Shown: positions 1 through 64,000 of the stretch, in pieces
How the letters are laid out: each line of letters opens with the position of its first letter
How positions within the stretch are numbered: position 1 is the first letter of the stretch
Source: an uncultured Bacilli bacterium
GTDB taxonomy: Bacteria; Bacillota_I; Bacilli_A; RF39; UBA660
DNA length: 64,000 nt
Assembly (NCBI GenBank): GCA_947626095.1
Contig: CANQQV010000010.1
Coordinates: 1 to 64,000 of the forward strand
Reading direction: 5' to 3'
Position numbers and translations under genes: made by a program
The notes under the pieces: model-generated
The model's database searches: none
What the model was told of the DNA's origin: nothing
The model's input: the letters and a program-made list of their open reading frames with translations, nothing else

Positions 1-1166
1 TCTGCTTTTGTTGAAACTACTACTTTGTAGTTACCTTCTTCTTTTACTGTGTAACCTTCTGCAACTAAATCATTAGTAGCATCGTAGTTAGCACCAGTTT
101 TAGTATTTTTAATAACTGCAACAACATTATTTAAATATTTTCCACCAGTTATAATACCTTTTTGATCAGCAATTAATTCACCAGTTTTTGCATCAAAGAA
201 TGCAGTATCTAAACTAATAGCAGCAGTATCTTTTGAGCCTTTGCTTTCATAAGTACCACCAGCTAAAACATATGTAGCTTTAGCATTTCTAAATAATAAT
301 GCATATCTATCAGTATAAGTAGCAACTAATGTACCACCATTAATAGTTAATGATGCAGTATCAGCAGTACCTTCAGTTTGAACTGCAGCTGCACTAGATG
401 TTAATGAGCCACCATTAATAGTAACTTTACCATCTGTTAGACTAATAACGTGTGAAAGTGTTGTTAAACCAGCATTAGCTTTTAATGTACCGCCATTAAT
501 AGTAAGAACCATACCATTGATAACATTAAAAGCATCACCAGTTGTAGTGAAAGTACCACCTTCAACAACAACTTCAGCAGCTGTTTCTCCATATGCAGGA
601 GCTGCAGCAACTGTTACAAGATTTTTAGCATTAACAGTACCATTTAAAGTAACTTTTGAACCAGGTTGAACATTAGCAACTGCATGTCCAGTTGCAGTTA
701 TTTCAGCATTAGCACCTATAGTTAATGTACCAACAACTTGAGCAACTAAACTATTTTTAGCATTAACTTTAGCTGCATTAATAACTAATTCGCCACCTTT
801 TGCAACAACAACTGCTTTATCAACTTCAACATTTTTACCATTAATAGTTAATTTAGCACCGTCATCAACAGTAACACCATATGATGAACTTCCTAAAGTT
901 AATTTAGTATTTTCATACATATTTACAGTCATATCGCCTTTTACGACTCTATTAGCTGTTCCACCAATTGACATATCAACATAGAATGTAACATTTCCAC
1001 CATTTGCTAGAGCGTCATTCATTGCATCTACAGCACTACCATAACCAACACCATTAACTGAAGCTTGGCATGTATTAGTAGCATCGCCAGGTTTTAGTGT
1101 ACAACCAGGTTGGGTATTTGCTGCACTAACAGTAACTACTGATAGTAATATTGCACATAGTGCAAA
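1..1166 (-). CDS. Start-less, 3'-partial reading frame of a secreted beta-helix-like surface protein (possible silent cassette or pseudogene)
   Basis: Manual translation: frame reads FALCAILLSVVTVSAANTQPG... with repeated (L/V)TINGG(T/S) motifs and runs off the window start. An in-frame TAA at 1167-1169 lies immediately before the signal-peptide h-region; first in-frame ATG is at 1022. Not in the ORF track. Confidence 0.75.
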
Positions 1167-1175
1167 TTAAAGTAT

Positions 1176-1200
1176 TAAAAAAACAAAGATTACTCTTTGT
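1176..1200 (-). terminator. Intrinsic terminator of lysS
   Basis: Minus strand ACAAAGA-GTAA-TCTTTGT hairpin overlapping the stop codon, followed by a T-run. Confidence 0.7.
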
Positions 1201-2686
1201 CTTTTGATCTATCTTTCATAGTTGGGAATAATAAGACGTCTCTGATTGATTCTTGTTCTAGGAACAACATACATAATCTATCGATTCCATATCCTATTCC
1301 ACCTGCTGGTGGCATACCATATTCTAGAGCTTCAACGAAGTCCATATCGATATCATTAGCTTCTTCGTTACCTAAATCTTTTTCTTTTAATTGTTCTTCG
1401 AATCTTTCTAATTGATCAATTGGATCATTTAACTCAGTATAAGCATTAGCAAATTCTTTACCAGCAATAAATAATTCGAAACGATCAACAAATCTTGGAT
1501 CTTCAGGATTTTTCTTTGTTAAAGGACTTATTTCAACTGGATGTCCATATAAGAATGTAGGTTGAATTAAAGTTTCTTCAACATATTTTTCAAAGAATAA
1601 ATTAATAATATGTCCTACTGTATGTTCATGTTCTTGAACTTCAATATGATGTTCTTCAGCTAGTTTTAAAGCTTCTTCAACTGTCATTTCTTTTTTGAAA
1701 TCAATACCAGTTTTTTCTTTAATAGCATCAACCATACTGATTCTCTTCCAAGGACCTTCTAGATTTATATCATAACCACTAAATTGGTAGTTCATTTTAC
1801 CTATAACGTCTCTAGCAATTGTTTGATACATGTTTTCTGTTAAATCCATCATACCTTCTAAATCACTATAAGCTAAATAAGCTTCCATTAGAGTAAATTC
1901 TGGATTATGTTTTGGATCCATTCCTTCATTCCTAAATACTCGACCGATTTCATATACAGCTTCCATACCACCTACTAATAATCTTTTTAGAGGTAATTCT
2001 AGAGCAATACGTAAGTACATATCTAAATCTTGAGTATTATGATGAGTTATAAATGGACGAGCACTAGCTCCAGTTAACAATGTTGATAATATAGGAGTTT
2101 CTACTTCAGTAAAACCTTGATTATCCATAAAGTTTTGAATACATCTAATTATTTTAGGTCTTAAGAAGGCTACTCTTTTTGAATCATCATTCATTATTAA
2201 GTCAACATAACGTCTTCTATATCTTTCTTCTATATCAGTTAAACCATGGAATTTTTCTGGTAATGGTTTTAAAGCTTTAACTAAATGAGTATATTCTAGA
2301 CATTTTATTGTTAACTCACCAGTCTTGGTCTTCATTACTTTACCATGAACACCGACGATATCACCGATATCTGCACTCTTAAATAAGTTATATGCATCTT
2401 CTCCTATATCATTAATTGAGATATAAATTTGAATGGAACCGGTTTTATCTTTGATAGTAAAGAATGATGCTTTACCCATTTTTCTAATGAACATTATTCT
2501 TCCTGCTACTGTTGCTGTATCATCCATGTTTTCAAAAGCATCGTGTTCAACATCAGCATATTTTTCTTTTAGTTCACTAGCAAAAGCATCCCTTTCAAAT
2601 CTATGACCGAATGGGTCTAGACCAAGCTCTTTTAATTTTTCAGCTTTTTCTCTTCTTACTAATTCTTGTTCTGTAAATTCGCGCAT
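1190..2686 (-). CDS. lysS: Lysine--tRNA ligase (class II)
   Basis: OB-fold N-terminus, [32 protein letters not shown] motifs; start moved to ATG 2686 after GAGGAG. Confidence 0.98.
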
Positions 2687-2745
2687 AGTTTCACTCCTCT
2701 TTTTCATATTCTTTAAGTATAACATGTTTTCTTAAAAAATCAATG

Positions 2746-3711
2746 TTATACAGGCATTTCCTCGACTTCTTCAGGAATTAATTGCATCCTTAAACATTTG
2801 CAATCATCTTGACTTTTTTCTAACTCTACCATTTCACTTACTAATGAATTAAGTTCACAAACAATTGGTATATCGCCGTTAAAGAAGTCCATTAAAGTAT
2901 TAGGTATAGTATGATTAAAACCATAACTATGAATAAGTTGTTCTAATTCTTCTGGTTTTAATTGGCGAGCAAATGGCCATAAATCTAAGTAATTACCATC
3001 TTTGGCAACATATGCTGTTTTGACATAATAAATTGATTTATCACTTTTTTGCAAATTATATGAACCATTTGTAATAACGTTTACTAAACCATAATCTTTA
3101 ATGGCTGATAGTGTATAACCAAGTTCTTCACTATTAAATTCATATTTAGTAAAGTACTTAGAAGTTTTAGGCAATAAACCTTGTTTATCAGCACCATACT
3201 TACTGTATTGTTCATCAATAGCAACTACATCCATTTTTTTAGTATGAAAGCTATAGATATGTGGTTTACCATCAATTTCACGATACATCTGCTGATATCT
3301 AATATCACACAAAGTGTCATTTTCAGGATTATATTGAACATAATATACAAAGCCATCGTATCCGTCTGTATCTTCGCAAGTTAGTTTTTTAGCACCAATC
3401 ATATGCTCTTTCTTATCCTTATCGACCATATATATTAAGCCTTCATCGCTATGAAAGAAGGAATCATCACCGATTCTAATCATACCAATTGACTTATCTT
3501 CTTTTAATTGAAATGGGGTTATTGAATAATTACTGTATTCCTTTTTAATATATATACAATTATAGTTATCACAAACAATAAAACCGATATCTTTATCATC
3601 TAGGACAGCATAAACTATTAGTTCCTTATCACCAAAATATTCATAGACATGATTCATAATATTGGGGATTAATTCTACTACTTCATCACTACATCTAATT
3701 ATCTTCGCCAT
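2746..3711 (-). CDS. Hypothetical protein, paralogue of 3695..4672
   Basis: Shares GY.G...YVQYNP..D.....YQQ.......HIY.FHT and Y.L...KD.G blocks with the upstream ORF; start probably ATG 3711 (track gives 3729). Confidence 0.8.
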   Translation of the reverse strand: MAKIIRCSDEVVELIPNIMNHVYEYFGDKELIVYAVLDDKDIGFIVCDNYNCIYIKKEYSNYSITPFQLKEDKSIGMIRIGDDSFFHSDEGLIYMVDKDKKEHMIGAKKLTCEDTDGYDGFVYYVQYNPENDTLCDIRYQQMYREIDGKPHIYSFHTKKMDVVAIDEQYSKYGADKQGLLPKTSKYFTKYEFNSEELGYTLSAIKDYGLVNVITNGSYNLQKSDKSIYYVKTAYVAKDGNYLDLWPFARQLKPEELEQLIHSYGFNHTIPNTLMDFFNGDIPIVCELNSLVSEMVELEKSQDDCKCLRMQLIPEEVEEMPV

Positions 3712-4672
3712 CGTGTAATTCTTCTCCATCCATTGTAAATTTTAAAATAACAGGACTGCCATCAGTGTAGTCTTTCGTTTCTTCAATATCTTTCATAAAA
3801 TCTGCTAGTTCTTGATATTGTTTTACTTCAGGTACTTCCCCATTATGATAGTCCATTAATAGTTTAGGGATTGATGTATTAAAGCCTTGTGATTTTAAGT
3901 ATTCATTTATTTCTTCGATTTTGTATTGACTACAGAAAGGGAAAAGAGATATCGCGTGGTAATTTGGCGTTACAAATATTTCTCTATAATATCTAGTAAT
4001 ATCATAACTACCTTGCATACTTACCACATCTTGACCAATAGTTGCACCGACGCCAAAATCTTTCATCGTTGCTAATGTATAATAGGTTGGTTCATCGCGA
4101 TAATCAAATGTTCTTTTAATATATGTTTTAGAGCAAAATGGTAATTTAATTCCTTTATCTCTTAGTAGAACATGTTTTTCTATTTTAATTTGAAATGGGA
4201 CGCGAGTGTGAAATTCATATATATGTTTACTATTATCATTAATGTTTTGTTGATACATAATTATTGTACGCATATCTTTTTGGGGATTATATTGAACATA
4301 ACTAATTAAGCCGTTATATCCTTCATCATCTGGGCCATTAGGTCTTGCAAAGAAATCTAAGCATTCGGTTAATCCATCTTCACGTCTTTGAAATACTCTG
4401 CGATTACCTTGAGGATGCATTTCATAATCATCAAAAGCGACATCAGCTACTTGGTAATTATCATAAATAGTAAACATTTGGTAGCCGACAACGTTTCCAT
4501 CTAGTTCAAAAATAGTAAATAAGTTATCAACACGATGAAGAATCTTTTCTTCACCATTAATATTTATCTTGTAATAAACACCATTAACACTTTGAAATAA
4601 TTCGTAACATGCTTGAAAGATAGGTTGATATTTTTTGACATCTTCAGATGTTAATTCACCAATTGTTATCAT
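3695..4672 (-). CDS. Hypothetical protein, paralogue of 2746..3711
   Basis: 325-aa ORF with RBS-like GGTGAG; overlaps the downstream paralogue. Confidence 0.8.
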   Translation of the reverse strand: MITIGELTSEDVKKYQPIFQACYELFQSVNGVYYKININGEEKILHRVDNLFTIFELDGNVVGYQMFTIYDNYQVADVAFDDYEMHPQGNRRVFQRREDGLTECLDFFARPNGPDDEGYNGLISYVQYNPQKDMRTIIMYQQNINDNSKHIYEFHTRVPFQIKIEKHVLLRDKGIKLPFCSKTYIKRTFDYRDEPTYYTLATMKDFGVGATIGQDVVSMQGSYDITRYYREIFVTPNYHAISLFPFCSQYKIEEINEYLKSQGFNTSIPKLLMDYHNGEVPEVKQYQELADFMKDIEETKDYTDGSPVILKFTMDGEELHDGEDN

Positions 4673-4761
4673 ATTCTCACCAACTTTTAGCGTTTATTAT
4701 AACTTTTTTGGAATAATAAGACAAGAAAAAAAGACAAACTTATTAATTATTTGTCTTAAAT

Positions 4762-5088
4762 TTAAATTTCTAAATCTTTTAAAATATTTTCGGCCATGTC
4801 ATTGGCATAATTAATGGCTTGTTCTAAATTTTCTTCTTGCGCCAATTCATTTTTACTATATATGGTAATTGATTTATATAACTCTGTAAGATTATCATCA
4901 ATACTTTCGTTTATATCACGATAAAAATCACGAACTTCCATCCATTTGTAATATAATGATTTATTATGATTTTCTAAAATTTTACCTATTTCACCTAAAA
5001 TGGTATCAATTGAATTATCTTCATTAATTTTTTGGCTTTCTACTAGTGGTTCAAGACTATTTAACAATAATTCGGCAGATGACTTCAT
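4762..5088 (-). CDS. Small helical protein (B' of duplicated pair), WXG100-sized
   Basis: 108 aa; aligns by eye to 5515..5871 (M.SS.E.L, central W, QA...N..AE.ILK.L). Confidence 0.75.
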   Translation of the reverse strand: MKSSAELLLNSLEPLVESQKINEDNSIDTILGEIGKILENHNKSLYYKWMEVRDFYRDINESIDDNLTELYKSITIYSKNELAQEENLEQAINYANDMAENILKDLEI

Positions 5089-5099
5089 AATTTATACCT

Positions 5100-5414
5100 C
5101 TAATCTATACTATCATTAATTTTAGCATTAAAATTATTTAAATAATTTTTTGTTTCAGCTAATAATGAGTTATTACCTTCAATTAATTTTGTATAATATT
5201 TATTTAATGAAGAACATATTTCTTTTAAACTTTCTTGCTTATTTAAACTATAGTTACTGGATTTAAAAAAAGAATTAACAATTTCTTGATTTTGAAATAA
5301 ATTAATAAATTTATTTAGGTTTTCGTATTGTTGAACAGATTTTAGTTGAAAGTTAGCTAATAATTCGGTTAGTCTTTCTTTTTCTTCTAGTGTTAGATTA
5401 TCGATATTTTCCAT
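5100..5414 (-). CDS. Small helical protein (A' of duplicated pair)
   Basis: Start moved to ATG 5414 after GAAGGTGA; aligns to 5911..6372 (IN.F.N..IV.SF.S, KQ..LK.I....KY, L...TK). Confidence 0.75.
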   Translation of the reverse strand: MENIDNLTLEEKERLTELLANFQLKSVQQYENLNKFINLFQNQEIVNSFFKSSNYSLNKQESLKEICSSLNKYYTKLIEGNNSLLAETKNYLNNFNAKINDSID

Positions 5415-5464
5415 ACTTTCACCTTCTATAATAAGAATACAACAATACTGTTTAAAAAGTCCAT

Positions 5465-5506
5465 AAAAAAACACATATTAGACATTTAACTAATATGAGT
5501 TTTTTT
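5465..5506. terminator. Hairpin flanked by A/T runs between the two gene pairs
   Basis: AAAAAAC-ACATATTAG...CTAATATG-AGTTTTTTT inverted repeat. Confidence 0.65.
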
Positions 5507-5514
5507 ATTTATTA

Positions 5515-5871
5515 TTAAATATTATCTTCATATAAACCAAGTTCTTTTAAGATTTGTTCAGCAACTTGATTAGATTCTTCTACTGCTTGTTGTGCAGCTA
5601 GTTCAGCAGCACGAGTTTCTTCAATAAATCTATTTAAATCTGTTGATAATTCAAATGATAACGAATGGACTCCTTGTTGAATGTTTCCGAAAAATTTACT
5701 AACAACTTCCCAACCACGTCTTAAAGACTCATTTACATCTGTAAACAATTCACTTATAACTCTGGCTGCTTCTGAAGCATCACCTAAAGTTCCTACTTCA
5801 TAATCAGAATCTGAATCACGATCTAATAATAAATCAACTGCAGCTTTTAGTTGTTCAATTGATGAATCCAT
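5515..5871 (-). CDS. Small helical protein (B of duplicated pair)
   Basis: 118 aa with strong RBS AAGGAGG; amphipathic helical pattern. Confidence 0.8.
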   Translation of the reverse strand: MDSSIEQLKAAVDLLLDRDSDSDYEVGTLGDASEAARVISELFTDVNESLRRGWEVVSKFFGNIQQGVHSLSFELSTDLNRFIEETRAAELAAQQAVEESNQVAEQILKELGLYEDNI

Positions 5872-5910
5872 ATTTTCCCTCCTTTTATTGTTTTATTTTT
5901 ATTATAAATT

Positions 5911-6372
5911 TTATTTTGTAGGATTAGACTCATTACTTGCTGGCTCAAAGCCCATTCCTGTAGTATTTGAGCCTGTACTTTCTCCACCAGTAGCAAAGCC
6001 CATTCCTGTAGTATTATCACCATAAGTATTCCAACTTGTTGTATTATTTCCTGATTCAACAGCTGTTCCTTCACTAAGTCTAGTAGTACTACTATCAATG
6101 AATTTTTTTGTTTGACTAATTAAACAATAATCAGCATTACTAATTAAATCCCAATATTTTTTTACTGCTTCAGTAATGTTCTTTAGTTGATTTTGCTTTT
6201 CCTGGCCAAATTTACCAGAAGAATAAAAACTTTGAACAATAGCTTCATTGTTAAAAGAATTAATTACTGTTGTAGTATTGTTATAGTATCCTTCAATAGC
6301 TCTGCTTATTATGTTTAGTTGTCTAGTCATGACTTCTAAATCTTCGTCATTTAATATTTTGCCTGCCGCCAT
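5911..6372 (-). CDS. Small helical protein (A of duplicated pair) with low-complexity G/T/S/N tail
   Basis: Start moved to ATG 6372 after GGAAGGTGA; tail contains NTTGMGF twice. Confidence 0.8.
   Translation of the reverse strand: MAAGKILNDEDLEVMTRQLNIISRAIEGYYNNTTTVINSFNNEAIVQSFYSSGKFGQEKQNQLKNITEAVKKYWDLISNADYCLISQTKKFIDSSTTRLSEGTAVESGNNTTSWNTYGDNTTGMGFATGGESTGSNTTGMGFEPASNESNPTK
5946..6015. repeat. 22-bp direct repeat (two copies, 48-bp period) encoding NTTGMGF
   Basis: CAAAGCCCATTCCTGTAGTATT at 5946-5967 and 5994-6015. Confidence 0.9.
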
Positions 6373-6406
6373 TTTATTCACCTTCCTATTATAAAGAATA
6401 TAACAT

Positions 6407-6447
6407 AATCAAAAAAAAATCTACTATAAATGTAGATTTTTTTGATT
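6407..6447. terminator. Terminator hairpin downstream of typA
   Basis: AATCAAAAAAAAATCTAC-TATAAAT-GTAGATTTTTTTGATT inverted repeat. Confidence 0.7.
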
Positions 6448-6456
6448 TTACTTTTT

Positions 6457-8268
6457 TTATTTTCTGTTTAATCTAAATCTTTCGTCTGGATCTAAGACTT
6501 TTTTTCTTAATCTAATAGCACTTGGTGTTACTTCGACATATTCATCATCTGCAATGAATTCTAAAGCTTCTTCTAAAGTAAATGTTTTAGGTCTGATTAG
6601 GGCAATAGCTTCATCACTACCAGAAGCTCTAGTATTAGTAAGTTGTTTATTTTTACATGGATTAACGTTTAAGTCGTTATCACGGTTATTAATACCAACA
6701 ATCATACCTACATATACTTCTTCAGCAGGACCAACGATTAATGTTCCGCGATCTTGTAAGTTAAATAAAGAGAAACCTAATGTCTTACCATTTTCCATTG
6801 AAACTAGAACACCATTTTTGCGGCCATTTATTTCGCCAACATAAGGTTTATATTCATCAAAACTACGAATCATAACACCTTCACCTTTAGTATTAGTAAT
6901 GAAAGCACTACGATAACCGATTAAACCACGAGTTGGAGCACTAAATTCTAGATGAACATAATCATTTTCATCGTTATTAACAACTTCTAATGTTGCTTTT
7001 CTTTCTTGTAAATCATTAATAATTGTACCTGAGTATTCTGATGGACAATTAACAATAACTTTTTCAAATGGTTCACATTTACGGCCATCGATTTCTTTAT
7101 ATAGTACTTCTGGTTTTGAAACACTTAGTTCATAACCTTCACGACGCATGTTTTCAAGTAAGATAGATAAGTGTAATTCACCACGACCTGATACTTTATA
7201 ACCATCAGAATCTGGTAATTCTTCTACTTCAAGACCAACGTTAGTTTCTAATTCTTTTTCTAATCTTTCTTTGATATGACGATTAGTTAGGAATTTACTA
7301 GCTTTATCTTTACCAGCGAATGGACTTGAGTTAACTAAGAAATCCATACTTAGAGTTGGTTTTTCAATAATAATTGGTTCCATTGGATCAATATGGTCTT
7401 TATCACAAACAGTATCACCAATAGAAATATCTGGACAACCAGCAAAGGTTACGATATCACCGTAGAAAGCTTCATCTTTTTCAACTCTTTTAATTCCCTC
7501 TTCAACAAATAGTTTTGATATTCTAAATGAAGAGATAGAACCATCGTTACGAGCTAAAGCAACAGTCTGTCCATTTTTTATTTTACCTCTTGTTACACGG
7601 CCAATTCCTAGACGACCAATGAATGAATCATAATCTAGAGAACTTACTTGTAATTGTAATGGATCATTTTCGTTTCCTTCATATGGTTTGCATTGTTTTA
7701 AAACTGTATCTAGTAATGGAGAGATATCAGTTCCTTGTTCATCTAAAGACAACTGGGCGATACCTTCTCTAGCTGTACCATAGACAATTGGGAAATCTAA
7801 TTGTTCATCAGTAGCATTTAATTCCATAAATAGATCAAATGTCATATCAACTACAGCTTGTGGACGAGCATCTTTTTTATCTATTTTATTAATAAAGAGA
7901 ATTGGTCTTAAGTTTTGTTCTAAGGCTTTCTTTAAAACGAATCTTGTTTGAGGCATTGGGCCTTCAGCTGCATCAACTAGTAAAATAACTGTATCCACTG
8001 TTTTCATAATACGTTCTACTTCTGATGAGAAATCAGCATGTCCTGGTGTATCGACAATATTAATTTTATAATCTTTATATCTAATAGCACAGTTTTTAGA
8101 ATAGATAGTAATACCTCTTTCTCTTTCAATATCATTACTATCCATTACACAGTCAACTACTTCTTCATTTTCTCTAAAAACACCATTTTGGTTAAGTAAA
8201 GCATCAACTAGTGTACTTTTACCAGCATCAACGTGTGCCACTACCGCTATATTAATTATTTTATCCAT
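6457..8268 (-). CDS. typA: Translational GTPase TypA/BipA
   Basis: [38 protein letters not shown]-terminal VEVTP..IRLRK; start moved to 8268. Confidence 0.97.
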
Positions 8269-8439
8269 ATAACTTCCCCACTTCTTTTTAAAATCCAAGC
8301 TACACAATACCACATTTTAACTTAAAAGACAAGTTTATTTATGGATTATTGGGATTATTTAACACTTAATTTCCTTTTATGATTTATTTTAAAAGATATT
8401 TATTTGTTTTCATAAAAAGAAGAGCCTTTTAAACTCTTC

Positions 8440-10809
8440 TTAGTTTCTTAATTTAGCATTCATTTTGGTTTCTACTTCACTGATTATCTTGTTGAAGATT
8501 TCCATTACTTCATCATCTAATAAAGTCTTAGTATTATCTTTGAAGGTTAGTTTATAAGCAATTGATTTTTTACCTTCTTCAATATTTTCGTATAAGTCAA
8601 AGACTTCAATAGTATCTAGTAAACGACCACCAGCTTTTTTAATTACTGATTTAATATCTTCACTTAAGATGTTGTTATCAACAACGAATGCAACATCTTT
8701 AACTATTTCTGGATACTTAGAAGCTTCTTTATATTTAATAGGTTTGATTGCTTTATTATATAGAGTAGTTAATGATAATTCAGCTACATATATTTCATCT
8801 TTTTTATAATTTGGATGAACACGACCGATAATACCTATTTCATCACGGTCAACTAATACTTTAGCTGCAATACCAGGATGAAGGTCAGTTACATCATTAA
8901 CGGCTTCAAATGTATATCTATTTTTAAATCCTAAGTAATTAAGTAAGTTTTCAACAACACCTTTTAAGCAATAGAAATCACATTTTATAATATTATGTTG
9001 CCATTCATTAGTTAGGTAATTACCTTTCATTAAGATAGCTACTTTAGTATCTTCATTATAATTTATATCGTATGTTTTAGCTATTTCATATAACATAATA
9101 TCTTTAACATGACGAGCTTTATTATAATCATAGACATTTAGTAATGATGGTAATATTGTTTTACGAATTATTGATTTATCAATACTCATTGGATTAGGTA
9201 AAACGATATTTTCTTTGTTTTCATAATTGAAATGGCTAGCCATATCTGGAGAAGTTAAAGTATAAGTTTTAGTTTCGTTAATACCTAAAGTTCTTAATCT
9301 TTTAGAGGTTTCTTTTCTTATTTTTACGTCACCAACATAGACACCTTTTCTTGTAGGTACTAAAGGTAGTGTAGATACTAAGTTTTCATAACCATATAGA
9401 CGACCGATTTCTTCAGCGATATCATTAACATTCGGATCAATATCTAGTCTTCTTCTTGGAATAGTAACAGTAAATGTATCTTTAGTTAATTTATATGGGA
9501 AACCTAAACGATTAAGTTCAGTTTCAACATCTGTATCAGTTAGTTCTAGGCCTAGTAAAGTAGATACTTCTTTAGTTTTAAATTTAACTACTTTTTCAGT
9601 TTTATCTACTTTATCATGAACGGCACGACCACTTAAAACTGTAGCATTAGCATATTTTTCTAGTAAGTAGCAAGCACGATTTAAAGCAGCATCAGTATAT
9701 TCGTATGATAAACCTTTGCCATAACGGATAGAAGCTTCGCTTTTTAAATCTAGACGACTAGATGTATATCTGATACTTACTGAATCAAAGATAGCACTTT
9801 CAATTAAGATATCTTTAGTGGTTTCATCAACATCAGTATTTTCACCACCCATAACACCGGCGATACATACTGGCTTTTTACCATCAGTTATGACGATATC
9901 AGTATCTTTTAAGATTCTTGTTTGACCATCTAAAGTAATTATTTCTTCGTTTTCTTTAGCATTACGAACTAAGATATTATCACCTAGTTTGTCTTTATCA
10001 AAGAAGTGAAGAGGTTGACCATATTCTAACATGACGTAGTTAGAGATATCGACAACATTATTTATTGGACGCATACCAGCAGCAATAAGTCTTTTTTTCA
10101 TGAAGTCAGGTGATTCTTTTATTTCAACACCTTTAACCATTTTTGCTGTATAGTATGGACATTTATCAGTATCAACTTTTAATTTAATATGTTTATTAAC
10201 ATCATCAGATATTTCTTTATAGTTACTTTCTGGTAATGTAACTGGTTTATTTAAGATACTAGCTATTTCATAAGCAAAACCAATGTGATAATAGCAATCG
10301 TTATTACGATGTTTATGAACATCTAATTCATATAAGGTATCATCAGTACCTAAGTAGATATTAGCATCAGTACCTGGTTTTAGATCAGTATCTAATACTT
10401 CAATACCTTTAGCATATGTTTCATCATTTTTTTCTTCTAAACCTAGTTCAAATAAGGCACATATCATACCATTTGATTCTTGACCACGAATTTTACCAGC
10501 TTTGATTTCAAAATCACCAGGTAGGATACAACCAGGTAAAGCTACTAAGACTTTTATACCTTTTTTAACGTTAGGAGCGCCACAAACGATTTGAACTGTT
10601 TTATCACCAACATCTACTAAACATAAATGTAAGTGATCACTATCTGGATGATCGGTACATTCAAGGATTTGACCAATAACTAAGTTTTCAATACGACTAT
10701 CAACGACTTTTTCAACATTAACACCAGCTTTAGTTATTTTAACTGCTAGTTCATGAAGATCTTCGTTTTTGATATCAACGTAATCTTTAACCCAATTTAA
10801 ACTTATCAT
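8440..10809 (-). CDS. pheT: Phenylalanine--tRNA ligase beta subunit
   Basis: IVCGAPN, RG..S.GMIC, INNVVDISNYVMLE.GQPLH motifs; FDX-ACB C-terminus. Confidence 0.97.
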   Translation of the reverse strand: MISLNWVKDYVDIKNEDLHELAVKITKAGVNVEKVVDSRIENLVIGQILECTDHPDSDHLHLCLVDVGDKTVQIVCGAPNVKKGIKVLVALPGCILPGDFEIKAGKIRGQESNGMICALFELGLEEKNDETYAKGIEVLDTDLKPGTDANIYLGTDDTLYELDVHKHRNNDCYYHIGFAYEIASILNKPVTLPESNYKEISDDVNKHIKLKVDTDKCPYYTAKMVKGVEIKESPDFMKKRLIAAGMRPINNVVDISNYVMLEYGQPLHFFDKDKLGDNILVRNAKENEEIITLDGQTRILKDTDIVITDGKKPVCIAGVMGGENTDVDETTKDILIESAIFDSVSIRYTSSRLDLKSEASIRYGKGLSYEYTDAALNRACYLLEKYANATVLSGRAVHDKVDKTEKVVKFKTKEVSTLLGLELTDTDVETELNRLGFPYKLTKDTFTVTIPRRRLDIDPNVNDIAEEIGRLYGYENLVSTLPLVPTRKGVYVGDVKIRKETSKRLRTLGINETKTYTLTSPDMASHFNYENKENIVLPNPMSIDKSIIRKTILPSLLNVYDYNKARHVKDIMLYEIAKTYDINYNEDTKVAILMKGNYLTNEWQHNIIKCDFYCLKGVVENLLNYLGFKNRYTFEAVNDVTDLHPGIAAKVLVDRDEIGIIGRVHPNYKKDEIYVAELSLTTLYNKAIKPIKYKEASKYPEIVKDVAFVVDNNILSEDIKSVIKKAGGRLLDTIEVFDLYENIEEGKKSIAYKLTFKDNTKTLLDDEVMEIFNKIISEVETKMNAKLRN

Positions 10810-10811
10810 TA

Positions 10812-11855
10812 TTACACATCCTTTCTATCAAATGTATCTGTTTCTCGTAAATCTGTTTGATAGAATGTTCTTATATCATTAATACCATATTTAAGCATAG
10901 CAAGACGTTCAGCACCAAAACCGAATGCAAAACCAGACCAAACAGCTGGATCATAACCACAGTTTCTTAAAACATTAGGATGAACCATACCAGCACCACT
11001 TACAGTAATCCAACCAGTATTTTTACATAATGAGCAACCTTTACCTTTACAAACGAAACATGAAATGTCAGTTTCAACTGATGGCTCAGTAAATTGATAA
11101 TAACTAGGTCTAAATCTTGTTTCACAATCTTCACCAAATAATTTTTTAGCAATAGCATCAAAAGTTCCTTTTAAGTCAGATAAACGAATATTTTTATCAA
11201 CTAGTAAACCTTCGATTTGCATAAATTGATGAGAATGAGTAGCATCATCAGCATCACGACGGTATGTCTTACCTGGACAAATCATACGAATAGGCGTATT
11301 ACCACCAGCTTTTAACATTGTTCTTACTTGAACAGGTGATGTTTGACTACGTAATAAAATAGATTCATCTTCGATATAGAAAGTATCTTGCGCATCACGG
11401 GCAGGATGTCCTTTAGGAATATTTAATAATTCAAAGTTATATTTGTCTTCTTCGACTTCAGGACCATCAACGACATCATAACCCATAGACATACATACTT
11501 CTTCAACTTCTTCAATAATCTTTTCTAAGATATTAGGAGCACCTACTTTAATATTAGTAGCTGGTAATGTAACATCTATTTTTTCACTTTCTAATTTTTT
11601 ATTTAGTTCTTCTTCCTCATATTTTTTAATCGTACTATCTATTTTAGAAGTTAATTCTTGTTTTAAATCATTTAATAATTTACCAAAATCTTTCTTTTCT
11701 TCAGGACTTAAATCACGCATATAAGTTGTTAGTTCATTTACTGGTCCTTTTTTACCTAAATATTTAACTTTTAAATCATTAACTTCTTTTAGATTAGTAC
11801 AAGCTTCAAGTTCTTTTAAAGCTTCTTCTTTTAGAGCTTCGACTTTTTCTTTCAT
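10812..11855 (-). CDS. pheS: Phenylalanine--tRNA ligase alpha subunit
   Basis: HPARD.QDTF, LLRSQTSPVQ, FRPSY.QFTEPS, GFAFG.G.ERLAM motifs. Confidence 0.98.
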   Translation of the reverse strand: MKEKVEALKEEALKELEACTNLKEVNDLKVKYLGKKGPVNELTTYMRDLSPEEKKDFGKLLNDLKQELTSKIDSTIKKYEEEELNKKLESEKIDVTLPATNIKVGAPNILEKIIEEVEEVCMSMGYDVVDGPEVEEDKYNFELLNIPKGHPARDAQDTFYIEDESILLRSQTSPVQVRTMLKAGGNTPIRMICPGKTYRRDADDATHSHQFMQIEGLLVDKNIRLSDLKGTFDAIAKKLFGEDCETRFRPSYYQFTEPSVETDISCFVCKGKGCSLCKNTGWITVSGAGMVHPNVLRNCGYDPAVWSGFAFGFGAERLAMLKYGINDIRTFYQTDLRETDTFDRKDV

Positions 11856-11867
11856 ATTTTTACCTCC

Positions 11868-12090
11868 AATAAAAAAAATCTAAAACCAAGGGACGAAATT
11901 ATATTCCGCGGTACCACCCTAATTCTAGAATTCTAGCACTTATTATAGATATAACGCATCTATGTGCGGGTCTAACTCCAACGATGAATTTCATTATATT
12001 ATTTATCTTTAGATGCTTGCAGCCGATGACATCTAATCTCTAATTTAAGAACTTAATATAATTACTAGGTTCGTCTTCTTCGTTTTTCTG
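11868..12090 (-). promoter_or_regulatory. T-box riboswitch leader (Phe specifier) upstream of pheST
   Basis: Minus strand: AGTA box, AGAGA and GGCTGCAA stem-I motifs, specifier GAAA-TTC (UUC = Phe, 11988-11986), T-box AGGGTGGTACCGCGG (11920-11906), then CGTCCC and a U-tract. Confidence 0.92.
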
Positions 12091-12165
12091 TTCATTATTT
12101 TAGCACATTTATAATTTTATAGCAAACAAAATGTTTTATTATATGAAAAAAAGCCTTTTTAAGGC

Positions 12166-13017
12166 TTATTTCTTGTTAAATTCAGTAATAATAGTATAAA
12201 TGCTCATTATATTTATTTTGTCTTCTTCTGCGTAGTTATTTAAGATTTTTTCAATTTGGTCTTTTTCTTTTAAATTAGTATTCTTTAATGTTTTTTCAAA
12301 ACCATTAATGGCATTAATAATTGAATCTTTATCACTTACACGATATGGAGATTTAGTCTGCATAATACCATATGAATATTCTCTTCTTAAGATGGCATTG
12401 ATATTTTCTTTAACCTTACGATATGTAGTAGGATTTTTATATTCTTCATTAATCATAATAGCGTAGGTTAAGTTATTAATAGTATTGTTCTTACTTTTAA
12501 TTATTTCGTAATATAAGTTTTTAAATTTAGCATACTGCATAATAACTTTTTCTGATTTTAAAGTTTTCTTTTTAGATTCAACAAGACTTTTTTTGTTCTT
12601 GGTAGACATATTATAAAGACTAGCAAGGTAGATAATAATAAGGAACCAAATAAATCCTTTAACATCTTCAGGATTAGGAATAACAGTATCAACTTTAGAA
12701 ATAAAATAGTTATAAGTAAAGATACTAACGACAATACTTAGTAAGCTTTCGATTAAAAAGGATGATTTGTTGATATCTGTTTCTTCAGAAGTAATATTAG
12801 TAACATAGAAGTTGCGGATGAATATTTCGAAGACAACAATTAAAAAGATATTAGTTTTTAAAACAGGGATTAAAGCCGAGATAATTATAATATAGATAGT
12901 AGGTATTAATAAATGATTAATTAAACGATTTTCTTTTTTATCAAAGTATTTTAAGATAATAGTTAAAGGTATTGTTAGTAGGATTTGAACTATTAAAGTT
13001 ACTAATGTCATACGCAT
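12166..13017 (-). CDS. Hypothetical membrane protein
   Basis: About 4-5 hydrophobic segments in the N-terminal half and a soluble basic C-terminal half. Confidence 0.75.
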   Translation of the reverse strand: MRMTLVTLIVQILLTIPLTIILKYFDKKENRLINHLLIPTIYIIIISALIPVLKTNIFLIVVFEIFIRNFYVTNITSEETDINKSSFLIESLLSIVVSIFTYNYFISKVDTVIPNPEDVKGFIWFLIIIYLASLYNMSTKNKKSLVESKKKTLKSEKVIMQYAKFKNLYYEIIKSKNNTINNLTYAIMINEEYKNPTTYRKVKENINAILRREYSYGIMQTKSPYRVSDKDSIINAINGFEKTLKNTNLKEKDQIEKILNNYAEEDKINIMSIYTIITEFNKK

Positions 13018-13085
13018 TCTCCTTATTGGTTGTTATACTACTATAAAGAAGGGGAAAAGTCAAATAAAAAAGCAGGTATAACCTG

Positions 13086-13331
13086 CTATATTTGTGATTT
13101 TAAGATTCTAGTTAGGATAATAATTAATTCTGGGTCTTTAACACGGTCGACATATGTATCTTGACCGTCAATTATCTCTTCAACGATGGCAACATTAGTT
13201 GGTATTATATCTTTATTTTCATCTACTCCCATAACTAAGAAGTATTTAACGCCTCCATACATAGTTTCATTTAATACTACATATTTTTCATTGTTTTCTA
13301 AACTTATTATAGTATTGGTTCTTAAACTCAT
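13086..13331 (-). CDS. Small hypothetical protein (DUF1292-like)
   Basis: 81 aa with RBS AGGAGA; E.Y.V......G..Y.L pattern resembles the small acidic DUF1292-type proteins. Confidence 0.6.
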   Translation of the reverse strand: MSLRTNTIISLENNEKYVVLNETMYGGVKYFLVMGVDENKDIIPTNVAIVEEIIDGQDTYVDRVKDPELIIILTRILKSQI

Positions 13332-13370
13332 AAAATCATCTCCTAACTATTTATCGTTTTTCTCTACTAA

Positions 13371-15209
13371 TTATATATTAGCATTATTTTCTTCTAGTGT
13401 GTCATCAATTTGTTCAGTTTCTTCTTGTTGGACACTTTCTTTAACACTATTATCCTCAGGAATTTGTTCATTTATAACTTCATCAGCTGTTTTTACTTCA
13501 TTAAGCATGTTAAGAAGTTGTTCTGGTTCATCAATATCTGTTGCTTCAATTACTTTAAGGCCACGTTTTTCTTCAGGTTCAAATCTCTCTGGTTCTAAGT
13601 TGGAAATAGGTGCCTTATTAATGATATAAGTGTCATAATCTTTAGGAACCAAAGTTTGGGTTTGATTAATAATATTCATATCGATTGAATCAGTTAGATT
13701 TATTTTTAATTCATCTTCAAGACGACGAACTACATCAATTGGAGTATCAGGGAATTGACGACGATGTTTTAGATCGATAACGGTTTGTGCTAGTTCTTTT
13801 AAGATGTCTTTATCTTTATTTCTTGTGCTAATATCTATTAAACCTGATTTCTTAGTAAGTAATCTATTACGTAAATTAGATATTTCTTTTTGGGCATTTA
13901 AGATATTATTTTTATATTCTTCATAGTCATTTTTGATAATATATGAAGCTTTAGCAATATCTTCAGCTTCGTTTAATCTAAATTGGGTAGCAATTTTTTC
14001 AGCTTCAACAATATCATTACGTTTTTCATCAACTGATACTTTTAAGCTGGCTTTAACACTGATATTAGTATCTGGTGTATCATCGTATGCTTTTTGAAAT
14101 TCAGATAAATCTTTTTTCATTACTGCAATCATATCATTTATTTCTTGTTCATTTAATTTATATTCAAAGTTTTTATCTTGATCAACTAATGATACTTTCT
14201 CTTCTAATTCAGTTAATTCTGTTTGCCATCTATTTATTCTTTTTTCTAAGTAATTTATGCGAACTTTTTCTGGTGTATTAGCTTCTAATATATTATAAGT
14301 TTTTTGATCTATTTCATTGGCAAAAGAATCACGAGCTTGAGTTGCTCTTAGTAATTCTTCTTCTAATTTATTATCATTAGCGACATTAATATATGGTTGA
14401 CGAATAACAATATTTATTAATTCAACAAGATAGCTTTTAGCATTTTCTGGAGCTTCGTCGCTGTTTATGATATCTTTAATTTTAGTTTCTATATATTTAG
14501 GGTTGGCTTGTAATTCTTCTAGACGACTATTTAAGTCAGATATTTTTTCTTCTAATTCATTAATACGTTTAGTATTCTTTTCTTTTTTAGAATGATCAAC
14601 GTAATTATCTTTATTTTCTAAATTAGCTTGAGTTTCAGCAAGTAATTTTTTCTTTTTATCAATTTTTTCTTCTAATTCAATTATTTCGGCGGTTACATCT
14701 TCGATACTTCCTTGAACATTAACATATTCTTCATTTTCTTCGCCTAATTCGATATTAATATCAGATATTTTTCTTGAAGTATCATCAATTAAATTATTAT
14801 ATCTATTTATGGTGTCATTATCTGTGACAGATACAACACGTTCTTGCATACTTAGTATATATTTTTCATAACTGGCCTTAGTTTCTCTAAGTAAGTTAGT
14901 ACTTTCGTAAGCTTTAGCTTCGGCTTCCTTTAGATTATTTAGTTCTTTGTTTTTATCTTTAAGTTCGTTTTTTAAAGTTTGAAGTTGTTTTTTAGTAATT
15001 ATCTCAATATTACGATCAGCCATTTCAGCACTTGAATCGTAACTATCTTCATCTGATAATGAGTTTATATCATTTATTTCTTGTTGATATCCTCTTATTT
15101 TATTATTTATTTCTACTTCTTCAACACGCAAAGATGGACCATCACTTTTGGAACGGCACATTTTAACTAAAACATCTAAATTCCATAAGACCTTTAATTT
15201 ATCGTCCAT
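13371..15209 (-). CDS. Long coiled-coil protein of unknown function
   Basis: 612 aa rich in E/K/N with heptad pattern; no Walker motifs seen. Confidence 0.8.
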   Translation of the reverse strand: MDDKLKVLWNLDVLVKMCRSKSDGPSLRVEEVEINNKIRGYQQEINDINSLSDEDSYDSSAEMADRNIEIITKKQLQTLKNELKDKNKELNNLKEAEAKAYESTNLLRETKASYEKYILSMQERVVSVTDNDTINRYNNLIDDTSRKISDINIELGEENEEYVNVQGSIEDVTAEIIELEEKIDKKKKLLAETQANLENKDNYVDHSKKEKNTKRINELEEKISDLNSRLEELQANPKYIETKIKDIINSDEAPENAKSYLVELINIVIRQPYINVANDNKLEEELLRATQARDSFANEIDQKTYNILEANTPEKVRINYLEKRINRWQTELTELEEKVSLVDQDKNFEYKLNEQEINDMIAVMKKDLSEFQKAYDDTPDTNISVKASLKVSVDEKRNDIVEAEKIATQFRLNEAEDIAKASYIIKNDYEEYKNNILNAQKEISNLRNRLLTKKSGLIDISTRNKDKDILKELAQTVIDLKHRRQFPDTPIDVVRRLEDELKINLTDSIDMNIINQTQTLVPKDYDTYIINKAPISNLEPERFEPEEKRGLKVIEATDIDEPEQLLNMLNEVKTADEVINEQIPEDNSVKESVQQEETEQIDDTLEENNANI

Positions 15210-15296
15210 ATTAATACACCCTTTTATTCTAGTCTAAATATATTCTAACATAAAGATTGGGTATTTTCAATAAAACTATTATTTTATCTTAAGATT

Positions 15297-15305
15297 CATA
15301 TATTT
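15297..15305 (+). promoter_or_regulatory. Putative sigmaE/sigmaK-type -10 element (CATATATTT)
   Basis: Matches CATA---T; the same string and a GAGGTG RBS occur upstream of gerQ. Confidence 0.4.
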
Positions 15306-15323
15306 ATTATAGTGAGGTGGTAT

Positions 15324-15668
15324 ATGCGTAATTTTCCACCAAATGTTGATCCTAAAATATCGACTTTAAGTGCAGTTGTAATTGGGTTTGCTTTAATTGA
15401 TCATTTTACGGCGGGAGAGCAGAATGCTCTCGGCAACTGGTTTATTACAGTGGGGCAGATACTTGAAAATAACTCAGCTTTCCAACAAGTCATTGAAAGT
15501 AGAATTCAGGGTTCAACAATTAATATTAATAGTCAAAAATATAAGGAAACAGGGGAACCATATATGGATAATGAAGCTTGGACGGAATCACCTGCAGATA
15601 AGCAATTTAATGACTTAAAAAAGACGGTTGAAATTATGAGAGAAGAATTAGATAAATTAAAGAAATAA
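15324..15668 (+). CDS. Hypothetical protein (DUF6774-like N-terminal segment)
   Basis: A...G.AL.....A.EQN.LGN.....GQ.L motif; RBS GAGGTGG, start ATG 15324. Confidence 0.65.
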   Translation: MRNFPPNVDPKISTLSAVVIGFALIDHFTAGEQNALGNWFITVGQILENNSAFQQVIESRIQGSTININSQKYKETGEPYMDNEAWTESPADKQFNDLKKTVEIMREELDKLKK

Positions 15669-15679
15669 AAAAAGAACTA

Positions 15680-16024
15680 TTATACTAGTTCTAATTTTAC
15701 AGTTAGAGCATCGTCTCCAACTCTTTCTTTTAATTTTATGATTCTAGTGTATCCACCATTTCTAGTTTCATATTTTTTAGCTAATTCATTGAATACTTTA
15801 TCAACTACTAAAGTATCGTTGTTTAAGAAAGCAAGGGCTTTTCTACGACATACTAAAGTACCTCTTTTGCCATAAGTAATCATACGATCAACAAATTTTC
15901 TTACTTCTTTGGCTCTAGCTTCAGTAGTAACAACAGATTCGTTTAGTATAACATCTTTAGTTAAACTAGCTAAAATACTTCTACGAATGCTTTTTTCTCT
16001 GTTTAATCTTCTATATTTTGCCAT
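15680..16024 (-). CDS. rplQ: 50S ribosomal protein L17
   Basis: TT.ARAKE, R.GGYTRI motifs. Confidence 0.97.
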   Translation of the reverse strand: MAKYRRLNREKSIRRSILASLTKDVILNESVVTTEARAKEVRKFVDRMITYGKRGTLVCRRKALAFLNNDTLVVDKVFNELAKKYETRNGGYTRIIKLKERVGDDALTVKLELV

Positions 16025-16048
16025 AAGTATTTTACCTCCTATTTATTT

Positions 16049-16993
16049 TTAATCGCGGAACTTAAGTCCCATTTCTTTTACTTTATCAATAACTTCTTTT
16101 AAAGATTTTTTACCTAGATTACGGATCTTAGTAACTTCGACTTCTTTTTTAGAAATTAAATCTTGAACTGTATTAATTCCAGCTCTCTTTAAGCAATTGT
16201 AAGCACGAACTGAGAACTCTATTTCTTCGATTGGTGTTTCTAACGTCTTAGTGATTGTATCTACTTTTTTCTCAGCCATTAAGCCTGAAACATCACTTAT
16301 CGCATTTAAATCTGTGACAATGTTAAAATGTTCTATTAAAATTCTTGCAGATAAAGCCATTGCTTCTTCTGGAGTAATTGATCCGTTTGTATAAACGTTC
16401 ATTATTAATTTATCAAAGTTTTCATTTTGTCCAACACGAGCACTTTCAACTTCATAACTAACTCTTTCAATTGGAGAGTATAATGAATCGATTGCTATAA
16501 CGCCAACTTTATTTTCACCAAATAATTTTTGATTAGCTTTTGAATCAACATAGCCACGACCATTACTTACTGTCATTTCCATATCAAGTTTTCCACCTTT
16601 AACAAGGTTAGCAATTACTAAATCTGGATTAACGATTTCAACATCAGCGTCTCTTTCGATATCACCAGCAGTTACTGCACCTTCTTTGTCGGCATATAAT
16701 CTGATAACTTTGTCTTCTTCAGAATGATTTTTAATTACGATGCTTTTTAAAGCAAGAACGATAGCTGTTACGTCTTCAACAACACCATCTATTTTTTGGA
16801 ATTCATGCATAACACCTTCAATTTTTACTGATGTGATAGCGCTTCCTGGTAATGAAGATAACATAACTCTTCTTAATGCGTTTCCGATAGTTGTACCAAA
16901 ACCTCTTTCAAGTGGTTCTAATTCAAATTTTCCATAGTGATTGCTCTCTATGTATTCAGTAATTTTGTATTCTGGTTTTTCAAATCTTAACAT
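16049..16993 (-). CDS. rpoA: RNA polymerase alpha subunit
   Basis: EPLERGFG.T.GNALRR.LLSS, SVRAYNCLKRAG, NLG.KSL.E motifs. Confidence 0.99.
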   Translation of the reverse strand: MLRFEKPEYKITEYIESNHYGKFELEPLERGFGTTIGNALRRVMLSSLPGSAITSVKIEGVMHEFQKIDGVVEDVTAIVLALKSIVIKNHSEEDKVIRLYADKEGAVTAGDIERDADVEIVNPDLVIANLVKGGKLDMEMTVSNGRGYVDSKANQKLFGENKVGVIAIDSLYSPIERVSYEVESARVGQNENFDKLIMNVYTNGSITPEEAMALSARILIEHFNIVTDLNAISDVSGLMAEKKVDTITKTLETPIEEIEFSVRAYNCLKRAGINTVQDLISKKEVEVTKIRNLGKKSLKEVIDKVKEMGLKFRD

Positions 16994-17020
16994 ATCCCTA
17001 AGTTCCCTTCTTTCACTTTA

Positions 17021-17404
17021 TTAATTTCTTGGACGTTTTGGTGGACGACATCCGTTATGTGGAACTGGAGTAACGTCATTAATAGTTGTAATTTCTAGTC
17101 CTGCAGTTTGTAATGAACGAATAGCGTTTTCACGTCCTGCACCTAAACCTTTAACAAATACTTCTACTTTTCTAACTCCGTTATCCATTGCAGCTTTAGC
17201 AGCAGCTTCAGCGCTCATACCAGCAGCAAATGGAGTTTTCTTTTTACTTCCTTTATATCCAATAGTACCAGCAGAAGCCCAACTGATAACATTACCATCT
17301 TTATCTGAAATTGTTACAACAGTATTGTTATATGTTGAATGAATATGAGCTTGTGCTTCTGGTATATTCTTTTTAACTTTTCTTTTTCTTCTATTGTAAG
17401 CCAT
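17021..17404 (-). CDS. rpsK: 30S ribosomal protein S11
   Basis: [14 protein letters not shown] motif. Confidence 0.99.
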
Positions 17405-17425
17405 AATCTTTTAACCTCCTATTTA

Positions 17426-17800
17426 TTATTTAGTAGCTTTCTTCTTGTTAGCAACTACTTTACCTTTACCTTTTCTTGTACGAGCATTTCTTGAAGTTCT
17501 TTGGCCATGTACTGGAAGACCTTTTTTATGTCTTGTACCTTGGTAACTATTAATTTCCATTTTGTTTTTAATGTTCATTTGAACTTCACGACGAAGATCA
17601 CCTTCAACCATATGTTTTTCTACTTCTTTACGAAGAGCAGTAATTTCATCTTCAGTTAAATCTTTGATTTTTTTATCTCTTGCTACTTTAGCAGCATCAC
17701 AAATTTGGTTAGCTAAACTTCTACCGATACCATAAATAGCAGTTAATCCTATACAAGTATGTTTTTCACCTGGTAATTCAATATTTTTAATACGTGCCAT
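17426..17800 (-). CDS. rpsM: 30S ribosomal protein S13
   Basis: LT.IYGIG, EGDLRR, GLPV.GQRT..NARTRKG motifs. Confidence 0.98.
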
Positions 17801-17813
17801 AATTTACCTCCTA

Positions 17814-17927
17814 TTAGCCTTGTTTTTGTTTGTGTTTTGGATTTTCACAAATAACCATTATTTTTCCTTTTCTTTTTATAATTTTGCATTTAGCACAAAT
17901 TTTTTTAACTGATGGTCTAACTTTCAT
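17814..17927 (-). CDS. rpmJ: 50S ribosomal protein L36
   Basis: Manual translation [37 protein letters not shown] (37 aa; absent from the ORF track). Confidence 0.97.
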
Positions 17928-17941
17928 AATTGTACCTCCAT

Positions 17942-18160
17942 TTATTTTTTATTCCATATAATACGCCCACGTGTTAAATCATAAGGCGACAATTCGATAG
18001 TGACTGTATCACCTGGTAAGATACGAATCATATTAACGCGCATTTTACCAGAAACGTAGGCCTCTACAGTATGTCCATTAGGTAATTCAACGATTGGAGT
18101 TCCACCTTTAAGGATCTCAACAACTTTACCTTCTACTTCTATTTTTTCTTCTTTAGCCAT
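17942..18160 (-). CDS. infA: Translation initiation factor IF-1
   Basis: SGKMR...[20 protein letters not shown] motif. Confidence 0.98.
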
Positions 18161-18195
18161 TTTATATCTCCATAACTATATTCGAGTGTATTTGA

Positions 18196-18225
18196 GATGT
18201 GAATAACAAATTAGTTATTCACATC
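18196..18225. repeat. Perfect 12-bp inverted repeat spanning the adk stop
   Basis: GATGTGAATAAC-AAATTA-GTTATTCACATC. Confidence 0.85.
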
Positions 18226-18879
18226 CTCACTCTCAAGAATTTTTTCTATTTCTTTAAAAACTGCTTCAGCATCACTGCTAGAATCAACAGTTCTTAAGAC
18301 GCCTTGTTCTTTGTAATAATCTATTATTGGTTCAGTAACCTCAAAGTATGTTTTAACTCTTGTGTTCATAGCTTCTTCGTTATCATCTTCTCTTTGATAT
18401 AACTTTCCGCCACATTTATCACAAACGCCATCAACTTTTGGTTTAAATTCATCGTTATAGATATTGTAGATTGCTCCACAATCACGACAAATTCGACGAC
18501 CAATAATTCTTTGTTTTAATAATTCGTTTGGAATTGTTAAATTTATTACAACCCCTAATTCTTTTCCTAATTTTTTTAGGATTTCATCATATCCTTTAGC
18601 TTGTTCTAAATTTCTAGGAAAGCCATCTAGGATATACCCCTTCTCACACTCTGGTTGAGTAATTTTATACTCAATTGCTTCGTAGATGATATCGTTTGGA
18701 ACAAAAATGCCATTATCTATCATGTTTTTGATTTTTGCGCCAAGTTCATCTGCAACAGCTGCTCTTTCTCTAAGGATATCTCCTGTAGAGATATGAGCAT
18801 AATTATATTTTTCTTTTAGTTTTTTAGCGAAGGTACCTTTACCAGCACCTTGCACTGCTAAAAATATTATATTTTTCAT
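18211..18879 (-). CDS. adk: Adenylate kinase with Zn-binding LID
   Basis: GAGKGT, HISTGD.LR, LDGFPR motifs; CxxC...CDKC LID. Confidence 0.97.
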   Translation of the reverse strand: MKNIIFLAVQGAGKGTFAKKLKEKYNYAHISTGDILRERAAVADELGAKIKNMIDNGIFVPNDIIYEAIEYKITQPECEKGYILDGFPRNLEQAKGYDEILKKLGKELGVVINLTIPNELLKQRIIGRRICRDCGAIYNIYNDEFKPKVDGVCDKCGGKLYQREDDNEEAMNTRVKTYFEVTEPIIDYYKEQGVLRTVDSSSDAEAVFKEIEKILESEDVNN

Positions 18880-20138
18880 TATCTTTTTATTCCTGCTCTG
18901 TGACTACGACTTATTAAACTACTTTCTAGTTGTTTGTAAGTTTCAATAGCAACTCCAACAACGATTAATAAACCAGTTCCCCCAATTGTAACAGCATTTG
19001 AAAGACCTGAGAAATTAGAGAATAAGATTGGTAGTCCAGCAATTATGATTAGGAAGATTGAACCAACAATAGTTAATTTTCCTAATACATTACTAACATA
19101 ATCAATTGTATCATTTCCTGGTCTTACACCTGGAATGTATGCACCACTCTTACTTAAGTTTTTAGACATTTCTTCAGGATTCATTTGTAAGAATGTGTAG
19201 AAATATCCAAAGAACAATATTAATAAAATATATAGAATGAAACCTGTTAATGATGTATTTACAATGTATGTATTAACAAAATTAATAGCTTTTTGATTCT
19301 TTATTAAATTAACAATTGTTACAGGAATTGTAAGTAATGTTGATGCAAAGATTACTGGAAGAACTCCAGCAGAGTTTATTTTGATTGGAAGATAATTTTG
19401 ATGTCCTCCATAAGCACTATTTGTTCTATTAGCATATTGAATTGGTATTCTTCTTTCAGCAAGTTGAATCCATATCATACCAATAATAATTAGTAAATAA
19501 ATAACAACAAATGCACCGAATAGTAATGAACCAATTACTTTAGTAAAAGTACCAGCCATTATTAATTCACGGAAAGCAGTAACAAAGATTGTAGGCATTG
19601 ATTGTAAAATACCAGCCATAATGAATAATGATACTCCATTACCGATTCCATGTTTAGTGATTTGATCACCTAACCATAATAGTAAACATGTACCTGCTGT
19701 TAAAACAACTGTTGTTTTTAAAATAGTTAAGACATCAGTTGTTCCTGAGTAAGCAACGGTAAATATATAACCTTGTAAGAAGGCGAATAATACACCTAAA
19801 TATCTAGTTATCTTATTTATTTTTTGTTTACCAGTATACCCTTGTTCTTTTAATTCTTTGAAATATGGAATAATATCCATTTGTAATATTTGCGTAATGA
19901 TTTGAGCGGTAATATATGGAGTAACACCTAAGGCGAAGATTGAGAATGACTTTAATCCTCCACCAGTCATTAGGTTAAAGATTTCTAAGAAACCTAATTC
20001 TTCATATATTGTACCAACCCATGGTACTGTTATAGTACTACCAAAGCAAAATATTGCTAAACAAAATAGTGTGAAATATATTCTTTTTCTTAAATCTCTA
20101 TTTGAACGTTTAAATAGCTGTTTTAGATTAGAAAACAT
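18879..20138 (-). CDS. secY: Preprotein translocase SecY
   Basis: SIFALG..PYITA, GIGNG.SL, IPG.RPG, GGT.LLI.VGV motifs. Confidence 0.98.
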   Translation of the reverse strand: MFSNLKQLFKRSNRDLRKRIYFTLFCLAIFCFGSTITVPWVGTIYEELGFLEIFNLMTGGGLKSFSIFALGVTPYITAQIITQILQMDIIPYFKELKEQGYTGKQKINKITRYLGVLFAFLQGYIFTVAYSGTTDVLTILKTTVVLTAGTCLLLWLGDQITKHGIGNGVSLFIMAGILQSMPTIFVTAFRELIMAGTFTKVIGSLLFGAFVVIYLLIIIGMIWIQLAERRIPIQYANRTNSAYGGHQNYLPIKINSAGVLPVIFASTLLTIPVTIVNLIKNQKAINFVNTYIVNTSLTGFILYILLILFFGYFYTFLQMNPEEMSKNLSKSGAYIPGVRPGNDTIDYVSNVLGKLTIVGSIFLIIIAGLPILFSNFSGLSNAVTIGGTGLLIVVGVAIETYKQLESSLISRSHRAGIKR

Positions 20139-20582
20139 CTAAATCACCTCAGCTTTTCCGCCAGCACTTTCGATTTTTGTAACGGCTGAACTTGAGAATC
20201 TATTAGCTTTAATTGTTAATTTCTTTTCTAGTTCACCATTGCCTAAGACTTTAACTCCACAAAGTTGTTTTTTAATAATCCCCTTTTCTTTTAATAATTC
20301 AGGAGTAACGGTATCGCCATCCTTGAAAAATTTATTTAAATCACTTAAGTTAATTGTTGCGTATTCTACTCTAAATCTAGTATTTTTAAAGCCACGTTTT
20401 GGTACTCTTCTATATAGAGGAGTTTGTCCACCTTGGAACCAAGCTGGAATAGTTACACCAGAACGAGATTTTTGACCTTTTTGACCTCTAGTAGAAGTTT
20501 TACCCATTCCACTACCTGGTCCACGGCCAACTCTTTTTCTTGCTTTTGCTTCAGGAGCAGCTTGTAATTCGTTTAATTTCAT
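20139..20582 (-). CDS. rplO: 50S ribosomal protein L15
   Basis: RVGRG.GSG.GKT..RG.KGQ, GGQTPL.RR.PKRGF motifs; start moved to 20582. Confidence 0.98.
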
Positions 20583-20583
20583 A

Positions 20584-21087
20584 TTATAGCTCCTCAACTT
20601 TCTTTCCTCTTAATTCTGCAACATGTTCAGGTATTTTTTGCATCTTAAGAGCTTCTAATGTAGCTTTTGCAACGTTAATCTTAGTATTTGATCCAAGTGA
20701 TTTAGAAACAATATCACGAACTCCAGCAAGTTCTAGAACATCTCTGGCAGAACCACCAGCGATAACTCCAGTACCTTCTGAAGCAGGTTTAATTAGAACT
20801 TGAGCACGTCCTACTTTTCCAATAGCTTCGTGTGGGATAGTTCTATTATCAATTAAAGCAACTTTTGTTACGTTTTTATTAGCTGCTTGAATAGCTTTTT
20901 TAATAGCTTCTGGAACTTCGTTAGCTTTTCCAGTTCCAATTCCTACTAAGCCTTTTCTATTTCCAACAACTACTGTTGCAGAAAATCTAAAGTGACGACC
21001 ACCTTTTGTAACTTTTGTTACACGGCCGATAGAAACAACTTTTTCTTCAAGCAAATTTTTCTTAGAGTCCATTTTTGTTTTTGGCAT
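20584..21087 (-). CDS. rpsE: 30S ribosomal protein S5
   Basis: [19 protein letters not shown] motifs. Confidence 0.98.
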
Positions 21088-21103
21088 AATCTGTACCTCC
21101 CTC

Positions 21104-21460
21104 TTAGAATTCTAGTCCATTTTCACGTGCAGCTTCTGCTAAAGCTTGAACACGTCCGTGGTAAAGGTATCCACCTCTATCGAAAACTACTTTTGTTATT
21201 TTTAATTTTTTAGCTTTGGCTGCAATGTCTTTACCAACTTCTTTAGCACCTTCAACATTACCACCATTTTTTAATTTTAATTCGACAGATGAAGAGCTAG
21301 CTAGAGTAACGCCCTTAACATCATCGATAATTTGCGCAAAGATTTGTGTATTTGATCTAAATACGTTTAATCTTGGACATTCAGCTGTACCGCTTATAGT
21401 TTTACGAATACGTGCATGTCTTTTTTTACGCATGTCATTTTTTGATTCTTTAACTATCAT
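21104..21460 (-). CDS. rplR: 50S ribosomal protein L18
   Basis: [22 protein letters not shown] motifs. Confidence 0.98.
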
Positions 21461-21480
21461 AATATCTCGACTCCTTACCC

Positions 21481-22020
21481 TTATTTAGCAGCTTTTTTAC
21501 CTTCTTTACGACGAACATATTCACCTTTGTAACGAATACCTTTACCTTTGTATGGTTCAGGTTCTCTTACACTACGAACATTAGCCGCAAATTCAGCAAC
21601 TCTTTGCTTATCGATACCAGAAATTGTAATTTCGGTATTACTTGTTTGTTCTGCTTTAAGACCAGCAGGAACTTCTATTATTACTGGATGAGAATATCCA
21701 GCGTTAATATTAATTTTATTACCTTGAACTTGGAATCTATAACCAACTCCGACAGCTTCAAGTTCTTTTTTATAACCTTCTGTTACACCAACAATCATAT
21801 TATGAATTAAAGCATTTGTTGTACCATGTAATTGTTTGTTAGTTTTTGTATCATTAGGTCTTTTTGTAATTATTTTGCCTTCAACTTCTTCAACACTTAT
21901 AATGCTTGATTTTTCTAAACTCAATTCGCCTTTAGGACCTTTAACAGTTACAGTATTATTATCAACAGTTACAGTAACACCTTGTGGAATTACTAATTCT
22001 CTTTTTCCTATTCTACTCAT
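21481..22020 (-). CDS. rplF: 50S ribosomal protein L6
   Basis: [17 protein letters not shown] motifs. Confidence 0.98.
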
Positions 22021-22033
22021 AACCTAATTTTCC

Positions 22034-22429
22034 TTACCAAATGTAGGCAAGTACTTCTCCTCCTAGACCAGCTTCACGAGCTTCTTTATCAGTCATTAAT
22101 CCTTTTGAAGTTGAAATGATTGCAATTCCTAAACCGTTAAGTACACGAGGAATTTCATCACGTTTGGCATAGACACGTAATCCAGATTTAGAAATTCTCT
22201 TTAAACCTGTAATAACTCTTTCTTTTTTAGCACCATACTTAAGAGTTAATGTTAATTTATCACCCTTAGTATCTTTTTCATAACTGAAATCAGCTATGTA
22301 TCCTTCACGTTTTAGAATTTCAGCAATTCCTAAAGTCATTTTTGAACCTAAAACTTCTACTGTTTCATATCTCATTTGATTTGCATTACGTATTCTTGTA
22401 AGCATATCAGCTATTATATCTCCTACCAT
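22034..22429 (-). CDS. rpsH: 30S ribosomal protein S8
   Basis: [26 protein letters not shown] motifs. Confidence 0.98.
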
Positions 22430-22448
22430 AGTCTAAATTCCTCCTTTC

Positions 22449-22634
22449 CTACCAGCTTGATTTCTTTACACCAGGTATTTGTCCATTGTTAGCCATTTCT
22501 CTAAAACAAATACGGCATAATTTATATTTACGTAGAACTCCGTGAGGACGTCCACATCTTTCGCAACGAGTATAAGCTCTTGATTTAAATTTTGCAGGTC
22601 TTTGTTGTTTTACTTTTAAACTAGTCTTTGCCAT
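22449..22634 (-). CDS. rpsN: 30S ribosomal protein S14 (type Z, zinc-binding)
   Basis: RCERCGR..LCRICFR; 61 aa from ATG 22634. Confidence 0.97.
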
Positions 22635-22653
22635 AAATATTTTCCTCCTCTTT

Positions 22654-23193
22654 CTACTTTCTAAATGGCATTCCGAATCCATTTAATAATTCGTATGCTT
22701 CTTCGTTTGTTTTTGCAGTTGTTACGAATACGATATCCATACCTCTTATTTTTAAGATTTGATCATATTCGATTTCAGGGAATATAATTTGTTCTTTAAT
22801 TCCAAGTGTATAATTTCCTTTGCCATCAAAAGCAGTTTTTGATACGCCTCTGAAGTCTCTTACACGTGGAAGAGCAGCTTTAATTAATTTTTCCATGAAA
22901 TTGTACATATTTTCACCACGTAATGTAACTTTAGCTCCAATTACTTGGCCTTCTCTTATTTTAAAGCCAGCTATTGATTTACGAGCTTTTGTTACAACAG
23001 GTTTTTGACCAGCTATTTGTTCTAGGTCTTTAACTGCTGCTTCAATGAATTTTGAATCATGTGAAGCTTCGCCAACTCCCATGTTAATAACTATTTTTTC
23101 TAGTCTTGGAACTTCCATAACTGAAGAATAGTTAAATTTTTTCATTAGAGAGTCTACGATTTGTTCATTATATAATTTCTTAAATGTACTCAT
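22654..23193 (-). CDS. rplE: 50S ribosomal protein L5
   Basis: [32 protein letters not shown] motifs. Confidence 0.98.
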
Positions 23194-23204
23194 ATCTTCA
23201 CCCA

Positions 23205-23546
23205 CTAACTAGCTTTCTTTTCAGATTTTTTTGTTGTTTTTTTAGCTGCTGTTTTTGTAGCTTTCTTTTCTACTTTTTCTTCTTTTACTTCTTTAGTTGC
23301 TTTAGCTTCTTTTTTAGGAGCTTTTTTAGATTCAGCTAATTTTACGTTAGATACATGAATTGGTGCTTCTACTTCAATGATAGAACCTACTTCATTCATA
23401 CGATTTGGTTTGATGTGTTTTTTAACGATGTTTATTCCTTCAACTACAACCTTATTTTCTTTAGTCATAGTCTTAATAATTCTTCCTTCTTTACCTTTAT
23501 CTTTACCGGCAAGAATTCTTACATTATCTCCAACTTTTACTTTCAT
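23205..23546 (-). CDS. rplX: 50S ribosomal protein L24 with Lys/Ala/Glu-rich C-terminal tail
   Basis: GD.V...[17 protein letters not shown] motifs. Confidence 0.96.
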
Positions 23547-23560
23547 ATTAATAGTTCCTC

Positions 23561-23929
23561 CTATAATACTTCAGGTGCAAGTGATACAATCTTCATGAAA
23601 TCTTTTTCACGAAGTTCACGAGCAACAGGTCCTAAAACTCTAGTTCCAATTGGACTCTTATCATCTCTAATTAAAACACATGCATTGTCATCAAATTTAA
23701 TATATGATCCATCAGCTCTTCTAACACCTTGAACTGTTCTAACGATTACAGCTTTAACAACTTTTCCTTTTGGAACATTACTATTAGGAATAGCTTTTTT
23801 AACAGTTCCAACGACGATATCACCAATGTTACCGCTTTTAACTTTACTTCCACCAACAACTCTAATAACTAGTAATTCACGAGCACCAGAGTTATCAGCA
23901 ACTTTAAGTCTTGATTCTTGCATTACCAT
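23561..23929 (-). CDS. rplN: 50S ribosomal protein L14
   Basis: VADNSGA, GTR..GPV.RELR, SLAPEVL motifs. Confidence 0.99.
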
Positions 23930-23940
23930 AATGATACCTC

Positions 23941-24201
23941 CTATAGGATTACAGCCTCAACTAGTACTTCAGTAAGTTCATATCTCTTAGTTTTAGATAA
24001 TGGTCTAGTACTAGTAATCTTAACTGTATCCCCTTCTTTAGCTTTATTAAACTCATCATGAGCTGTATATTTCTTCGAGTATTTAACTCTTTTTCCATAA
24101 AGTGGATGCTTTTTATATGTTTCAACTAAAACAGTAATAGTCTTATCGTTTTTAGCACTTACAACTTTACCGATTAATGATGTTCTTTTAGTCTCTTCCA
24201 T
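23941..24201 (-). CDS. rpsQ: 30S ribosomal protein S17
   Basis: [21 protein letters not shown] motifs. Confidence 0.98.
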
Positions 24202-24413
24202 TATTTTTCGCCTCCAATTTCTCTTTCTTTTAGAATGGTTTTCATTCTAGCAACATTTTTTCTTAATTCACGAATCCTAGATGGTTTTTCTAATGAACCA
24301 GTTGATTGTTTTAATCTAAGATCGAATAATTCTTTTTTTGCTTCAGTGATTCTTGTATTAAGTTCTTCATCAGATAAAGCTCTTAATTCTTTAACTACTT
24401 CATTAACCTTCAT
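24201..24413 (-). CDS. rpmC: 50S ribosomal protein L29
   Basis: ELR.LS..EL, ELF.LR, R..VAR..T motifs; start 24413. Confidence 0.96.
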
Positions 24414-24837
24414 TAGATTCACCACCCTTATCTTCTTTCTTTACAAATTTGCATGTAATTGGAAGTTTATGTGAAGCAAGTCTTAAAGCTTCTCTAGCGA
24501 TGTCTTCAGTTACGCCACCAATTTCAAACATAATTTTTCCTTTTTTAACAACAGCTACCCATTGTTCAACGTTTCCTTTACCTTTACCTTGACGAACACC
24601 TAATGGTTTTTGAGTAAGAGGTGAATGTGGGAATATGTTAATGTATACTTGTCCACCACGTTTCATGAAACGAGTCATGGCAATACGTGCAGCTTCGATT
24701 TGTTGAGCAGTAATATAAGTTCCTTCAGTAGCCATTAAACCATATTCACCGAATGTTAGCTTAGTATTACCTTTAGCATGTCCTTCGTATGATAAACGAT
24801 GTTGTTTACGATACTTAGTTCTTTTTGGCATCAACAT
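24403..24837 (-). CDS. rplP: 50S ribosomal protein L16
   Basis: [22 protein letters not shown] motifs; start 24837. Confidence 0.98.
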
Positions 24838-25495
24838 TTTTAACATCTCCCTTCGTTACTTTTTTAGTAGGAAGAATTTCACCTTTGTAAATCCAAACTT
24901 TTACACCAATCTTACCATAAGTAGTATTGGCTTCAGCGATAGCATAATCAATGTCGGCTCTGATTGTATGTAGAGGAACAGTTCCTTCTGTATAACCTTC
25001 AGAACGAGCCATTTCAGCGCCGCCTAATCTTCCTGAAACTGAAGTTTTAATACCTTTAGCTCCAGCCTTCATAGTATTTCTGATAGCTCTTTTTTGCGCA
25101 CTTCTAAATGGTGCACGAGCTTCGATTTGTTGAGCGATTTGTTCAGCTACTAATTTAGCATTTAAATCTGGATTTTTAACTTCGATGATTGATACATATA
25201 CATCTTCATCTACTAATTTCTTAAGTTCATTTCTTAATTTTTCAATATCTTCTCCGCCATGTCCGATAATAATACCAGGTTTAGCAGTATAGATTTTAAC
25301 ATCTGTTCTTTTAGTAGTTCTTTCGATAACTACTTCAGCAACAGCTGCATCTTTCATTTTCTTTGCTAAGAATTTACGGATTTTGTCATCTTTATTTAAA
25401 AGAGTACCAAAATCTTTTTTAGTTGCAAACCAATTAGCAGTCCAATCTTTATTAACACCTACTCTTAGGCCTATTGGATTAACTTTTTGTCCCAT
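24815..25495 (-). CDS. rpsC: 30S ribosomal protein S3
   Basis: [30 protein letters not shown] motifs. Confidence 0.99.
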
Positions 25496-25496
25496 A

Positions 25497-25841
25497 CTAT
25501 TTTGCCTCCTTATTATCAGATACTTTTACAGTAATATGACTTGTTCTTTTATCTCTTCTATCAACTTTAGTTCTTGAACCAAATTTGATTCTTTTTAATA
25601 CTTGACCTGGATTGATGTAGCATTCAGAGATTACAAGTTCAGATTCATTAGCGCCATAATTGTTTACAGCATTTGCAACAGCAGAATTTAAAACTTTAAG
25701 GATTAATCTGCTAGCTTTAGTATTAGTATTTTCTAAAATACCTTGGGCAGTTAATACGTCTTTACCTCTTACTAAGTCAAGAGTCATTCTTGCTTTACGA
25801 GGAGCGATCATTGCACCTTTATGTATTGCGTATGTTTCCAT
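25497..25841 (-). CDS. rplV: 50S ribosomal protein L22
   Basis: PRKAR...[17 protein letters not shown] motifs. Confidence 0.96.
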
Positions 25842-25858
25842 TACTTACTCTCTCCTTC

Positions 25859-26122
25859 CTACTTTTGTCCAGCGTGTCCACCGAATTTACGAGTTAATGC
25901 AAATTCGCCTAATTTATGTCCAACCATATCTTCAGTAATATATACTGGGATAAATTCTTTTCCGTTATGAACAGCTATTGTATGTCCAACGAAGTCAGGA
26001 TAAATAGTTGAACGACGAGACCAAGTTTTAATAACTTCTTTTTTATTATTTTTATTTAATTCTTGAACCCTTTTAAGTAATCTATCGAAAACATAAGGTC
26101 CCTTTTTTAAACTTCTTGCCAT
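25859..26122 (-). CDS. rpsS: 30S ribosomal protein S19
   Basis: [23 protein letters not shown] motifs. Confidence 0.99.
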
Positions 26123-26135
26123 TATTTATTTCCTC

Positions 26136-26966
26136 CTATTTCTTCTTACGACTAACAATTAGCTTGCTAGATTGTTTTTTATTCTTACGAGTCTTAAGAC
26201 CCATAGCTTTTTTACCCCATGGAGTCATTGGTGACTTACGTCCTACAGGAGCACGTCCTTCACCACCACCATGTGGGTGGTCATTAGGGTTCATTACAGA
26301 ACCACGGTTTGTAGGTCTTACGCCTAAGTGACGAGTACGTCCAGCTTTACCCCAGTTTACTAGTTCGTAATCTTCATTACCAACTACACCAACTGTAGCC
26401 ATACAAGTTCCTAAAACTTTTCTTGTTTCACCAGATTGTAATCTGATTAAAACATATTTGTCTTCACGGCCTAGGATTTGAGCACTTGTACCAGCAGAAC
26501 GGCAAAGTCTTGCACCAGCACCAGGTTGTAATTCAATACAATGAATTGTTGTACCTACTGGAATGTTTTCAAGTGGTAGTGCATTACCAACTTTGATATC
26601 AGCGTCAGCACCACTTTCAATTATTGAACCAACAGTTAAATCTTTTGGTGCAATAATATATCTTTTTTCGCCATCACGATAATTAATTAAAGCGATGTTA
26701 GCGTTACGATTTGGATCGTATTCGATTGTTGCTACTTTACCAGTAACTCCAACTTTATCTCTTTTGAAATCTATAACTCTGTATTTTTGTTTAGCTCCTC
26801 CACCAATGTGGCGAACTGTCATTTTTCCTTGGTTATTTCTACCACCAGTTTTGATTTTAGAAACAACTAAAGATTTTTCAGGAGTACTAGAAGTTATTTC
26901 AGTATTTGATAAAGTAGTCATTCCACGACGACCATTAGTCGTTGGTTTATAAGTCTTTATTGCCAT
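26136..26966 (-). CDS. rplB: 50S ribosomal protein L2
   Basis: [19 protein letters not shown] motifs. Confidence 0.99.
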
Positions 26967-26982
26967 AATTTCTTCACTCCTT

Positions 26983-27258
26983 CTATAATTCTATTTTTTC
27001 GCCATCAGCAACAGTGATGAACGCTTTCTTATAAGTTTTTGTTTCGCCTGTATATCTTCCAACTCTTTTAGCTTTTGGTTTAGTATTTAAAGTATTAACT
27101 TTAACTACATGAACACCAAAGGCAGCTTCGATAGCTTTTTTAATTTCAATTTTATTAGCTTCTTTAGCTACTTTAAAAGTATATACATTTGCTTCTGCTT
27201 GAGTAGCAGCTTTTTCTGTAATTACAGGTGCAATAATAATATCAGTATAATCTTTCAT
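26983..27258 (-). CDS. rplW: 50S ribosomal protein L23
   Basis: P.ITEK, ANK.EIK.A.E..F.V.V.KVNT motifs. Confidence 0.97.
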
Positions 27259-27881
27259 TATTTAAGTCCCCCTTCAATTACTTTAACAGCTTCTTCATCA
27301 ACTACTAATACATCAGCATTTACTAAGTCATAGCAGTTAATTTCATCAGCATTTATATTGTAAGCATAGCCTAAGTTTCTACTTGCCATATATAAGTTTT
27401 CGTTATCTTCACCAGTTACGAATAAAACTTTACCAGCTAAGTTTAATGTTGTAATTAAATCTTTAACTTCTTTAGTTTTTAATGTAGCTAGTTTAATGTT
27501 ATCAACAACTACTAGTTCTTTATCTTGATATTTATGAGATAAAGCACTTTTTAGAGCAAGAGCTCTTTCTTTTTTATTAATTTGGAATGTGTAATCTCTT
27601 GGAGTAACTCCACCAGCGATTCCACCTCCGCGCCATTGAGTAGCTCTAATAGAACCTTGACGAGCTCTACCAGTACCTTTTTGTCTCCATGGTTTTCTAC
27701 CGCCACCTGAAACTTCTGAACGAGTTTTAGTTTTAGCAGTACCTTGTCTTGTTGCAGCTAATTGTAAATCGATAGCTTTTTTAAGTACGATGTCATTAGC
27801 TTCAATATTCCAAACACTATCTTCTAGTGTTAAATCTTTTAGTTTTTCACCTTTAACATTAACTAATTGTATTTTTGCCAT
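27258..27881 (-). CDS. rplD: 50S ribosomal protein L4
   Basis: [18 protein letters not shown] motif. Confidence 0.98.
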
Positions 27882-27908
27882 ATTAGATCACCTTTCTTCA
27901 GTAAATAA

Positions 27909-28730
27909 TTACTTACTTTCTCCTTGGTTTTCTTCTGTAGCTTCTGCATCAGTTGTGTCTTCAACAACTTCTTCAGTAGTTTCTTCTACTGGAGTTTCAG
28001 TTTCAGCAACTGTTTCTTCAGCAGTTTCTACTGTTTCAGCACTTTCTACAACTTCATCAACAACAGTTTCATCAGAATAAGTTAATACTTCTTTTGGAGT
28101 ATTTGAACCTTTCTTTTTAGCTGCTGACTTAATTAAAACTAAAGATTTTTTAGCTCCTGGAATATTTCCACTTACTAATACGTAATTTTCTGCAACATTT
28201 ACTTCAATTATTTCTAGATTTTGGATTGTTGTAGTTTCAACACCCATGTGTCCAGGTAATTTTTTACCTTTAAGAACGTGCATTGGTAACATTGTTCCTA
28301 ATGAACCTGGTCTTCTATGATAACGTGAACCATGAGCCATTGGACCTCTTGATTGATTCCAACGTTTGATTACACCTTCAGTACCTTTACCTTTGCTTGT
28401 TCCAGTTACGTCAACATATTCACCAACAGTAAATATATCAGCGCTAATTGTATCTCCTAAGTTATAAGTACCTTCGTAATCACGAATTTCTTTTAAGTAG
28501 CGCTTAGGAGTAGTGTTTGCTTTTTTAGCATGACCAATGCTAGCTTTAGTAGCATTTTTTTCTTTTTTGTCCACTGTAGCTAATTGGATTGCATTATAAC
28601 CATCGTTTTCAACTGTTTTAACTTGAGTTACAACGTTTGGTTCAACTGATACAACAGTTACAGGAACTAGTTTTCCATCTTTTGTAAAGACTTGAGTCAT
28701 TCCGACTTTACGTCCTAAGATTCCTTTCAT
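27909..28730 (-). CDS. rplC: 50S ribosomal protein L3 with long acidic C-terminal extension
   Basis: G.KVGMTQ, SKGKG..G..KRW, HGS.YHR.PGS motifs; about 55-aa E/T/V/A tail. Confidence 0.98.
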
Positions 28731-28754
28731 TTTCTTACCTCCGTTTGATTTTTA

Positions 28755-29060
28755 TTATTTTATGTTAATAGCTACGCCACTTGGAATATCTAAGTGAGCT
28801 AATGCTTCAACAGTTTCTTTTGTTGGGTTTTTGATATCGATTAATCTCTTATGAGTACGACTTTCAAATTGTTCTCTAGAGTCTTTGTACATGTGTACAG
28901 CTCTTAGGATAGTAACCTTTTCTACATCAGTAGGTAGAGGTACTGGTCCAACAACTTCTCCCCCAGTTCTTTTAACAGTTTCAACTATTTTTCCGCAAGC
29001 TTGATCTAAAACTCTGTGATCATAAGCTTTTAGAGTAATACGAACTTTGTTACTTGACAT
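28755..29060 (-). CDS. rpsJ: 30S ribosomal protein S10
   Basis: L.AYDH..LD, GP.PLPT, SREQFE.RTHKRL motifs. Confidence 0.99.
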
Positions 29061-29064
29061 TATA

Positions 29065-29185
29065 TGTCCTCCCTTCGTCTATATCTAGTATAGGCTTGCT
29101 CCGTATAAATTCCCCGATAATTTTAGAAATTGTTTTAGCAACTCTTCCTAGTGTATCGGCAACCTCACACATCTACGCAGTCATA
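29065..29185 (-). promoter_or_regulatory. Putative structured S10-operon leader
   Basis: GC-richer 5' UTR (GAGGTTGCCGATACAC...ATCGGGGAATT...CGGAG) resembling Firmicutes rpsJ leaders. Confidence 0.55.
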
Positions 29186-29193
29186 CGATTTTC

Positions 29194-29222
29194 ATTATAG
29201 CAAGAAAGTTCGGTGAAATCAA
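29194..29222 (-). promoter_or_regulatory. sigmaA promoter of the S10 operon
   Basis: TTGATT-17 nt-TATAAT with extended -10 TG. Confidence 0.8.
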
Positions 29223-29293
29223 GCCTAAATTGAATTTTTAAATAAAAAAAATTAGAATTCATTATAATTCTAACTTTTTAAATTTCTTAATTT

Positions 29294-30037
29294 TTATTTT
29301 TCTTGAGCTTCAACGATGTTAATTTTCTCACATTGCTTTGTTTCGCTATTATAAGTATATTCATTTTCACAAGTAATAGTTGGATCTACTTCTTTAGTTA
29401 TTGTACATTTATTATTATTTAATGTGCCTTCTTCGCAAGTATATGTTGTTTTGGGAGTTGCTGTCTTATGACATTGACCATTTACTTCTTTTGTACCTGA
29501 TTGACAAGTTTGTTTATCAATAAAGCTAACTTCTGCTACGACTATATCCACGCACACTCCATCTTTAAATCGCGAACAAGCTGAATTATAGCATTTACCT
29601 TCGTCAACAAAAGCTGAGCTTTCCATTTCTTCTCCGTTAACCCACTTGTATGAACCTCTATCGTATTCCTTAGTTAACTCACAAACTTTTTGAGTCTCTT
29701 TATCATATGTTTCAGTGCTTATGCATATATTTCCGCTTAAAGTATAATCTTTATCACAAGTTTTAGTAGATTTAGCAGCTAAAGTTTCGGTTTTAGTACA
29801 TTTTCCATCTTTTAAAGCATAATCTGTTTCACACTTAGTTGTGCCTTCAGTTGTTAAAACAATTTCACATTTATCGTCTTTTAATGTTCCCTCTTCACAA
29901 TATAATTGTTTATTTGTTTCCGGAGTAGAACTACCTGTTGGAGTATTATCAGTGTTTGAAGATGATTCCTTTTTGTCTCCACAACCTATTAATAGTAACA
30001 ATATAATTATTAAAATAATGCTTTTTTTATATTTCAT
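29294..30037 (-). CDS. Cys-rich repeat lipoprotein
   Basis: MKYKK, hydrophobic stretch and lipobox LIGC; at least six C-x(9-12)-C units such as CEEGTLKDDKC; start moved to 30037. Confidence 0.8.
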   Translation of the reverse strand: MKYKKSIILIIILLLLIGCGDKKESSSNTDNTPTGSSTPETNKQLYCEEGTLKDDKCEIVLTTEGTTKCETDYALKDGKCTKTETLAAKSTKTCDKDYTLSGNICISTETYDKETQKVCELTKEYDRGSYKWVNGEEMESSAFVDEGKCYNSACSRFKDGVCVDIVVAEVSFIDKQTCQSGTKEVNGQCHKTATPKTTYTCEEGTLNNNKCTITKEVDPTITCENEYTYNSETKQCEKINIVEAQEK

Positions 30038-30076
30038 ATATATACTTCTTTCTTTTTTCATTTATTTATATATTTT

Positions 30077-31573
30077 TTATAATAATATTTCTGTATCTTT
30101 CATTTCTTTAGGAACCGCAATGTCCATATAAGATAGCAAGGTTGGGGCGAAACTATATAAATCACCATTATTTAGTTTGACTTTTTTATCTAGAATAATG
30201 AATGGAACCGGACTGGTGGTATTTCGCGTGATTATTTCATTATCACGATTAATAATGGTATCTGTTTTAGCATGACTACTTACTATTATGACTTTATAAA
30301 AGTTTTCTTCGGCTGTTTCTAATAGTTTGCCTAGACAAATATCAACGGCTTGTAAGCCATTTATGGTAGCTCCATAATTACCAGTATGACCTACTTCGTC
30401 GGGGTTAGCAAAATTAACAAGAATAAAGTCATAATCTTTTTCCATACATTCAATGGCTGTTTTAGAAATAGCTAGGGAACTCATTTCTGGTTTCATATCA
30501 AAGCTATCAACGACTGGTGAGTCAACACAGAAAACATCGCAGTTATTGATATTATTGTATTTTTCACCATTAATGAAATAACTCATGGGATAGGTTTTAA
30601 CACTTTCGTAGATATGAGCTTGATTTAAACCAAGTTCTGATAAATATTCACATAACGTATGATTGACAGCTTTTGATTCGAAGAAATAGTTACGACTTAA
30701 GTTCTTATCTATTTCATATAAACTATATATCTTAATATTAGTGGAATAAGTATCAAACTCAATAAAATCTTTATTGAGCATAGCATTAAGAAGTTGTAAT
30801 TGGTTTTCTTTACTAAAACTTAAGAATAGAAAAGCATCACTTGGTTGTAAATTAGTAAAGTTACGAGTTTTTAAAGGTGGTAAATATTCATCAGTTATAT
30901 TTTTCTCATAACATCTATCGATTGTTTGTCCTAAGTTACCCGCTTCAATACCTTTACCAGTATAAAGTAAATCGTAATACATTTTAGTACGGGCATAATC
31001 CTTAGTGTAATCCATAGCATAGTATCTACCACAAACGGAAGCGATAAAAATATTATCAGTTATTAAATGGTTAATACTCTTAATATATTTATATACGGAA
31101 TAACGATCGGAATCTTTACCATCAGCGACTAGATGTAAATATATATTATTTTTTAATTCGTAGTTTTTTAATAATTCAAGAAATGATTGAAGGTGTTTGA
31201 TATGTGATGAAACGCCTCCATCAGATATTAGAAAGTTAAGATGAAGATTTTTAGCACTATTACTTTTTAAATATTCAATCATTTCGTTAAACTTACCATT
31301 GTATTTTAAACGTTCTTTTTGAAATATCTCATTAACATCGGCCAAACGATTGGAAGTTAAACGACCAGCACCAATTAATTTATGACCTAAGGCACTACTT
31401 CCAGGTTGACCTTCAGGCAAATTAGCTGATGGACCACTAGCTTTTAGTAAACAATGAGGATATTCGTTCCATATATTGATAAAATTATTCATTCCGGCAT
31501 TTTTTACAGCATTACCATAAGCATCTTCACGCATACCGAAACCATCTAATATAATAGCTAATATTTTTTTCAT
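30077..31573 (-). CDS. gpmI: 2,3-bisphosphoglycerate-independent phosphoglycerate mutase homologue (degenerate active site)
   Basis: IILDGFG, L.ASG, GRYYAMD, NFANPD.VGHTG motifs; several catalytic motifs altered. Confidence 0.85.
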   Translation of the reverse strand: MKKILAIILDGFGMREDAYGNAVKNAGMNNFINIWNEYPHCLLKASGPSANLPEGQPGSSALGHKLIGAGRLTSNRLADVNEIFQKERLKYNGKFNEMIEYLKSNSAKNLHLNFLISDGGVSSHIKHLQSFLELLKNYELKNNIYLHLVADGKDSDRYSVYKYIKSINHLITDNIFIASVCGRYYAMDYTKDYARTKMYYDLLYTGKGIEAGNLGQTIDRCYEKNITDEYLPPLKTRNFTNLQPSDAFLFLSFSKENQLQLLNAMLNKDFIEFDTYSTNIKIYSLYEIDKNLSRNYFFESKAVNHTLCEYLSELGLNQAHIYESVKTYPMSYFINGEKYNNINNCDVFCVDSPVVDSFDMKPEMSSLAISKTAIECMEKDYDFILVNFANPDEVGHTGNYGATINGLQAVDICLGKLLETAEENFYKVIIVSSHAKTDTIINRDNEIITRNTTSPVPFIILDKKVKLNNGDLYSFAPTLLSYMDIAVPKEMKDTEILL

Positions 31574-31651
31574 TTTCATTCTCCTATTAACATAATAGCA
31601 CAATTAGAAAGCAAAAAAAAGAAATTACAATGCGATAAAGTAATTTCTTGG

Positions 31652-32413
31652 TTAATATGATGTTCTTCCTTGTTCCATCATTATTTTATCAACGATAATA
31701 GCGATGAATTCACCATTAGTTGGTTTGGTTTTATAATAATCGACACAACTGGAAAATAGTTCGTTAGAGTATTCATAATTCCCACGGTCCCAACCAGTTT
31801 CAATAGCACTTCTAATTGACCGTTCAATACAACTTTCTTTTTTAGAAAATGATTTGGCTAACATCGGATATATCTCTTTAGTGATTGAAGTTAGCAAGCT
31901 TGGTTCTAAGTAACATTCATAAATAGCTTTGCGAAGATAGTGAAAGCCATTTTTATCAGGAGCGATACCTAGTTTCTTTAGAATTTCCGATACTTTGTCA
32001 TAAATAGATAGCTTTTGATAATTGTACTTTTCGTTCTTTCTTTTAATTTCTTCTAAAGAAAGAATTAAATCAGAAACAGAGTAATTTTTAGGAATAATAT
32101 TAAATAATTGATAATCACTGGTTGTCATATTATAACAATCTAATTTAATATTATCGATAACGATTGTTCGTGATAACAGGTATTTATTAGAATACTTAGT
32201 TAATAAACTTAAAATATCTTCACCAGGTAGAGTTCCATCAATAATGATAGCATCAATAGTTGAATTGATATCGTTGATAATATTTAAAGCATCTTTATAA
32301 TTATCAGTTGTATATTTGATGATAACTTCTGTAGATATTTTACTTATTTCTTCTTTTAGCCTTTTAGCTTCTGCGATACTACATACTACCAATGTGTTTA
32401 TATTGTTTTTCAT
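31652..32413 (-). CDS. spo0A: Spo0A-like regulator (atypical receiver plus Spo0A C-terminal DNA-binding domain)
   Basis: LG......G..YLR.AI, ITK..YP..AK, ERSIR.AIE..W.RG, KPTN.EFIA motifs. Confidence 0.8.
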   Translation of the reverse strand: MKNNINTLVVCSIAEAKRLKEEISKISTEVIIKYTTDNYKDALNIINDINSTIDAIIIDGTLPGEDILSLLTKYSNKYLLSRTIVIDNIKLDCYNMTTSDYQLFNIIPKNYSVSDLILSLEEIKRKNEKYNYQKLSIYDKVSEILKKLGIAPDKNGFHYLRKAIYECYLEPSLLTSITKEIYPMLAKSFSKKESCIERSIRSAIETGWDRGNYEYSNELFSSCVDYYKTKPTNGEFIAIIVDKIMMEQGRTSY

Positions 32414-32481
32414 ATCTAATTTCTCTTTCTATAATGATATTTTATTACGACTCTTTTTGGTATTATGTTATATTTTGTCGA

Positions 32482-33249
32482 CTAAATAAATTTTTGGTAT
32501 TTTTGATAAATTTCTTTTAATATGTCGATATTAGTAGAGCTCTCTCCTATTATAACTCCACTGATATTTTCATTCTGGGATAGATATTCAATATTTTGTT
32601 CATTAATACTACCACCATATAATATAGGAATGGTAGTTTGATAGTTATTTTCGATAATACTACTTATAAACTTAACATTATTATTTAATTCGTCCATATT
32701 AGGTATTTCTCCACTACCTATTGACCATACAGGTTCATAGACGATTATTAGTTCATTAAGAATTTCTTTGGATAGTTTATGTAAAAGATTTAATTGTTGG
32801 TTTAAAACTTTTTGTGTCTGATTATTTAGCTTGTCGTTTTTATCTTCGCCAATAAAATATATAGGCTTTATATGGTTATTATAAGCATTAACTATTTTAT
32901 CGATTAAGGTATTTTCAGTCTCATTTAAAATATTACGACTTTCGTGATGACCAATCAAGGCATACGAAACGTTCATCGATTTTAATTGTTCAGCGCTATT
33001 TTCTCCTGTATAAGCGCCATTACTATACATCGATATCTCTTGACTGCCAAGTTTATAATCAGTATTTTCAAAAATATATAAATAAGTAGTTGGAGGGCAT
33101 AGAATTAATTCAATTTTATCTGATTTTTCTAAAGAAGATATTTGATCTTTAATTAAGAGAAAGTCTTCTTTAAGTAATAAAGATTTAAAATTACAGATAA
33201 AATATTTTTTAGATATCTTCGATGTTGTCAATCGCAGGTAATCCTTCAT
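32482..33249 (-). CDS. tpiA: Triosephosphate isomerase (divergent)
   Basis: NFK, GAYTGE.S, GH.E.R, YEPVW.IG, LYGGS motifs; exact start uncertain (ATG 33249 or TTG 33231). Confidence 0.9.
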   Translation of the reverse strand: MKDYLRLTTSKISKKYFICNFKSLLLKEDFLLIKDQISSLEKSDKIELILCPPTTYLYIFENTDYKLGSQEISMYSNGAYTGENSAEQLKSMNVSYALIGHHESRNILNETENTLIDKIVNAYNNHIKPIYFIGEDKNDKLNNQTQKVLNQQLNLLHKLSKEILNELIIVYEPVWSIGSGEIPNMDELNNNVKFISSIIENNYQTTIPILYGGSINEQNIEYLSQNENISGVIIGESSTNIDILKEIYQKYQKFI

Positions 33250-34396
33250 TTATTATATATTCTAAGGTTGCTCCTCCACCTGTTGAAAGGTATGTAAATT
33301 TTTCACCTAATTTAAAGTGTTTAACAGCACTTACGCCATCACCACCACCAACGATTTTAATAGCGTTAGTGTTGACGATGTTATTAAGTAATTCTCTAGT
33401 ACCAGTGGCAAAACGAATATCTTCGTATTTACCAGCGGTTCCGTTAACAAAGATTGTTTTTGAATTGTCGATTATTTCTTTATATTTATTAATTGTTCTC
33501 ATCCCGATGTCTAAGATCATGTCGTCTTCTTCAACTTTATCAATACTAACGTGTTCAATATAGTCTTTGTTGTATTCGCGACCGACAATTGCATCTACTG
33601 GTAACATAATTTTATCTTTATAAGTTATTAATAAATCTTTTAATTTAGATATTACTTCAGGGTCTTTAGTACGTAAAGAATTACCCACATTAAAGTTTAA
33701 GGTAGCCAAACAAGAGTTAGCTATACCTCCCGTTAATAGTAAGTGATCACATTTAGGTAGTAAGGCTTCGATTAAGGCAACTTTGTCTTCAACTTTAGCA
33801 CCACCCATAACAATGGTAAATGGTTTTTCGGCATTTAAAACGTATTTATCTAACATTTCCATTTCATGTTCAACTAAGAAACCAATACAATTTGGTAAGT
33901 ACTTAGCTACGCCATAAGTTGAGGCGTGTTTACGATGAGCTGAGCCAAAAGCATCTAGGCAGAAGACATCAGCTAGGCCAGCCCAATATGTAGCTAGTTG
34001 AGCATCATTGCCACTTTCTAATTTATTTGGAACATCTTCAAAACGAGTATTTTCTAAAACCATTATTTCACCAGGGTTCATATTTTCAATTTTAGCTTCT
34101 AAATATAAACTACGAGGTTGTTTAGAGAAAATAACTTTAGTTTGAACTAGTTTTTGTAAATGTTCAGCAATAGGAGCTAGTGAGTTTTTCTCTTTATCTT
34201 CTTCAGTTTTTACTTTACCAAAGTGCGATAAAATTATTATTTTAGCTCCTTGTTTAACTAAGTATTCAATAGTATTTAAAGAAGCAATTATTTTGCTGTC
34301 ATCTAAGATAACACCATTTTCAACTGGAACATTAAAATCGCATCTTAATAATACTCTTTTATTTCTTACATCGACGTCTTGAATTCTTTTTTTCAT
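33209..34396 (-). CDS. pgk: Phosphoglycerate kinase
   Basis: R.DFNVP, LENTRF, DAFG.AHR.HAS, GGAKV.DK, STGGGA.LE motifs. Confidence 0.97.
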   Translation of the reverse strand: MKKRIQDVDVRNKRVLLRCDFNVPVENGVILDDSKIIASLNTIEYLVKQGAKIIILSHFGKVKTEEDKEKNSLAPIAEHLQKLVQTKVIFSKQPRSLYLEAKIENMNPGEIMVLENTRFEDVPNKLESGNDAQLATYWAGLADVFCLDAFGSAHRKHASTYGVAKYLPNCIGFLVEHEMEMLDKYVLNAEKPFTIVMGGAKVEDKVALIEALLPKCDHLLLTGGIANSCLATLNFNVGNSLRTKDPEVISKLKDLLITYKDKIMLPVDAIVGREYNKDYIEHVSIDKVEEDDMILDIGMRTINKYKEIIDNSKTIFVNGTAGKYEDIRFATGTRELLNNIVNTNAIKIVGGGDGVSAVKHFKLGEKFTYLSTGGGATLEYIINEGLPAIDNIEDI

Positions 34397-34484
34397 ACCA
34401 TCACCATAATTTATTATAAAATATGTCTAAAACATGTTCAATTTTTATGTTTTTTTCTTTACAGAAAAAAGTGTCTAAAGACAC

Positions 34485-35498
34485 TTATTTATTAATATTA
34501 AATAATTTCTTAGCAGTACGCATCATTTGAGCGGTATAACCCATTTCATTATCGTACCAAGCAACGACTTTAACAAGTTGTTTGCCGTCACTTTCTAAGA
34601 CATTAGTTAATAAGCCATCAACTGTAGCACCGACTTTTTTACCAAGAATATCACTAGATACAATTGGGTCCATAGTGAATTTTAAAGTTTCACTTTGATT
34701 GTTAGTAAACAATGTGTTGATTTCTTCAACTGTCGTATTACGTGATAATTCTAATGTAACATCTACGACTGAACCATCTGATACAGGAACACGGAAAGCG
34801 TTACCATCCATTTTACCTAGTAAGCTTGGAATTACTAAACCGATAGCACTAGCAGCACCAGTAGATGCTGGAACAATATTCATAGCGCAAGCACGGCCAC
34901 GACGAGCTTTGATACCTTTGTTATGAGGAATATCTAGAGTTGCTTGATCGTTAGTATAAGCGTGAACAGTTGTCATGTATCCTTTAACAATACCAATATT
35001 ATCTTCTAAAACTTTTAATACTGGAGCTAGACAGTTAGTTGTACAAGAAGCAGCAGAAATTATTTCTTCTGTGCCATCTAAAGTATCGGAGTTAACGTTA
35101 TAAACGATAGTTTTCATATCACCTTTACCTGGAGCAGAAATAATTACTTTCTTAGCACCAGCTTCAATGTGTTTATGAGCATCTTCATATTTAGTGAAGA
35201 TTCCAGTACATTCTAAGACGACGTCAACACCAAGTTCACCCCAAGGAAGATTAACTGGATCTTTTTCAGAATATACTTTAATTCTTTTAGTTCCTTTAAT
35301 TACTAATTCATCGCCTTCGAAGTTAATAATATCTTCATGGAATGAACGATGATTAGTATCATATTTTAATAAATATGCTAGTGTTTCTGCATCTGTTAAA
35401 TCGTTGATAGCAACGACATCAAAATCGCTTCCAGTGATCATTTCACGGAATGCTAAACGGCCAATACGACCAAATCCATTAATTGCTACTTTTATCAT
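34485..35498 (-). CDS. gap: Glyceraldehyde-3-phosphate dehydrogenase (type I)
   Basis: INGFGRIGR, ASCTTNCLAP, WYDNE motifs. Confidence 0.98.
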   Translation of the reverse strand: MIKVAINGFGRIGRLAFREMITGSDFDVVAINDLTDAETLAYLLKYDTNHRSFHEDIINFEGDELVIKGTKRIKVYSEKDPVNLPWGELGVDVVLECTGIFTKYEDAHKHIEAGAKKVIISAPGKGDMKTIVYNVNSDTLDGTEEIISAASCTTNCLAPVLKVLEDNIGIVKGYMTTVHAYTNDQATLDIPHNKGIKARRGRACAMNIVPASTGAASAIGLVIPSLLGKMDGNAFRVPVSDGSVVDVTLELSRNTTVEEINTLFTNNQSETLKFTMDPIVSSDILGKKVGATVDGLLTNVLESDGKQLVKVVAWYDNEMGYTAQMMRTAKKLFNINK

Positions 35499-35515
35499 AT
35501 TCTACCTCTTTCTTT

Positions 35516-37186
35516 CTAATCATAGTATTCAAAGACACTTTTGCCTATGAATTCTCTTAATATGGATTCATCAGTAACATAATCTGAAGGAATTGTAAAG
35601 AAACCTCTTAAGAAGTTTATCAAACGACGAGCTTCATTATAAGCACTAGAATTACTTTTTACGGAATATAGTAATGGTTCAACAAAGACTTTTAAGACGC
35701 CAACTTCATATACTAGTGAAGTATTAACAATCTTATCGACTTTGTTAATGAATGGGAAGATATATTTTTCTTCACCAGCTCTGACGGTATTCCAGTAATC
35801 AATTGTTGCACCAACATCAGTTGCTCTAGTTCTATTATCTCTAACAATTCTTCGCATTAATCTTAAATCAGTTGTGGAAATATAATTATGTCTATCTATA
35901 TTTATTGGAATAAATGGGCTTAAATATACTTTGTATTTTAGCTTTGGATCTAAATCAGGAGTCATAGCATCATTAATACAATGTAAGCCTTCCATTATAA
36001 CTATAGCATTATCACTTAATTTAATTGGTTCTTTTTCATATTCTTTTTCACCAGTTACAAAGTTGTAAGTTGGTAATGATACTTTTTTTCCATCTAATAA
36101 ATCTTTTAATTGCTTATTTAATAGTTTTAAGTCTAAAGCTTCTAAACATTCAAAATCGTAATTACCTTCAGCATCCTTCGGAGCATTTTTACGATCTTTA
36201 AAATAGTTATCAACTGATATCATTAAGACATCATAACCACGACTACGTAATTGTAAGGTTATTTTTTTAGTTGTAGTTGTCTTGCCAGATGATGATGGAC
36301 CAGCAACTAGGACATAACGAGCTTTCTTAGCTAAAACATCATCGACTAGTTCATGAATACGGTTATCAAAATCAGTTTCAGCGATTTTAATAAAGTTTTC
36401 AATCTTACAATCAGAAATCAATTTATTTAAATCAGCGATAAATGGAACATTTAAAGACTTAATCCAAGCTTTAGAATCTTCAAAACATTTAATAACGTTT
36501 TGATAATGAATATATTCTGGAACTTTAAATTTAGTTGTTAAGGAAGGAAACATTAAAACTAATTTGTTTTCACTTAAGTAAACTAAATCATATTTATTTA
36601 AACAACCTGTTGAATAAGGTAAATCAGAATAAAAATAATTAATATAATTACGTAGTTTATGAACAGTTACTATGTTATTAGTTAAGTTATGAATATTCTG
36701 GGCTTTCTCAGTGGCTTTAACACGATTGTAATAACTTATAGCTTCTTTCTTTTCAACATTTAATGCATAAATTCGTTCATCGTTGGCAATTATTTCATTC
36801 ATTTTCGTTTTTAACTTTTTAGCGTCATTTAAAGTAAATTTCTTTTCACTAATAATAGTCATATGTAGACCATTAGCAATAGAATGGTCGAATGTTACTT
36901 CATATCCTTCACCAAAAGTTTCTTTTAAAGCGACTTCTGTAACAAATTGTAAACCACATTTATTTATTTTAAAGCCGTTAATTGTCGTATAATCAATAAA
37001 ATTTAATTTAGTTGCACGATTAATCTTGGTATCCATAGGAACAGTTTCATTATCTATTTCAACCCCTACAATACGATTATTCATTTTAGGTTGATATAAT
37101 TTGCTTAGTTCATAGATTGTTGTTCCTTTTTCAATCTCAATTACAGTACCATCATTAAAAGTTACGTTTGTTCTGTTTGATGACAT
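35516..37186 (-). CDS. Nucleoside (uridine) kinase with ThrRS-like N-terminal region
   Basis: AGPSSSGKTT P-loop, EGLH, RL.RR.VRD.R.R, GE...IFP motifs. Confidence 0.88.
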   Translation of the reverse strand: MSSNRTNVTFNDGTVIEIEKGTTIYELSKLYQPKMNNRIVGVEIDNETVPMDTKINRATKLNFIDYTTINGFKINKCGLQFVTEVALKETFGEGYEVTFDHSIANGLHMTIISEKKFTLNDAKKLKTKMNEIIANDERIYALNVEKKEAISYYNRVKATEKAQNIHNLTNNIVTVHKLRNYINYFYSDLPYSTGCLNKYDLVYLSENKLVLMFPSLTTKFKVPEYIHYQNVIKCFEDSKAWIKSLNVPFIADLNKLISDCKIENFIKIAETDFDNRIHELVDDVLAKKARYVLVAGPSSSGKTTTTKKITLQLRSRGYDVLMISVDNYFKDRKNAPKDAEGNYDFECLEALDLKLLNKQLKDLLDGKKVSLPTYNFVTGEKEYEKEPIKLSDNAIVIMEGLHCINDAMTPDLDPKLKYKVYLSPFIPINIDRHNYISTTDLRLMRRIVRDNRTRATDVGATIDYWNTVRAGEEKYIFPFINKVDKIVNTSLVYEVGVLKVFVEPLLYSVKSNSSAYNEARRLINFLRGFFTIPSDYVTDESILREFIGKSVFEYYD

Positions 37187-37312
37187 TTAATACACCCTTT
37201 CGTATTCTAATGTAATTATACTATATATTTAGAATAAATGTATATTTTTTTAGATTGATAAATTTTATATAAAATAATTATTATGCTATAATTTTCTTAG
37301 TCGAGGTGGCTT

Positions 37313-38698
37313 ATGAAGAAAATTAAAATAATTATTAGTTTTATAATATTATTGGTTGTTATAGGCCTAATAGGTAGTTTTATTTATCTTAATATGACAA
37401 CAGCACCTTATATTAAGAATATTGAAATAAAAGATAGTATTAATTTTAAAAATCAAGTTATATTTAATGTAGAAGTAGATAATTATTTTTATAAAATAAA
37501 TAAAGAAGTTTGGTGTTATTTAGCTAAAGAAGATAAAGAACCAGATATTAATGATAGTGAATGGTTAAAAGCTAGTAATGGTTATTGTAGTTTTACTGTT
37601 CCTAGTGGTGATTATAAAGTATTTGTTAAAGATAAATATGGTAATATTAATGATATTGATAGTCAGAAAGTAGAAATTAACAAAGTATTAGAAATTAAAC
37701 CAACTAAAAAAACTATTTATCTTTATAAAGGTGGTAGTGAAAAAATCAATTATGAATTAGTTACTTTAGGTAATGTGCAAGATGATATTACTTGGAAAAG
37801 TAATAATGAAAGTATTGCTAGTGTTTCAGAGGATGGTAAAGTAACTGGTAATGGATATGGAATGACTGAAATTACTTTAACTAGTGGATCAGGAACTACT
37901 AATAAAGTAAATGTTTATGTATCTAGTTTTATTACTAAACCGAGAATTAATTTTGATAAACCGTATGTTAAATGTCAGCAATTTACAAGTGAAGAAGCTG
38001 ATTTAATTGATAATATTTTGTTTGATCGAGTTGAAGAAGCCGGATATGGTACTAGAGGTGGAGTTATTGCGGCGGCAAGGTTTTTAACTTTAGAATTTAG
38101 TTATCGTATTCATTATTTTTCCGAGAATGGACGTTTAAATAATTATCCGCCATATAAACATGTTGATGGCGAAGGTAGATACTATCATCGTGGTTTATAT
38201 CTAAGTGAAGATGATTATGCGGATTTAGAAAAAGGAGCAATATTAGCTGGTCCAGCGATGTGGGGTTGTTCAATTCCAATGTATGTTAATCTACCGCAGT
38301 ATAAGTATGGTAATAAATATCCGAATGGCTTAGATTGTTCAGGTTTTGTTACTTGGGCATTATATAATGGTGGAGTTGATATTGGAGATTTAGGAGCTGG
38401 AGAAAATGCTTCACATAAAGATTTAGATGACTTAGGAACAAAAGTTAAGATAACTAAAGATCTACTTAAATCAGGAAAAGTAAAAGTTGGTGATCTAATA
38501 GGTAATAATGGACATATGGCGATTATTGTGGGAATAGATGATAATAACTATTATATTGCTGAATCACTTAATACAACGGCAGGTGTTGTTATTACAACAA
38601 TGGCTAAAAGTAAATTACCTAGCAGTTATTTATATCAACATATTATTTTAATGGATAGTGTATATAAGGGTGAAGGCAAATACACAAATATGTGGTAA
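37313..38698 (+). CDS. Membrane-anchored Ig-like (Big_2) plus NlpC/P60-like cell-wall peptidase
   Basis: N-terminal TM; W.S.N..IA.V...G.V.G...G...IT (Big_2); GLDCSGFV.W and downstream GH motifs. Confidence 0.8.
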   Translation: MKKIKIIISFIILLVVIGLIGSFIYLNMTTAPYIKNIEIKDSINFKNQVIFNVEVDNYFYKINKEVWCYLAKEDKEPDINDSEWLKASNGYCSFTVPSGDYKVFVKDKYGNINDIDSQKVEINKVLEIKPTKKTIYLYKGGSEKINYELVTLGNVQDDITWKSNNESIASVSEDGKVTGNGYGMTEITLTSGSGTTNKVNVYVSSFITKPRINFDKPYVKCQQFTSEEADLIDNILFDRVEEAGYGTRGGVIAAARFLTLEFSYRIHYFSENGRLNNYPPYKHVDGEGRYYHRGLYLSEDDYADLEKGAILAGPAMWGCSIPMYVNLPQYKYGNKYPNGLDCSGFVTWALYNGGVDIGDLGAGENASHKDLDDLGTKVKITKDLLKSGKVKVGDLIGNNGHMAIIVGIDDNNYYIAESLNTTAGVVITTMAKSKLPSSYLYQHIILMDSVYKGEGKYTNMW

Positions 38699-38721
38699 TA
38701 AAAAATCTATAAGTTTTAAGC

Positions 38722-39657
38722 TTATAGATTTTTTTGACCTTCTTGATGGCGTTTAACCAAGTCTTTTACTTTAATAAAGTAATGGTTTATACCTGATTTG
38801 CCGATTTTACGACCGGTTTCATTGCTAATGATATCTGCAAGTTCTTGTAGAGAAGTTTCGGGATAACTTTCACGATATTTAATAGCTTCTTGAACGTTTT
38901 CATCTAGTAAACCAATTAAATCATTATCGTGTAAGTATTTTATTTCTTCTAATTGTTTTAAACCAGCTTTTAAGATTTTCTCTTGGTTAGCTATTTCACA
39001 ATTATTTAAACGATTAACCATATTTTTATGATCTCGATATATTCTAATATCTTCAAAGTAGAAGAAGTTATTAGTAGCTCCTAACATACGAATTATTTCA
39101 CTAATCATTTCCGCACTCTTAATATAAATCATATAGTGATTACTACGTTTTAAAACTTTAGCAGTCATATTAAATGATTTTAAGAGATTAGCAATATAGT
39201 CAGCTTCTTTCTTGGTTGAAGCCGTAAACTCTAAGTGGTAACTACCAGTACTAGGATCATTGATACTACCACAAGCTAGGAAAGCACCACGTAAGAATGA
39301 AACTTTTTCTTCATTAGAATTTAAGAAGTATTCTTCTGGTAGTGTCTTTTTATTGTCTTTTAGAATATTTAGATTCTCTAAGATATCAGAAACTTTTTCA
39401 TTAATTTCTAGTATATATAATCTTTTGACTCTAAAGCGTTTTTGATTACGAATAGTTATTTTAATATTAACGCCAAAGTTATATTTGATATCTTTGTAGA
39501 TTCTTCGAGCGACTGAACCATTTTCCATTACTAAAATGATTTTATTTTTAGTTATTTGACCATTTAGCCTAATATAGGCGGATAATTCGACTATGGACTC
39601 TAAGACAGATATGTCATTACTAGTTATTTCTTCTTTTATTTTCGTGGTAAAAGTCAT
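38722..39657 (-). CDS. whiA: DNA-binding protein WhiA
   Basis: FLRGAFLA.GS..DP...YHLE, NR..N.E.AN, SL.EL, KSG.NH motifs. Confidence 0.95.
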   Translation of the reverse strand: MTFTTKIKEEITSNDISVLESIVELSAYIRLNGQITKNKIILVMENGSVARRIYKDIKYNFGVNIKITIRNQKRFRVKRLYILEINEKVSDILENLNILKDNKKTLPEEYFLNSNEEKVSFLRGAFLACGSINDPSTGSYHLEFTASTKKEADYIANLLKSFNMTAKVLKRSNHYMIYIKSAEMISEIIRMLGATNNFFYFEDIRIYRDHKNMVNRLNNCEIANQEKILKAGLKQLEEIKYLHDNDLIGLLDENVQEAIKYRESYPETSLQELADIISNETGRKIGKSGINHYFIKVKDLVKRHQEGQKNL

Positions 39658-39659
39658 TT

Positions 39660-40607
39660 TTATTCCTCTTCCATTAAGTATGAAAAGATTAAGAAAGCGG
39701 TTTTTAGAGCATCATGGCGAACATAGCCATCTTCAACTTTAAATAGTTTTTCAGCAATAAGATGGATTTTCATCTTTTCTAACTTCTTATCATCTATTTC
39801 AACAGGATCTTTACCTTCTGATTTAGCTAGTAAAGCCATGTTCTTAGGAATTTTTAAGGTATTAGCAATAACAACATCAATGGTGCCTTTACCTAATTTG
39901 TTTTCTAAGACTTTAATATGGTCACTTACCTTGAAGTTATCAGTTTCACCTGGTTGTGTAAGCATATTACAGATGTACATCTTTTTAGCTTTAGAAGCAG
40001 CAATAGCTGCACTTATTTCAGGAACAATGATATGAGGTAAGACACTAGTTAATAATGAACCTGAGCTAAAGATAATTAAATCAGCTTTTTTAATTTCTTC
40101 TAATACTTTAGGAGTAACTGTAACTTTTTTATTGTATTTTAAATCAACAATTTTGCGTTTTGATTCAGTTATTTCAGCTTCCCCAATTATTTCATAACCT
40201 TCTTTAGTAACACCAATTAAATTAACGTTATCTTCCGTTAAAGGTAATATTTTACCTTTGACATCAAGTAAGTCACAAAGAATAGGTAGCGAATGAGCAA
40301 AGTCACCTTTCATTTCTAATAAAGCCGTAATTATTAAGTTTTTAATAGAATGATGAGCTAAACTAGTATTATCATTAAAACGGTAATTGAAAAGATCTTT
40401 AACACCTTTTGATTCGCCTGACATAGCCATTAGAACTTTTGTAATATCGCCAACGGCGGGAATACTAAATTCCTCACGTAGCTTACCAGTACTACCACCA
40501 TTGTCTGAAACACTAACGACGGCAGTTATATCTATAGGGAATTGAATTAAACCCTTTAATAGTTGAGATAGACCACTACCTCCACCAAATATTATTACTT
40601 TTTTCAT
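39660..40607 (-). CDS. yvcK: YvcK/GlmR (gluconeogenesis factor) family protein
   Basis: GGG.GL..LL.GL, D.GGS.G.LR, N..TQPGET, RHD motifs. Confidence 0.93.
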   Translation of the reverse strand: MKKVIIFGGGSGLSQLLKGLIQFPIDITAVVSVSDNGGSTGKLREEFSIPAVGDITKVLMAMSGESKGVKDLFNYRFNDNTSLAHHSIKNLIITALLEMKGDFAHSLPILCDLLDVKGKILPLTEDNVNLIGVTKEGYEIIGEAEITESKRKIVDLKYNKKVTVTPKVLEEIKKADLIIFSSGSLLTSVLPHIIVPEISAAIAASKAKKMYICNMLTQPGETDNFKVSDHIKVLENKLGKGTIDVVIANTLKIPKNMALLAKSEGKDPVEIDDKKLEKMKIHLIAEKLFKVEDGYVRHDALKTAFLIFSYLMEEE

Positions 40608-40682
40608 GGAATCCTCCGTTCATTGATATAATACCACAAAACGAAATTATCTTAAAGAAAAGAAAAAAGAGCTTTTGCTCTT

Positions 40683-41894
40683 TTATCCACGATTTTTCCA
40701 AGTCCAACCTTTTTGATTTTTTAAGTTAGTTATACTTTGGACTGAGGTAGCTGTAGAATTAGCTTCTAGTTTAGACCATGATTTATAACCTTGTGATCCA
40801 CCACCTAGGTAGTAGCCATAGGATACCATATAATGAAGATGGGCACCAGTTGTACATTTATCGTAATAGAAAGTTGATGAGTCGCCACCAACAGTAGCCA
40901 CTACTTGGCCTTTTTTAACGTTTTGACCAACTGATACTTTAATATCAGTTAGATGGGCGAATAAAGTTGTATAAGCTTTACCACCAACACTGTAGTGAAT
41001 AAATAGTTCGTTACCACCACATGATTGCTTTTTGGCAATATGGACAACTGTTCCATTAGCTGGAGCATAAACAGCAGTTCCTTTTTTATTACCACCTAAG
41101 TCAATACCTTTATGACCATTGTTGCCCCAAGCTTGAGTAACACGCCCTGAAGTAAGCGGTCTTGAAAAGTAAGCTGAGTTACCACCTTTATTGTAATAAC
41201 AATCATCGATATTATCACTATTTTTACAACCAGCTTCTTCAAATAACTTGATTTGATTTTTTTGGGCTTTAATAGCTTCATCTTTATCTAAACCGATTGA
41301 AGCTAATTTTTCAATATAAGCTTCTAATTCTTCAACTTGTTTTTCATAACTAGCTATGGAGTTATTTAAGTTAACATTATCATCAGCTAACTTAGTTTGA
41401 AGTTGTTCGTTCTTTTTAATTAATGCATGTAAGTCATCTAATTGTTGTTGAGTATATTCGATAACTTGGTCGATGATAGCTTGTCTTTCCATCATTTCGC
41501 CGATTGTTGATGAATCGAAAACATAACCTAAATAAGCTTCATCAGAATTAATATTGGAATATTGTAAGATATTAATTATATCTTTTAACTCTTCACTTTT
41601 TATTTTAATGTTTTCTTCACTTTCAGCAACAAGAGTTTTAGATTCTTCAACTTTTTTTTCGTTATTTTCAATTGTTTTATTAGCTCTAATAATGGCATTT
41701 CTTTTAGAATCGATAGCATTTTGATTTTCTTTAGTTAAACGATCATTTTCTTTTTTTTCATTTTCTAGTTTAGTTAACTCATTTTTATAATCTTGTAATG
41801 TTTCAAGGGTTTTAGCATGGACGTTAATAACAGGACAAGTTGTAACAAAGAAAAGAGCTATTATTAAAAAGATGTTTATTACTTTTTTCATCAT
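40683..41894 (-). CDS. Secreted coiled-coil plus M23 peptidase (FtsEX-associated hydrolase/activator)
   Basis: Signal peptide, long coiled coil, HKGID and HLH motifs; directly follows ftsX. Confidence 0.88.
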   Translation of the reverse strand: MMKKVINIFLIIALFFVTTCPVINVHAKTLETLQDYKNELTKLENEKKENDRLTKENQNAIDSKRNAIIRANKTIENNEKKVEESKTLVAESEENIKIKSEELKDIINILQYSNINSDEAYLGYVFDSSTIGEMMERQAIIDQVIEYTQQQLDDLHALIKKNEQLQTKLADDNVNLNNSIASYEKQVEELEAYIEKLASIGLDKDEAIKAQKNQIKLFEEAGCKNSDNIDDCYYNKGGNSAYFSRPLTSGRVTQAWGNNGHKGIDLGGNKKGTAVYAPANGTVVHIAKKQSCGGNELFIHYSVGGKAYTTLFAHLTDIKVSVGQNVKKGQVVATVGGDSSTFYYDKCTTGAHLHYMVSYGYYLGGGSQGYKSWSKLEANSTATSVQSITNLKNQKGWTWKNRG

Positions 41895-42805
41895 ATTTTT
41901 AAATGTCTCCTTACTGTTGTATAACTACCAATCATACCAACTATAGCGCCAATGGCAACTAAGATTAATGAGACATACAAGGTGAATGGTAATGGTTTAA
42001 CCATTTCGATAAAGTTAGTAAAGAAATGGCCTTCTAGTTTATCATAAGCAAACATGTAGCCCCAGATTGTAGCAACAATTGGAATTATTGAACCAATGAT
42101 ACCAAGGAATAAACCTTCGATAACAAATGGTAGTTTAATAACGAAGTTACTTGTTCCTACTAAACGCATTATTTCTATTTCACTTTTACGAGCAAAGATC
42201 GTAAGTTTAATAGTGTTACAGATTAAGAATACAGTAACACAGACTAATCCAATAATAATAACTAATGTTACTTTTTGAACTACTTTAAAAGTAGGGACCA
42301 TTTTTTGAACTACGCTTTCACTATATTGAACATCAACTACTTTATCAATAGATTTAATAGCTTTAGCTGTTTCTTCTAAGTCAGAAGCATCTTTTACGGA
42401 AATAATGAATTCAGGCCTTAAAAAGTTATTTTCTTCAGTTAAAGTATTCATTATGGAATAGATAGCAGAGTCTTTATCAGAATTTTCCATAGTTTCTTTT
42501 CTAATCATCTCTTTATCTTTGTATATTAGTTCATCACTTTTAACGTTTCTAATACCTAGAATTTTACTTTTAATCATTTCAATATCTTCATTAGTTGCAT
42601 TTTGATCAACATATGAATAGATAGTTAAGGTACTTTCAATGTCCTTAGTAAAACTATTTATATTGTATGTTGCCAGAATAGCTAATGAAACAATGATTAA
42701 AGTTATCGTTGTACAGATTATTGAAGCTATACTTAAGCTAAAGTTACGAAAGATGCTTTTAACAGCATTAGCTATATTTCTTCTAAATATTCTAATTGCT
42801 TTCAT
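41891..42805 (-). CDS. ftsX: Cell division permease FtsX
   Basis: 4 TM; NTI.L....R..EI.IM.LVG...I..PF..EG motif. Confidence 0.93.
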   Translation of the reverse strand: MKAIRIFRRNIANAVKSIFRNFSLSIASIICTTITLIIVSLAILATYNINSFTKDIESTLTIYSYVDQNATNEDIEMIKSKILGIRNVKSDELIYKDKEMIRKETMENSDKDSAIYSIMNTLTEENNFLRPEFIISVKDASDLEETAKAIKSIDKVVDVQYSESVVQKMVPTFKVVQKVTLVIIIGLVCVTVFLICNTIKLTIFARKSEIEIMRLVGTSNFVIKLPFVIEGLFLGIIGSIIPIVATIWGYMFAYDKLEGHFFTNFIEMVKPLPFTLYVSLILVAIGAIVGMIGSYTTVRRHLKI

Positions 42806-43502
42806 CGGCCGTATAACTTCCTTTCATAGAGTCACTTGTTACAACGCCATTTTCAAGGGTTATAACTCTCTTTTTTAATGAATTAACTATTTCTTTATCA
42901 TGAGTAACCATAATAACAGTTGTACCCATTTCTTCGTTAATGTTTTTAATTACTTTAACTATTTCTTTTGATGTTTTTGGGTCTAAGTTTCCTGTTGGTT
43001 CGTCGCAGATTAGTAATTTTGGTTCATTAACAATAGCACGAGCTATACATACTCTTTGTTGTTCACCACCAGATAGTTCATTAGGGAAACTTTTGGTTTT
43101 ATCTTTTAAACCAACACGCTCTAGGGCTTTCATAACTTTACTTCTAATTTCGATACTTTTGATACCAATATTATCTAGACCAAAAGAAACGTTTTCATAA
43201 ACGGTTAACTTAGGTAGAAGTTTAAAGTCTTGGAAAACAATTCCTAATTTACGACGTAATTTATATACACGACTATTATATAATTTAGCAACATTTATGC
43301 CACCAACCATTACTTGACCTTTAGTTGGTTTTTCTTCTCTATATAAAAGTTTAACTAATGATGATTTGCCACAACCTGATGCTCCTGTGATAAAAACGAA
43401 TTCTCCTTTATCAATTGAGATAGAAACATCTGCTAAGGCGGTTACACCATTTTTATAAACTTTATAGCAATTATTTATTTCGATAAATTTCAATTTCATC
43501 AC
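42792..43502 (-). CDS. ftsE: Cell division ATPase FtsE
   Basis: G.SG.GKS, G.VFQDF.LL, LSGGEQQR, DEPTGNLDP motifs. Confidence 0.95.
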   Translation of the reverse strand: MMKLKFIEINNCYKVYKNGVTALADVSISIDKGEFVFITGASGCGKSSLVKLLYREEKPTKGQVMVGGINVAKLYNSRVYKLRRKLGIVFQDFKLLPKLTVYENVSFGLDNIGIKSIEIRSKVMKALERVGLKDKTKSFPNELSGGEQQRVCIARAIVNEPKLLICDEPTGNLDPKTSKEIVKVIKNINEEMGTTVIMVTHDKEIVNSLKKRVITLENGVVTSDSMKGSYTADESN

Positions 43503-43532
43503 CTTACTATTCTAATTATATCAAAAAAACCC

Positions 43533-44441
43533 TTATATTAAAAAGGGTTTTTTACTTTTACGGTGTCCACCATACACTTCATAACAATCACTGATTATGA
43601 AGAAGGCTTGGGGATCGATTTGTTCAATAACATTTTTGAACATATAATAATGCTTGGTTGGAATAACACACATGATGATGTTATTAGCTTTATTGGTATA
43701 GCCACCATCAGTTCGCATGATTGTATAACCTGTATCCATAGTGGAAATAAAATCTTTGACTTGTTCTGGTTTTTTCGTAACAATATAGAACATTTTACTA
43801 TCGGATATACCTAACATTATTTTGTCAATTAGGATACTATTTATAACAATTACTATGACAGCATAGATTGCTTTATTAACCCCAAAAATCATTGCTCCTG
43901 ATAAAATTACTAAGATATTAAAACTAAATGAAGCAACGCCCGTTGGAATTTTTAGGTATTTATTTAAAATTTGGATAATAATATCCGAGCCACCAGTAGT
44001 AAAACCAGCTTTATATATAAAGCCATTGGCCGTACCAAAAAGACAACCACTTAATAAAGCGACTAAGATAAAATCATCAAATACTAATTTTGTTGCTAGA
44101 TAATCACAAAGTCCACTAGTTAGTGAAACAAACATCGGATATAATAATGATCCAACTATTGTTAAGCCTGTGTTTCGCGGTCCTAAGAAAAAGAAACTTA
44201 AAAATAAAAAGGTTACGTTAACAATCAATAAAAAGGTTGCTGAATCAATATTAAAAGCATCATGTAAAATAATGGCTATACCACTAGTTCCCCCTATTAC
44301 TAAGTTATTATGTAACAAAAATAAGTTATAGTTTATAGCTAAAACTAAAGAACCAACTATTGTTATTAATAATCTAGGCCAAAAATTTTTTGAGAATACT
44401 TCGTCGATTATCTGTTTATAATCAAACTTCATATCTTTCAC
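43533..44441 (-). CDS. YitT family membrane protein
   Basis: GG.SG, G.TTGG.DI, G.T.....GGY, IDP.AF motifs. Confidence 0.88.
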   Translation of the reverse strand: MKDMKFDYKQIIDEVFSKNFWPRLLITIVGSLVLAINYNLFLLHNNLVIGGTSGIAIILHDAFNIDSATFLLIVNVTFLFLSFFFLGPRNTGLTIVGSLLYPMFVSLTSGLCDYLATKLVFDDFILVALLSGCLFGTANGFIYKAGFTTGGSDIIIQILNKYLKIPTGVASFSFNILVILSGAMIFGVNKAIYAVIVIVINSILIDKIMLGISDSKMFYIVTKKPEQVKDFISTMDTGYTIMRTDGGYTNKANNIIMCVIPTKHYYMFKNVIEQIDPQAFFIISDCYEVYGGHRKSKKPFLI

Positions 44442-44475
44442 CTATTATTTATTATACTATAAATATTTTTTTTTG

Positions 44476-44484
44476 CATATATTT
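44476..44484 (+). promoter_or_regulatory. Putative sigmaE-type -10 element upstream of gerQ
   Basis: CATATATTT just before RBS GAGGTG; gerQ is sigmaE-controlled in Bacillus subtilis. Confidence 0.45.
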
Positions 44485-44503
44485 ATATCGAGGTGAAATT
44501 ATA

Positions 44504-44860
44504 ATGGAAGGTAGTTATTATCAAAATCCTAAATTTCCAACAATTGAAGGTGATAGAGAAAATAGTAGTTATGAAAGTGGTTACCAAGCGGGACAGTTGC
44601 AAGACATGCCAATGCAACAAAGTTATATCGAAAATATTTTAAGGCATAACAAAGGCAAAAAGGTTAAAGCTTACGTTAGTTTCCCTGATGCTAATGAGTG
44701 GAAAGATAAAATATTTGAAGGAACAATTGAGCAAGCCGGAAGAGATCATTTAATCATTAGAGATCCTAGTAATGGACATTGGTATTTAATTTTAATGATT
44801 TATTTAGATTTTGTTGAATTTGACGAAAAAATTGATTATACCGAGATTAAATTCTATTAA
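44504..44860 (+). CDS. gerQ: Spore coat protein GerQ
   Basis: QSYIENILR.N.GK, F.G.IE.AGRDH.I..DP..G..YL.LMIYLD motifs; start moved to ATG 44504. Confidence 0.9.
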   Translation: MEGSYYQNPKFPTIEGDRENSSYESGYQAGQLQDMPMQQSYIENILRHNKGKKVKAYVSFPDANEWKDKIFEGTIEQAGRDHLIIRDPSNGHWYLILMIYLDFVEFDEKIDYTEIKFY

Positions 44861-44888
44861 CAAAAAAAGATAAATTGCTTTATCTTTT

Positions 44889-45560
44889 TTATTGTGATTG
44901 TTGATTTGTTTGATTGTTAGCAGTTCCAGGATTATTTTGTGGATTAGGATTAGGTATTGGACCTGGAGCAGGTGCTGCTGGTTTTGGTGCTGCTGGTGCT
45001 GGAGCAGGCATTGGAGCTGCTGGCATTGGAGCAGGAGCTACTGGTTGAGCAACATTACCAAATTCTAGACCATTAATATAATTAACAATCTTATTAACAA
45101 ATTCATTAATCTTCTTAGTAATAGGATTTTCTTTTGTTGGTTTATTTTGAATTGTAGATACTATAAATGTGAATTTAACTACTAAGAATAAGAAGCTAAC
45201 AACACTATCAGCCATATCAACTATGTTAGAAAGTGGAGTCAAGAAGTAATTATTTAATGATGAGAAGTCTATCTTATCACTGTAATCTAAGAATGAATTA
45301 ATTGTTTCAAGTAAATCATTAATTAAACCAAAGACTACATCAATTCCTCCAACAATAAGATCCCAAGCAGTACTAACTATAGCGTAAGCAGCATAAAATG
45401 TTACTACTCTAGTAATTATTGACTTAATCTTATCATCAACCTCACAAAATAATAACATTAAAATAACTACTAGTAATAGAGTTTGCCATCCAGCAAATAA
45501 ACATGCTAATAGGATTATTCCAGCTAAACCAGGATTAATTTTTATTTTATTAGTATTCAT
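44889..45560 (-). CDS. Membrane protein with Pro/Ala-rich C-terminal tail
   Basis: Several hydrophobic segments, then (P)APAPMPAAPMPAPAPAAPKP. Confidence 0.75.
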   Translation of the reverse strand: MNTNKIKINPGLAGIILLACLFAGWQTLLLVVILMLLFCEVDDKIKSIITRVVTFYAAYAIVSTAWDLIVGGIDVVFGLINDLLETINSFLDYSDKIDFSSLNNYFLTPLSNIVDMADSVVSFLFLVVKFTFIVSTIQNKPTKENPITKKINEFVNKIVNYINGLEFGNVAQPVAPAPMPAAPMPAPAPAAPKPAAPAPGPIPNPNPQNNPGTANNQTNQQSQ

Positions 45561-45639
45561 ATTCTACACCCTTTCTATTATCAATTATATTATGTTTTTG
45601 ATTGTTCAGCAATAACAAATATTAGTAAATTAAAAAGAT

Positions 45640-46140
45640 TTAGTTGTAGTAATAACTAAATCTCTTTTTTTCTTCACCGAGAGTTGTTTGAGGGCCATGA
45701 CCTGGATAAAGAGTTATATTATCGGGATATTTTTCGATTAAATGAAGGCTATAAAGCATATCTTTATCACTGCCACCCAAATCAGTACGACCTATACCGT
45801 CTTTAAAGATAAAATCACCAGTAAACATAATATTGTCTTCTTTAAAGTAGAAGATACGTGAATCAAAAGTATGGCCTGGAGTTTCAATGATAGCGAAATT
45901 AAATTTTTTACTTTTAACTTTGTTTATTTCTAGGTTATAAGTACTTAGGACTTCTTCTAAAGCACCAATATGATCTTGATGAAAATGTGTTATTAAGCAG
46001 CCTACAACTTGATAATTTTTAACAGCATTTTTTATTTTATTAAAATCATCGCCAGGATCAACAATAAGACATTCATTATCAATAGAGACAATATAACAAT
46101 TTGTTTCTAATGATCCAACAACAATCTTTTCTATGTTCAT
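45640..46140 (-). CDS. MBL-fold metallo-hydrolase (glyoxalase II-like)
   Basis: THFHQDHIG, TPGHT, FTGD, GRTDL, PGHG motifs; start moved to 46140. Confidence 0.9.
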   Translation of the reverse strand: MNIEKIVVGSLETNCYIVSIDNECLIVDPGDDFNKIKNAVKNYQVVGCLITHFHQDHIGALEEVLSTYNLEINKVKSKKFNFAIIETPGHTFDSRIFYFKEDNIMFTGDFIFKDGIGRTDLGGSDKDMLYSLHLIEKYPDNITLYPGHGPQTTLGEEKKRFSYYYN

Positions 46141-46229
46141 AATACTCACCTCTTTACATTTTATTATAAATATACTAGTTTGTAAATTTAATATTATGCT
46201 ATAATTTAAGTAGAATTGAGGTTTTGTAT

Positions 46230-46775
46230 ATGCCATTATTATATAGTTTTTTATTTATAATTATTATTATTTGTGCATTAGGAATATTATATGTTTATCA
46301 GTTTAATAAATTAATGCATTCAAAAACTAAAATAGATCAGGCGGAATACTTAATTGATGAGGCTTTAAGAAATAGATATGATATCTTACTTAGAGCAGAT
46401 AAATTAATTCAAACAGAGTTAAAAAACGATAAAACTTATTTTAAAGGCTTAGATAAGATAAAAAAAGAAGATATTAGTAATTTTGATTTAGATCGTAAGT
46501 TAACAGAATATTTAAATTTATTAGAACAAATTAAAATAGATAATCCAACTTTAGGTGATGTTAAAGGTCTTAAAGATTTATTAAATGAAAATAAAAAAGA
46601 AGGCGAAAAATTACAAGCTGCTAAGTCTTATTATAATAAGTATACTAGTGAACTTAATGATTTGATTAGAACTTTTCCTTCTAATGTCGTAGCTAAGATG
46701 CATGGAATTAATATTAAAGCTTTCTTTGATGGAAAGAATTTAGAAGATACGATTATAGATGACTTTAAATTATGA
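46230..46775 (+). CDS. LemA family protein
   Basis: N-terminal TM; L..RYD, YN.....N..I..FP.N.VA motifs. Confidence 0.85.
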   Translation: MPLLYSFLFIIIIICALGILYVYQFNKLMHSKTKIDQAEYLIDEALRNRYDILLRADKLIQTELKNDKTYFKGLDKIKKEDISNFDLDRKLTEYLNLLEQIKIDNPTLGDVKGLKDLLNENKKEGEKLQAAKSYYNKYTSELNDLIRTFPSNVVAKMHGINIKAFFDGKNLEDTIIDDFKL

Positions 46776-46795
46776 AAACTCTACAATGTAGAGTT

Positions 46796-47464
46796 TTATT
46801 TTTTTGTTAAATCCCAGTCTATTTCTTTTAGATTGTGACTTTTTAGAAAGTTGTTAGTTTTAGAAAATGGTTTACTACCAAAGAAACCACTACGAGCTGA
46901 AAATGGTGATGGATGAGGAGAAGTTATTATTAAGTGGTTTGGGTTAGTAATGTATTTAGCTTTTTCTTTAGCAAAGTTACCCCACAAGATAAAAACAACT
47001 GGTTCTTCTTTTTGATTTAGGACTTTAATTATATAATCAGTAAGAAGTTCCCAACCTAAGTTACGATGAGAAGCTGGGGAATCTTTGACAACCGTTAAGA
47101 CAGCATTAAGCATTAGAACTCCTTCTTTGCCCCACTTAGTTAAATCGCCTGATTCAGCTATGGGAATATTTAAATCATCGTGGAGTTCTTTATATATGTT
47201 TTGTAAGGAAGGAGGAATTTTGACGCCTTCTTGTACCGAAAAAGATAAGCCATGAGCTTCGCCCTCACCATGATATGGATCTTGGCCGACAATTACTACT
47301 TTGGTATTGGAATAAGGTGTTAATTTAAGAGCATTAAAAATATAGTTTTTAGGTGGGTAGATGGTTTTTGTTTGATATTCCTTATCAACAATACTCATAA
47401 ATCGCTTAAATCCTTCACTATGCCAAATAATACTTAGTTTTTCATCCCAATCATTACCAATCAT
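46796..47464 (-). CDS. ung: Uracil-DNA glycosylase (family 1)
   Basis: GQDPYH, PPSL.NI, LN..LTV, HPSP.S motifs. Confidence 0.97.
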   Translation of the reverse strand: MIGNDWDEKLSIIWHSEGFKRFMSIVDKEYQTKTIYPPKNYIFNALKLTPYSNTKVVIVGQDPYHGEGEAHGLSFSVQEGVKIPPSLQNIYKELHDDLNIPIAESGDLTKWGKEGVLMLNAVLTVVKDSPASHRNLGWELLTDYIIKVLNQKEEPVVFILWGNFAKEKAKYITNPNHLIITSPHPSPFSARSGFFGSKPFSKTNNFLKSHNLKEIDWDLTKK

Positions 47465-47533
47465 ATAATCACCTTCTTTGTTTAATTTATCATATTTTAT
47501 ATAGATTGTTAAGAAAGAAAAACAATGAAAAGA

Positions 47534-47971
47534 TTATTTATGATACTTTTCATTGTTTAATATTTTAAATGAACGATATATTTGTTCTAAAAGGATTCCT
47601 CTAAATAAGCCATGAGGGAAAGTCATTTTAGAAAAAGATAAACGGAAGTTAGCTATTTGTTTAAGTTCTTCATGAAGGCCTTCACTACTACCAATTAGAA
47701 AAGTTATTGTGCTATGCGTAATAAAAGTTTCATCAATCTTTTTAGCAAGAGATACTGAATCAAGCATTGTGCCATCAATATCTAAAGCTATTATATAATC
47801 TTCTTTACCAAGATGTTTTTCAATATTTATTTTCTCATTTGATAGATTATTTTCATCTTTAAGTTCAACTATTTCTAGTTTGTGATATTTATTGATACGT
47901 TCTTGGTAATCTTTGATTAATTTATTTAGATAATCTTCTTTTATTTTGCCTAAACAGATTATTTTAATCAT
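47534..47971 (-). CDS. rlmH: 23S rRNA pseudouridine-1915 N3-methyltransferase
   Basis: SFS.MTFPH, EQ.YR...I.....YHK motifs. Confidence 0.95.
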   Translation of the reverse strand: MIKIICLGKIKEDYLNKLIKDYQERINKYHKLEIVELKDENNLSNEKINIEKHLGKEDYIIALDIDGTMLDSVSLAKKIDETFITHSTITFLIGSSEGLHEELKQIANFRLSFSKMTFPHGLFRGILLEQIYRSFKILNNEKYHK

Positions 47972-48732
47972 AGTTCTATCAACTCACTTCGTTCTTTTTG
48001 GCGAGCGCATGAAACATTAGTAAAATCTATGTCATATTCTTTAAATACTTCTTTTAATGTTTCTAAGGCTTTTTCTTCAGTGTTGTTATGTTGAGACAAA
48101 TGGCTTAGTAAGATCTTTTTGGTATTTGGACCGATTATTTTAGCTAGATAAATAGCACTATCGCGATTAGATAAGTGACCATAAGGTCCAGCAACACGAT
48201 CTTTTAACCATTTAGGATATGGGCCATTCATTAGCATTTCGATATCGTGATTACTTTCAAATAAGTAAAAATCGAGATTACTAATTTTTTTAAAATATTT
48301 TTGGTTAATAAAGCCAGTATCAGTCATATAAAGCATAGATTTACCATTGCTCTTTAAGATGTAACTACGAGAATCAGAAGTATCGTGGGATGTTTTAATG
48401 ATATCGACAGTTAGATCATCTAAATATACAGCATCATCAAATAAAAGAATATTTTCATAGTATTTAAGATATTCTAGTTCAGAAAACATTTGGGGACTTA
48501 AACAAATAGTTGGTTTATATTTTTTTATTATATTTTTTAAAGCTTTGATATGGTCGTCATGTACATGAGTAATAAAGATATAGTCTATATCTTCTAAATT
48601 AACAGAAAGCTCAGAAAGTTGGTCTTTAATGTACTTAATTGTTGTTCCAGCATCTAATAATATTTTATGATTATCTGTTTCAACGTATGTTACATTGCCT
48701 TCTGAGCCACTTGCTAAATTACAAATTTTCAT
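47968..48732 (-). CDS. yycJ: YycJ/WalJ-like MBL-fold hydrolase
   Basis: LASGS.GN, TH.H.DH, TDTG, ESNHD..ML..GPYP..LK.R, GHLSN, HLS..NN motifs. Confidence 0.88.
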   Translation of the reverse strand: MKICNLASGSEGNVTYVETDNHKILLDAGTTIKYIKDQLSELSVNLEDIDYIFITHVHDDHIKALKNIIKKYKPTICLSPQMFSELEYLKYYENILLFDDAVYLDDLTVDIIKTSHDTSDSRSYILKSNGKSMLYMTDTGFINQKYFKKISNLDFYLFESNHDIEMLMNGPYPKWLKDRVAGPYGHLSNRDSAIYLAKIIGPNTKKILLSHLSQHNNTEEKALETLKEVFKEYDIDFTNVSCARQKERSELIEL

Positions 48733-50282
48733 TATTTCCATAACCTTAGTGGATTAATTGATTTACCACCATTGTATGGACGACCATTAAATAAACCAAA
48801 GTGAAGATGAACACCAGTTGCAACTCCTGTTTTACCCATTAAACCAATACGTTGTCCTCGTTTAACTCTCTGCCCTACAGAGACTATCATCGCACATTCA
48901 GAAGTTTTATATTGACGATATGGAACGTCTGTTTTGTACTTAGTAGACATGTGACCATATAAAGTATAGTAGCCATTATCATGTTCTATTACGACGTTAC
49001 AACCTGATGATTTACCAGCTATACCACCCCATCCAGCATTGATTACAACACCATCTAAAGCAGCATATATTGGTGAGTTATCACCAGTACCAGAAATATC
49101 AATACCATCATGGAATGAACCCCAACGCCATTCATAACCAGAAGTTATTTTGTAAGGATGGTTAGTTGGCCAATACCATTCACCACCTAGATCTAAAGGT
49201 TTACCAGTAATGCCACCACCACTTGAACGTTTTTTAGTTCCTTTAACAACTATCTTATTTTGAATATTACGAACTATAGATTCAGTTTTTAAATCAACAC
49301 GTTGTTGGTTTTCTTCACCGTTTATAAATTGGGCACGGGAAGAGATACGGCTTATACCGTTTATTCCTTCTTGGATAGTTTCAGAATAATCAGTATATTT
49401 AGTATTATCTTCTTGATAGACTGTTTGATATTGTTGTTCGACATCTTCAACAATGTACTCTTCATAAACAAAGGTTAAGACAGGGTTGATTAAGGATACG
49501 TCGAGTTTTTGACCTATAGCAAGTAAAGTATCAACACTTTTAATATTTTGATTAGCTATTAGTAATTCACTAGTATTTAATTTGTTATTTTCAGCGATTT
49601 TTTCGATGGTATCACCTTGAACAACCGTATATTCTTTAACATCATTATTTTCACCAAATAATAAGTATCTAGTTAAATCAGCAACATCAGTATATATTTT
49701 TTCATCAACACTGATATAGGCTTCTTTAATAGAAATATCTTCTTCAAATAACATTCTTTCAATTATGAAACCAGTATCTGATATTTCAGGTTGTAAACCT
49801 TCGATATACTGATTATAACGTTCTTCAGTAACGAAAGTCTTAGCCACGTTTTTAATAGCTTCTTCAAAAATAGATTTATCTAATACATAAATATATTTAG
49901 TAGGATTTTCTTCATCATCACTTTTAATAGTTATAGTATATCCCTTAATTGTAAAAGTTTTTTCGTCTTTAATATAATCATATACTTCTCTAGCAGATGA
50001 CAATTTTTCTTCAAAGGTATTTTTAGGGACAATTTGGAAGCCCTTTGGTGGATATACTTGATCAACTTTATATTCGTTTTTTATTTCACTTTGTTCTTCG
50101 TTAATAAGTTTGTATAATTCGTCTTTAGAATTAATTATCCCTATTTTTACACCATCTAAATATACTTGATATAAGTTATTAGGATTTTCACTATCATTTT
50201 CAAAAAAGAAGTTAAGGCCAAGAAGACCACCTAATAAAATAGTAAAGATAGTAGATAAAATAATACTTTTTGTTTTATGCAT
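48732..50282 (-). CDS. LysM-G5-M23 peptidoglycan endopeptidase
   Basis: N-terminal TM; YTV..GDT...IA LysM, G5-like V.KGTK, H.GID and HLHF M23 motifs. Confidence 0.9.
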   Translation of the reverse strand: MHKTKSIILSTIFTILLGGLLGLNFFFENDSENPNNLYQVYLDGVKIGIINSKDELYKLINEEQSEIKNEYKVDQVYPPKGFQIVPKNTFEEKLSSAREVYDYIKDEKTFTIKGYTITIKSDDEENPTKYIYVLDKSIFEEAIKNVAKTFVTEERYNQYIEGLQPEISDTGFIIERMLFEEDISIKEAYISVDEKIYTDVADLTRYLLFGENNDVKEYTVVQGDTIEKIAENNKLNTSELLIANQNIKSVDTLLAIGQKLDVSLINPVLTFVYEEYIVEDVEQQYQTVYQEDNTKYTDYSETIQEGINGISRISSRAQFINGEENQQRVDLKTESIVRNIQNKIVVKGTKKRSSGGGITGKPLDLGGEWYWPTNHPYKITSGYEWRWGSFHDGIDISGTGDNSPIYAALDGVVINAGWGGIAGKSSGCNVVIEHDNGYYTLYGHMSTKYKTDVPYRQYKTSECAMIVSVGQRVKRGQRIGLMGKTGVATGVHLHFGLFNGRPYNGGKSINPLRLWK

Positions 50283-51633
50283 TTTCATCTTCCTTTTCCG
50301 TCGCCAAATAATTTCTAAAATTACTCATGTTAAGCTCGAATAGTAATTGGAATTTACCAGTAGATCCTTTACGATGCTTAGCGACAATTATATCAGCGGG
50401 AACATTATTTTCTTTATTTAATTCAGTTTTAGCTTTGTAATAATCATTACGATTAATAAATAGAACTAAATCGGCATCTTGCTCGATTGAACCTGATTCA
50501 CGTAAGTCAGCTAACATTGGCTGATTATTTTCACGTTTTTCAGCAGTACGGTTTAATTGCGCTAAAGCAATTACGGGAACTTTTAATTCCATAGCCATCG
50601 TTTTAAAGGCACGGGAAATTTCAGATACTTCTCTTTCACGAGAATCTGGACGTTTACCACCACTAGTTACTAATTGTAGGTAGTCGATGATAACAAGCGC
50701 TAGCCCCTCTTCTTTATTAGCTAGATTACGGCATTTAGCTTTTATTTCAGCCGCTGTAATACCAGCATCATCAACAATTTGAATATTAGTATCAGCTAAC
50801 TGACTATTAGCTTCATTAATTCTTTTCCAATCATCATGGTTTAATTGACCCGTTTGAAGTTTTTTAGAATCTACTTGACCAACAGCTGAACGCATACGAT
50901 TAACTAGTTGTTCAGCTGGCATTTCTAAGTTAAAGATAGCGACAGCTTTTTTAGTATTTTTAGCAGCATTAACAGCAATATTTAAAGCAAAAGCTGTTTT
51001 ACCCATACCAGGACGGGCAGCAACGATGATAAGTTCACCTTCATGTAAGCCAGATGTTGTTTTATCTAAGTCATAGAAACCAGTTGGAACACCAGTAATC
51101 TCTGATTTGTTTTTAGATAGTAATTCTAGTTGTTCTTGAGCTCTAGCAACAGCATCTTTAATATGGATAAAGTCGCTCGTTTGACGCTCTTTAACAACAT
51201 TTAATATTCTTTTTTCAGCTTCATCTAAAGTACGAGTAACATCTTCGTCTTCTTCGTAAGCATCTGTTACGATATCAGTAGCTGTTTCAATTAAGTTACG
51301 CATGATAGCTTTATCTTTGACTATTTTAATATAGTAATCAAGGTTTGCAGCAGTAGCAACTGAATCGATTACTTCGCTGATGTAATCAATACCACCAACG
51401 GAAGATAAGTTTTTCTTTTTATCTAATTCTTCTTTTATAGTTGTTATATCAATTGGTATTTTATTTTCGTAACAACTTTTTATTGCAGCAAATAACTTTT
51501 TATTGGCATCACTATAGAACATGTCTTCATATAGTTCATCACAAATTTTTGTAACGGCATTTTTATTTAAGAATGCAACACCTAAAACACTCATTTCTGC
51601 TTCTAAGTTTTGGGGCATTTTTCTTGTTGGCAT
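50275..51633 (-). CDS. dnaB: Replicative DNA helicase
   Basis: AARPGMGKT, IDYLQL, QLNR, DLRESGSIEQDAD motifs. Confidence 0.98.
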   Translation of the reverse strand: MPTRKMPQNLEAEMSVLGVAFLNKNAVTKICDELYEDMFYSDANKKLFAAIKSCYENKIPIDITTIKEELDKKKNLSSVGGIDYISEVIDSVATAANLDYYIKIVKDKAIMRNLIETATDIVTDAYEEDEDVTRTLDEAEKRILNVVKERQTSDFIHIKDAVARAQEQLELLSKNKSEITGVPTGFYDLDKTTSGLHEGELIIVAARPGMGKTAFALNIAVNAAKNTKKAVAIFNLEMPAEQLVNRMRSAVGQVDSKKLQTGQLNHDDWKRINEANSQLADTNIQIVDDAGITAAEIKAKCRNLANKEEGLALVIIDYLQLVTSGGKRPDSREREVSEISRAFKTMAMELKVPVIALAQLNRTAEKRENNQPMLADLRESGSIEQDADLVLFINRNDYYKAKTELNKENNVPADIIVAKHRKGSTGKFQLLFELNMSNFRNYLATEKEDENA

Positions 51634-51642
51634 TATTATCAC

Positions 51643-52083
51643 CTACTTTTTAAGGGTTACTTTAATTACTCCTTTAACTTTTTTATGTAATTCAACTTCT
51701 ATATTATGAGTTCCTAATGAATCAATAGGATAAGTTATATTAATCTTCTTTTTATCAATATCGATTCCTTGTTTTTTTAGTTCTTCACATATTTGTTTAG
51801 AAGATACTGTACCGAAGACTTTATCTTGTTCTCCAGTTTTAACTTTAATAACTACTTCAATATTTTTAAGTTTTTCAACAATTTTTTCGCATTCAGCAAT
51901 ATAAGCATCTTCTTTAGCTTTTCTTTCATCTAATTCTTTAGCTAAAATTTTCTTACTAGTTGTTGTAGCGGCAACGGCTAGGCCATTTTTAATTAGGAAA
52001 TTTCTAGCATATCCATCACTAACATCAATTATTTGATCTTTTTTCCCCTGCTTTTTAACATCTTGAAGTAAAATAACTTTCAT
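51643..52083 (-). CDS. rplI: 50S ribosomal protein L9
   Basis: MKVILL.DV...GK, V..GYARNFL motifs; start 52083. Confidence 0.97.
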
Positions 52084-52200
52084 TTTATCACTCCTCAATA
52101 AATGTCTGTATTTAATTATACCAAATATTAATTAATTAATAAATACCATGGTTAATTGCTTAATGGTTAATATTATAGCATAAAAAAAACAAATAGTTTC

Positions 52201-52512
52201 CTATTTGTTTCCCATTGCATCTGTAATTTGTGAACCAACTTTAATATCAGCTTCTTCATTACGATTAGTAACTGTATAAATATGATTTTTCATTGTAACA
52301 ACATTACTATAGAATACTTCGTAATTTCTTCTTAATTCTTGATAACGAGCATTTGCTTCTTCAGCTCCACTACTACGCCACCCTTCGCCATATAAGCTGT
52401 TCATTGTTGTATCTATACCATCAAAAACTCCTTGAATATTATCAGCTATTCCTTTGATTGTATCAGCATATGATCTTGCTGATGCATAGTCAGATTGTTC
52501 AAATTCGTTCAT
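52201..52512 (-). CDS. WXG100-like protein
   Basis: 103-aa helix-turn-helix pattern with central W (GEGWRSSGA). Confidence 0.75.
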   Translation of the reverse strand: MNEFEQSDYASARSYADTIKGIADNIQGVFDGIDTTMNSLYGEGWRSSGAEEANARYQELRRNYEVFYSNVVTMKNHIYTVTNRNEEADIKVGSQITDAMGNK

Positions 52513-52526
52513 ATAATATTTCCTTT

Positions 52527-52832
52527 CTATTGTTCAAATAAATTTTTTCCCTCTTGGGCATTTTGTTCTTCAGTTTCGTTTAAAGTATTTGCTCCACTTG
52601 AAATTGTTTCTCCTAATGTATTTATTAAGGCTTCAAATTCATTAAGATTATTTACTTGAGCATCTACTGATGTTCCAAAATTATTTGCAGAGTCACCACG
52701 CCAAATATCTAATAATCCTTCTTTATTTCTTTGTAATTGTTCTATTTGATCGTGTAATTGATTTGCATATTCTACTGTTTTTCTTCCTTGTTCATCCATT
52801 ACTTCTGGAGATACATATAGTCCGTTTGCCAT
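52527..52832 (-). CDS. WXG100 family protein
   Basis: V.PE N-terminus and central WRGDSA; about 100 aa; start moved to 52832. Confidence 0.85.
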   Translation of the reverse strand: MANGLYVSPEVMDEQGRKTVEYANQLHDQIEQLQRNKEGLLDIWRGDSANNFGTSVDAQVNNLNEFEALINTLGETISSGANTLNETEEQNAQEGKNLFEQ

Positions 52833-52931
52833 TTTGCACATCCTCTCTCTATTTTATTTATATCATATTTTGATTTGGCTTTAAAGATTTTTTACTTTTT
52901 GTTTACATATTATCTGGGCCTTTTTATCTTA

Positions 52932-53837
52932 TTAGGCTGTTTGCTCTTTTGCGGTGTCTTCAGAATTATTTTCTTTATATAAAATTGATTTAGCTTGTTC
53001 AGTCACTATAGTTTTGGTTTCGGCTTCAACATTTTCTTTTTCATCAGCATCATCTGCTTTTTCATCTTTTGACTCAGTATCTTCTTTAGTGTCAGCTAAA
53101 GTATCTTTGTATTCCTCAAACATCTTCTTTATTGTTTTTTCTTCTTGGTAGCCTTCAAGTTCTTTTAGAACTTTTCCATTTTTTACTAATGATATTGTAC
53201 TTTCTTTATCGGTTGTTTCGACGAAAGTAACTGGAATTTTATTAGCAATAGCAATTTCTGTGACCATAGCGATGTACTCTTGATTTTTTTTTTCTTTACT
53301 ATTTGCTTTGATAACAAGAGTTGTCTGATCTTTGATTTTATCTTCTAAATCTTTTTCTTCGATAATATTAAATAAACCTGCGGTAATTAATGAAGCAAAT
53401 AGTGGAGTTTCAAATAAATTAACTGTTTCTGGTTCAGTTACGACACCACCATAACCTACGTAACCACCATAGCTACTAGAGCCGTTATATCCGCCATTAT
53501 TATTACCATAATTAAGAGAATTATTTTGACTATTTGTTTCTTGAGGATTATTATTTGGTTCTTCACTTGGGCTAGATTCAAACTTCATGCCATTTTGTAA
53601 GTTTGTATGCGATGATACAACGCTTTTTAAAACGTTCATAGTATTAGAGACTTTAGTGGCACATGCATCAAGATTATTAGCTATTGATGTTTTGGCAGTA
53701 GCAAAATCAAAACCATCTTCATTACTTGTATCATAGCCGCTAACGCTATTTTTAGTTTCTTTAACATTGTTTGCGATAGTATTTAGGGAATCAGCTGATC
53801 CAGTTACACTATCTGTATTTAACATGAAAACTGTCAT
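52932..53837 (-). CDS. WXG-like N-domain, G/Y/N linker, Cys-less thioredoxin-like domain and acidic tail (family D, copy 2)
   Basis: N-terminus paralogous to 55757..56680 (YD..N.DGF.F..AK, VVS.HT.LQ); C-terminal VKNG segment. Confidence 0.7.
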   Translation of the reverse strand: MTVFMLNTDSVTGSADSLNTIANNVKETKNSVSGYDTSNEDGFDFATAKTSIANNLDACATKVSNTMNVLKSVVSSHTNLQNGMKFESSPSEEPNNNPQETNSQNNSLNYGNNNGGYNGSSSYGGYVGYGGVVTEPETVNLFETPLFASLITAGLFNIIEEKDLEDKIKDQTTLVIKANSKEKKNQEYIAMVTEIAIANKIPVTFVETTDKESTISLVKNGKVLKELEGYQEEKTIKKMFEEYKDTLADTKEDTESKDEKADDADEKENVEAETKTIVTEQAKSILYKENNSEDTAKEQTA

Positions 53838-53860
53838 ATTATTTCCTCCTATTTTATTAA

Positions 53861-54388
53861 TTAATTTTTATTGCTTAGTTTAGGAATTGATTGAGGAGCA
53901 TAAGCACTAATTGCCTCTCCTGAGAAATCAGTTTCAGAAATAGCTGTTGCTGTTAATGTTTTACTAGAAGCTTCATTAAGAGCATTATTTATTTCAGTTG
54001 TTAAATCGTTTTTTATTTGCGTGTAGTCGGTGACCTTTTTCTGCCAACTTGAAATTTCGCTAGAATAATCAGTGGTATATTCACCTTTTTCATTTTTAGT
54101 TCGACTGTTTTGACAATCGTTATAATAATTTAACTTTTCGTTAGCTGTTTTAAGATTGGCTTTGTTTTCTTCATATTCTTTGTATTTATCACAAGCCTTA
54201 GCAAAGGCTTCCATTTGTTCATCAATTGTTGGAAAAAATTCACTTATAAAACTTTGAGTTTGAGATGTTAAACTATCATATGAAGATCCTTGCCATGAAC
54301 CATTAATACTTTCTAATGATGAAGAAAAACTATCTTTGGCTGTAGATATTTTATCTTTATCTCCTCTAACTACATCACTGCTAACCAT
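53861..54388 (-). CDS. WXG100/LXG-like carrier without catalytic domain (family C, copy 2)
   Basis: MVSS..V.GD and WQG.S.D motifs; paralogous to the N-half of 57289..58209. Confidence 0.78.
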   Translation of the reverse strand: MVSSDVVRGDKDKISTAKDSFSSSLESINGSWQGSSYDSLTSQTQSFISEFFPTIDEQMEAFAKACDKYKEYEENKANLKTANEKLNYYNDCQNSRTKNEKGEYTTDYSSEISSWQKKVTDYTQIKNDLTTEINNALNEASSKTLTATAISETDFSGEAISAYAPQSIPKLSNKN

Positions 54389-54441
54389 TTTGAATCGCCT
54401 CCTAGATTACCTTCTATAATATATTTTATCATTCGAATAGA

Positions 54442-54483
54442 ATGTTGACAATTTTTTTATTTAATAAAATGGATGTTGACAAT
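54442..54483. repeat. 11-bp direct repeat ATGTTGACAAT (31-bp period) in the divergent promoter region
   Basis: Copies at 54442-54452 and 54473-54483, each containing TTGACA. Confidence 0.8.
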
Positions 54484-54594
54484 AGATAGGTATTTATTTA
54501 CTTTGAGATGTAAAATTTTAGTTCTTTAGGAATATTTATAGCATTTTCTTATTTAAAATGATAAACTGAAAGTAGTAATAATAGGAGGGTATTT

Positions 54595-54882
54595 ATGGCA
54601 AAATATGTATGTGATTTTGAACAAGTCACTTCTATTGGAGATGAAGTATGTAACTTAGTTAGTGATACACGAAGTGCGTTAGATACTTATTCTTCTGGTA
54701 TTGAAAATAATTTATCTTCTTGGTCTGGAGACGCGAAATCAGCATTTTCTTCTACTAGCTCTTCAGTAGTAACGCAAACTAAGACAGATTTGGAATATGT
54801 TACAGCTCTAGGAAATTATATAAAAGCTTGTGCTCAAGCAGTTCAAACGGTTGAAGAGAAACTGACAGAGATGAAAATTTAA
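54595..54882 (+). CDS. WXG100 family protein (family A, copy 2)
   Basis: MAKYVCDF start and central SWSG; 95 aa; strong RBS AGGAGG. Confidence 0.85.
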   Translation: MAKYVCDFEQVTSIGDEVCNLVSDTRSALDTYSSGIENNLSSWSGDAKSAFSSTSSSVVTQTKTDLEYVTALGNYIKACAQAVQTVEEKLTEMKI

Positions 54883-54899
54883 AAGAAAGGAAATGTAAC

Positions 54900-55679
54900 A
54901 TGGCAGATTATGGATTTAGCGATTATGCTATTTTTGATGAAGGTTATGGAACAGTTAATAATTTAAAAGGTAGTTTATCAACAAATACTGATGATATTAA
55001 TAAATGTAAATCCGAATTAAATAGTGAAGCTGTATTTATGGGGCCAATGTGTGATTCATGTGTTGAAGGATTTGATAGTACTAATGCTTTTTTAGTATCA
55101 GTTACTAATAATTTTGATAAAATCGCTTCTTATTTAACGGAAATATCAACAGCTTATAAGAATGGTGATGAAAATGCTTCTAAAAAGATTTTAGGTATTG
55201 AAGGTGGCGTTGTTGAGACTAGGACAAAAACTGTTATAACAGGAGATACAACGCAAGATCAAATATTTAATTATCTAAAAAATGAAGGATTTAATAATGC
55301 TGCTATTGCTGGTATTTTAGCAAACATGGAATATGAGTCTGGATTTAAGACTACTGTATATGGTGATGGGGGAACGTCTTATGGGTTATGTCAATGGCAT
55401 TCAGGAAGATTTACTAATCTTAGAAATTATTGTAGTAATAATGGTCTTGATTATACTTCTGTTGAAGGCCAAATGTCTTATTTGATGTATGAACTTAAGA
55501 ATAGTTATCCTGGTGTTTATAATTATATTAAAAATGTTCCTAATACTAAGCAAGGTGCTTATGATGCCGCTTATAAGTGGACTGTTTCATTTGAAATACC
55601 TGCTAATAAAGAATCTTCAGGAGCAAAACGAGGTAATACTGCTCAATCTAAGTATTGGGAAAAATATGGGGATGCATAG
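54900..55679 (+). CDS. WXG-like (FMG) carrier fused to a phage-tail-lysozyme-like domain (family B, copy 2)
   Basis: FMGP..D.C and YxxxD (YKNGD); C-terminal AGILAN...ES, YGL.QW...R, A.......FE.P lysozyme motifs. Confidence 0.85.
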   Translation: MADYGFSDYAIFDEGYGTVNNLKGSLSTNTDDINKCKSELNSEAVFMGPMCDSCVEGFDSTNAFLVSVTNNFDKIASYLTEISTAYKNGDENASKKILGIEGGVVETRTKTVITGDTTQDQIFNYLKNEGFNNAAIAGILANMEYESGFKTTVYGDGGTSYGLCQWHSGRFTNLRNYCSNNGLDYTSVEGQMSYLMYELKNSYPGVYNYIKNVPNTKQGAYDAAYKWTVSFEIPANKESSGAKRGNTAQSKYWEKYGDA

Positions 55680-55712
55680 AATATACTTCTAGCCAATAAA
55701 TTTAAGATATTT

Positions 55713-55744
55713 AAAAAAGCAAATATTTTTCTATTTGCTTTTTT
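55713..55744. terminator. Bidirectional terminator between convergent island halves
   Basis: AAAAAAGCAAATA-TTTTTC-TATTTGCTTTTTT. Confidence 0.8.
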
Positions 55745-55756
55745 CTTTTTAGTTTA

Positions 55757-56680
55757 CTATATAGTAGAAGTCTCTTTTTCTTTTGGTGATTCATTACTAT
55801 TTGTTTTATCTTCTTCTTTTTTTTCTTCTGGTAACTTTTCATTATTTGGAGAATCTTCAGTTTTTTCTTCTACTTTCGCTTCATCGGCTTTATCTTCAGC
55901 GGTTGAATCACTTTCATCTGGTAAAGGTTCAATTTCTATTTCTTCATCCTCAACATCGACATTTACTTTATCAAACATTGCTTTGATAGCATCAATGTCA
56001 GTTAGTTCTGTTGTTGAAGCTAAAACAATACCATTTTTAACGATGCATAGAGATGATTCGACATCCTCTTCCTCTTTTTCGTTGATTACTAAATCAATAT
56101 CATATACTTTGGATAGTTCTTCGGCTAGTTCAAGTTTCTCTTTGTAGTTATCATCTTTTTTACTTAAAGTTAGAACTAATACTTTTTCTTTTATCATATT
56201 TAGTTTTTCAATAGTATCTTCTGTAAATAAATCTCCAGCCAATAGTTCTTTTAATACAGCTAAAGAGATTGCGTCAGGCACAAATACTTTACCACTTGGG
56301 CCTGTTACGGTTTCTTCGTTGAATGTTAATCCACTGGCGCCATATGCACCACCAGAGCCACCGCCATAGCCGCCATATCGACCTGATTGGTAGCTAACTG
56401 TTCCGTTGTTAGATTGGCCACCGCCATTAATAGATTCTTGTAATTCTGTATGAGTACTAACAACTTTTTTTAAGTATTGATTTGTTAGTCGAAACTTAAT
56501 ATAAGCGCTAGATACATTAGTAGAAACTGCATCTTTAGCACTGCTAAAATTAAAGCCATCATCATTTTCAACATCGTATTTACTAACACTACGCATAACA
56601 TCACGAGCATTGGTAGAAAGTTCTTTTAATGAATCAGCAACGGAATCTACAGCTCCTGTATCTAAGAGAAATTTGGTCAT
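55757..56680 (-). CDS. WXG-like N-domain, Gly-rich linker, Cys-less thioredoxin-like domain and acidic tail (family D, copy 1)
   Basis: Paralogue of 52932..53837. Confidence 0.7.
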   Translation of the reverse strand: MTKFLLDTGAVDSVADSLKELSTNARDVMRSVSKYDVENDDGFNFSSAKDAVSTNVSSAYIKFRLTNQYLKKVVSTHTELQESINGGGQSNNGTVSYQSGRYGGYGGGSGGAYGASGLTFNEETVTGPSGKVFVPDAISLAVLKELLAGDLFTEDTIEKLNMIKEKVLVLTLSKKDDNYKEKLELAEELSKVYDIDLVINEKEEEDVESSLCIVKNGIVLASTTELTDIDAIKAMFDKVNVDVEDEEIEIEPLPDESDSTAEDKADEAKVEEKTEDSPNNEKLPEEKKEEDKTNSNESPKEKETSTI

Positions 56681-56697
56681 TATTTTACCTTCTTTCT

Positions 56698-57270
56698 TTA
56701 TTCGTAATGAATATTATCCATAACTACAGTTAAGGCTTTGTCTAAAGTTTTAATTATTTCATCATTATCTAAGTCTTGAACATTTTCTAACAATTTGAAT
56801 CTTTCATTTACAGCATATGGACCTGATGCTATAGATAATTGACAAAATTCATTTGTTTTATCGTTAATAAAGTATGCTGTTATTTGGCGAACAAAGTTTA
56901 ATTTATCCATAGTTCCCAATAAAATATCTTGAAGATAGATTTTAAAAGGAATATTTTCTTTTTGATAAGCTTTAAAATATAGCATACATTTTTTGTTTTT
57001 ATATAATTCATTATTAGCAATAGTATCTTCAATTGAATTATTTACTACTTTTATATGATCTTCAAATGTTTCATCGTCTTTTAAGATGCCATCATTGAAA
57101 AATTGTTCTAAAGTATTTTGATTTTTAGCAACAAAGAAGTTATTTTCATTTTCTTTGCTTTGCGCAACTATTTCAAATCCATCTAGGATAGGAATTATTA
57201 AATTTCCTTCTTCTAATTCTTGATTTGCTTTATTAGCAATATCTAATATTATATCTATTTTATCGTTCAT
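56698..57270 (-). CDS. Hypothetical protein, candidate immunity or accessory factor
   Basis: 190 aa, no signal peptide; lies directly after the C39 effector-like gene. Confidence 0.65.
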   Translation of the reverse strand: MNDKIDIILDIANKANQELEEGNLIIPILDGFEIVAQSKENENNFFVAKNQNTLEQFFNDGILKDDETFEDHIKVVNNSIEDTIANNELYKNKKCMLYFKAYQKENIPFKIYLQDILLGTMDKLNFVRQITAYFINDKTNEFCQLSIASGPYAVNERFKLLENVQDLDNDEIIKTLDKALTVVMDNIHYE

Positions 57271-57288
57271 AATAATTCTCCTTTATTA

Positions 57289-58209
57289 CTAAACAGTGAA
57301 TGAGTACATGGCAGCTTTAGATTCGCGTGCAATTAAGGATGCATCATAAGATCGACCACTTCGATCACGGCTTGCTGGATCGGCGACGATAACACGACCA
57401 TTTTCATCTAAGCCTCTTAAAACAATATAGTGGCCTCCTCTAGTAAAGGTACCAGGTCCCATATGAGCAATAATAACTTTTCCTTCGGAAAGGCTTTGAA
57501 CAATATTCTGAGCAGTAGGACTTTGTTCTTGACATTCTATACCATAGGTACTTGCCATCGCAGGGAATAAAGCAGCATATGTACCATTTCCTTCACAACG
57601 ATAGCCGTGTTGTACACTATAAGCCGATGTGTCTACTGGAGTAATTGTTTCACCTGTTATATAAGTTAAAACCATTGCCATTGATGTTGGACCACAACCT
57701 GAAGAAGCAATTGTTCCACTACGACCATAAGAATAATTACGATAATCACCTTGATAATAGTTAACAAAGTCATTTAAAGTAACCATGTTTTTGTAAGCTT
57801 CGACTGTAGATTCCGCGCTTGGTAATTTTTGAGAAGTAACATTAGATAAAAGGCTATTTATTTCTGATTTTAGACTGCTCATGCGGTCAGCATAATTATC
57901 TATTTGATTACGATAATATGATTTATTTTCTTCTGAGGCACTATAATAACTTGATTCAGCTGATTCTTTTGAAGCTTTGGCTGATTTATATTCTTCGTAT
58001 TTATTTAAAGCATTAGCAAAGTTTGATAATTGAGATATGATTGTCTCTTTATACTCAGAAACGAATTCTGATGACAAATTAGTGGCATTATCTTTAGATG
58101 GTCCTTGCCATACGGAATCGTTATTAACAGAATCCATTTGTGAAGTATAGTTTGAGAATAATCCTTGTAAGGTTTGTGAATCGCCATTTACTGTTCCACT
58201 TGATACCAT
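57289..58209 (-). CDS. WXG100/LXG-like carrier fused to a C39-like papain-fold peptidase (family C, copy 1)
   Basis: WQGPS; C-terminal Y.Q, SGCGPTS.AMV, GHYIVL, DP (Cys-His-Asp). Confidence 0.85.
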   Translation of the reverse strand: MVSSGTVNGDSQTLQGLFSNYTSQMDSVNNDSVWQGPSKDNATNLSSEFVSEYKETIISQLSNFANALNKYEEYKSAKASKESAESSYYSASEENKSYYRNQIDNYADRMSSLKSEINSLLSNVTSQKLPSAESTVEAYKNMVTLNDFVNYYQGDYRNYSYGRSGTIASSGCGPTSMAMVLTYITGETITPVDTSAYSVQHGYRCEGNGTYAALFPAMASTYGIECQEQSPTAQNIVQSLSEGKVIIAHMGPGTFTRGGHYIVLRGLDENGRVIVADPASRDRSGRSYDASLIARESKAAMYSFTV

Positions 58210-58628
58210 TAGACACTACCTACTTTCTCGCCAACATTTTTATCGCTTTCACTGTAAGATTCGCTATTATCGCTTAATACTCGAGCACTTGTATCAAGGC
58301 TAGTATTTGTTGATACAGTTAATTCTGATAAACCATTCCATGTACCATAGCAGTAATCAGCGAATGGTCCCATAAAGGTACTTTCAGTAAAAATGTCATT
58401 AATAACTTTATTACATTCATTAATACTTTCATTTACGTCTTTAACTGCGCTTTCGATATTTTGAACACCACTAGATAAGTCAGTATAATCAGCTTTATAA
58501 TTTGTTTCACCAGTTATGCTAGTATTTTGAGTATTGATTGTTCCAAGTCCTGTGTTGGATGTTAATGAGCTAGTATCCGTACTATTTAGTTGACTATTAT
58601 TACCTAAATTTTCATTTTCTATTGCCAT
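58209..58628 (-). CDS. WXG-like (FMG) protein without catalytic domain (family B, copy 1)
   Basis: FMGP.AD.C and YxxxD (YSESD); paralogous to the N-domain of 54900..55679. Confidence 0.78.
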   Translation of the reverse strand: MAIENENLGNNSQLNSTDTSSLTSNTGLGTINTQNTSITGETNYKADYTDLSSGVQNIESAVKDVNESINECNKVINDIFTESTFMGPFADYCYGTWNGLSELTVSTNTSLDTSARVLSDNSESYSESDKNVGEKVGSV

Positions 58629-58643
58629 ATTTTCACATCCAAT

Positions 58644-58931
58644 CTAAAACTTTAAAGCTGCTAAAGAGTTTTCGGCTTCTTCTATTTTCCCAACACTATC
58701 TTTAATATAGTTAGACATCTGTCTCATTGTTTCTATTTGTCCTTGTAAATTAGTAGTTATTGCATCACTACTATTTTTATAGCTTTCAGAGGCACGGCCA
58801 GTCCAACTTACTAAATCGGAGTCTAATTTACTTTTTTGAGATGTTACATTACCATTTAAATTTGAAAGTTCACGATCTAAAGTATCACAATAAGATCTAA
58901 TCGCATCAAAATCACATACGTATTTAGCCAT
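58644..58931 (-). CDS. WXG100 family protein (family A, copy 1)
   Basis: MAKYVCDF start and central SWTG; 95 aa. Confidence 0.85.
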   Translation of the reverse strand: MAKYVCDFDAIRSYCDTLDRELSNLNGNVTSQKSKLDSDLVSWTGRASESYKNSSDAITTNLQGQIETMRQMSNYIKDSVGKIEEAENSLAALKF

Positions 58932-59072
58932 ATTATCACTATCTTTCTATTTTATATTTTAGCATGGGATGTGTATATTTTCAATCGAGTTTACGTTTTA
59001 TAATTTCTGAAGATAAATATTTTACATAAGATAATATTATGGGATATGATATAATGTGATAAAGGTGATTTT

Positions 59073-60404
59073 ATGTTAAAAAACAAGAAGGTTTTTATTC
59101 TAGGAATGGCTAGAAGTGGTTTTGAAGCTGCTAAGTTAATTGCTAGAGATAACAAAGTACTAATTACCGATATGAAAGAACAAGATAAAAAACAAATAAA
59201 TATTCTTAGTGATTTAGGAGTTAAATTTGTTTTAAGTGATAATCCTGTTGACTTATTAGATAACAGCTATGATTTAGTTATTAAAAATCCTGGTATAAAG
59301 TATGATCATCCAACAGTAGTAAAAGCAAGAAATTTAGGAATAAAAGTTATTAATGAAGTAGAGCTCGCTTATGAATATTTAGATAAAGGAGTTAAAGTAA
59401 TTGGTGTTACTGGTTCTAATGGTAAAACAACGACTGTAACACTTATTTATAATATTTTAAAAACAGATGGTAAACCAGTATGGTTAGGAGGAAATATCGG
59501 GACACCGTTATGTAATTTTGTTAAAGATATCAAAAAGAATGATATTTTAGTTATGGAAATATCTGATCATCAATTATGTGATATGTATGATTTTAAAACA
59601 AATGTTAGTGTCTTAACAAATATATATGAAGTACATACGGATTTTCATGATTCACATGAAAGATATGTTAAAACAAAATTAAAGATATTTAATAATCATA
59701 CGAAGGATGATATAGCAATCATTAACTATGATAATAAAGAGGCTGTGAATAATACAAAAGATATTAACAGTACAAAGTATTACTTTTCAAAAGAAAATCA
59801 ACAGAATGTTTATTTGAATAATAATGTAATATATTATAAGGGAAAAAAGATTATTGATATCGATGAGATTATGTTAAAAGGAGAACATAATTTAGAAAAC
59901 ATTATGGCAGCAATTAGTGTCGTTAAATTATTTAACGTCAGTGATAGTAGTATTGTTAAAGTATTAAAAACATTTGGTGGTGTAGAACATCGAATTGAGT
60001 ATGTTAGAACAATTAAAGGTGTTAGTTATTATAATGATGCTAAAGCAACAAATTGTGAATCGACTAAAACGGCTTTGAAGTCATTTAAAGAACCAATCTT
60101 ACTTATTTTAGGTGGTTTAGATAGAGGCCATAGCTTTGAAGAATTAAATGAAGAGATGGTTAATGTCAAAGAAGTGGCTTGTTATGGTGAAACTAAGATG
60201 AGAATTAAAGAGTATTGTGATACAATAAATAAGCCTTGTGAAGTTTTTGATAACTTGGAACAAGCAACAAGATATTTAATTAAAAGAGCTAAAAAAGGTG
60301 ATATTGTATTATTAAGTCCGGCTTGTGCTTCATGGGATCAATATGAAAAGTTTGAAGATCGTGGTGACGAGTTTAAAGGAATTATTAATTCAATTAAGGA
60401 GTGA
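59073..60404 (+). CDS. murD: UDP-N-acetylmuramoyl-L-alanine--D-glutamate ligase
   Basis: TGSNGKTT, GNIG.P, EHR.E, ND.KATN, LSPACAS.DQ...FE.RG motifs. Confidence 0.96.
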   Translation: MLKNKKVFILGMARSGFEAAKLIARDNKVLITDMKEQDKKQINILSDLGVKFVLSDNPVDLLDNSYDLVIKNPGIKYDHPTVVKARNLGIKVINEVELAYEYLDKGVKVIGVTGSNGKTTTVTLIYNILKTDGKPVWLGGNIGTPLCNFVKDIKKNDILVMEISDHQLCDMYDFKTNVSVLTNIYEVHTDFHDSHERYVKTKLKIFNNHTKDDIAIINYDNKEAVNNTKDINSTKYYFSKENQQNVYLNNNVIYYKGKKIIDIDEIMLKGEHNLENIMAAISVVKLFNVSDSSIVKVLKTFGGVEHRIEYVRTIKGVSYYNDAKATNCESTKTALKSFKEPILLILGGLDRGHSFEELNEEMVNVKEVACYGETKMRIKEYCDTINKPCEVFDNLEQATRYLIKRAKKGDIVLLSPACASWDQYEKFEDRGDEFKGIINSIKE

Positions 60405-60410
60405 TAACTC

Positions 60411-61784
60411 ATGAATATTAAAGATTATAAAAATATTTATATGGTAGGTATTGGTGGTATCAGTATGAGTGGTATTGCCGAAATACTAAAAAAATGGAAT
60501 TACAATGTCTGGGGATCAGATTGGTCTAAATCTAGTCAGACAGATTGGTTAGAGAATAATGGTATTAAAGTAAATATTGGACAAGTAAAAGAAAATATTA
60601 CTAAGGACATTGATTTAGTTGTTTATACGGCAGCGATTAAGCAAGATAATCCTGAGTTAGTTAGAGCAAGGGAACTTAATATTCCAACTGTTGAAAGAGG
60701 AGATTTTTTAGGAGAACTAACTAAATTATTTAAAGATACAATTGGAATTGCGGGAACTCATGGTAAAACTAGTACAACAAGTATGGTGTCTTATTCTTTC
60801 TTAGAAGCTAATTATGATCCATCTATTCAAGTAGGAGCTAATTTAAAGGTATTAGATGGTAATTATCGTGTTGGTAATAGTGATTATTTTGTAATTGAAG
60901 CTTGTGAGTACTGTGAAAGTTATTTAAGATTTAAACAAAGAAGTGCAATAGTTTTAAATATAGATGATGATCATTTAGACTATTTTAAGAATATTGACAA
61001 TATTAAAAAGAGCTTTGAAAAGTATGTTTCATTACTACCTAGTGATGGTTATTTAGTATTAAATCGTGATGATGAAAGATGTTATGATTTAAGAAAGAGC
61101 ACTAAAGCTCATGTTATTACTGTTGGCAAGGATAATAAAGCTGATTGGTATTATGATAATGTTAGTTTTGATGATGATGGCTATCCTACCTATGAAGTTT
61201 ATTATAAAGGAGAATTAAAAGGGAAGATAACTTTAAGAGTAACTGGATTACATAATGTTTTTAATAGTTTGTGTTGTATTGCTTTATGCGATGCTTATGG
61301 TATCGATATTAAAATAGTAGCTAAAGCATTGCTTAAGTATGATGGTGCTTCAAGAAGACTAGAATATAAGGGAATGCTTAATGGGGCGAAAGTATATGAT
61401 GATTATGGACATCATCCAACAGAGATCAAAGCGACAATAATGGGTATTAAAAACAAAAAATATAACGAATCTTGGGTTGTATTTGAAGCTCATACTTATA
61501 GCAGATTAATGGCTCATTTAAAAGAGTTTGCTGAAAGTTTAATACATTTTGATCATATTATAATTGTTGATATATATGCAGCTAGAGAGGTTAATACTTA
61601 TAATATTAGTGAAGATGATTTAATAAAAGAAATAAATAAATTAGGTAAGGAAGCTATTCATATTAGTGATTATGACGAAGTTATTAAGTATTTAAAAGAG
61701 AATGTTAAAGAAGGAGATTTAATTTTAACATTAGGTGCTGGTAATGTTACAAAGATTGCAAATAAAATAAAAGAGATGAATTAA
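60411..61784 (+). CDS. murC: UDP-N-acetylmuramate--L-alanine ligase
   Basis: GIGGI.MSG.A, AGTHGKT.TT, EACE, DHLD, DDY.HHPTE, T.GAG motifs. Confidence 0.96.
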   Translation: MNIKDYKNIYMVGIGGISMSGIAEILKKWNYNVWGSDWSKSSQTDWLENNGIKVNIGQVKENITKDIDLVVYTAAIKQDNPELVRARELNIPTVERGDFLGELTKLFKDTIGIAGTHGKTSTTSMVSYSFLEANYDPSIQVGANLKVLDGNYRVGNSDYFVIEACEYCESYLRFKQRSAIVLNIDDDHLDYFKNIDNIKKSFEKYVSLLPSDGYLVLNRDDERCYDLRKSTKAHVITVGKDNKADWYYDNVSFDDDGYPTYEVYYKGELKGKITLRVTGLHNVFNSLCCIALCDAYGIDIKIVAKALLKYDGASRRLEYKGMLNGAKVYDDYGHHPTEIKATIMGIKNKKYNESWVVFEAHTYSRLMAHLKEFAESLIHFDHIIIVDIYAAREVNTYNISEDDLIKEINKLGKEAIHISDYDEVIKYLKENVKEGDLILTLGAGNVTKIANKIKEMN

Positions 61785-61798
61785 ATTAATCATCTCTT

Positions 61799-62617
61799 TT
61801 ATAATGCTTTATTGTTATTTTCAGATATATTTACACTTTGATTAAATTTTTCTAAGCATGTTTTAACTTCTGGATCTAAAAAGCTTAATGCTCTTTCTTT
61901 TATTTCTTCAGGAATACCAAAAAAGCTTTCGGCAATTGATCCGGTCATACAGGCTAAGGTATCAGCATCTCCGCCTAAACAAATAGCGTTTCTTATTGAA
62001 TCTTCAAAATCTGTTCCTTCTAAAAATGATTCTATTGCTTGGGGAACTGAACCAGCAGCACTAATATCATATTTATATTTACGATGAATAGCAGGAATTG
62101 TAAAATCTAATTGATAAAAATTATCTTCAATGTATTTTCTAATATCCTCTTTTGTCGCACCATTTCGGGCTAAAAAAATACATGCAGCAATGGCTTTTGC
62201 ACCTTTTATTCCGTCTGGATGATTATGAGTTATAGAACATTGGGCTTCAGCTAATGTTAAAGCTTCTTCAAGAGTGTCGGCAACATAGGCGACTGGTGCA
62301 GTACGCATCGCGCCACCATTAGCATAACTATTGTAAGGACCCATTTTTTCATCTTGTAGCCAATCAAAGAATCTATAACCATATCCAGCATCGGGATACT
62401 TATTTCCTAATCGTCTCATTTCACTTTCGGCAACTTTTTTAAATTCTTCGAGATTTTTTGTCTCTTTGTATTTTATACAGGCTAAGGCAATAGCGCAAGT
62501 CATTACTGTATCATCGGTAAAAAAGCATCTATCTTTAAAAAATTTAAATTCTTTTTGTTTAATAGTTCTAAATTCATATACAGAACCAACTATATCACCA
62601 ATTATTGCTCCATACAT
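61799..62617 (-). CDS. ADP-ribosylglycohydrolase (DraG/ARH family)
   Basis: GAI.GD..G..YEF, TDDT, NG.AMR, TH.H, GGDADT motifs. Confidence 0.93.
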   Translation of the reverse strand: MYGAIIGDIVGSVYEFRTIKQKEFKFFKDRCFFTDDTVMTCAIALACIKYKETKNLEEFKKVAESEMRRLGNKYPDAGYGYRFFDWLQDEKMGPYNSYANGGAMRTAPVAYVADTLEEALTLAEAQCSITHNHPDGIKGAKAIAACIFLARNGATKEDIRKYIEDNFYQLDFTIPAIHRKYKYDISAAGSVPQAIESFLEGTDFEDSIRNAICLGGDADTLACMTGSIAESFFGIPEEIKERALSFLDPEVKTCLEKFNQSVNISENNNKAL

Positions 62618-62931
62618 AGACTTTTCTCACTTTCCTCTGGCGAGAGATATTTAGTAAAATCTTCGATATCTTCGTTGTTAAAATATATTTTTTGCAATTC
62701 ATTATTTCTTTTGACTAATCCTTGATAGTCATAAAATACTTTATTATATATGGCATATTTGTGTTCGATAATTACTTCTTCGCCAGAAAGTAATTTTACA
62801 ATTGTTCCATTAGGAATGTGAGGTTTAGCAGTAGCATCTTCTATTTGCTGTACGTCAATACCTTCACCTTTAAACTCTGAAATATCAGTTTCAAATCTTT
62901 CTAAGTTTTTATTTGGTTCTAAATTATCCAT
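62602..62931 (-). CDS. Small acidic hypothetical protein, candidate toxin immunity
   Basis: 109 aa; starts 1 nt after the toxin stop and overlaps the ARH start. Confidence 0.7.
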   Translation of the reverse strand: MDNLEPNKNLERFETDISEFKGEGIDVQQIEDATAKPHIPNGTIVKLLSGEEVIIEHKYAIYNKVFYDYQGLVKRNNELQKIYFNNEDIEDFTKYLSPEESEKSLCMEQ

Positions 62932-62932
62932 C

Positions 62933-64000
62933 TTATTCGCCTCCTGTTAATAAACATTTTACCACAGTTACAAGTTGTTTCCCATTCATTTTTTCTTGCT
63001 TTGGTGGAGCTATTATTGTTAGTTTTGTTCCAGTTCCAAGTAAAACTTCATTTTGATAATAAGTTGTTACGCCAGATAACGGTTCAATATATGCAGCGTT
63101 ACTGTTAGCGGGAACAATAATGTCAATTCTTATTTTGCCACCTGAAGGGGATGCAGCAAAGAAATTACTGATGTCTTCGACTGATGATGTAGTACTAAGG
63201 AAAGCATCATTTTGTAATTCCATTCCAACTTTTAAATCTTTTAATTTTCTAGCACCATTAAAATCTGTCGCCATACGGCTAACAGTGATAGTTTCACCAA
63301 TTCTATTATTATTTATAAGTTCAGTTAATTGACTAGCATTATGAACCGTAGGATCATATACGACACTATCGCCAAAAGTATCTTTAAATAATCTTGTATA
63401 TAGTTCCTTAATTTGTTCATCATATGGTTTTGTGCTATCGTAAAGATCACTGCTTCCCATAATATTTATATATAATTTTTTCATTTGCTCTTCACTAGCT
63501 TGAACTCCTGGTGAACTAGCCTTAACTAAACTGCATCCAGTCATTGATTCAGTATATATTCTAACCATATCTTTTTGAGCAGGAGTAGCATTAGCTATTA
63601 ATCGACTAACGTATCCATTATTATAATCATCCATTAGTTTATTTAATGTTGCAGCATCATCGTCAGATAAATATTTAATAATTAAATTAGAATAGCCTAA
63701 AATATCAACATCTGAGTTACATTTGGGAAGATTTTTAACTATACTCCATATTTCGTCTAATTCTGATTGACTTTTTTTGGTAAATTGTAATATTTCATAA
63801 AATTCTTTATGAAATGCTCCTTCTGTTGAATTGTTTTGCCAAGCATTAGTAGCTGCTTTAGATAGTTTATTTACTAGGCTTTGACTTAAACCGAATTTAT
63901 CTTTTAATATTCCATTTGTTAAATCATATAGCTGTGGAGCTGGTGTACCAAATAAAGCTCCAACACCCGCTCTTGAAGATAATTGAGTTATATCAATGCC
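62933..64000 (-). CDS. 5'-partial large protein with C-terminal VIP2/C3-like ADP-ribosyltransferase domain
   Basis: Manual translation shows the frame open from the window end (GIDITQLSSRAG...) to 62933; motifs VSR, FLSTTS, YIEPLS and QNEVLL. Confidence 0.85.
   Translation of the reverse strand, partial: GIDITQLSSRAGVGALFGTPAPQLYDLTNGILKDKFGLSQSLVNKLSKAATNAWQNNSTEGAFHKEFYEILQFTKKSQSELDEIWSIVKNLPKCNSDVDILGYSNLIIKYLSDDDAATLNKLMDDYNNGYVSRLIANATPAQKDMVRIYTESMTGCSLVKASSPGVQASEEQMKKLYINIMGSSDLYDSTKPYDEQIKELYTRLFKDTFGDSVVYDPTVHNASQLTELINNNRIGETITVSRMATDFNGARKLKDLKVGMELQNDAFLSTTSSVEDISNFFAASPSGGKIRIDIIVPANSNAAYIEPLSGVTTYYQNEVLLGTGTKLTIIAPPKQEKMNGKQLVTVVKCLLTGGE

Follow-up and report, generated by a model that had tools for sequence, protein, structure and literature searches.

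The locus examined here raises the question of why an uncultured member of the Bacilli should cluster genes for small helical proteins, two of them fused to recognizable enzymes, and by what machine the products might leave the cell. The island occupies positions 52201..58931 of the window, the whole stretch of 64,000 nucleotides that was analyzed. A first-pass annotation had described eleven ORFs, ten with a helical domain of about 100 aa; all 11 were present at their coordinates, and profiles, paralogy and a model of O7 supported a WXG100-type domain in every protein except O8. Eight of the helical ORFs make up a four-family set that is present twice, the copies having diverged to about 29% identity: A (O11/O5), B (O10/O6), C (O9/O4) and D (O7/O3). 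Outside these sets lie a canonical WXG100 pair (O2/O1) and the non-helical O8. Judging from a hydropathy scan, none of the 11 proteins has a transmembrane (TM) segment or a signal peptide. An M23/LysM/G5 protein adjoins the module, and an ADP-ribosyltransferase toxin is encoded in the neighborhood. The ORFs are as follows.

O11, 58644..58931, minus strand: family A, set 1; 95-aa WXG100-like protein with WTG (WXG100 3.3e-5, TIGR03930 2e-7)
O10, 58209..58628, minus strand: family B, set 1; cargo-free protein of 139 aa with a helical domain at 40-139 and the motifs FMGP and YSESD (WXG100 3e-3)
O9, 57289..58209, minus strand: family C, set 1; LXG-like helical domain at 1-145 (WQG) and C39-like cysteine peptidase at 149-279
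O8, 56698..57270, minus strand: 190 aa; fold resembling Mog1/PsbP, putative partner of the C39 protein in the cytosol
O7, 55757..56680, minus strand: family D, set 1; WXG-like hairpin at 1-90, Gly-rich disordered linker, thioredoxin fold at about 122-240, acidic tail
O6, 54900..55679, plus strand: family B, set 2; helical domain at 1-100 (FMGP, YKNGD) and phi29-gp13-type lysozyme at 118-252
O5, 54595..54882, plus strand: family A, set 2; 95-aa WXG100-like protein with WSG (WXG100 4.6e-5), paralog of O11
O4, 53861..54388, minus strand: family C, set 2; cargo-free helical protein of 175 aa containing WQG
O3, 52932..53837, minus strand: family D, set 2; hairpin, low-complexity linker and thioredoxin-like domain, paralog of O7
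O2 (E2), 52527..52841, minus strand: canonical WXG100 protein with WRG (38.5 bits)
O1 (E1), 52201..52512, minus strand: WXG100 protein with the variant WRSSG (29.0 bits); most conserved module member

WXG100-type helical domains

In a Pfam profile search, O1 and O2 exceeded the WXG100 (PF06013) gathering cut-off of 27.3 bits (29.0 and 38.5 bits, respectively), while the majority of matches fell below it: O11 (24.5 bits), O5 (24.0), O10 (18.2), O4 (16.5, E-value 0.011) and O9 (14.3, E-value 0.05). No direct match to this profile was seen for O3, O6 or O7, and O3 and O7 were without any Pfam match. The N-terminal domain of O6 is paralogous to O10 (BLASTP 7e-12), and identities of 29% were found between O11 and O5 (3e-17), between O4 and residues 1-129 of O9 (1.3e-19), and over the full length of O7 and O3 (1.8e-33). 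O3 and O7 are counted among the ten helical proteins because O11 matches the N terminus of O7 (BLASTP 2e-6), the profiles of families A and D align with each other (hhalign probability 90%, E 1.7e-6), and helices 8-33 and 46-86 form a hairpin in the predicted structure of O7. Alignments of A with B and of A with C reached a probability of just 41-42%. Five of the genome's 16 WXG100 matches sit within the island's 6.7 kb of 1.6 Mb, so that their clustering is not a matter of chance. These results support the WXG100-superfamily membership that was originally proposed.

The WxG motif takes the form WRG in O2, WSG in O5, WTG in O11 and WQG in O4 and O9; it is absent from O3 and O7, and O1 has WRSSG instead. 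O6 and O10 share FMGP, and the YxxxD reported earlier for both proteins was found again (YKNGD and YSESD, respectively). Among family members, W43 of family A is kept in at least 90% of 18 sequences, W34 and G36 of family C are invariant (20/20), and so are F85, G87, Y125 and D129 of family B (19/19), which cover both FxG and YxxxD. Neither O4 nor O9 matched the LXG profile (PF04740) at E<=1; their architecture of a helical N-domain followed by variable C-terminal cargo is LXG-like. Against Lap1/DUF3130/TIGR04197, O10 scored just 13.7 bits (E 0.071; cut-off 26) and has YxxxD rather than FxxxD; the apparent likeness of family B to Lap1 is one of functional analogy only.

Cargo domains and their variation in relatives

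The cargo assignments of the first-pass annotation held up well. O6 matches Phage_lysozyme2 (PF18013) at 1.1e-35 and 123.3 bits (cut-off 28.2), and among solved structures its nearest match is gp13, a tail enzyme of phi29 (PDB 3csr, 5.8e-9). Matches to PHROG tape-measure and endolysin families are confined to the O6 cargo (5.6e-23). E146 of O6 aligns with gp13 E45, which we take to be the catalytic Glu. O9 matches Peptidase_C39_2 (PF13529) at 5.5e-19 and 69.6 bits (cut-off 24), with an invariant triad of C172, H260 and D277 (20/20). The closest relatives of this domain outside the lineage are TM-anchored proteins, 45-50% identical, which sit in conjugative T4SS clusters at 3/3 loci examined; a basic stretch preceding their TM helix suggests that the domain faces out. 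The C-terminal domain of O7 has a thioredoxin fold (structure model, Foldseek, VIA), and the alignment with O3 extends over the corresponding domain. Because CxxC is absent from both sequences, O3 and O7 are not redox thioredoxins. Family membership suggests that the cargo acts on peptidoglycan.

The early description of the cargo as "mix-and-match" is borne out in relatives, where at least eight families of peptidoglycan hydrolases are placed on B, C or D and make up the cargo of 18 module loci almost throughout. Family C bears C39, NlpC/P60, CHAP, M23 or alpha/beta-hydrolase domains, family B lysozyme, glucosaminidase or C39, and family D thioredoxin-like, CHAP, C39, NlpC/P60, or LysM plus Hydrolase_2. 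In G014, the O4 ortholog (46% identical) is 322 aa long and carries NlpC/P60 plus ELLD. A polymorphic-toxin architecture is thus present, with a constant N-terminal trafficking domain and variable C-terminal domains. O2 occurs at every module locus examined, contig-cut loci excepted, O1 is 47-91% identical across relatives, and even where protein identity is 40-50% (L036, L037) the module retains its site between dnaB-rplI and murD-murC. Within the genus, family D as query finds the module in 7/26 genomes and EssC is found in 26/26, indicating that the module is dispensable for T7SS function as such. The same query did not find it in G028 and other genomes at least 90% complete, few genomes of the order sample possess it, and close relatives differ in both cargo type and copy number.

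EssC and the type VII machinery

EssC is missing from the window, as had been stated, largely because of the contig edge. A genome-wide search found two EssC genes (C2:41516-46192 and C5:3972-8552) over the NCBIfam equivalog cut-off (TIGR03928; 977 and 917 bits versus 778.4), and for one of them a position some 10 kb off the island on its right-hand side, past the contig break, is probable. This placement is based on synteny with G010 and on ORFs that run off the contig ends. A single contig of G010 carries L9, the module, MurD, MurC, toxins, EssC and rpsR, collinear with the tail of C10 and the head of C5 in the present genome; its EssC is 62% identical to that on C5, and a minus-strand ORF runs off the C5 head while another enters at the C10 tail. 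In G146, the order A-B-C-D-E2-E1-EssC-YukD-like is contiguous, such that the module directly abuts EssC. Synteny comparison therefore revealed a module that is conserved in relatives and linked to EssC in G146 and G010. EssC was present in 11/11 module-bearing genomes searched, against a baseline of 104/201 in the order; in G005, the module is present and the single EssC does not adjoin it.

The export machine had been proposed to be distant or non-canonical. Two canonical EssC genes in the genome, one probably close by, speak against distance. As for the second term, the ATPase is canonical, but no model of EssB, EsaA or YukD was matched: searches for EssB/YukC, EsaA/YueB and YukD/EsaB gave no match at E<=1 in this genome (91% complete), where divergent homologs may nevertheless exist. 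In the order sample, PF10140 exceeded its cut-off in 0/101 genomes, as did TIGR03929 (0/101). Small genes of 85-89 aa adjoin both EssC genes, and their counterpart in G146 shows a weak ubiquitin-like match (1.1e-4).

Proposed delivery of wall hydrolases, rival readings and known systems

We consider it probable that the island supplies accessory substrates to an EssC-driven T7SSb and delivers wall hydrolases. In the cytoplasm, the helical domains of the four families would lie alongside one another in an elongated pre-secretion bundle. A composite signal for EssC would arise from the WxG turns (on A and C) together with the "export arm" of B, its invariant YxxxD, a proposal modeled on LXG-Lap1-Lap2 and EsaD-EsxBCD. 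Enzyme domains attached C-terminally to B, C or D may be exported folded and without Sec signals; in the present genome O6 would contribute a gp13-type muramidase and O9 a C39-like cysteine peptidase, and the repertoire of relatives also includes glucosaminidase, NlpC/P60, CHAP, M23, SleB-like domains and LysM. Beyond the membrane, the enzymes would cleave glycan and peptide bonds of peptidoglycan. We lean toward a competitor's wall as the target rather than the producer's own. Attack on the former could cause lysis or permit entry of co-secreted toxins such as the neighboring ADP-ribosyltransferase, and opening of the latter could create an exit path for T7SS cargo.

O8 accompanies family C proteins with C39 cargo at 13/13 loci and occurs at 0/5 loci lacking them; for the other cargo types, no immunity-gene candidate or O8-like neighbor was seen. 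In fold comparison, its Mog1/PsbP fold matches the T6SS immunity proteins Tsi3 and TplEi as well as Eag chaperones, and O8 domains are also found in long proteins, fused there to other domains without a name (DUF4272, DUF6508) in the manner of poly-immunity proteins. O8 is a candidate inhibitor, immunity protein or chaperone, which during wall-hydrolase delivery might bind the C39 domain and keep it harmless or export-competent until secretion. Alternatively, O9 could be an LXG-type polymorphic toxin whose C39 domain acts inside the target on proteins or cytoplasmic wall precursors, with O8 as immunity protein and the other helical proteins as export helpers. The strict tie between a cytosolic O8 and C39, its immunity-like fold and fusions, and the variable cargo on a conserved N-domain are consistent with this, and Zhang et al. 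list a Tox-PL-C39 toxin domain (PMC3482391). However, a cytosolic O8 would not protect the wall from an enzyme acting outside and so fits a simple toxin/immunity pair poorly, and its fold is shared by Eag chaperones. The nearest C39 relatives are membrane-anchored, probably outward-facing and located in T4SS clusters, the place of a wall hydrolase, and all other cargoes of the family are recognized peptidoglycan hydrolases or binders, none with an O8-like neighbor. We regard the toxin/immunity reading as unlikely.

In these small genomes, the T7SS might also be the route to the wall for enzymes with which the cell remodels its own envelope during growth, separation or, in the manner of EssH, assembly of the T7SS. 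The conserved chromosomal site, the adjoining M23/LysM/G5 protein, a T7SS without recognizable EsaA or EssB, and the requirement of the S. aureus T7SS for the dedicated hydrolase EssH (PMC13059805) would agree with such export of autolysins. But the patchy occurrence of the module (7/26 genus genomes by the D query, few in the order sample) and its absence from G028 and other genomes at least 90% complete argue otherwise, and cargo that varies in type and copy number between close relatives is unlike a housekeeping function, making this reading quite improbable. A phage-tail or conjugation remnant unrelated to type VII secretion, which the resemblance of the O6 cargo to gp13 and PHROG families and the T4SS setting of the C39 relatives might bring to mind, is extremely improbable. 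The phage-tail or conjugation matches, which the first-pass annotation had named as potential counter-evidence, are limited to cargo domains: 0/9 other proteins have a named PHROG function, the sole weak match of O3 being to a family of unknown function. In addition, integrase, T4SS and phage structural genes are absent from the island and its flanks, relatives keep the same position, 10/11 proteins are WXG100-type, and the module abuts EssC in G146.

Returning to the proposed EssC-dependent module that would deliver wall hydrolases, we tentatively entertain a further possibility, that of a secreted "drill" in place of a fixed conduit, in which a four-part WXG bundle with glycosidase and peptidase arms would open the producer's or a neighbor's peptidoglycan for co-encoded toxins. 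Its setting would be a lineage whose T7SS is without recognizable EsaA, EssB and EssH and whose substrates bring their own wall-cutting tools. If true, it would offer a direct handle on how T7SSb cargo crosses Gram-positive walls. To our knowledge, EssH in S. aureus is so far the sole link between T7SSb and wall hydrolysis. Effector passage through the peptidoglycan of both producer and target is named as an open problem in two recent T7SSb reviews (PMC10765036, PMC13492133). The module represents a natural design that joins T7SS-substrate domains to wall hydrolases of many families, with an EsxA/B-like pair conserved alongside; if exported as predicted, its products would be a new class of bacteriolytic T7SS antibacterial effectors or the system's wall-opening accessory. 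Our results also document, for uncultured gut Bacilli, T7SS loci with EssC and without recognizable EssB or EsaA.

The assembly had been called undescribed, a term that goes too far as regards the principle: composite helical targeting complexes are published for LXG-Lap1-Lap2 (PMC9600955, PMC10801868) and EsaD-EsxBCD (PMC10653861). Peptidoglycan hydrolases fused to such domains were not found in print. With LXG, Lap1 (DUF3130) and Lap2 (DUF3958) of Streptococcus intermedius (PMC9600955, PMC10801868), the module would share an elongated helical targeting unit. In each, one partner bears an export-arm motif where helix 2 nears its end, FxxxD for Lap1 and YxxxD for family B, and the other partner has a WxG/LxG turn. 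Lap1 is reported not to be exported, whereas family B may itself bear an enzyme, and LXG-Lap comprises three families versus four in the island. Like the EsaD-EsaE-EsaG-EsxB-EsxC-EsxD complex of the Staphylococcus aureus T7SSb (PMC10653861), the island encodes a cargo protein with a helical N-domain, three small helical partners alongside and a globular protein, here O8, that would bind the cargo, at or near EssC. In contrast to that complex, which carries a nuclease, the island carries wall hydrolases, its cargo may sit on any of three subunits with two or three enzyme-bearing at once, and its partner D is about 300 aa with a domain of its own. None of the island proteins showed a sequence-family match to EsxC, EsxD or EsaE.

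The island enzymes, which are without signal peptide and fused to T7SS-substrate-type domains, differ in this respect from EssH, which presumably uses a Sec signal. As a CHAP-domain wall hydrolase required for the S. aureus T7SSb, EssH is likewise a peptidoglycan hydrolase functionally tied to a T7SSb locus (PMC13059805). The same catalytic domains, with glycan- and peptide-cutting paired, are found in phi29 gp13 (PDB 3csr/3csq) and in clostridial T4SS TM-anchored C39_2 proteins. It is the carrier that differs, being a tail protein in gp13, a membrane anchor in the T4SS proteins and a WXG-type helical domain in the island, and the same C39-like wall enzyme appears to have moved between the two secretion systems, taking a membrane-anchored form in T4SS and a WXG-fused form in T7SS.

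Layout of the island and its helical families

The eleven ORFs described in the first-pass annotation are present as described in the interval between rplI/dnaB and murD/murC, and are numbered from the left as O1 to O11 (assembly of 1.6 Mb in 34 contigs, 91% complete; the window is its contig C10). All-against-all BLASTP of the island proteins gave four paralog pairs of 28-29% identity, with O1 and O2 forming an additional pair and O8, a non-helical protein, having no partner.

Paralog pairs of the helical families, with BLASTP E value
Family A: O11 and O5, 3e-17
Family B: O10 and the N-domain of O6, 7e-12
Family C: the N-domain of O9 and O4, 1e-19
Family D: O7 and O3, 2e-33

O1 and O2 scored above the Pfam cut-off for WXG100, O5, O11, O10, O4 and O9 scored below it, with NCBIfam concordant, and family D had no Pfam match. 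O11 matched the N-terminus of O7 at 2e-6 (BLASTP) and families A and D aligned at 90% probability in hhalign; A against B and A against C reached only 41-42%, with the WxG/FxG turns aligned. The two-helix hairpin in the O7 model superposes on EsxA structures, though many generic hairpins superpose as well. Five of the 16 WXG100 matches in the whole genome fall inside the island. F85, G87, Y125 and D129 of family B are invariant in all 19 members; they form an FxG turn and a YxxxD motif, the motif sitting at the position of the T7SS "export arm" (PMC9600955). Hydropathy scanning found a segment fit for a signal peptide or anchor in none of the 11 island proteins.

A promoter and terminator scan did not rise above shuffled sequence (44 found, 39.2 ± 5.8 expected). 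Two extended -10 sites stand in good positions ahead of O11 and O4, but they carry no evidential weight. To the left, a 518-aa protein with LysM, G5 and Peptidase_M23 domains is encoded at 48732-50288 (minus strand) by a gene that overlaps the end of dnaB, an arrangement kept in relatives.

Cargo domains and O8

Phage_lysozyme2 occupies residues 118-252 of O6 (1e-35), which matches the phi29 tail enzyme gp13 at 5.8e-9 and places its E146 opposite E45 of gp13. Peptidase_C39_2 lies at residues 149-279 of O9, with C172, H260 and D277 invariant in 20 relatives; O9 had no match among PDB sequences. The C-domain of O7 is predicted to adopt a thioredoxin fold without CxxC. O4 (53861-54388) stops after its helical domain, at 175 aa and 24 bp before O3, and lacks the NlpC/P60 of its 46% identical ortholog in genome G014, which has 322 aa with NlpC/P60 plus ELLD; cargo was thus either lost here or gained in G014. 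A third C-family protein of the studied genome (contig C9, 22539-23603; 6540-7604 in the extracted locus L121) has 354 aa with NlpC/P60 cargo and stands alone, with no A, B or D gene near it.

The suggestion that cargo is mixed and matched was borne out in relatives, where enzyme cargo changes subunit between loci and hydrolase domains are found on B, C or D.

Cargo domains seen on each subunit
Subunit B: lysozyme, glucosaminidase or C39
Subunit C: C39, NlpC/P60 plus ELLD, CHAP, M23 or alpha/beta-hydrolase
Subunit D: thioredoxin-like, CHAP, C39, NlpC/P60, or LysM plus Hydrolase_2

The alpha/beta-hydrolase (esterase or Peptidase_S9-like), the sole cargo seen that is not a peptidoglycan hydrolase, is carried by three tandem C-family proteins at one locus (L122; genome G190, contig C4, 4723-8298) and is adjoined there by B-C39 and B-lysozyme proteins.

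The C39 domain also occurs outside the module. Among the best 80 loci from the family C alignment, nine match over the full length and 71 in the C39 domain only, most of the latter having an N-terminal TM helix. In each of the three C39-only loci examined, the gene is clustered with those for VirB4-like and VirD4 ATPases and RepA_N, the setting expected of a machine-associated wall hydrolase. The TM-anchored C39_2 proteins probably act as wall hydrolase in a family of Gram-positive conjugation systems. Such proteins from Clostridia, Paenibacillus, Desulfosporosinus and others (loci L041-L111) have about 275 or 414 aa, with a C39_2 domain 45-50% identical to that of O9.

The fold of O8 is common to T6SS immunity proteins and Eag chaperones. 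Its family is small, with 141 representatives among 1.84 billion proteins in an exhaustive profile search, against 10 close matches by word-based search; the ESM Atlas held no usable match. The O8-family domain is sometimes fused to DUF4272, on which nothing was found in the literature searched. An O8 homolog adjoins the gene for a C protein with C39 cargo in 13 of 13 loci and is absent from all five module loci in which C lacks C39. That O8 is cytosolic counts against a simple immunity from outside attack.

Distribution of the module and its association with EssC

Within the genus, a search with O7 as query found the module (families A to D with O2 and O1) in 7 of 26 other genomes, and beyond the genus in 1 of 34, a patchy distribution that counts against a role essential for secretion. 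G005 and G010 have only set 1, the copy of families A to D to which O11, O10, O9 and O7 belong, plus O2/O1, at the same site as here, and G014 has both sets, as in the studied genome; in MAGs further removed (about 40% identity) every family is kept, but in shuffled order.

Of the export machine previously proposed to be distant or non-canonical, the ATPase is canonical: the genome encodes two EssC proteins over the NCBI equivalog cut-off, in loci on contigs C2 (28740-47504) and C5 (1-8552). Each EssC is followed by a small gene (85-89 aa), WXG-like genes and genes for large toxin-like proteins. DUF4176 is among the families encoded there, and the large proteins (550-925 aa) have no family match. 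On a single contig of G010, of the same genus, L9, the module, MurD, MurC, ADP-ribosylglycohydrolase, and ADP-ribosyltransferase with other large proteins are followed by five small helical proteins, a small UBL-like gene, EssC (62% identical to the C5 EssC) and rpsR-ssb-rpsF. Because this order is collinear with the C10 tail followed by the C5 head, and because one minus-strand ORF runs in from the end of C10 and another runs out at the start of C5, the C5 EssC most probably lies right of the island at a distance of about 10 kb. The stretch 61799-64000 of the window, together with the C5 head, is a toxin cassette right of murC.

Features right of murC in the window
61799-62617, minus strand, ADP-ribosylglycohydrolase (2.2e-34)
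62602-62931, minus strand, 109-aa ORF
62933-64000, minus strand, C-terminal part of an ADP-ribosyltransferase exoenzyme domain protein, running off the contig (1.8e-10)

The matching place in G010 holds an ART protein of 762 aa and an ARH, and the cassette resembles a T7SS toxin paired with an antidote of the ARH type.

An EssC of 1506 aa is the immediate neighbour of the module in G146 (A, B, C-CHAP, D-LysM/Hydrolase_2, E2 and E1, the last two being the O2 and O1 families). EssC was present in all 11 module-bearing genomes searched, against an order baseline of 104/201; it occurs in 26/26 genomes of the genus, so that comparison within the genus is uninformative. The full-length family C alignment matched 52/201 genomes of the order, 34 of them with EssC by hand comparison. 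High-scoring matches in EssC-less genomes were other C39 proteins of about 300 aa, near which no A, B, C N-domain, D, E1 or E2 member lay in 9/9 loci examined; being unspecific, the alignment was dropped as an order-wide marker of the module, together with its EssC co-occurrence test. Models for EssB/YukC, EsaA and YukD gave no match in a profile search of the 91%-complete assembly and none over cut-off among 101 genomes of the order. The 409-aa product of a gene that lies upstream of the C2 EssC was considered as a possible EssB and rejected, having no TM segment and no family match.

Comparison with known secretion complexes

Titles and abstracts searched, subscription journals being outside the scope, yielded no description of WXG- or LXG-fused wall hydrolases, and no relevant work on RF39 and type VII secretion was found in the literature searched. 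The portion of Zhang et al. (PMC3482391) that bears on NlpC/P60 and glucosaminidase toxin domains assigns them to T6SS and PVC but not to T7SS. We infer assembly and export of the module, binding by O8 and which wall is the target. By analogy, the anatomy of the island matches the published T7SSb pre-secretion complexes LXG-Lap1-Lap2 and EsaDEG-EsxBCD, from which it differs in that the cargo here consists of wall hydrolases, able to ride on several subunits.
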